Positions 1-64,000 are shown, counted from the stretch's first letter. The stretch: 64,000 bases of DNA from Phaeosaccion multiseriatum (GCA_965112735.1 OZ218950.1:3162001-3226000), one strand, 5' to 3'. A program made the numbers and translations. The notes: generated by a model not told the origin, from the letters alone.

Positions 1-264
1 GAGTGCCATCTATGGTATGATAGGATCCATGGCCAGGCAAGGAAAAGAAAAGGGGTAGGGAAGTGGGTGGCAGTGGGGAAAGGATGGCTGAGGGCGGTTG
101 TCCAAGACGCACGGTTTGCCTGTTTCCTTTCCAGTCTCTTCTCCACGCTCTGCCTGTTTTCTTTCCTTACTCTTCTCCCAGCAGCAGCTGCCTGCCAACA
201 AAACCAACCACACACAAAACCCCAACACAAAAACAAAAAAACACGGCCACCACCGCCACCACAG

Positions 265-1569
265 GTGCCCAACGCGGACTGGATCAGCGCCGACCGCACC
301 GGTTTGACCCTCAACGACGCCACCTCCGCCGCTTTCGCCATGGACATCGACTGGAGCAAGTGCGACGTCACCACCTACTCATGGCAGAAGGTGCTCGGCG
401 GGGAGGGCGCGCACGGCGTCATGATCCTCTCTCCTCGGGCGGTGGAGCGGCTCGAGTCCTTTGTGCCCGAGAACAGGCCCCTGCCCAAGATCTTCCGCAT
501 GGTCAAGAAGGGCAAGGTGCGTGCGTGGGGATAGGTGTCAGGACAGTAGGGTGGGGTGCCTCCACTTTGGTTGTCAGGTGGACCATCGGATGTCTCTTCC
601 TTTTTCACGCCCTCCTCTCCTCTCCTCTCCTCTCCTCCCCAGGTGGACCGGTCCATCTTTGAGGGCAGCACCATCAACACTCCCTCCATGCTGTGTGTGG
701 AGGACTACCTCGATGCCCTAGCCTGGTCCGACTCAGTGGGCGGCCTGCAGGGCCTCATCAAGCGCAGCAACGCAAACTTTGGGGTGCTCGAGGACTTTGT
801 CGAGACCAATGATTTCGTTGACTTCTTGGCCAAGGACCCCGCCACCAGGTGCGTGCATCCCAGTCACAGATAGGGGAGAGGAAAGAGAGGAAGAGGGTAT
901 ATGTGGAGGGGTACGGGCATGCATGCATAGATAGGCAACCCCCCAGAAAAGCACTTCGTTTCCCCAAAGTTTTTTTATGGCTTTCTTTTGTCTCGCAGAA
1001 GTGCAAGTTATGCAGTAGAACTACGGAAATGTCGACCTGCACACCCCACCTGGCTCCGCACACCTTTGCAGCTGCTTACACCTTGTCTTACACGGTTTCA
1101 CCACGATGCTCACCCTCCCTCTGTCCCTCCCTTCCCTTGGCTCGACAGGTCCAACACGAGCGTGTGCCTGGAGGTGAAGGACATCAACCCCGAGGGCGTC
1201 AAGAAGATGGTGGGACTGCTCGAGAAGGAGGGCGTGGCCTATGACGTGGGCAGCTACAGAGACGCCCCACCGGGACTCCGCATTTGGTGAGTTAGAGAGC
1301 GAGCGATGTCGAGCCTCAAGTGAGACAGAGGAAGGGAGGCAGTATTTGACACCCAAGTCGTTGTGCTGTCATACGATTCTTGCCTTCCATTTCTTCTCCT
1401 CCCCCCATATCCCGCCACTGCCACCGCTTGTTGACTCGCCCTCTCTTGCCGTTTGACGGTCTTCCCTTCCATCTGCTGCTGCAGGTGCGGAGCCACGGTG
1501 GACAAGGAGGACGTGGAGGCTTTGGTACCTTGGTTGGAGTGGGCATACACAGAGGCCAAGTCTCAATAG
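265..1569 (+). CDS. serC: Phosphoserine aminotransferase, 3' part (5' exons lie upstream of the window). Exons 265-516, 643-848, 1149-1286, 1485-1569
   Basis: The spliced translation has class V PLP aminotransferase motifs of the Methanosarcina/alphaproteobacterial SerC type: [21 protein letters not shown] (PLP lysine), [32 protein letters not shown]. All introns are GT-AG and phase-consistent. TAG at 1567-1569. Confidence 0.93.
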
Positions 1570-2452
1570 TCATACGGTGTGCGTCACTCGGCTCGACTCC
1601 AAGACAAAAGGCCGACAGGACACCCCTGTCGTCTTACACATGTGATTTACAGCCCTTCCGCAAGTAAAGGAGGAAACCAATTTTGATAAGAATGGGACGA
1701 GTGGGAAAATGAAAACACGGGCCAGAACGTTTCTCTCGCTTTAACTTTGTCCTATGCGCTGCTGCTGCTTCTTGTGGTGGATCGGCTCTACTGCCCCAAA
1801 GTCCTGCTCTCATCAGCAATCCACGTTAGCAAGGTCTTCGGGCGGAGAGGATGCGGAGGAGCTACTCCCTCGTTCACCACGTCAGACCCCTGACATCGTC
1901 TTGATGTTGGCCGCCCTCTTGTGTCGCCCCCGCTTCTCCTACTAGTAGACCTTGTCCTACGCTTCTTCCGGCGGTTCTTGCGAAGGTCCCACCGTGGCAA
2001 ATCCCCTCCCCCGCCAGCTCCATACTTGTGCTTGTTTATTGCTTGCTGGACATATCCTTCGACTTCTCAGTGTCCAGCAGGGTTCCCTCGCCTTGATTCT
2101 GCGTAGTGCTCACAACCAGATAAACAGACTCAAATAGGACATTTAACATCCAATCATCTGCCGCAAGCTATCTTCTACCATGGACTCGAGGCAAGGTTAC
2201 ACTATCGAGTGTCGCCCTCCCCTCTTCGGTTCCATCGCTTGCCCTCTGTTTGTCATTCGCCTCGTCCACTGGCGTCTCACGAGCCTCAAGCTCCCCATTG
2301 CTGCACGTTGTCAATTGACCGTAGCAGCATCGTAGTGCCCCAGTCTTTGCTAGTCTCACACGACTGCCGACTGACACATACGCACACTATATCTACCCAC
2401 CTCTCCTTCGCATAATCTACATTCAGCAACACACACCTTCTATGAGCCTTTC

Positions 2453-3587
2453 TTTCTATCTAAACCTGAAAGGACGAGATGTAATCCCGAGCCAACTCAA
2501 GTCTAGGCTTCCACGCTCTCCTTCTCCTCCTCGACTCCGCTGTCGTTGTGGGTGTCGTCGGAGGGGTTGCTGATGTTGTCGCTCGATGCGCGGTGGATTT
2601 CCCCGTCGGAGTAGGTGTACGAATACGCGCTGGGTGTCGAGTTCGTGGAGTTCGTCGGCGAGTCCGGGCGGTTGAGGCACGGGCGGGTGATGCCGTTGGC
2701 GATGTCGTTGTCGGTATCGTAGGTGTCGGTGTACGTACGACTCGCGGGTGGCGAAGGGGGTGTTGGTGCTCGATAGCGCGGGTGTCGGCGAACGGGCTGT
2801 GTCAAGTTCCAGTTGTCGGCGTCCGGTTCTTCGATATCACTGGCGTCTTCAAGGCGACGCTTGTTGTCAGACTCGATGTTGGTGTTCCGAGTCGTGTGGG
2901 AGTAGCGACGGCTGTCCGTCTCGAGGATTGAGCGGCAATGTAGTCCACGCACTCGAGAAAGCCAGTGTAGTAGCACTTGTCCTGCTCGCTGGGCCTTGCT
3001 GTTTGCTGCAATGCAGGCGGTGCCGGCGCGTTCCGCCTCGGTAATGGCGGAGTCGAGGACGGAACCGCCTGCATCGCAGCCAATAACAAGGCTCAGCGAG
3101 CAGGACAGGTGTTACTACATTGGCTTTCCCGAGTGCGTGGACTACATTGCCGCTCAATCCTCGAGACGGACAGCCGTCGCTACTCCCACACGACTCGGAA
3201 CACCAACATCGAGTCTGACAACAAGCGTCGCCTTGAAGACGCCAGTGATATCGAAGAACCGGACGCCGACAACTGGAACTTGACACAGCCCGTTCGCCGA
3301 CACCCGCGCTATCGAGCACCAACACCCCCTTCGCCACCCGCGAGTCGTACGTACACCGACAACGACATCGACAACGATATCACCTATCCGTGCATCAACC
3401 GCCCGGATTCGCCAAACTCCACACCCAGTGCATCTTCTTATACGTACTCGGACGGGGAACTCAACCGCGCACCGAGCGACAACGACAGCGACAACGACAG
3501 CGGAGTCGAGGAGGAGAAGGAGAGCGTGGAAGCCTAGACTTTAGTTGGCTCGGGATTAAATCTCGTCCTTTCAGGTTTAGATCGAAA
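2453..3587. repeat. Long inverted repeat (foldback): arms ~2453-3037 and ~3046-3587, loop of about 8 nt
   Basis: ORFs 2503..2976(-) and 2977..3537(+) encode near-identical peptides. 2724-2955 is the exact reverse complement of 3130-3361. The outer ends match (atctaaacctgaaagg / cctttcaggtttagat). The centre reads tccgcc-tcggtaat-ggcgga. Confidence 0.95.
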
Positions 3588-3689
3588 CTGTACCCTTGAG
3601 AGTAGAGGCAACTGCCCTAAAACCCTCAATACAGCTTCGTTTATCCACTCTCACAAGACCCCGTGTTCATTTGCTTCTATCACACTTCT

Positions 3690-5450
3690 CGTGTACGAAG
3701 TTTTCAGGGATAACACAGAAGGAAGGATAATGCCCGTTACGGAAATAGCGGAGAAATTATGGCCACCAAGGGGAACGAGAAAAGCATCTTCCCCACATCA
3801 GCCGTCCCCGTCTCTCGAAGACTTTGACGACTGGGCACGTAGCTTTACTGCCCACTGCGGACTCTGCAATGACCTCGACGACATCATCGCAGGCGTTGAG
3901 AAGCCACCACGATTCGTGCGGGCCATTTCGACCTCCCCTAAAACGATGAGGACACTCCCATGGAGCAGATTCCTCACGCCGAACTGAGCGAGGCGCAGCT
4001 TGACAAAATAGCTGCCTTCCACAAGCCAAACAAGACACTCTTTCACCGGCTGTACCTCAGCTGTGAAAACCACTCCACTGCTATAAGAAGCTGGTACTTG
4101 CCCACGGAAATGATGGCACCAGCAGCATTCGCAACGACGGCCTATACGCGCCTGGACAGCTTTGAAGGATAAATACGAGACCTCCCATGGGCCACGCATC
4201 GCACTCCTCTACGGGAGACTGCAGAACTGCCGCATGGACACCCAAGACGCTGACATGGACGCCTACTACATCCACGACCTAGAAAGGCTTAGGGACATGC
4301 CGCAACTACAAGGTGTGAGAGAGCGTAAGCGACGCTCACCTTTGCACACAGCTACTGACCGGAGTACACTCGTACTACGGTACCACGCTGCGCTTCATTC
4401 GAGCCCAGCATTGCGACTACGAAGCCGCCAAGAAGATTCTATCGGAGGCGCAACAGCAACGCCTGATCGAGCAGGCCACCAAGCGCCACAGCGCCAAACC
4501 AGACAGGAAACAAGAAGGCCGACAGGGACGCGGAGGACAAAGCACCTCACACCCTGGCCAGCAGAACAGACACCACGGCAACTCCGCCCACAGCGCGATT
4601 GCCCCCGTACACGGCCGCGGAGGAGGCGGCCGAGGCTCCGGACACAACAACAATGCCCGCCGGAACAACAACAACAGCGGTCGAGGACCATCCCGGAACA
4701 CCAACGGAGGCAACAACCGCACCAACGACACCCGACCGCGATGCTACAACTACTACAGGCGCGGGCACACAGCACAGGAGTGCCGCAGCAACCCCTACTG
4801 TGTGATATGCAAGACGGAGGGACATCGCACCCAAGATTGTACACACGACGCCCGCGGCTCCTCAAATGGAGCACGCGCACAAAGCATGATGTCCAACACT
4901 CCACCACCTACGGAGCACGTGTACGACTCCGACGACGAGACTGTCCTACTGGACACACGCCCCCCTCCTCGACGAGGGGGCGGGCGCCCCAACGCATCCA
5001 TGGCTGTCAGCATGATGGCAGCAGACGAGCACACCTCCGGACTTCGCTTCCTCGTGGACTCCGGCAGCAATCAGCACATCACCAACGTCTACACTGATCT
5101 GCTCAACGCCCGCCCCACCCACTCCGAGATCAAAGTCGGTGGCGGCACAGTGAATGCAACAGCCACCGGCGACGCCCACTTCATGCTCACCGCTTCTACC
5201 GGTGAATCGGTCTACATCACTCTTCGCGACGTCCTTTACGTCCCTCGAATGGGTGCACGCCTAATCTCGGTCCAGCGCAGCATCGATAATGGCATCAGCT
5301 GCACCATGACAAATACCCTCCTTTTTTTTTTTTTTTTACTATGGAGTACAACTTCCCTTGGAGCGCACTAACCGTCTCTTCGTTCTACACGCCCGACCGG
5401 CCGACATCTACACTACCTATATGGCCACGGTGCCTCCCTCCGAGGGGGCG
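3690..5450 (+). mobile_element. Degenerate, truncated Ty1/copia LTR-retrotransposon remnant (gag, zinc knuckles, aspartic protease; no integrase or RT)
   Basis: Gag-like pieces (FDDWARSFTAH; KDKYET...LLYGRLQN...MDAYYIHDLERL) are split across frames. Two CCHC knuckles at ~4742-4840: CYNYYRRGHTAQEC (degenerate) and CVICKTEGHRTQDC. Protease motif FLVDSGSNQHIT is followed by copia-type IKVGGG...ATGD...LRDVLYVP...LISV. Frameshifts are present, plus a T16 run at 5322-5337. Confidence 0.88.
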
Positions 5451-5549
5451 AAGTGCGCTATAGTACTAGCGCCCAAAGCAACAGAGCAAAGTTTGCTGTA
5501 TCACCAACACCAGCACAAAGATTCACATCATTCGCGGGGTGGCCGCGAA

Positions 5550-8036
5550 ATGTCCGAGAAAGCTGCTTCGAGGGCGCGCGAAAGCGTATGTGGCGCACTT
5601 GGGGTTGGTATGCTCGTCGGAGCCGGGCTTGGCGTCTCGGCCATGGGCATCTTGATGGCAAGGCAGAAGCGAAAGCTTCTGCAGCTGAGAGACATGGAGG
5701 TGAGGCTAATTCCTCAATTCTTCTACCCAGAGCTACGCTGCGTCATTACTTATGTTGCTTTCTACGCCCCCCTATCTTCCTTGCTGTTCTTGCATGCCCC
5801 ACAGCGGCGTGGTCGCACATCAGCGGCGAAGGTGATGCGAGAGAGACTCAAAGACAGCTGCAAATTATCCTCCTCTGATCTGCATCTCCTCACCTCTCGG
5901 TCGTAGCTGTACTTGATGCGGTGCTGCAGTCCACCTCAACACGTAGCCCACAGTGTACCCCAGTTTGCCCAGCTATTCGCCCATACCAATGTCAAATGTG
6001 CCCATCCTCCACAGGAGCTTAGGACGGTGACGGCATCAAAGATCAATGTGGACGGCGCCCTGTTCTACCGTCCGATAGGCACGATTAGATCCTGCTTCAC
6101 CGAGTGTGTGGGCACTCCAAGGCAGGGACACTTGGGTGCGTGGCTGCTTTGATTGGATGGGGATGTGTTGTCGAATTGCGCAAGAAGGAATTGACGGCGC
6201 AATGTACATGTGTATGTATGTGTGTATGCATGTATTAATGTAAGCAGCCCCAGCAACACGCGCCGAGATATGTCTAAATCGCCAGACAATCTTGCCCGAG
6301 GCGCTGGACACCCTAGACCAGTTCAGTCACGTGTGGGTGTTCTTCGCCTTCCATCTCAACACGACGAGCAGGAACAACTCCAGGGCGCACTCGGTGAGAC
6401 CTGGGGACAAGATCATCGCCTTCTCGCCCATGGTCACTCCCCCCTTCCTCAAGCGCAAGGTCGGTCAAAGCATCCCTGTAGTGCATCTTCTTTTTCGAGT
6501 CGCGTCGCCCCTCCCCCAAACCTGGCCCCGACCCTGACCCCGACCCTGACCCTGACCGTGATACTGACCCTGAACTTGACCCTAACCCTGACTCTGACTC
6601 TGACCCTAACCCTTACCCTTACCCTGACCCTGACCCTGACCCTGACCCTGACCTTGACCCTAACCCTGACCCTGACCCTGACCCTGACCCTGACCCCGAC
6701 CCTAGCCCTGACTCTGACTCTGACCCTAACACTTACCCTGACCCCTGACCCTGACCCTGACCCTGACCGTGGCCCTGACCCCTGACCCTGACCCTGACCC
6801 TGACCGTGGCCCTGACCCTGACCCTGAACCCCGACCCTGGCCCTGACCCCGACCATAACGCCGGCCCTGGGCGTTTGTCGCGCTGCCGCCTATCCATACT
6901 GAAGGTGGGTGTGCTGGCCACACGCACCCCCCATAGGCCCAACAACCTCGGGATGTCTCTTTGCCGCCTCGAGACCGTCAAAGCGCGGGATCGAATCCTT
7001 GTGTTGGCGGGCGTGGACCTCGTTGACGGGACGCCTGTGCTGGACATCAAGCCTTACGTGAGTACATATAAGCATACGCAAGTACTCGTTGGTGCCCCCA
7101 GGCGGATGGTGATGGTGATGCCGACGAGGGTTTAGCGGTGGTGATGTGTGATGCGCTGCTGAAACTCTCCTTTGTCTTTTGAAGTAGGTGCTGGATGGTT
7201 GCTTGGTCGTTCATCACAACCTGTGATTTTGTACCAAAATTAATTATATCAAGTGCCCCCACCTCGTCGTTCCTATCTGCCTTGCTTGCGTGTCTGTCTG
7301 TCTGTCTGTCTGTCTCTGCCCATGCATACTTTCCTCCCTTCCTCCCTCCAGGTGCCTCACTATGATTGTGTGCCGGATGTTTCCGTCGCGGCGTGGATTA
7401 ACGAAGGAGCAAGGCACCGCCGCCAGATCAGCTGGAGCGACGCGGCAAGGCGACAGTTACACGATCTGCTGCCCACCATGAAGAGTGCGTGACTGTCAGT
7501 CGAAGTAAAGTACGCTTTTTGCCCTCCCAGCAAACTCGCGTTCTCAGGCATGCACGCACACACGCGAACACGAACGAGCACGGCCCTCATCCTCACTCTC
7601 TCACCAATCCTAGTCGGGGGATTCCTGCAAGTCCTGCACCCGTTGGTCCTCCGTTAAGCTGTAGCTAGCTCTATCTGACGTTCAAGCGTAATTCTCTCTG
7701 CCTTGTCTCTCTCTTCTCCTATCTCCTTCCCTCCATCTCTGTGGTATGGGGCGAACAGGCGGCATGATGAAGGGAGACGAAGCCAGGACAACCGCCGCCA
7801 TCACGCAGAGCCTCGAGGTGGACGTGAGGAGCAGCCACAAGACCAGAAAGACCGCGGAGGGCGACCGCGACCTCAGCACACTCAAGTTTGACGGGCTGTT
7901 GGTGCGCTTCGAGAGCCAGGAGGGGGACTTTGACCGAGCCACCGTTACGGGGGTGGAGCGGATACATGAGCAGGATGCAGTACGGCCACCAACAGCAGCT
8001 GGGGATATAGCTGGAGTAGGGCACGGCTGCGAGTGA
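5550..8036 (+). CDS. TRMO: tRNA (adenine37-N6)-methyltransferase, TrmO/TsaA (YaeB) family. Exons 5550-5699, 5805-5831, 6015-6135, 6248-6459, 6905-7057, 7352-7484, 7759-8036
   Basis: Motifs PIGTIRSCF...GTPRQGHL, LDQFSHVWVFFAFHLN, GVLATRTPHRPNNLGMSL, GVDLVDGTPVLDIKPYVPHYD. An N-terminal hydrophobic helix is followed by ERRGRTSAAKELR, which is built using a 27-nt microexon. Confidence 0.92.
6525..6855 (+). repeat. (CCCTGA)n array with CCCTAA/CCTTGA variants (telomere-like hexamer) inside TrmO intron 4
   Basis: About 50 hexamer units are directly visible between the donor at 6460 and the acceptor at 6904. Confidence 0.95.
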
Positions 8037-8244
8037 AACGAGAACGAGCCCAGCAGTGGCAGTAGAAGCAGCAGCAGCAGCAGCAACAACAACAACACTA
8101 GCAGCGGCTACGGCAGGCAGCAGTAGGACAGGTACGGAACCACCTTCCAAGAGCTGTGCATGTAAAAAAATGTCCGTGAGTATGTACATAACATACATAG
8201 CAAGCGAAGAGACTTTCTCTTCTCAGGTTGGGATAAGGGGCGAT

Positions 8245-9278
8245 TCACCGTCTTGTTGCGAGGCTCTTGAGGTAGTAACCGCTCTCCGCACTCCGCTGCA
8301 CGCAACAAGAACATTTGGGGTATGTTTGGGAACACGGGTGGGGCTGAGTGCGTCCATATGTGCGTCTCACAACGAAAGGAGGCCACAGAAAGGCAAGCAA
8401 GACCAGTCACAACAAAGGCATCCAGACGGCAGCAGAGCCAGAGCGGCGAGTGGTTATCCACTTTGGTTGGGGAAGGCAGGCAGACTGATGGTGGATATTG
8501 GAGATGAAGACACAACATGGGGAACGGGGCAAGGACAAACAATACGCGACTCAGTGAACCTCTCCGTCCTCACCTGCCTCCCCGCCAAGGCGCTCTTGAC
8601 TCTCTCGGCAAGCGCATCTGCCTGCATGTCCAGCCCGTCTCTCTCCTCGATCAGTATGGGCGTCGGCAGAGTTCCTCCCTTGCCCTCTTGCTGCTGCTCT
8701 GCTTCTGCTACTGCTGAAGCTGCTGCTACGTCGTCCTGAAACATGAAAATGGCTGGTACGCCATGCTGAATGACGTCCAGCTTCACCGCAAGGTCCAGTC
8801 CTAAGCCGGTTGGTGGTACAGGGTACGTGGCAGGAGCAGACAAAGAAAAGGGAGAGAGGGTTCGGGGATTGGGGTCTGCGCGGTGTTCGAGGGGCAAGAA
8901 GGTGGGACAGTGACAGAGACGGAGAGACAGAGACAGAGACAGGCAGGCAGACAGACACACACAGAGAGAGAGAGAGGAGAGAGTCCAACGCCATGAAGCA
9001 TATGCCCTTGTGTCCCTCCGCGCACCTTCTTCGTTGTCAACGTTTATTCTATCAAGCTGTACAAGGTCCTTCACTTGGTCCGCCAGTTGCTGCCACGTGG
9101 CTTCGAACTTTTGACAGGCCCCACACAAGGCACTGTAAAACTCCACCAGGTGCACGCAGTCGTCGTCCAGCACTACCTGCTGGAAGTCAGCGGGGTTGAG
9201 GCTGCCGTGGCCGTCTTCTTGCTCTTGCCCCTTCCCCTCCTGCTCCACCTTCTGCTGCTCCTTCTCCTGCTGCTGCTC

Positions 9279-9314
<36 letters not shown>

Positions 9315-9581
9315 CTCCTCATCGTGCTGCTTCTGACGCTTCTCTATGGCTGCCTGGGCTTCTTCTTCAGCTAATTTTAACCCCCCTTCCCCCCCAAGTT
9401 GTGGTGCCGTTGGTGTCGAGTGCAATTCTTCCTTTGGTCCCTGTCTTCCACTTTCTTGCTGTTGGGGTGGGTTTGAGACTGCCACCCCCTGCCAAACACT
9501 CACCAGGTAGAAACAGAACAAGACACCAACCCCGCAATAGAGCGGTCTGAGGAGGCGTTTCCGTAGGGGCAGCGGCGTCAT
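8245..9581 (-). CDS. Thioredoxin/PDI-fold protein with N-terminal signal anchor. Exons 9581-9026, 8800-8574, probable last exon 8295-8245
   Basis: DFQQVVLDDDCVHLVEFYSALCGACQKFEATWQQLA...RINVD...GVPAIFMF is a thioredoxin fold with a CGAC site and cis-Pro loop. Hydrophobic segment LYCGVGVLFCFYLVSVW, then a Q/E-rich linker. The last exon is less certain. Confidence 0.8.
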
Positions 9582-9989
9582 CGCTCCGTTCTCTGGGTGG
9601 GCGTTGATCAGAATAAGAAGGAGAAGAAGACAGCGCGATTGCAGCAGCGGCATACAAAGAGGGTCAAGGTCGGGTGTGGCGAGGTGATGAAGGGAGAGGG
9701 CTGCCGTGGGATATCGACGTACGCTACCTTTCCTATCGAAGTGGGGAAGAGCGCCACCACCCCCAGAGAGGCTGCTGCTGCTGCTGCTTCTCGGTGCCCC
9801 AGCCGCTGACGGTCTGAGGTATATCCCGTTCGGATAGTTCATTGAGCTTGCATCAATAGCCCTCCGTCCCAGCCCTTACATAGCGCGGGGGAAGCCAGTC
9901 TTGTGTGGGAGGCGGCGGTGGGAAAGAAATGAGAAAAATGGAGAACCAACACGTGCACATCTTCACTATCACCACACCGCTCCAACACA

Positions 9990-10140
9990 CACCGCACACA
10001 CACACACATATACACACATACACACACATACACACATACACACATACACACACGCACACACACACACACACACACACATACACACATACACACATACACA
10101 CACGCACACACACACATGATATCCACACATGCACACACAC
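9990..10140. repeat. (CA)n/(TACA)-type microsatellite, intergenic
   Basis: Directly visible. Confidence 0.9.
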
Positions 10141-10283
10141 ATGATTACGTAATTCTTAGGTTCGTTCCCTTATCGTAGTAGAGATGTAGAGATGGACAAA
10201 TCCATCTCTAAGCGTGCCTGTACATTTCTTACAATCTCAAGCGTGCAAGCACACACACACGTACGTCAAAACTGCACGGCATG

Positions 10284-18037
<7,754 letters not shown>

Positions 18038-18700
18038 TCAGGCGGGGGAGGGTCCGGACGTGGCTTAGCACAAGTATTGGGCCAACCCAATTGTCACCGC
18101 ACCTGCATCTGCATCGCTGGCGAGCACCTCATTCAAGAGCTTGTGCGAGAGCAAGGAGTGGCCGCCTTCAAGACGAATCATGGCAGCTCCTTGCCTCACG
18201 TATGAGGGGATAGGGCATTCCCCCTTGCATGTGGTGGTGCTTCAAAATCTGACGGTTTCAAATTGCATACTATCGGCCCGAGCAAACTGGAACTGGATAT
18301 CGGCCCGAAGTCGGTTCGTCCACAATTGTAAGCACCCGTAGGGCTTTCACAAACACAAGCACAGACGCATAAGCAACTCTACACATAGACCCACAGGAGC
18401 TGCGGTCCCAAGCCAAGCAGGATACAAGACCAGTGAGAAAGGGTGGGTAAGGAAAGAAGGAGAGATAAAGAGAACAAGAAAGAGTGAGAAAGGGTGGGTA
18501 AGGAAAGAAGGAGAGATAAAGAGAGAAAGAAAGGGTCAAGGGGTCACAGTCTCTCAGTCTCTGTCTTTCATGCATGGAAGCAAAAGAAGTACTCTTCTCA
18601 AACTCACTTTGCTTGCCGCACCCGTCTCCTTCTTTCTCTCTCTCTCTTTTGTGTGCAAAGGCTTCATCATCTCCAAGTCACGATTTACGGGTCCACAAGA

Positions 18701-19965
18701 ATGAGCTCTCCCGTGCTAGCAGCAGAACATTCAGAGCCCTTGCCAGACGTCGATGGACATCAAGATGCAACCCCATCCCCTACGTCCCGCAGAGAGAAGA
18801 TCATCAAGCTCTCTCTCCTCGCCATTTTGGTTGGAGTGATCCTCTATGTCATTCTGGACTACACTCTTCCAGGTTTGGGGCACATCGCGGGCATACTGAA
18901 GGATTTTTTGCTTTGGGTAGAGAACAACCCCGGCCAAGGCGTGGCGGCTTTCGCAGGCGTTTATGTCATCACTACAGTCCTATTCATCCCCGGGTCTCTT
19001 CTTACCCTCGGAGCCGGCCTTGTGTTCGGCCGGGCCCTGGGCTTGGGTCTCGGAGTGCTCCTGGGCAGCGTTTCAGTCACCATCGGAGCTTTCATCGGCC
19101 TCGTGATTTCCTTCATACTCGGGAGATATGTGCTGCAGGAGCAAGCTCAGAGCTGGTTCGACAAATTCAAGGTACGCAGATGGAAGGAAGGGACAAGACA
19201 AGCTGCTGCTCTCTCTCTGTCTGTCTGTCTGTCTGTCTGTCTCTGTCTCTAATCAACCAACCGTTCCCACCTATCCTGTGCTGCTCACTTACTCGTACGT
19301 ACCCCTTTCAGATCATGCGCGCCGTGGACAAAGCAATTGAAAAGGAGGGCTTCAAGCTGGTGGCCCTTCTCCGTCTCAGCCCTGTCATTCCTTTCTCCGC
19401 CTTCAACTACGTCATGGGTGAGTGAGTGCCGCACAAGGGCTACAACATAAGCACGAAACCGCCCACCCAACCACACCCACACCCACACACATGTCCCGCG
19501 CATACCCTCACTCACTCTCCCCACCCCACTCCCGCTCACTCAGGCCTCACGAAAGTCTCCTTCAGAGACTATTGCGTCGGAAGCTTGGGCATCATCCCTG
19601 GCACAGTGGCTTATGTCTTTATCGGCTCGAGCACGTCCGGTCTCCTGGGGGATGATGACGATGATGAGGAGGATGACAGCGGCAGCGGGGGGGGGCTGGC
19701 TCAGCTGCTCGTGTTTGTGATTGGAGGTATCGCAACGGTGATTGCCATCGTTATGATCTCCATCTACGCGAGACGAGCGCTAAAGAAGGTGCTGGATGAG
19801 ACGGATGAGGAGGAGCAGGCAGAAGGAGCAGAGGGCAGGAGGGCCGGGGGGGCGTTGCAGAGCAAGGCCAAGGTGGCGGAGGAAGACATGGACTTGGAAG
19901 AGGGTGAAGGAGGAGGGGAGGTGCAGGCTCCGCAACATCAAAATTCCCATTCTTCGCTACAATAG
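18701..19965 (+). CDS. VTT-domain / SNARE-associated (TVP38/TMEM64, DedA superfamily) membrane protein. Exons 18701-19171, 19312-19417, 19544-19965
   Basis: TVLFIPGSLLTLGAGLVFG, GAFIG...[51 protein letters not shown]...GIIPGTVAYVFIGS are hallmark VTT motifs. Several TM helices. Confidence 0.93.
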
Positions 19966-20261
19966 ATGGGTGACATTGTAAAAAAGAAGCAAGAACCAGG
20001 AGGAAAGAGTGGCAGAGCTTTGGCTTTGTCCGCATGTATATATAACTCACTCTTTTTATTGTTATATATATATATACCAGCAAACACATTCTACCACATC
20101 TAACCCAATGAAAATAGCAGTTTCCCTCAGAACCAACTTGGTATGTTAAGCGCTCGGATGGGAAGTGGGGCGGGGAGGGTGGATCAAGAGGACCTGACCA
20201 AGCCCCAAAGAGGAGCCGCACTGCTGCTCAGCAATTGATTGAGCAACTGAGCTCACAACGC

Positions 20262-20296
<35 letters not shown>

Positions 20297-20311
20297 GACG
20301 TGACTTGGGAC

Positions 20312-23300
20312 TTATCGCGCACGTTCGTAAACTGTCTGCTTCTCGTGGCTGTGGTCCACTGTGAGCACGTTGAGCAGAGCATCAACAGGAGGACCTTCTG
20401 CTGCGGGTGGTGCGGCAGTTTCTGCGGCGGGCTTCTCCTCCTTTGCCGGTTCCTCAGCTGCTGCGGGTGCTTCCTTTGTTGCTGCGCGTGGGGGTGCCGT
20501 GGCTTGTGCCGCAGTCTTCTCCGTGTGCTGACCCTGCTTCGCCGGCTGCCGTCTGTTCACCTTCAGTGCGAGCTGGCCCTCGCCGTCTCCTCCAAGACCT
20601 GCGGCAATAATAGAACAGGCAGGCAAAGAAATAGAGCGAGGTGGAGCAGATAATACGCGCTCAGAGGAAGCTTGACATACATACAACCTGCACAACTCCA
20701 AATCACATCACTCACATTCATACATACACGATCATTCCTCTCTCAGCTCACGCGCTCCAACAGACTCACTCAACCTCTCTCTCACTTCATCTCACCCACT
20801 CACTCACCCACTCACTACTCACAGCCTATCATCCATCCACCGACCAAATTCACTCTGCACCTCACCTACGTAGGACTCCTTCACTCTAACGCCCTCGTGT
20901 TGACGTTGATAGTCAGGGCCTCTCATGTCCACGCGCAACCCCAAACCCGGGTTGTATCCCTCGTCTCCTCCTTCTGTTGCGGTTAATACCATCGAGGAGG
21001 GCGAGGGGGCGAACGACAAAGCAGACAGTTGTCGGGCTTTTAGAAAATGATGGAGAGGGTGACGCATGTGTCATCAGACTCATATACTGGTGTGGGTATT
21101 AGTCTCAGGGGTGTGACCCATATGCTGGTGTGGGTGTCAAGTCTCAGGGCTGTGACTCATATGCTGGTGTGGGTGTTAATTCTCTCATATACTGGTGTGG
21201 GTGTGAAGTATAAGGGGTGTGACTTGTGACTCATATGCTGGTGTGGGTGTTAAGTCTCAGGGCTGTGACTCATATGCAGGTGTGGGTGTCAAGTCTCAGG
21301 GATGTGACTCATATGCAGGTGTGGGTGTCAAGTCTCAGGTCTCAGGGGTGTGACCCATATGCTGGTGTGGGTGTCAAGTCTCAGGGGTGCGCTGGTCTGC
21401 TGGCAAACGAACACGACATGTTTCGCGCAAATACCTCCTCGACCCAAAAGGTCCCAAACACTCACCATACTTGTCAGAGGACAGAGCTACTCGACCCTCA
21501 TGTTGACGCTGATAGTCTGGGCCTCTCATGTCCACATCCAACGGGGTACCGGGCCCGACGAGCACCGGCTCTAGATCTGTTGTGTGGTAATTTCGTGGTT
21601 CCGGCAGACAGGGGGTGGGTAGGAAAGGACCAAGCAGACAATTTTCGGGTTAAGATGAGGAGGGGTGGTTTGTTGGAGGTTTCGACATCAGTCTTAAATT
21701 AAAGGTGCGGTTGCTATTCTCAATGTGCGGTGAGCTCCTACCCTATCGGGTGCAAAGACGAAAACTCAAATCTACCCCAACATACCAAAGCGAGGTCCAC
21801 ATGTCGCCCCCTGAGCACCACAAACAAGGCGGCTACTACTCTACTGTAACAGAAGAGCCTCCCTAAACCCAGGTACACATGTGTCACAGTTGGCGGACGG
21901 TGCGAGCTTCTCCAGATAAAACAAGACTCGACCCTCACTCGTCCATTGACTGTCCTACCACGCACCTGCCCGCACAGGGGACTCCTTGATCCTTCCTTGG
22001 TGCTGACCTTGGTATCCCGGACCCCTACGGTCACAAGGCAAAGCCATACCGGCCCCATCCTGGTAGTCTCCGACTGGATTGGCATTTGAACGGGGAGGAA
22101 CCGGCAGACAAAGCGCAGGAGGGCGAACAAGCATCGATGTCCTTAGAAGGGCGTTTTGGACGGAAGGTGCGTTTTGCTACTCTCAAGGTGCGCTGGCCTG
22201 GCCCACCTTCGTAGAGCACCAAAACGAAGACATGATAACAGCCGCGCGCCCAGAGAAGCCCATACTTCCAATTTCGCCCCGACTCAACCTGCTGCCCACT
22301 AACTAGTCTGTGCTCCACTGTCATCTGGAAGCGTGTGTTTTGACGTGCCTACAGAGTTTTACTGGTGCGGGTGCTAATCTCAAGGGTCTAATAGGGGTGC
22401 CTAAACTAAAACTTCCAACATTTGCCCCAAAAACCCAATCCAATGATCCCAATCCCCCCCCCCCCAAAGCGGCCGCTCACTCCTCTAGCAGACTTTTGCC
22501 CAACCCTTAAGTCCCTGCGTGTCCCATTGCAATTTGCCGCTGGACCCTACCTTTTATACTATATACGGGCAAACGACATCGACCCTTACTGCCACCAAGT
22601 GTTACTGACTGTCCTGACACACACACACAAAATGGCCCATCGTAATATCAACTTACCGTCCATCTGAGGGTAGTAGCGGATCGCGCCTTCGTGTTGACGA
22701 AGACTTGGGACTCCCCGCATGTCGACGGGAAGAGCCACACCGTCGCCCGGTCCCCACAGGGGGTCGACCTCTATTATACGGCACAAATCAGAGGGGGGTG
22801 TGGGCGGTGTGAGTCTCCCTAGATTGGTGACCCCGGCAAAGGTTAAACTTCAAACTCAAATGTTTGCCCCCGAGCCAATCTCCAAAACAGCTGCTGCTAC
22901 GCCACTTCTTTCACTTCTTTCCATACACACTCCCCGTACTCCCAAGCCACTTGTTTTCATAAACACTCGCTAAACGGAAGTGTAGAGTGTCCTAAGTTGG
23001 CGGACCCAACCTTTAGGTGGGCCGTCAAAGTGACTCTGAAGGCCAAGGACCTCACTCACCACCCCCCCCCCCCAAAAAGCCATCAACCACAATCTCAGTG
23101 TTTGCCACTCACCTCCTTCCACAAGCGCAGGGAACGGGATACGAACGTCGAACTTGCGCAGGTACATGGGCCCTCTCTGGTCCACAGGCAACGCCAAGCC
23201 TGGTCCCTCCGCATTCTCTCCATCTGTCGTGGTAATGGCAGATAACGGGGGAGGGAAACGATCAAAAGCGGGCAGATACGGACGGTGGTAAGATAAAAGA

Positions 23301-26300
23301 GCTTGCATGTCTCACACCCTCTACTAGCGTTCCGAGCTGGCGGACGGTGCCTAACTGTGGCGGACGCTGCTTGGGTGGGTGCTGACAGACTGACTCTCTC
23401 TACACCAATGCATGTCAAACCAAACGACCGCTACCCTCCTCACCCCACAAATCGATCTACTGTTGACACTCACAATGCTCCCAAGGGTAAAGCGCGATTC
23501 TGCCCTCATGTTGACGCATGTAATTGGGGCCTCTCTGGTCCACAGCCAAAGCAACGCCATCTCCAGGTCCCCATGCCCACTCTCCTTGATCTTTTGCAGT
23601 ACACATGAGTGGGGGGGTGGCCGACATGCCACACAATGGGGAGCAACAGGACCAAGCAGATAGGCATCGGGTTAAGGTCATCAAGCTCAGGTGTCTCACC
23701 CTCTCCTCCCCATTCACCCACCCACTCACTCACTCACTCAGGCGGGTGGGTAACGGTTACGGTCAATTTGGCGACCTCCACCCCCCAACTCGACTGAATG
23801 TCGACAGCCCACTCTAGCGCCTTCAAAAGAACGTATTTGGACGTGCGTACAGAGTCTACTGGTGCTGTCGTTTAGCCTCAATGGCGTTCTGGTGTATGAA
23901 GTAAGGCTTGAGTCCGATTCTTCGCTCTGTCCAACCCATTCATTACCCCTTACATAAACCCAGGTACTATGTTATGTGTGTGTTCGTTAGTGGGCGGTTC
24001 TGAGCTTCTCCTGATTGGGCAGGTGGTCATTTGACTATGTGGGTGGCAAAAATCGACTAATTGCTCTCTCGGCCCTCACTCAATCTCTCCCTGTCCCACA
24101 ACATTGTGCCCTGCGACTCACTCACCTTCGGTCTCAGGGTAAAAGGCGATTCTACCCTCATGCTGACGCTGATACATAGGGCCTCTCCTGTTCGGAGCAA
24201 GTGCCATGCCGGGCCCGTCCGGTCCATCTCCATCTGTTGCGGCAATGGGTCAGTAGGGGGGGAGCGGCAAGACAACGGGGAAGGGGGACAACCAAGCAGA
24301 CAGACATCGGGGTTTAGATAGGCAGAGCTTCGTTCCCACACTCTCTCTCTGCTCGCCAGTACGCCAGTACGATTGGTACTTGTGTCCTGAGGTGGGGGAA
24401 CGGTGCCATTTTTGCACATTCTCTCACTCACCTAATTCGAACTCGGGGTACACCTTGACGCGGCCCTGATGCTGACGCTGCACCACAGGGCCCTTCCTGT
24501 CAACGCGCACTCCAACGTACTCGGCAAGCGGGGCTTCTGCCTCTTTAAACTCAGCAGGAGCTGATGCCAGCTTGGTGGAATGCTTCCCACTCGCCCGCCG
24601 TCCACTGACCATATTGGCGATTCCGATGCGTGTGTGCCCAGTTGCATACGCGCTGTGCTGACGCTGGTACACATCCGGATGCCTCCTGTTGATCATCAGG
24701 GCCAAGTCAACGGGTGCATCACACACGCACGCACGGGCCTGCATGAGCCGCCGCCGAATGTTCTCGTGCACGCCCGGGCTGCTGGCCAGGATGGCTCGGG
24801 AGGCGAGGTTGAAGGGCTTCATGGACCTCAGATCGGTCACGTTTCCACCTGGGCGCAATTGGGGTCAAGAGAGACAAGACAGACAGACAGCGGAAAGGAC
24901 CGGACAGACAAGGCAAGAAAAACGAGAGAGAGCGTCAGGAAGGAGTAAGTGGGTACTCGTTGCAGGCAAGACACAGCAAGACACAGTCAAAGAGACTAAG
25001 GAGAGCCTCTTGGCGCCACTTGGCAGGTAAGCTCGTAAGCCCCCTTCTCCGCCCCTCTCCTCTCCTCCCACTCCCCTCGCCTTCCAATCTCTCACAACGC
25101 ACCTGCCTCCTCCACCAGCAATGCTCCCGCGGCGCTGTCCCATCTGATGGCAAAGGGGAGGAGAGAAAAGTGAGCAAAGTATAGATATTCACCAGGTTGC
25201 CAAGTCCATTCGAATCATGTCCCCTTCCCCTCCCCCCCCCCCCCCCCACGCGCCAAGTCAGACTTACGAGTTAAGGTCGGGCTCGAAGTAGGCGGAGAGC
25301 CGTCCGCACGCCACCTGTATATGAGAAAAAGAAACAAAAAAAAGAGATGTGTGAGTAAGCGAGCGCCAAGCTTGGGCACTGCTCTTCGCCGGCCAGGCAC
25401 GGGGCTGTGAGCCTGGCATCCCTCCATGCCCGCCTCCTTCCTTCCCTCTCCCGCCTGCATGGTCCATTCTCCCCTCTGCTCTGCTCAACTAGTTCTCGCT
25501 CGTCCCCTCTGATTGGGCTCAGAAAAGCGGGAGAAAGTCACGCACGCACGCACTCGTTCACTCACCCATGTGTACATGATGGTCGCGGAGCCCAAGAGGC
25601 GCATCGTTCGGACGTGCTGGGCGAGAGCTTCAATACCACGCAATGCAGGCTTCACGGCCAGCTGGTTCGGTGGGGATCCGCCCGCCACGACCTTGACAAG
25701 GTTGGGTAGCACGAAGATAGAGGTAAGGGGTAAGGGAGATGAGAGAGAGAGAGAGAGATCTCCGGACGGCACACAACGATCATCGCTCGGCAGCACAGCA
25801 GGTTCACAGAGGGTTCCGCGTCCGTGTGCAGGAAAAGACAGACAGAGAGAGAGAGGGAGAGCTTACCGCATCGCTGAGATCGGTAACGCTGTCCACGGAA
25901 ATGGCGTTTCCGTTGAGGAATGCCCCCCCCCCCTTCTTGGCAGAGAACAGCTCGTCACGGAACGGGTCATACACCACGCCCACGGTATGCTTCCCCTTGT
26001 GAGCCACACCGATGGAGACGCCACACAGGGGAATACTGTGCACAAAGTTTGTCGTACCATCTGCGCCAATTGGGGCAAGACGCAAACGGCAGGTTAGTGC
26101 ATGCATGTACTATCAAACCGCAAGCGTTTGACTTACCAATCGGGTCGAGGATCCAGAGCCATTCATCGTTGATCTTGCCCTGGAGAGCCTTAGAGGAAGC
26201 TTCCATACCGGGCTCGACGCTCTCCTCCCCCAAGATGGAATGGGAGGGGAAGGCCTCTGATATTTTCTTCTCAATAACCTCCTGGCACAGCCCGTCCGCC

Positions 26301-26593
26301 TGGGTAAGCAAGTCCTTCGTGTTGAACTTTGTCTCCACAACGTCCCCCCCGAGCTCTTTACGGAGGACCTCTCCAGCAGCTTTTGCTGCCGCCGTTGCCA
26401 CCTTCAACACCTTGTCGACCTCAGCCGCGTCCGGCCCCTCCATTGAACTCGCGCCGCTCATTCTACTCTTAACGTTGCGGTTAGAGAATGGCGTTGCTGC
26501 CGCGCGGGGGCCTTGCAACACGAACGCAGAGCCAGAGCCCACGCACCCGCTCAGGATCATGAGAAGAACGGCGGTCCTCGACGCCATGGCCAT
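20312..26593 (-). CDS. Plastid-targeted inositol monophosphatase (IMPase/SuhB/IMPL1-like) fused to a C-terminal array of ~10 novel ~37-aa repeats. 14 exons: 26593-26137, 26060-25867, 25691-25566, 25314-25268, 25143-25103, 24848-24432, 24233-24126, 23590-23474, 23223-23113, 22770-22657, 22073-21966, 21576-21466, 20973-20866, 20598-20312
   Basis: IMPase motifs DLLTQAD, ILGEE, WILDPIDGTTNFVH, GVVYDPFRDELF, RLLGSA, WVACGRLSAYFE..LNSWDSAAGALLVEEAGGNVTD. The signal peptide ends GSA|FV (ASAFAP-like) and is followed by an S/R/A-rich transit peptide. Exon 6 continues without a stop into the repeat units. The catalytic part is high confidence; inclusion of all repeat exons is inferred from splice sites and phase. 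Confidence 0.85.
21078..21390. repeat. Minisatellite, ~8 copies of a ~39-bp unit (actcatatgctggtgtgggtgtcaagtctcaggg(g/c)tgtg), intronic
   Basis: Head-to-tail copies without spacers, between repeat exons 21466-21576 and 20866-20973. Confidence 0.93.
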
Positions 26594-27208
26594 CTCTTTA
26601 TTGGATAATTATACCAATTCGATCCTTTGTATGACGAATGCGCCCCTCTCGAAGGTCAAACTGAAAACTATTTTTTTGGGCAAACGGGAAAGATTACGTA
26701 ACACCCTTACATAAACGTTTGCGTTGCCAAAATTCGTCTCGGCTTACATTGGGGACAGGGGCGAGCGCCACGCCACACACACGACACCATTGCACGCGTT
26801 TCAGCCTGCGCAAACGTACTGCGAGATTCCTTGCGAAGTGGAAGGTCTGGGGAGAAAGTGGTGGGGAGGGGGGTGGGGGGTAAGAGAGAGGGGGAGAGTT
26901 GTCACGACGCCTTGCAAGGCCATCCCTCAGTAGGAGAAGAGTGCAGCAGAGAGTGGTAAGTTGTTAGAGGATAGGGTTGGTTCTTCCTCGAAACTTCCCT
27001 CCCTCGTCTCTTCATCGTTTTCCAACACTCTGGGGGGAAAACCTTCCTTTCTCACCCCCATCCCACAGCACTGGGGACTGTATGGGTCAGCACCTGGTCT
27101 TCTCATCTCACTCCCCTCGCCCCCCTCCGTCCTCCTCCCGTATTCGACAGACTTGGAAACCGCAAACACCCAAATTGGCTGAAACCACGTAAGCGTGGTG
27201 CAGAGGGG

Positions 27209-30200
27209 ATGAAGCGCCAGAGACCCCAACGCAGCAGCAGCGGTAGCGGGAGCAATGCCAAGCAGCACGCAGCTAAAAAGGCCCGAGGACAGAGGGCTCC
27301 CGTGGACGTAAGGAGAAGAGGCAGCTCTGGCGCCAAAGCAGCTGCTGTGCCTTCCATAAAGGTGACTGAGGATGGGGGTGTTGATGACAGTAGTGCCGCA
27401 AACGGCGTGAGTAAGGACGTGGACTTTGGGGCTTGGCTCGAAGCCAAAACCAGCGAACCGGAGCAGGGTTTCAGCACCACAAACGGAGGTGAATCCGGGG
27501 CCGGGGGAGTGCCCCTGCCCACTTCTGCATCTGTCCATGGGATACCAAACGGGAACAGCGTGGCCTCCTTGCCTGGTGGGGGGACAGGGTTGCCTTCGAG
27601 CTTGCTCGGGGTGACGGGAGGTAATGCCAGCGCCGGCAGTGCGAGCGAGGAGGAGACTTCTCCGCTGGCCAACCTATTTGCGTTGGGGGGGGGGGGAACA
27701 GGAGGAGGGGGTGGAACATCAGGTACAGGGGCCCTACCCACCTCAACGCTGAGGCGCAAGCCATTGGGGACCCTAGCGTGGGGCATGGGGATCGTTCCAC
27801 ACGCCAGCGAAGCCCTGCTGGTCAAGGGGAAGGCGCAATCATCGGGAGACGAGGCAGGAGAGGCAGAAAAGGGGACTGCAGAGGGAGAGGGGGAGGGGGG
27901 GGGGGACCTGAAGAGAGGCAAAGACGGGGCGAGAAATGCTGCAAATCGGCGGTCTAGTGGTGGAAAGGACTCGTCTTCCGCCAAAGGAAAGGACAGCCGC
28001 AACACCAGCACCAGCAACGCCAGCGGTAGGCACCCCGAAAAGGGAGGAAAGGGGGCGAAGCATGAGGCCGGGAGGAGGAGCAGCAGCAGCGGTAGTAGTA
28101 GCAGCAGCAGCAGGAAGAGAAATCGTCAGCAAAGAGGCAAGGATGAGAGGAGGAGTAGCAGCATGGACGGGGAGAAGGACAAGAAAGTGGTGGAGAGGAG
28201 AAAAAGCCAAAGCACGCGTGACCCCCGCGACAGGTCAGCCAACAAGAGCAGCGGCAGCGGCAGCGGCAGCGGCAGCGGTCGCGACAAGAAGGCCGCGGTA
28301 GGAAATGGCGAGAAAAGCGTCAACCCCGATACGCCCTCCAAGCGGCAGAGCGCAGGGAAGGGTAGGGACGAGGACAGGAGCAGGGGCAGGCGCCGAGATA
28401 GCATCAGTAGGAGCGCCAGCCCGCCCCCGACGAGGCGCGGAGCAGGGGGCAGAGAAAGGTGCGCGAGCATGTACACACACACACACACGTGCATACACCA
28501 CACCTCTTACCTCTTCACCAAATCATGGGGTTTTGTCTTTCCAAGGGGAGCGATTCATCTTACGCGTCTGAACACCCCCTGTCTACGCCCCCCTGCCTAC
28601 GCCGGTCCCTTGTCTCTCTTTCTTCGTGCAGGAACAGCCGCAGCCGGAGTGAGGACCGGCCCAGGGGGAGGGCGAGCAGCAGGGGGAGGAGTCGGGGGGG
28701 AGGGGACAGCAGGAGTAGGAGCGACAGTAGAGGTCGACGGAAGGTGAGTGGGCAGGCGGTGAATGGATATGGCTGGCCGATACAGGCAATCCCCCTTCTC
28801 ACTTGGAATACAAAGGCATTTTTTGTTTAAAGTCTCCTCTTCCTTCTGGCCACGCAATCGGTTCTATTATTACAACAAACTCACTCGATTCCTCTGCTCG
28901 TTGCTCTATTGCATGGGAGTAGGTTGGCGACGGTAAGACTGGCAATGCCGGCCGGGGGGCTGGTAGGGGGTCGACTGCTGGCCGCAATGGCTCACGACGA
29001 AGAAGCGACGATAGCAGTAAAGAGGATGGCAAGGCTCGCGGGGGCGGGCAGGACAAGAGGAGAGGTAGTAGTGACGTCCGTCGGGGAAGGAGCGACAGTG
29101 TAAGTAAGGAAGACTCGGCACAGAGACGAAGAAGTGTAAGCAGGAGTCGAAGCAGGGGAGGGGGCAGGAGTAGGAGTAGGAGCCAAGGAAGGGGGTCTGG
29201 GAAGAAAGGCGGCAAAAGCGCCAGCCCAAGCAGGAGAGGGGGCTCGGAAAAGGGTGGAGCTAGAGAAGCAAGGGGCAACGGAAGGGGGCGGGGTGTATCT
29301 GCCGACAGACGGCGACGCGCGAGTCGGAGCAGGAGCAGGGGTAGGAGTCAGAGTAGGAGCAAAAGCAGGCGCGGCAACAGCAACAGGGCGGGGAGAGGGA
29401 GAGGGAGCGGCGTGGTGAATAGTCGCTCTCGAGCAGGAACAGGGAGGGGTGGCGGGAGCAGAAGTAAGAGCCGCAGCAGAGGACGAAGGAGCACAAGCCG
29501 AAGCAAGAGTAAGGAGGACCGGCTCCAGTGGAAGGGTGGAAATGCAGGCACCCGCGGGGGCAGCAGCAAGAGGCGCAGCAGCAGGAGCTGCAGCAATGAA
29601 AAGCGAAACACCTCCTCAAAGTCAAAGTCTGGTGGTGGGCAACAGCGTGGGAGAAGGAGTGCGAGCCCGAGCAGAACGACGGGCAAGAAAGAGGACAGCA
29701 GGAAGGGGAATATGAGGGGGGGGGGCAGCAAGGCCGCCGCAAGCAGGGACAGTAGGAGTCCAAGCAGGGGAAGGGCAGCAAGTCGGAGCAGAAGTCGGAG
29801 CTTGGGGGGGAGGGGCGCCCAGAGAGCAAAGGAGCGAAGCAGCAGGAGCAGGAGTAGGAGCAGAGGGGGAAGAGGAAAGGCGCCTCTCACCGGTAGCCGG
29901 GCGAGAGCACCGAACAGGGACAGCAGAAGTCGCAGTCGGAGCAGAAGTAGGCAGCAGCCTTCCAAGTGGAAGGGGGGCAATGCGGGTGCAGCAGGGCGAG
30001 GTAGCAGTCGGAGCCGGAGCAGGAGCAACGGACGGGAAGGCGGGGGAAGGCGAAGGGAGAGGGAGACCTCACGTCCTGCTGCTTCTGCCGCTGCGGATAG
30101 ACGGAAGGGAGTAAGCAGGAGCCGTTCACGCAGTCGAAGCCGGGACCGGAAAGGCAGGGGAAATTCCGCTGCTGCTAGTCGGAGGCGAACTCGAAACAGC

Positions 30201-31787
30201 AGGAGTAGAAGCAGGAGTATCGGGAGTAGGAGTGGTGGAAGGGGGAGAGCAACAGCAGCGGGTGGGGCGTCTGGTGGTGGTGGCAGGGACCGGAAAAGGA
30301 ATCGGAGCAGGAGCAGGAGCAGGAGCAGGAGTCGCAGCGCAAGCAGGGGCCGAAGACAAGGAGGAGGAAGGGGAGCAAGAGGAGGAGGGAGAGGGCGGGA
30401 GGGAGGTGCAGAGGCCTTCGGGAGAGGCAAGCAGCAGCAGGGTAGTAGCAGCAGCACCACGGCAGGGAAGGGCGGCAATGTGGTGGGTATGCGTCTCATG
30501 GTGACGGAAGTGGACAGGGAGAAGAGCAAGAAGATCCTCCAGAGCAATGTGGAGAGGGTGTTCACCAGGCACGGCTGCGTCGAGCATGTGGACGTGAGCG
30601 CGGAGCTCGGGTCGGTTTGCTTCGTGCGGATGAGGACCAGGGAAGACGGAGAGAAGGTGAGGGTGACTTTTTTGTGGAAAGAAGAAGGAGGGGGGGGGAA
30701 GAGAAAGGGGGGTTCTCTTCTCGCTGGTGGGCAAGTCTGTCTGTCTCTTTCTCATCCTCGGCCTACACCCTCCTCCCTCCCTTTCTTCCTCTTTCAGGCC
30801 ATCCGAATGATGGACAATCGCTTTCAGAAGCTGCTGTGTGCTGGAGACAGCAATAGCACGGACTCTGTGCCGAACCTTCGTGTTTCCGAGGTGAGATACT
30901 CGGCCTACAAGAAGGCAATGGAGAAGGCCGACCTCACCCCTGAGGCCCACTTGGAGAACCCTGACCGGCCCGACGAGGAGGGCAACAGTAGCAGCAACAG
31001 CGGCGGTGAAGGCAGCAAAGAGGAGCAGCTGGCGGTGGCTGCCGGTGCTGTTGCAGAGACTGGGGCTGAAGAGGGAGGATCGGGAGATGGGGGCAGGGAG
31101 GAAGGCAACGGGTGTGCAGAGGAAAGCCGCGAAGAGGGGAGGGAGACCAAAAAGAAGAAGAGGGGGGGGCGCAAGAGCAGTAGCGACGTGGGCAATGGTG
31201 CCAAGGAGGCAGACGGCGGTGTGAGCGAGCAAGGGGTGGAGGAGGGCAGCAACAGCAGCAGCAGCAGCGGCGGCGGCAGCAACGGCAGAAACGGCAACGG
31301 CGGTGGCAAGAAGCGGTCATGGACAGAGGCTATTGAGGGAACCACGCGAAGGCAGAGAGAGGCGGGCCTGATGGACGGGATACGACTCCGCGTGGGGGGG
31401 CTTGACTCGGCCAAGGAGGGCATTGAGGCGGAGCTGAGCAAGACCTTTGGAGCGTACGGCGAGGTGCTGCACATTGACTATCTTCCCGATCGCAGCATGG
31501 CGTTTGTGCGTTTGGACAAGCGGGCCGGTGGGGATCGGGCCACCAAGGAGCTGCAGGGGCATTGCACGTCTGCGCTGTGTGCGCGCACCAAGGGCTTATC
31601 GGTACGAGAGACGAGCTTCGAGGAGTATCTGGAGCGGATGGACAAGTGGGCCGGGGGAGGAGGGGGGGCTGCGGGTACGGAGGGACTGCATCAACCGGAG
31701 GAGCTGTTTGTGGATGACGAGAGTCGAAGGATGGGCCCGGAGGAGGGCAAGAGGGCGTACCAGCATTCAACTTCTCGAGCGGATTGA
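27209..31787 (+). CDS. Large RS/RG-rich RNA-binding protein with two C-terminal RRM domains. Exons 27209-28458, 28632-28743, 28923-30656, 30798-31787
   Basis: Extensive RSRSRS tracts. RRM1: RLMVTEVD...VERVFTRHGCVEHVDV...CFVRM...EK|AIRMMD. RRM2: RLRVGGLD...ELSKTFGAYGEVLHIDY...AFVRL...ATKELQG. Splice phases are consistent. Confidence 0.8.
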
Positions 31788-32227
31788 GTGGAGCGAGAGA
31801 GGAGATTCTCATTGTTGGTTTGTTTCGCCTGGCTTGATGACTGATGGCTTGGCTTCGCCCGCCTAAAGCAGTGGCCCGGCACGGCACGCAGTCGTTTTGT
31901 TTGTACGTATAGGACTTTAAGACCGGGCACGACAATAGGACTATCATCAACCCCTGATACGCTTTCCGCTATCCGATATCGCCGGCACCAGCCGGCGCGC
32001 TGTCAGCTGTCAATGGCGGGTTGACAAGGAATGAAACTGAAACTGAAATAAGATACGGTACATCTTCTTTTGCCGGCGCCCTTTTGCCTCTCTCTTTCTT
32101 TACGAAGCTCTCGCGTGGACCCCCCTCCCCCTCGCTGCTGTGACTACGCCCCCACGTGGAGCCCCACTCCGGTCCGATTGGGAAATCTCCCCCCCATCCC
32201 CCCCCCAAACATCACAATACCGCAGCG

Positions 32228-32908
32228 ATGGCGGCAATTCCGGTCTACAAATTGTTTGTGATGACGCTCAAGACGCTGTCCAAGCCTGTGGCAAAGCGCC
32301 TGGTGAAGAGCGCACAGGCCGACGGCACCATGCGGAAGGGCCTCATCGCAATGGCACAGGCGACGCACAAGTAAGTCAGCCAGTCACTGTCACTTCGCAT
32401 CCCTCCGAAAGTGACACAGCTGCTGCGTAGAAGGTCCCCTTTCGTTCTCAAAGTGCCTTTCCCCCTCCTCGCTCGGGTCATCCCCCTCTCCCTCTCTCCT
32501 CCTCCCCTCACTTGCTACTTGCTGCTGCGGTTCAGCGTCTCCTCCCGCCTTCAAATCCGAGCAGCGGGGTTCAAGACCACCAAGATCAAGCCCCTGGACG
32601 AGGAGACTGCCGTTGCAAAGGGTGGAGATTTGTTTGCGGAGATATTCTTGTACAGCTTCGGGGCGACGATTTTACTCTACGAGTACAACCAAGGCAACCA
32701 AAAGAGCGATGCAAAAGAGGCCAAGATAAAAGCAGAGGAGGCCGAGTTGAGGCGCACGGTAGAGAATCTAGGGCAGCGGCTGGACACCATTGAGGACTCT
32801 CTAAAAAGGCAGGAGGATGCGGTGACCCGGCTCCTAAATTCTCGCGCAGCGCAACAGGCAGTGGCAGACGGGATGGCGTGTCCAATGAAAAAGAAGGGGA
32901 GGAAGTGA
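32228..32908 (+). CDS. OPA3: OPA3-like mitochondrial protein. Exons 32228-32370, 32536-32908; a further 3' exon near 33288-33383 is possible
   Basis: MAAIPVYKLFVMTLKTLSKPVAKRL...IAMAQATH, IKPLDEETAVAKGGDLFAEIFLYSFGATILLYEY followed by a coiled coil; this matches the OPA3 family pattern. Confidence 0.9.
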
Positions 32909-33891
32909 GTGAATTGGGCAGTGAGTTGGACACTTGGCTGTGCCCTGGGACTACCCCACACCCTCACCCCTTGGCGAGGGAAACAGGGCAAAGGGGCGCC
33001 CGCGCGTCGCTCGATGAGGCGATGAGTGAGCCCTTCGAGAGAGAGACCAGAGGAGCCTTTCCCCTCCTCTTGCCAGGGACTCTTGTCTTTTCCAGGGGCG
33101 GCATGGGAGTGCTCCATCGCCCGCGCCCCCGACGCGGGAGGGACAGTAATCCTTGTTACGGCGAAGGATACGACGGCCTGGTAAAGCTTCGTGGACCTGT
33201 AGTAGTGGTGCACTCAAGCGGAAGGGGGTGTCCATGTGGGACATCTTCCACTGCACTACGCGTCGACCGGGCTTCGCCTCTATTCAGGTGGAGAGTGAGG
33301 CAGTCGCTCAGCAACCTGTGGAAGCGGCTGCCTGGGATGGGTTCGTGTCGTGGGTTAGTTCCTTTCATCGTGTCCGGAAATGACAACGGAGGGCGCACGA
33401 GCAAGCACACTTGGACCGTGCTCTGTGGGCCACATCACACCACGCACTCACACACTGTCCTGACGATCCCCGCAGAGGTTCGCAGAGGGCCTTTTGCCTT
33501 AATGCAGGAGGGAGAGCATGGAACTCTCAGCCTGGAGGGAAGGAGGAGAGGGTCCACATCCGCCCTCGAGTGAGTTGGCTCGTGGCGGGCCCTGAATGCA
33601 GCGTGAGAAAGAGCCTGGGGAAAAGAGCTTCCCCACGGGCCGCAGCCGCCGCTGTCCTGCTCTTCCTCCAGTTAAAAAAAGAAAAAAGAAAGAAAAGGAG
33701 CGACGTTGGTGATATAAACACCCTTAAGTACCATCTATGGCCGGGGGGGGGGGAAGTTCTGAGCCCCCGAGAGGGGTCGTATCATCCATACAGCCACGTT
33801 GGTGACACATTAAAGAAACTCACAGTTGTCTTTCCAGGACTTTTTTTTTTTTCTCCTTTCCCCTTTCCTCATCATTTAATAATCTTCCTCG

Positions 33892-36137
33892 ATGTCCCTA
33901 CTGCAAAGCAGAGTGCAAAGGTTGCATAGAGCCTTCGCGGCACTTCCATCCGTCTCCCCTACTTCGGATGCGGTACGAAATTGGAGAACGTACTCCTCCA
34001 TGACAGAGCAGCAGTGTCATAAGTGGCGCAGGCATCGATCAAGGCCAATCTGGGAAGGCAGTCGCTCCTTTTCCAGGCACCGCGACAGGGGCAAGAGGTG
34101 TCCGTACGAGGTCTTGGCAGTCGATGCGCAGGCAACACACGCAGACATCAAGAAGGCATACCGACTCCTCGCTCTAAAGGTGGGTGACACTTAACCCCTT
34201 CCTTCCTCTCATCTCTCTTCCCTCTCTCTGTCTCTCATTCCGTGCGGATTTCCTGTGTCTGAAACCTCTGCCCTTGTAACATGCGTGCGCCCGTCTCCCT
34301 CCTTCAGTGGCACCCGGACACATGTCAGCATAGCGACGCCAAGTCCGCCAAGCTCAAGTTTGACGAAGCCACACACGCCTACACCGTTCTGAGTGGGCCC
34401 TCTAGACCGGACAAGCGAGGGAGTGGGGCGGGGGGTGGCCGACGGCGGAGTGCCTATGATCAGAACAAAAGAGGAAGGCCCAACACACATCACTACCGCA
34501 ACCGGCAACAGCATCCCTACGATGACAAGAGGGGGGAGAGGTGAGGCAGGCGGAGCGTGTGTGGTATTCCATCCCTCTGTGTCCATGGGTCCAAGGCAAT
34601 GCATCGGCTTTGTAATTTTTATTGCACGGGTCGCCCGTCGAGATGCCCCAACCTCGTCCACCAATGCAGTCTTTGCCCTCCTCCTCTCCTTCCTCTCCTC
34701 TTCTTCCTGTCCTGTCCTCTCCTCTCCTCTCTTTCCGCTCCTCTCCTTCCTCTCCTTCCTCTCCCCTTCCCCCTCCTCTCCTCTCCTCTCATCTCCCCCC
34801 GCTCCTCTACAGGTGGTACAACGACTTCAAGGCGCGTAAGGCTGACATCCTCGGGCACTACGAGAAGGCATGGAAGAGGGCCAGGGAGTACGACGCACTG
34901 CAGGAGCAGGAGGCAAGGAGACGCGAAGAAGAATTCGGGCACGTGGTGAGTGAGGGAGCGAGTCAGTGAGTCAGTGAGTGAGTGATTTAAGGTATTTTCA
35001 TGAGTGAGTGACGCTTGTGGCCTCTGATCCCCTCCTCTTACCCCCCTTTTTCCTTCTACCGCTCTCTGTGTCTGCCCGCCTCCCTATCTCTCTCCCTGTC
35101 TGTCCGTCTGTCCGTCTGTCTGTCCGTCCATCTGTCTGTCTGTATGTCTGTCTGTCTGTCTCAGGTTCTGTCGTGTGACTTCTTGGATTGGGGCTCGGGG
35201 TATACGGCTCAGCGCACAGTCACTCAGCGCCTGCAGGGAGGGAAGAGAATCAACACCGTCGAGCTCAAGGTCAGAAACCACCCCCCCCCCCCTACCCCAT
35301 CAATTGCCATCTACTGCCATTTACTGTCCTCGGTGACCCGTTCCTGCTAGGCCCAAGGCGATGGAAGGCATTGTCCCTTGTGTCTGTGTGTCACGCTCCG
35401 TTCACCTCACTCACCACTGACCCATGTGAATCAGTTTTTTTGCGGTGTGCGGTTCTCCAATCGTATTCATAAATACTGTCCTCACCTCTCTCCCTCCCCC
35501 TCTCCCTTCCTTCTCCTGTCCCTCCCTCCCTCTCTGTCCCCCCGCCCCCGTATGGTATGGTACCCGTCTCTCTGTTTCATATCTGTCCCCTCCCATCACC
35601 GTGCCCCCCTCCCTCCCGTCCAGCTCAAGACTCCCGAAGGAGCCATCGAGCTTGAGCAGAAGGAGCACTGGAGAGTGGGAGGCGCTCCCCGGCGGCACAC
35701 GCTCATCAACACACTGCAACCGCGCTCCAAGCTGGCGCGGCTCGTATATGATGGTGGGTAGATGTGGGTCGTCAAGGAGACGGGTTCGAGTACCAAAGGG
35801 CGCGAGCCCCCCCCTCTTTTCCTTCTTTTTGGTCGAAATGGTGTGCTTTGCTGGATGAAGTGGGTTAGTTGGGTCTACCCCATCCCTGACGGTCCGCTTC
35901 CCCGACTTGTTGCTCGCCTGCTCTCTTGGTCTCTCATCTTATCGATACCGATCGATACTGTCTTGTCGTCGGCGTTTGTCGCTCATCTCAGAGCGCCATC
36001 GCCTCGACCAAGAGACGCGGGCAGCGGCCATTAGAGAATTCGGGGGGATGGAGGTACTGAGGGCTGAGGTGAAGAAGGCAGCGTGGCGAGTCAAGGAGTA
36101 CTGGGGCTTTGTGGAGAGGGACAGCCACATGAGGTGA
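33892..36137 (+). CDS. J-domain (DnaJ class C) protein, probably mitochondrial. Exons 33892-34179, 34308-34540, 34813-34945, 35165-35269, 35624-35753, 35992-36137
   Basis: PYEVLAV...DIKKAYRLLALK|WHPD...KFDEATHAYTVLS is a J-domain with the HPD motif. The R/S/L-rich N-terminus resembles a mitochondrial presequence. Confidence 0.82.
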
Positions 36138-36622
36138 CACGACCAGGCACAGGGGAAGGAGGAGGAGGAGGAGGAGGAGGAGGAGGAGGAGGAGAAGGAG
36201 GAGGAGGAGGAGGAGGAGGAGAAGGAGGAGGAGGAGGAGGAGGAGGAGGAGGAGGAGGAGGAGGAGGAGGAGGAGGAGGAGAAAGGAGGGATGGTGATTG
36301 GGGGGTGTGCGAGGCATTGTACAGCCAAGCCCCGCCGCTTACGGAGGATAGCCCTGCTCTCTTTCTCTTGTGTATGTTAGGCTGAGTCGGCTAAGGTTAC
36401 GAGTAAATTCACAGATGGTGAAGGCCTTGCTTCTTCTTTTTTTTTTTATACACACTTTTGTACACCCCCCACGTTGTGCATCCACCCATCTATCAATACC
36501 CAAAAGAATAATTGCCCATAAAGCGCCGAAGCACTCGTCTTCTTCCTACTACTCACGTTAAATAAGTCAGTGGGGACGTAAGTATCAAAAGTGAGTGAAA
36601 AAAGTACATGCACTGCACCTCA

Positions 36623-55755
<19,133 letters not shown>

Positions 55756-56053
55756 GTTGTCCTCACTTTCACAAGAGGTACTTAAAAAAAAGTAATCAAC
55801 CACCCTCCTTGTCTTTTTCCTTCAAGCAACTTGCTCTCTCTCGTTGTTTAAAACAACAACCGTCATGGCTCAAGAAATCAAGACTCCGAGATCCTCATGC
55901 CCTTCGCTTCTTTCTCATCATTGCTTCCTGCCTTGGCATGCATCCTGGCTTTCTCCTTGGCTACAAGAGGAAGCGAATTTGTGTTTCATCCGTGTCATCG
56001 TCACAGATGGCTACCCTAGCACCAACGCGCTATTCATCCCTCCTTATGCCTGG

Positions 56054-57231
56054 ATGGCACTTAAGGGTTTTGTTTCCTTCCTGCTTCCTTCCTTCCTGGA
56101 AGCCTTAATGCTGCCGGTGAGAGTCTCGTGTCTGCGTCTTCAACCCTCTCCCCTTCTCCACTCCCTCTTCTCCTCCCTCCCTTCCTGTCCTCCTCTCCAA
56201 CTTCCCCACCTCCTTTTTCTTCCCCCCCCCCCCCCCCCCCTTTCCTTATTTCTTTCCCACTTTCCCTTTCTCCTCTTTCTCTCTCCCCTCGCTCGCTCTC
56301 CTCTCCTCTCTCCTCCCCTCTCCCCTCCTCTCCTCCTCCCTCCCTTCCTGTCCTCCTCTCCAACTTCCCCACCTCTTTCTTTTTATCTTGTTCCTTCCTT
56401 ACAACCCCCTTTCTTCCTTTCTCCTATGCTCCCTTGCCCCTCTCCCAATATTAATCTACTCCTCCTCTCTCTTCTCTCCTCTCTCTTACCCCTCTCCCCT
56501 TCTAATCTTTCTCTTCTCCTGCCTCTCCTCCCATTTTTACTTCTGCTCATTCATGAGGCAGGTTTGACGAAGGGATGGGTCGAGTGCTCCACGGTTATCA
56601 CGGTGAGAACGGAGGGGACGGTGGTATTCGACACGGGGTCGGGGGCGGGAGGAATCGCTGGGAAGGACACCCGGGTAACACGAGAGGAGCAGGAGATGAA
56701 GAGGGCGCCACCACCGACGCCAGAGGGCAACCCCACAGCCCTGAACCCCCCGCAGTGGTATGGGTAGGCGTCGCGGGAGGTATTTTCTTTATCATCTTCC
56801 TCCTCGCCTACTGCGTGCGGAGAGTCGAGGCGACGAGAATCAGGAGGGCGGAACACGCGGCTGGACTTGCTGCCGCAGGAACCGCGACTACCAGCGGGGA
56901 TGTCGTTGCCGAGGGAAAGAGCCTGGCGCTGGTTTCCTGTGTCATGCTTTCCCCGCCCATTACAGAGGAGGTGAAGGAGGGTACGGCGCCTCCGTGTGGA
57001 GAGGCGCTGCCCGAGGCCTTGCCTGTCAAAGGGACAGGCGTTCAAGGCGTCCCGCTGACGGCCGAGCCAGAGCCGCCCTCCTTTGTGGAGCAGGTGCGCC
57101 GAGTGCCAAACGTGTACATCTCCTCCCTTGTACAAATAGGGGGTGCACGAATGGAACTGTCGCTCTTCTTTTCCTTTTGTCTCTCTTCTTTTCGTCCTTC
57201 CTTCAGTTTGGATGTGAATGACGCTGGTTAG
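56054..57231 (+). CDS. Hypothetical single-pass membrane protein; gene structure uncertain (possible frameshift at 56746-56751)
   Basis: Clear TM helix VVWVGVAGGIFFIIFLLAYC followed by basic VRR in ORF 56575-57231. A candidate signal-peptide exon at 56054-56116 precedes a pyrimidine-rich intron. No family recognised. Confidence 0.4.
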
Positions 57232-58291
57232 GATGCGAGAATGAAGGGAGCCACGCGGCGTGTACTTACGCGCGACCAGGAAGGGAAGCGAGCAACCCTT
57301 GGGGCCCATCTTTCCCTGCTGGCCTGAACAGCACGGGGATGAGACTACGTCTGATCCCTCCCTTCGGCCTCTCGGTCTCGCCCCCCCCCCCCCCGCATTC
57401 CCCCTTCCTTGGTTGTTGCGCTCCCTACCTCCGGCTCGGCAGGTTCGGAACGCCAACCACGCCATGGCGATGCGCACTCACGGAGTGATATAGCAAGGTA
57501 ATATATTATCGCACATGTCACTCTGGGCATGTGAGCGCCTGCTTTGTGGGGCTTGGGGGAGAGAGTAGGAAGGCTGCATGCTCACACAACATGTGCAGCA
57601 GGGGCACACGTAAGATTACATGGCGCTCAATGGGATGGCCGATTGAGGTGTGGCCGATTGAGCGTTTTGTCGGTGTTCGTGTGCTGTATGGTACCATAGC
57701 GCAAGTGTAGAATACGAAATCGAGGAGGAGAAGGAGGAGGAGGAGGAGGAGGAGGAGGAGGAGGAGGAGGAGGAGGAGGAGGAGGAGGAGGAGGAGGAAG
57801 AAGAGGAGGAGGAGGAGGAGGTGCACACTCTGCACACCTTCGCTTCGAGGATGGACTATCTCAGCTCACGGGAAGTGGAGTCTTCGTCCGCTTACGCTGC
57901 GCTGTGCAAAGCTACACACACAAGCATCTGCATGTGTAACGTCGCTTTTCTCAGCGCCGCTGTTCGAAGGCACATGGATTCATAATCGTGTAATCGTAAT
58001 CTAAGCCCTTCTGGGCTCTTTTATACTTGCGTAACTGATGTAAACCGAACCAGTTGTGAGTCGTCGTGGAATGATGTGCGTGATGGAGAGCGTCGCCCCC
58101 TCCCGCGCGTGCGCGAACACTTTCAGCAAGGAACACCAGCAGTGCAAAGAGGGCGCTCACAGAGGCTTTCTCCCTCTGTCGGGGAGACCAGACGAGGGGA
58201 ACTTCGTGGCGCACACGCGCGCACGCACACACGCGCGCACACACACACACACACTCCCCCTCCCCTTCTACAACAATGAGAAGAAAAACAA

Positions 58292-61200
58292 TCAAGACTC
58301 GCTCTTGGAGCATACTACTGCACCGTCCTCGCCGCTCACCACGTAATGCCCCGGCTCGGAAATGCTCACCTCCAGCGTCTCTCTCTTGTCCATGGTGTAA
58401 CCGCGCACCCTGTCCTCCTCTGGAAGGCCCGTGCGGTCTTCGGGCAACTCCTTAAAAGCCCAGCCCTTGTTGCGGCACTTGAGGCCCTTGACTGTCACAC
58501 TTGCCCCCTCTGTCACTGTGATGCTGAGCGCTCCGTCTACATCAACGTCTTCGAGTGTGACGTCCTTGCCATCCACAATGACTGTGCTGCTCGAGGAGAT
58601 CTTGACTCCCTTACCGATTTTGTCCTGCGCAGGAAAGCAGCAGCGACCAAAACAACAACAAACAAACAAACAAGAGAGAGAGCATGTCAGCGTTCTTGTC
58701 ACACACTTACCAAGCTTCACGCACTCGCCTGACCCGCCCGCCCATCACCCACCTTGAGATCGGCCGTGCTTGTGGCGAAGGATGGAGATAGGATAACGCG
58801 CGGCCCGCTCTGGAAGGTCACTCCCTCGAACGTCACCTGCCAGTCAGTCAGTCAGTCAGTCAAGTCAGTGTACGTCATCTGTGAGCAAGCAAAGCATCAT
58901 CTTCTTCCTTCCTTTGCTGCTTTCCAAAAAAAATGAAAATATATATACATAGATATATGACATAAACTTTCGTCTGTGAGGCAAGCACAGAGTAGCACTT
59001 TGATCGAAAGGTGCACGGAGAAAAAGAGGGGTGCCGCCAAGGCACACGTCCCCCTTCAAACCCCCGCTCCTCCACTCCCCACACCGCCCACCCACTCTCC
59101 CACCCACCCTCTCTCTCCTAAAACCCAACGACCCACCCACCCATCCACTCACTCTCTCTCACCCACCCCCCCTCTCTCGCCCCCCCATCCACCCACGCGC
59201 CAAACCCTCTTACCGACTTACGCACCTACCCACCCACCCACCCACCCACCTACATCCCCCACCCGTCCACCCATCCACGCATGCACGCACCTCCTGTGGC
59301 TCGCCAAGCTCCGCGGAGGTGACCTTCTTGAGCTTCTCGCTGGTCATTGTGTAGAAGTCCGCCTCTGCAGAGGAGGTGGTGCCGGGCGGGACCCCTGCCG
59401 CAGCAGACTCAGCGGCACTCTCCAGGCTAATTTTGATTTATGTGGGTGTGTGGGGGGGGGGGTGGGAGGGGGGGGAAGGGAGACGGACGCTTAGGGCTCA
59501 GCCCGCTGGTGATGCCGCAGCAGGGAAAGAGTTTTGGGAAAGGCAAGAGACGGTATGATAACCGGACCGCCTCCTCACCCCCCGCCTCAGCCTGCAGATG
59601 CAGTTACGCACGCACATACATACATACACGCACGCACACACACGCAAGCACACACACACGCACGCACACACGCACGCACGCACACACATGCACACACACG
59701 CATCACACACACATGCCTAACTCTAACCTGTTCTTGGCCGGCGAGAAGGACAGCCACTTCTCCAGCGAGGTGAAGCCAATCTTAGGGCTGTCCAGCTCCT
59801 TGACCATTAGCTTAGGGAGGTCTTGCATCATACACTCCAGACGGGTGGGTTTCTTAAACTTGGTCTTGGTGGCGTCCGTGTACTTGGGGTTGACAAACTC
59901 GACCACCACGCCCTCGTCGGGCCCCTGGAGGACCTTGTTGTAGGACTGGAGCTTCATTATGATGGTGTTAATGTTGCCTGGATAAGGGGAGTAGCCTGTG
60001 GCGGGGTCGTTGACGTCTCCCTCGGGATTGACGGTGTCGCGTAGGAGCGCGTCCAGCTTTTGGTTTGGTTTATGGAAGGAAGGAAGGAAGGAGGAGGGAA
60101 GGAAGGAAGGGAAGAAGAAGAAGAATGAAAGGGGGGAGGAAGGGAGGGGTTGAGGAAACGAGTTGAGGGGGTACCGGACAAGAAGAAGAGAGCAGACGCA
60201 CGCATCACCCATCGATCAGTACATGCTGTGGGGTGAATGGGGCCTGGGGCAAAGGACGCATGGTGTGGCGCAAAAGACTCCCCACTGCAGCCCACTCTGA
60301 GACTTATCTCACAACAACAAAAAGCTATGGCTGACTGTGGGTTCTCCTTTGTCGAATCAACCATCCTTCCACCCTCCCACCCACTCTAACCTACCTTCCT
60401 TCTGTGCAACTCCCAAGTACTCTCGTCAAAGCCCACTCACCCTCCCTCCCTCCCTCCCTCCCTCCCACACATTATCCATCCTCCTCTCCTTGACCTACCT
60501 GGTTGTACTCCACATTGATAATGAGGCTGCTTCCGTCGTCGTGTTTGAGTGCCGTGATGGCCCCTGCCGCCTCCCCTGCACTCCTTGGCACGCAAATCGA
60601 GTTCATGTCATAGTCTTGGGTCACACTCACCCCCAACACGGGGAGGATGCAGTTCAGAGTAGGGGCGTTGGTGTCCTGCAAGCGGCCAGAGAGGATGGGG
60701 GGGCACAGGGGGGCAGGGGAGTAGGGGAGTTAGGGATGGAAGTGTCTGGAGAGTGGGGGGCCAGGGGGCCAGGGGACGGAGGTGGGGATACACGATGGAA
60801 GAGGAGCGGAACGTACTTACGGGAGAGGAGGGGGAGAGTAGCAAGGGGAAGAAGGAAGGAAGAGGGGTGGGGGGGGAGGGTCAAGAAGACAAGACTAGTA
60901 GAGGGAGAGATGAGATCGAGAGCCGCCTGACGCACGCACTCAATCCAAACGATCGCAATCAATCCTCTGGATCGATCGAGTGATGAAGGACCACTGAAAG
61001 AAGCGAACAAAGAGTCGACTCACTTGGAAGAAGAAAAGCCACTCCTTTCCCTCCTTGAGGAGGCGCTCCACCACCCCGTCCCTGTGCAGCAAGTGGTGAA
61101 CGTCGCCGTGTCCGTGGGGCTTGGTCTGTAGTTCGAAGGGGTCGTCTTCGTCCGTCACCAAGGCGGCAGACGAGTCGCCGAGGGCCGGGACCTGTTGGTG

Positions 61201-61426
61201 GGGGAGGGGGTGAGAGGGGGGGGGCAGAGGTAGTTAAGAGAGACAGATAAGAGAGGGGGGGAGGGGGAGGGGAAGAGAGAGGTAGATAAGAGAGACAGAC
61301 AAGAGAGGGGTGGGAGGGGGAGGGGCACAGGTAGATAACAGAAACAGATAAGAGAGAGGTAGAGAAGAGAGACAGATAAGAGAGGGAGAGAGAGAGGCAG
61401 CCACACACAAAGAACGAGAGAGTCAC

Positions 61427-61457
<31 letters not shown>

Positions 61458-63150
61458 GGCAGACAGACAGACAGACACAGAGACAGACAGACACACAGAC
61501 AGACAGACCCTGCCCTCCCCCCCCCCAACCCTGCGTCGTGCCGAGAGGGAGCAGTTGGAGGACGCAAGTCAGTCCTGTCCTCTGTACAGTCATGTGCCCC
61601 ACCTTGTCCTGCACAACGACGATGATTTGCTCGTCCGCCATGCCGAAGTTGTTCCTCTCCTTTAGCAAGGCGCGAGTCTACGGGAGGGAAACATTGCGTG
61701 TGTGAATTGATAAGTGATGAGGATAATCAGGATGAAGATGAGGAGAGCATGAGAGCATGAGAGGGAGGGAGGGAGGGAGGGACAAGACGCGAGCCGCCCT
61801 GCACGCAGAGGAAGTCCTTCGTTCTACAAAGCACACAGAACGATGTGTACTTCACTTCCCGTTCTGTAACGACGGCGGGTCATCACACCGAACATACAGT
61901 TGCCTACTCTACCTGTTCGTCTGTGTCTCCTGAAGTCATGAGGATGAGAGGAATGACGAGGGTGCTGTCTCCGGTGGTGGTGCGGCACTTGTCTTGGAGC
62001 GCCAGAATGTGCTTGACATAGAGCTCCAAATAGGACTGACCCGTGGACACCTTGAGCCGGGGGTTGTTGTTCGTTCGTTTGTCGCAGGAGGGAGAGAGAG
62101 AGAGAGTGTGTGTGTGTGTGTAAGATAGACAGATGGAGAGAGAGGCCCAAAAGCACTTTGAGATGGCAGTAGCAGAGCACACTCTTGAGACAACAACGGG
62201 CCCACCCCAGCTCCCCCCACAAGAAAGTGTGGGACGACACGCCCTATGCCGTCTCAGGCTTGATAGAACATCGCCATCTCTTCCCTCCTCCTTTCGTGAG
62301 CCTTTGGCTCTTGCCCTAACCTCCTCCCCCCCTCCCCCCCCCCCGAGGGCAGAGCAAGCAAAAGGGGTGGACGCTGCAAAGGCTCTCTTGCACCGCCCCA
62401 CGAAGGTGTCTATCTCACAGCGAGCCTCCTTTCCTCTATCTGTCTATCTATCTACCTACCCAAGCCAGAGCCCACCTCTCTCCTCTACTCTCCTCTCACT
62501 CTCACTCTCCCTCTCCCCCCATAGTCTCACCTCCACGGGCAAGGCAAGTTTGATGCCGTTGAAGCCCAGCCTCTCCCCCAGCCCCCCGGCCACGAGTACG
62601 AATCCCATCTTGCCAACCTCTTCCATGCCCTTTTGCTCCAGTTTCTCGAACTCCGCCGTTCCAAAGTTGAGGCGAGTGCCGTCAGGCACCTCGGGAGTGT
62701 AACCGTCGAAGGGATTGACGCCCTCGGCAGACTCTTTCAGCAAGGCGCGAGCCTGTTGTGTTGCGCGTGGAGGGGAAAAGAGAGCGCGCACGCAGACAGC
62801 AGACAGGAGCCAGCAGCAGCACACACACAACACCTCAGCTGCAAGATGGGTGGTACCCATTTGCTCTATATCAAGACATCAAGAACCCATCGGAGCAAGC
62901 AAGCAAGTCTTGGACGCCCCGTCCCCACCTTAGTGATGTAAGCCTCGAGTCCCCCCGGGTAGTTGGCATCGCACGCCTGTAATTGCTCCAGCAGCCCGTG
63001 CTTGGCTTCGTCCTTCTCGCCTGCGGCTGGCCAGTTCTCAAACAAGGCGTCCTGGTCCAGGCTGAGCAGCATGGACACACAACCCTTCTCCTCATCGCTC
63101 AGAATAGCAGCGTTACCCCCTCCAAGCGTAGCTTCCAAGTCTTCACTCAT
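58292..63150 (-). CDS. USP: UDP-sugar pyrophosphorylase (USP), ~10 exons; probably extended by an upstream presequence exon at ~63403-63784
   Basis: [101 protein letters not shown]...[19 protein letters not shown]: the full plant/protist USP motif set. Confidence 0.95.
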
Positions 63151-63193
63151 TGGTACAAGTAGACACGATTTTAGGGGAGGACAGGACAGGTGA

Positions 63194-63229
<36 letters not shown>

Positions 63230-63402
63230 AGAAAAGGAGATTAGAGGGGAAGAAGGGGAGAGGGGGAGGGAGTGAGAGAGCAAATGCCAAATGAGAGGGA
63301 AGTCAATTGAGAGAGAGAATGAGCATTATATGTCGTTCTTAGTTCTCTCCATTGCTCACTTATCAAGGTATTACGCACAGCAACGGTCCAAAGCCAACGC
63401 AC

Positions 63403-63784
63403 CTGAGGAAGACGCTTGCAATGGCAAAGGTGACCTCCTGCCTCCCCCCCTCATCCCGCCCACCCAGGCGGAAGGAGCGACTGCAAACTCACTTCTGCTG
63501 CTACTACTGCTGCTGCTGCTACTGAAGCCGCTGCTCCCTAAGGATGACGAAAAGGGACCTCCTCTAAACCCTTCTACCGCTGTTAGTGATGGAACCGCTG
63601 CAACCCGTCCTGGCAGCACGCTGAAGCACTCTGCAGTATGGAGGTTCAATGTTAACAAGAGGAAGGCGAGGAGCACTTTGCCATTGCTGCTGCAGCTGCT
63701 GCTGCTTCCGCTTCCCCCACTGTTACAATCATCTTCGGAGCATGCTTCGAGCGACCGTGGTGGCGATTGCATGCTTCTCTTCAT
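63403..63784 (-). CDS. Probable first exon of USP, encoding a bipartite (signal + transit) plastid presequence
   Basis: KVLLAFLLLTLNLHTAEC|FSV, then an S/G/R-rich stretch. The phase-1 donor G|GTGCGT at 63402 joins in frame to the acceptor GAAG| at 63141-63142. Confidence 0.55.
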
Positions 63785-64000
63785 CCTCTGCTGTCCTTTT
63801 TTTTTTCAATTCACACACTCACACATGATATTTTTTTCCCTTCTGGTGCCATCTGGGCTGCCTACTCCCCCTTCACCCTTCACCCCCTCCCCCCCCTCCC
63901 CCCCCTCCTCTTCCTGCTAAATCCTGCTAGAGTCCTACGAGTGAATCCCCTAATCCTGTCCTATGAATGAATGCCCTGCTAGAGTCCTATGCCCCTCCCT

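What the first reader, a model, noticed from the sequence alone, without database searches (positions are those of the whole stretch)
20312..24848. Plastid inositol monophosphatase fused to a one-exon-per-unit array of an unrecognised ~37-aa repeat
Seen in sequence: exon 6 (24848-24432) finishes the IMPase fold (GGNVTD...PFNLASRAILASSPGVHENIRRRL) and runs on without a stop into two repeat units, DLALMINRRHPDVYQRQH and VGVRVDRKGPVVQRQHQGRVKVYP. Seven small exons follow, each with AG/GT boundaries, phase 1 at both ends, a length divisible by three, and exactly one unit. 24233-24126: DGDGPDGPGMALAPNRRGPMYQRQHEGRIAFYPETE. 23590-23474: DQGEWAWGPGDGVALAVDQRGPNYMRQHEGRIALYPWEH. 23223-23113: GENAEGPGLALPVDQRGPMYLRKFDVRIPFPALVEG. 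22770-22657: EVDPLWGPGDGVALPVDMRGVPSLRQHEGAIRYYPQMD. 22073-21966: GDYQDGAGMALPCDRRGPGYQGQHQGRIKESPVRA. 21576-21466: DLEPVLVGPGTPLDVDMRGPDYQRQHEGRVALSSDKY. 20973-20866: EGGDEGYNPGLGLRVDMRGPDYQRQHEGVRVKESYV. The last exon carries a tenth unit (LALKVNRRQPAKQGQH) and an A/E/P-rich tail. Consensus: GxGxALxVDxRGPxYxRQHEGR. Established knowledge: IMPase/SuhB/IMPL1 enzymes are normally single-domain, and I know of no family matching this repeat. Inference: a conserved charged/aromatic core separated by G/P/D-rich spacers in a plastid protein resembles the multivalent sticker-spacer design of pyrenoid Rubisco linkers (EPYC1, PYCO1), though without their motifs. It could tether a sugar or inositol phosphatase to Rubisco or another plastid scaffold. 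The symmetric exons would also allow valency to be tuned by exon skipping or shuffling.
Basis: partly seen in the sequence, partly recalled or inferred. Interest (0 to 1): 0.92.

Follow-up and report, generated by a model that had tools for sequence, protein, structure and literature searches.

The report
Plastid phosphatase with orphan ten-repeat tail
An unidentified brown-lineage alga has a gene that joins an ordinary-looking chloroplast sugar/inositol phosphatase to ten copies of a ~36-residue motif found nowhere else in the databases searched, one copy per small exon; the tail probably docks or clusters the enzyme, but on what is unknown and no RNA data confirm the splicing.

Summary
A 14-exon minus-strand model (26593-20312) has AG/GT at every intron and gives a 781-aa protein. 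It comprises a signal peptide ending GSA|F, an IMPase/SuhB-type domain with both metal-site signatures, then ten ~36-aa units. Two units lie in the exon that completes the IMPase domain, with no stop between. Seven units each fill one phase 1-1 exon, and one unit opens the last exon.

An HMM of the units finds exactly ten in the window (39-77 bits; next best about 4). The unit cores differ far more at synonymous than non-synonymous sites (pS 0.73, pN 0.28). The introns are unrelated, so the array is old and constrained.

The repeat is an orphan. There were no Pfam hits, none in a profile search of 1.84 billion proteins, none in JGI metagenomes, and no relevant paper for the motif strings.

The pyrenoid/Rubisco-linker reading is untested and partly contradicted. 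The repeat region has pI 6.2 (PYCO1 is 10.03), carries no known sticker motif, and AlphaFold2 predicts no helix.

All sequencing runs found look genomic, so splicing of exons 7-14 is inferred. The scan has noted only this same stretch before, not the motif on other DNA.

Best reading: a multivalent docking or clustering tail on an active plastid phosphatase, partner unknown.

The parts
20312..26593 (-). Whole gene model: 14 exons, 2346-nt CDS, 781 aa
   Evidence: All introns are GT..AG and the frame stays open throughout. Genomic contigs of four runs agree with the sequence.
26137..26593 (-). Exon 1: start ATG, signal peptide (hydrophobic core, GSA|F), transit-peptide-like stretch, and the IMPase N-terminal part with the DPIDGT metal-site motif
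   Evidence: Pfam PF00459 at E 2.2e-16 and 60.6 bits on residues 59-152. PDB IMPase/SuhB hits. Signature match WILDPIDGTTNFVH.
25867..26060 (-). Exon 2: IMPase core
   Evidence: NCBIfam inositol-1-monophosphatase at 53 bits. PDB SuhB 3luz at E 1.4e-13, colinear with chain residues 94-150.
25566..25691 (-). Exon 3: IMPase middle part
   Evidence: In frame with AG/GT boundaries. No family hit of its own.
25268..25314 (-). Exon 4: 47 nt, ends just before the second IMPase signature
   Evidence: The signature WDSAAGALLVEEAGG appears only after exons 4, 5 and 6 are joined.
25103..25143 (-). Exon 5: 41 nt, holds WDSAAGALLVEEA
24432..24848 (-). Exon 6: completes the IMPase signature and C-terminus, then continues without a stop into unit 1 (24723-24649) and unit 2 (24537-24436)
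   Evidence: Single open frame of 138 codons. HMM scores 39.4 and 56.2 bits.
24126..24233 (-). Exon 7: repeat unit 3, phase 1-1, 108 nt
   Evidence: HMM 76.9 bits.
23474..23590 (-). Exon 8: repeat unit 4, phase 1-1, 117 nt
   Evidence: HMM 72.1 bits.
23113..23223 (-). Exon 9: repeat unit 5, phase 1-1, 111 nt. Its core is degenerate (RKFDV in place of RQHEG).
   Evidence: HMM 59.3 bits.
22657..22770 (-). Exon 10: repeat unit 6, phase 1-1, 114 nt
   Evidence: HMM 63.3 bits.
21966..22073 (-). Exon 11: repeat unit 7, phase 1-1, 108 nt
   Evidence: HMM 66.0 bits.
21466..21576 (-). Exon 12: repeat unit 8, phase 1-1, 111 nt
   Evidence: HMM 63.3 bits.
20866..20973 (-). Exon 13: repeat unit 9, phase 1-1, 108 nt
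   Evidence: HMM 62.0 bits.
20312..20598 (-). Exon 14: repeat unit 10 (about 20599-20501, weaker), a 70-aa A/E/P/K-rich acidic tail ending in a short hydrophobic stretch, then TAA
   Evidence: HMM 48.9 bits. Tail pI 5.05.

Best explanation
This is most likely one real nuclear gene of an ochrophyte alga. It encodes a plastid-targeted, catalytically competent IMPase/SuhB-type sugar- or inositol-phosphate phosphatase with a lineage-specific C-terminal extension of ten ~36-residue units.

Each unit has a conserved, mildly basic, aromatic core of about 20-25 residues (roughly G-x-A-L-x-V-D-x-R-G-P-x-Y-x-R-Q-H-E-G-R-I). The cores are separated by short acidic spacers of 10-14 residues, rich in G, P, D and E.

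I read the extension as a multivalent array of short binding motifs. IMPases are typically dimers (established knowledge), so a dimer would present about twenty motifs. That would suffice to dock the enzyme on an oligomeric or repeated plastid partner, or to cluster it through basic-core/acidic-spacer self-association.

Shown here: the gene structure, the IMPase identity with an intact metal site, the direct in-exon fusion to two units, the constraint on the unit core, and the absence of relatives.

Inferred: splicing of exons 7-14, plastid location, disorder of the tail, and the docking or clustering role. The partner is unknown.
For: - Gene model with 13 GT..AG introns and an open 781-aa frame.
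- The IMPase signature WDSAAGALLVEEAGG is rebuilt only by joining exons 4, 5 and 6. This ties exon 6, and so units 1 and 2, to the enzyme.
- Pfam PF00459 at 60.6 bits. Exons 1 and 2 map colinearly onto solved IMPase/SuhB chains.
- There are exactly ten units at 39-77 bits against a background of about 4 bits.
- The period is regular at 35-39 residues for units 2-10. Cores carry a net charge of about 0 to +4 and spacers about -1 to -5.
- Across exons 7-13 the 19-codon cores have pS 0.73 against pN 0.28, the introns share no meaningful similarity, and units are only 23-61% identical. The array is therefore old and kept by selection on the peptide.
- AlphaFold2 on one unit, with the ten units as alignment, gives no secondary structure (pLDDT 63, pTM 0.13), consistent with a motif that does not fold alone.
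- No homologue was found in 1.84 billion representative proteins. Known pyrenoid linkers are similarly confined to one species or to closely related species (PMC10288592, PMC11570498).
Against: - There is no transcript evidence. Every run that holds the locus looks genomic.
- GC3 of exons 7-14 is 0.58, lower than the IMPase exons (0.73) and only a little above intron GC (0.53).
- The hydrophobic fraction of the repeat region is 0.23, not as low as in typical disordered linkers. A structure formed by several units together is not excluded, because only a single unit and exon 6 could be folded.
- No partner, localisation or orthologue data exist.
Confidence: 0.5

Rival explanations
1. Pyrenoid reading. 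The units are Rubisco-binding or pyrenoid-targeting stickers. The protein would be a client, or a CcmM-like enzyme-plus-linker hybrid, that places a sugar-phosphate phosphatase in the Rubisco matrix.
For: - Probable plastid targeting (GSA|F after a hydrophobic core).
- Ten regularly spaced motifs with a 35-39-residue period, inside the 20-120-residue window used by FLIPPer (PMC11570498).
- Orphan status like EPYC1 and PYCO1 (PMC10288592).
- Unchecked notes from this scan report other plastid repeat proteins in this genome, including one with a carbonic-anhydrase-like domain.
Against: - The repeat region has pI 6.2 and net charge -5, whereas PYCO1 is basic (pI 10.03; PMC10288592).
- It has no KWSP, no GTGYNP (a single GYNP only) and no [DN]W[RK]xx[LIVA] motif.
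- No helix is predicted in a unit.
- The scan's notes give other stickers for this genome (for example KSFGRGAYRS and YGRGWG), which differ from this motif, and also describe a shikimate enzyme with a repeat tail. The habit therefore looks general to plastid enzymes rather than specific to carbon fixation (unchecked AI notes).
- It is not known whether this alga has a pyrenoid.
Confidence: 0.12
2. Structured repeat domain. Several units pack together into a beta-rich solenoid or similar fold that binds a ligand such as a phosphorylated sugar, a lipid headgroup or a metal, through the conserved Arg/His/Tyr/Glu.
For: - Unit length is very regular and hydrophobic positions recur (A-L-x-V, Y, I/V-x-x-Y-P).
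- The hydrophobic fraction is 0.23.
- Spacers are only 10-14 residues.
- One unit per symmetric exon is typical of modular domains (established knowledge).
Against: - AlphaFold2 of a unit shows no strand or helix.
- Spacers are rich in G, P, D and E and vary by insertions and deletions.
- Units 1 and 2 lie 63 residues apart.
- No structural or sequence relative was found.
Confidence: 0.15
3. Gene-model artefact or partial fusion. Only exon 6 is used (IMPase plus two units, with a stop three codons into intron 6). Exons 7-14 would then belong to another transcript, be used only occasionally, or be decaying.
For: - No RNA evidence exists.
- If intron 6 is retained, a stop follows at the third codon.
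- GC3 is lower in exons 7-14.
- Unit 5 has a degenerate core.
Against: - Seven consecutive exons keep an open frame in the one phase that fits, with mostly GTGAGT-type donors and AG acceptors.
- pN is well below pS in the cores.
- A separate repeat-only gene would need its own start codon and targeting signal, and the model provides neither for exons 7-14. No other ORF of 200 aa or more lies over exons 7-14.
- The same motif occurs inside exon 6.
Confidence: 0.15
4. Neutral lineage-specific expansion: a tandemly duplicated exon drifting as a functionless disordered tail.
For: The repeat is an orphan. The scan's notes suggest this genome has many proteins rich in repeats or low-complexity sequence.
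Against: Synonymous sites are near saturation while the core peptide is retained (pS 0.73, pN 0.28). The introns have diverged beyond recognition. Frame and splice sites are intact in all eight repeat-bearing exons.
Confidence: 0.08

Closest known systems
IMPase/SuhB family (Pfam PF00459; e.g. human IMPA1/IMPA2, E. coli SuhB, plant plastid IMPL1)
   Same: The N-terminal 265-residue domain matches the family HMM and solved IMPase/SuhB chains colinearly. It keeps both metal-site signatures.
   Different: The matched solved chains are single-domain proteins of about 254-299 residues. This protein carries about 460 extra C-terminal residues. The sub-family and substrate are unresolved: all per-exon scores, which cannot reach whole-protein thresholds, fall far below the NCBIfam equivalog cut-offs.
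PYCO1, the Rubisco linker of Phaeodactylum (PMC10288592)
   Same: Both are plastid-targeted ochrophyte-lineage repeat proteins with short conserved aromatic/Arg/Gly motifs between flexible spacers. Neither has homologues outside its own species.
   Different: PYCO1 has six ~80-residue repeats, is mostly disordered, has pI 10.03 and uses KWSPRGGS and GTGYNP stickers. This protein has ~36-residue repeats, pI 6.2, a different motif, and a folded enzyme at the N-terminus.
EPYC1 / CsLinker class, as defined by the FLIPPer criteria (PMC11570498; PMC13655443)
   Same: Repeats lie at a spacing within 20-120 residues, and valency is 10 against 5-6.
   Different: Those linkers are largely disordered throughout and have helical stickers. 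Here no helix is predicted and half the protein is a globular enzyme.
CcmM of beta-carboxysomes (from established knowledge)
   Same: The architecture is analogous: an N-terminal oligomeric enzyme or enzyme-like domain followed by a C-terminal array of repeated binding modules.
   Different: CcmM has a gamma-carbonic-anhydrase domain and folded ~85-residue RbcS-like modules. There is no sequence or fold relation here.

Membership tests
IMPase family (PF00459) | Match to the family HMM above Pfam's gathering score | tested here: met
   Exon 1 alone scores 60.6 bits against a cut-off of 27. Exon 2 scores 53 bits to NCBIfam inositol-1-monophosphatase.
IMPase family (PF00459) | Metal-binding signature 1 (D-P-[LIVM]-D-[SG]-[ST]) | tested here: met
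   WILDPIDGTTNFVH at residues 147-160 fits the PROSITE-style pattern, which I recalled from memory.
IMPase family (PF00459) | Signature 2 (W-D-x-[AC]-[GSA]-[GSAPV]...[GH]-[GA]) | tested here: met
   WDSAAGALLVEEAGG at residues 276-290, assembled across exons 4, 5 and 6.
IMPase family (PF00459) | Assignment to a sub-family or substrate (IMPase/SuhB, HisN histidinol-phosphatase, CysQ, FBPase/IMPase) | tested here: inconclusive
   Per-exon scores: HisN 34.5 + 46.2, SuhB-type 21.7 + 53, FBPase/IMPase 52 bits. All are far below the whole-protein equivalog cut-offs of 264-332 bits. The best PDB hits are SuhB and IMPA.
Pyrenoid Rubisco linkers (EPYC1/CsLinker/PYCO1 functional class) | Protein largely disordered | tested here: not met
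   Residues 59-323 form a folded IMPase domain. Only the C-terminal ~460 residues could be disordered, and the AlphaFold2 result for them is low-confidence and without structure.
Pyrenoid Rubisco linkers (EPYC1/CsLinker/PYCO1 functional class) | Repeats spaced 20-120 residues apart (FLIPPer; PMC11570498) | tested here: met
   Periods are 35-39 residues, and 63 between units 1 and 2.
Pyrenoid Rubisco linkers (EPYC1/CsLinker/PYCO1 functional class) | Repeating structured (helical) sticker elements | tested here: inconclusive
   AlphaFold2 on one unit with a 10-row alignment gives no secondary structure at pLDDT 63. Folding on binding cannot be excluded.
Pyrenoid Rubisco linkers (EPYC1/CsLinker/PYCO1 functional class) | Strongly basic (PYCO1 pI 10.03; PMC10288592) | tested here: not met
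   The repeat region has pI 6.24, with 48 K+R against 53 D+E. The whole protein has pI 6.01.
Pyrenoid Rubisco linkers (EPYC1/CsLinker/PYCO1 functional class) | Known sticker sequence (KWSPRGGS, GTGYNP, or [DN]W[RK]xx[LIVA]) | tested here: not met
   None is present. There is one GYNP at residue 656.
Pyrenoid Rubisco linkers (EPYC1/CsLinker/PYCO1 functional class) | Binds Rubisco, localises to the pyrenoid and drives condensation | not testable with these tools
   This needs localisation, pull-down and in vitro droplet assays.
Any described protein repeat or domain family | Significant sequence match of the unit | tested here: not met
   Pfam gave no hit at E <= 1 on the units tested (exon 6 and exons 7-8). 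The profile search of 1.84 billion representatives gave 0 hits at E <= 0.001. PDB gave nothing significant. The Atlas gave no hit above 0.78.

The most novel reading that the evidence does not exclude
The RGPxYxRQHEGR unit could be this alga's own Rubisco- or pyrenoid-matrix-binding sticker. The protein would then be a eukaryotic, CcmM-like hybrid: an active sugar-phosphate phosphatase that is itself a ten-valent (twenty-valent as a dimer) matrix linker or client. Valency could be tuned by skipping symmetric exons. This would be the first enzyme-linker fusion known in a red-type plastid.
Probability: 0.1. Interest if true: 0.85.

Novelty: new variant of a known kind. Interest (0 to 1): 0.5.

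Why it matters
If the model is right, a housekeeping-type plastid phosphatase has gained a selectively maintained ten-fold array of a peptide motif with no detectable relative in 1.84 billion representative proteins. Multivalent motif arrays are how Rubisco linkers and other condensate scaffolds work, and such scaffolds are usually invisible to homology searches. A clean, regularly spaced, exon-modular array attached to an assayable enzyme is therefore a convenient handle. The motif can be used as bait to find its partner, and the enzyme reports where the tail takes it.

The one-unit-per-symmetric-exon layout is also a tidy example of exon duplication building valency, and it allows isoforms with different unit numbers. 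Unchecked notes from this scan describe other plastid enzymes with repeat tails in the same genome. If those hold, the alga may use such tails widely to organise stromal metabolism.

Tried and rejected
1. RNA support. Both run searches returned only runs that look genomic, from one organism. Reads laid on 20300-26200 gave intron-containing contigs. The only joints were three non-canonical ones around 24890-25228, with 18-21-letter sides in poly-purine/poly-G sequence where depth spikes. I take these as repeat artefacts, not splicing.
2. The profile search of the ten units against 1.84 billion representatives gave 0 hits.
3. The search for related loci on JGI metagenomes. A four-unit alignment gave 48 pattern matches, none a relative. 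The IMPase part of exon 1 gave 393 pattern matches, none a relative.
4. The search for homologous proteins with IMPase residues 55-152 of exon 1 gave 58 candidates, none significant. The length window of 84-266 aa excludes full-length plastid IMPases. I therefore could not fetch orthologous loci to see whether relatives carry unannotated repeat exons.
5. ESM Atlas. Exon 6 gave only unnamed bacterial clusters at 0.78, which is noise. Exon 1 gave IMPase clusters, the best mostly eukaryotic with Bacillariophyta commonest, at 0.88.
6. AlphaFold2 of exon 6 as a single sequence gave pLDDT 36, which is uninformative. The spliced 388-residue array has no reference, so it was neither folded nor typed.
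7. A literature search for the motif strings gave one irrelevant hit. A search for 'inositol monophosphatase' with 'pyrenoid' returned four papers whose titles and abstracts suggest no link; they were not read.
8. Golgi PAP-phosphatase (gPAPP-like) reading of the signal-bearing IMPase: rejected. The best matches are SuhB/IMPA-type, and the residue after the predicted cleavage site is Phe, as in ochrophyte plastid signals.
9. Polyprotein precursor (euglenid or dinoflagellate style): rejected. The units are too short and no conserved cleavage linker is present.

Full report
**Observation**

All seven small exons (24233-24126, 23590-23474, 23223-23113, 22770-22657, 22073-21966, 21576-21466, 20973-20866) have these properties:
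- an AG immediately upstream and a GT immediately downstream, with GTGAGT the commonest donor;
- a length of 108-117 nt, divisible by three;
- a single open frame, offset by two bases, that gives one copy of the motif.

I added five upstream exons that I delimited from the sequence (26593-26137, 26060-25867, 25691-25566, 25314-25268, 25143-25103), plus exon 6 (24848-24432) and a last exon (20598-20312). The result is a 2346-nt CDS of 781 aa with GT..AG at all 13 introns. Exons 7-13 all start and end in phase 1. Reading through any of introns 6-13 meets a stop after 3-48 codons.

**Is exon 6 really part of the phosphatase gene?**

Yes.
- Exon 1 matches Pfam Inositol_P (PF00459) at 60.6 bits against a cut-off of 27.
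- Exons 1 and 2 map colinearly onto solved IMPase/SuhB chains. Exon 1 covers chain residues up to about 100, and exon 2 covers about 83-179 depending on the chain, for example 94-150 in 3luz.
- Exon 2 scores 46-53 bits to the NCBIfam inositol-1-monophosphatase, FBPase/IMPase and HisN models.
- Both classical IMPase signatures are present: WILDPIDGTTNFVH and WDSAAGALLVEEAGG (the patterns were recalled from memory).

The second signature exists only after exons 4, 5 and 6 are spliced. Its last Gly-Gly spans the exon 5/6 junction. Exon 6 then runs on in the same frame, without a stop, through two repeat units. Fusion of the enzyme to at least two units therefore does not depend on any further splicing.

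**The repeat**

An alignment of the ten units gives the consensus G-x-x-x-x-G-P-G-x-A-L-x-V-D-R-R-G-P-x-Y-Q-R-Q-H-E-G-R-I-x-x-x-P. Positions L, R, P, Q and H are conserved in at least 90% of units.
- An HMM built from the alignment, run with all filters off on every six-frame ORF piece of the window, finds exactly these ten units at 39-77 bits. Nothing else scores above about 4 bits.
- The period is 35-39 residues for units 2-10, and 63 between units 1 and 2.
- Cores carry about 0 to +4 net charge. The 10-14-residue spacers are rich in G, P, D and E and carry -1 to -5. The tail is therefore a blocky polyampholyte.
- Overall the repeat region has pI 6.24.

The units are only 23-61% identical to each other. 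Within the 19-codon core of exons 7-13, pS is 0.73 against pN 0.28. The introns share only three 21-40-nt matches. The array therefore arose by old exon duplications, and the peptide core has been kept by selection while synonymous sites and introns diverged.

GC3 of exons 7-14 is 0.58. This is lower than in exons 1-6 (0.71-0.73) and only a little above intron GC (0.53). It is a mild caution.

**Targeting**

The N-terminus has a short charged start, a hydrophobic core, and small residues at -3 and -1 (G-S-A) followed by Phe. About 30 residues rich in S, T, A and R follow before the IMPase domain begins near residue 59. This fits the ASAFAP-type bipartite signal of ochrophyte, haptophyte and cryptophyte plastid proteins (established knowledge). 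No predictor was available.

The best Atlas cluster for exon 1 is an IMPase cluster that is mostly eukaryotic, with Bacillariophyta the commonest phylum (score 0.88). This agrees with a stramenopile origin.

**Is the repeat known?**

No.
- Pfam finds nothing in the units tested at E <= 1.
- PDB finds nothing significant.
- The Atlas finds nothing above 0.78.
- A profile search of the ten units against 1.84 billion representative proteins finds nothing at E <= 0.001. Single units score about 60 bits against their own model, so even a close one-unit relative should have passed.
- Two scans of JGI metagenome contigs found no relative of either the units or the IMPase part.
- The motif strings occur in no relevant paper.

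**Structure**

AlphaFold2 on one unit, with the other nine as alignment, gives no helix or strand (pLDDT 63, pTM 0.13). Exon 6 folded alone is uninformative (pLDDT 36). A fold that needs several units is therefore not excluded, and the hydrophobic fraction of 0.23 leaves room for it.

**Expression**

Both searches for sequencing runs returned only runs of one organism, and their contigs include the introns. Laying four of them on 20300-26200 (5901 letters, within the operators' limit) showed contigs that match without differences. One 3.9-kb contig covers exon 5 and exons 6-12 with their introns. No canonical spliced joint appeared. The DNA is therefore confirmed, but splicing of exons 7-14 remains inferred.

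**Comparison with Rubisco linkers**

- PYCO1 has six ~80-residue repeats, is mostly disordered, has pI 10.03, uses KWSPRGGS and GTGYNP stickers, and has no homologue outside its species (PMC10288592).
- EPYC1 and CsLinker have 5-6 helical stickers. The FLIPPer criteria are: largely disordered, repeating structured elements, and a spacing of 20-120 residues (PMC11570498; PMC13655443).
- The present tail shares the spacing criterion, the multivalency and the orphan status.
- It differs in being near neutral and in lacking all known sticker sequences (one stray GYNP only). It also lacks a predicted helix and hangs on a 265-residue enzyme.
- In architecture the closest analogue is the cyanobacterial CcmM (an enzyme-like domain plus binding repeats), but the two share no sequence or fold relation.

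**Context from the scan's own notes (unchecked)**

The notes describe this genome as that of an unidentified ochrophyte. They list several other plastid-targeted repeat proteins:
- a carbonic-anhydrase-like domain with about 60 repeats;
- a trio of giant repeat proteins;
- a shikimate enzyme with a ~700-residue repeat region;
- proteins with KSFGRGAYRS or YGRGWG stickers.

None of the motifs quoted matches this one. If real, these notes suggest a lineage habit of adding multivalent tails to plastid proteins in general. That makes a Rubisco-specific role for this tail less, not more, likely.

**Verdict**

The gene is most likely real: I put a single fused gene at about 0.8, and the fusion to two units is certain from the sequence. 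The best mechanistic reading is a multivalent docking or clustering tail on an active plastid IMPase-type phosphatase (0.5). The Rubisco/pyrenoid reading stays possible but is a minority view (about 0.1). Interest is moderate. The case is clean, constrained, orphan and experimentally tractable, but it has no functional or transcript evidence, and orphan repeat tails are not rare in algal genomes.

Noticed in passing
window 21077-21389 (intron 12 of the gene): A minisatellite of about 39 bp x 8 copies (76% matches), with 46- and 85-bp super-periods. Short-read contigs of all four runs break here.
   Followed up: partly
window 20265-20294: A perfect (CT)15 / (GA)15 microsatellite about 18 nt downstream of the TAA stop, in the presumed 3' UTR. 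An AATAAA lies near 20050-20060.
   Followed up: no
window 25050-25260 and 25732-25865: Introns 2, 4 and 5 hold poly-G, poly-purine and (CT)n tracts. Read depth spikes up to about 700 there. They produce non-canonical 'joints' with 18-21-letter sides, which look like repeat artefacts rather than splicing.
   Followed up: partly
window 47133-50273, 50242-51864, 53218-55803, 43227-45677 (all minus strand): Very long ORFs (540-1046 aa) with no Pfam hit. They are full of homopolymer runs (E, G, Q, S). They could be exons of large low-complexity proteins or GC-driven spurious ORFs.
   Followed up: partly
window 10284-11993 (-), 8454-9842 (-), 29412-31787 (+): Neighbouring ORFs carry IQ, B-box and WW domains, a thioredoxin domain, and an RRM respectively. 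These are ordinary eukaryotic nuclear genes with no evident functional link to the phosphatase.
   Followed up: no
window 10839-10929 (-): ARAGORN, run in bacterial mode, calls a 91-nt tRNA-Trp (CCA) inside the IQ/WW ORF region. It could be an intron-containing nuclear tRNA or a false call.
   Followed up: no
window 25920-26714 (+): A 264-aa ORF lies antisense to exon 1 of the phosphatase gene. It is most likely a by-product of GC-rich coding sequence.
   Followed up: no
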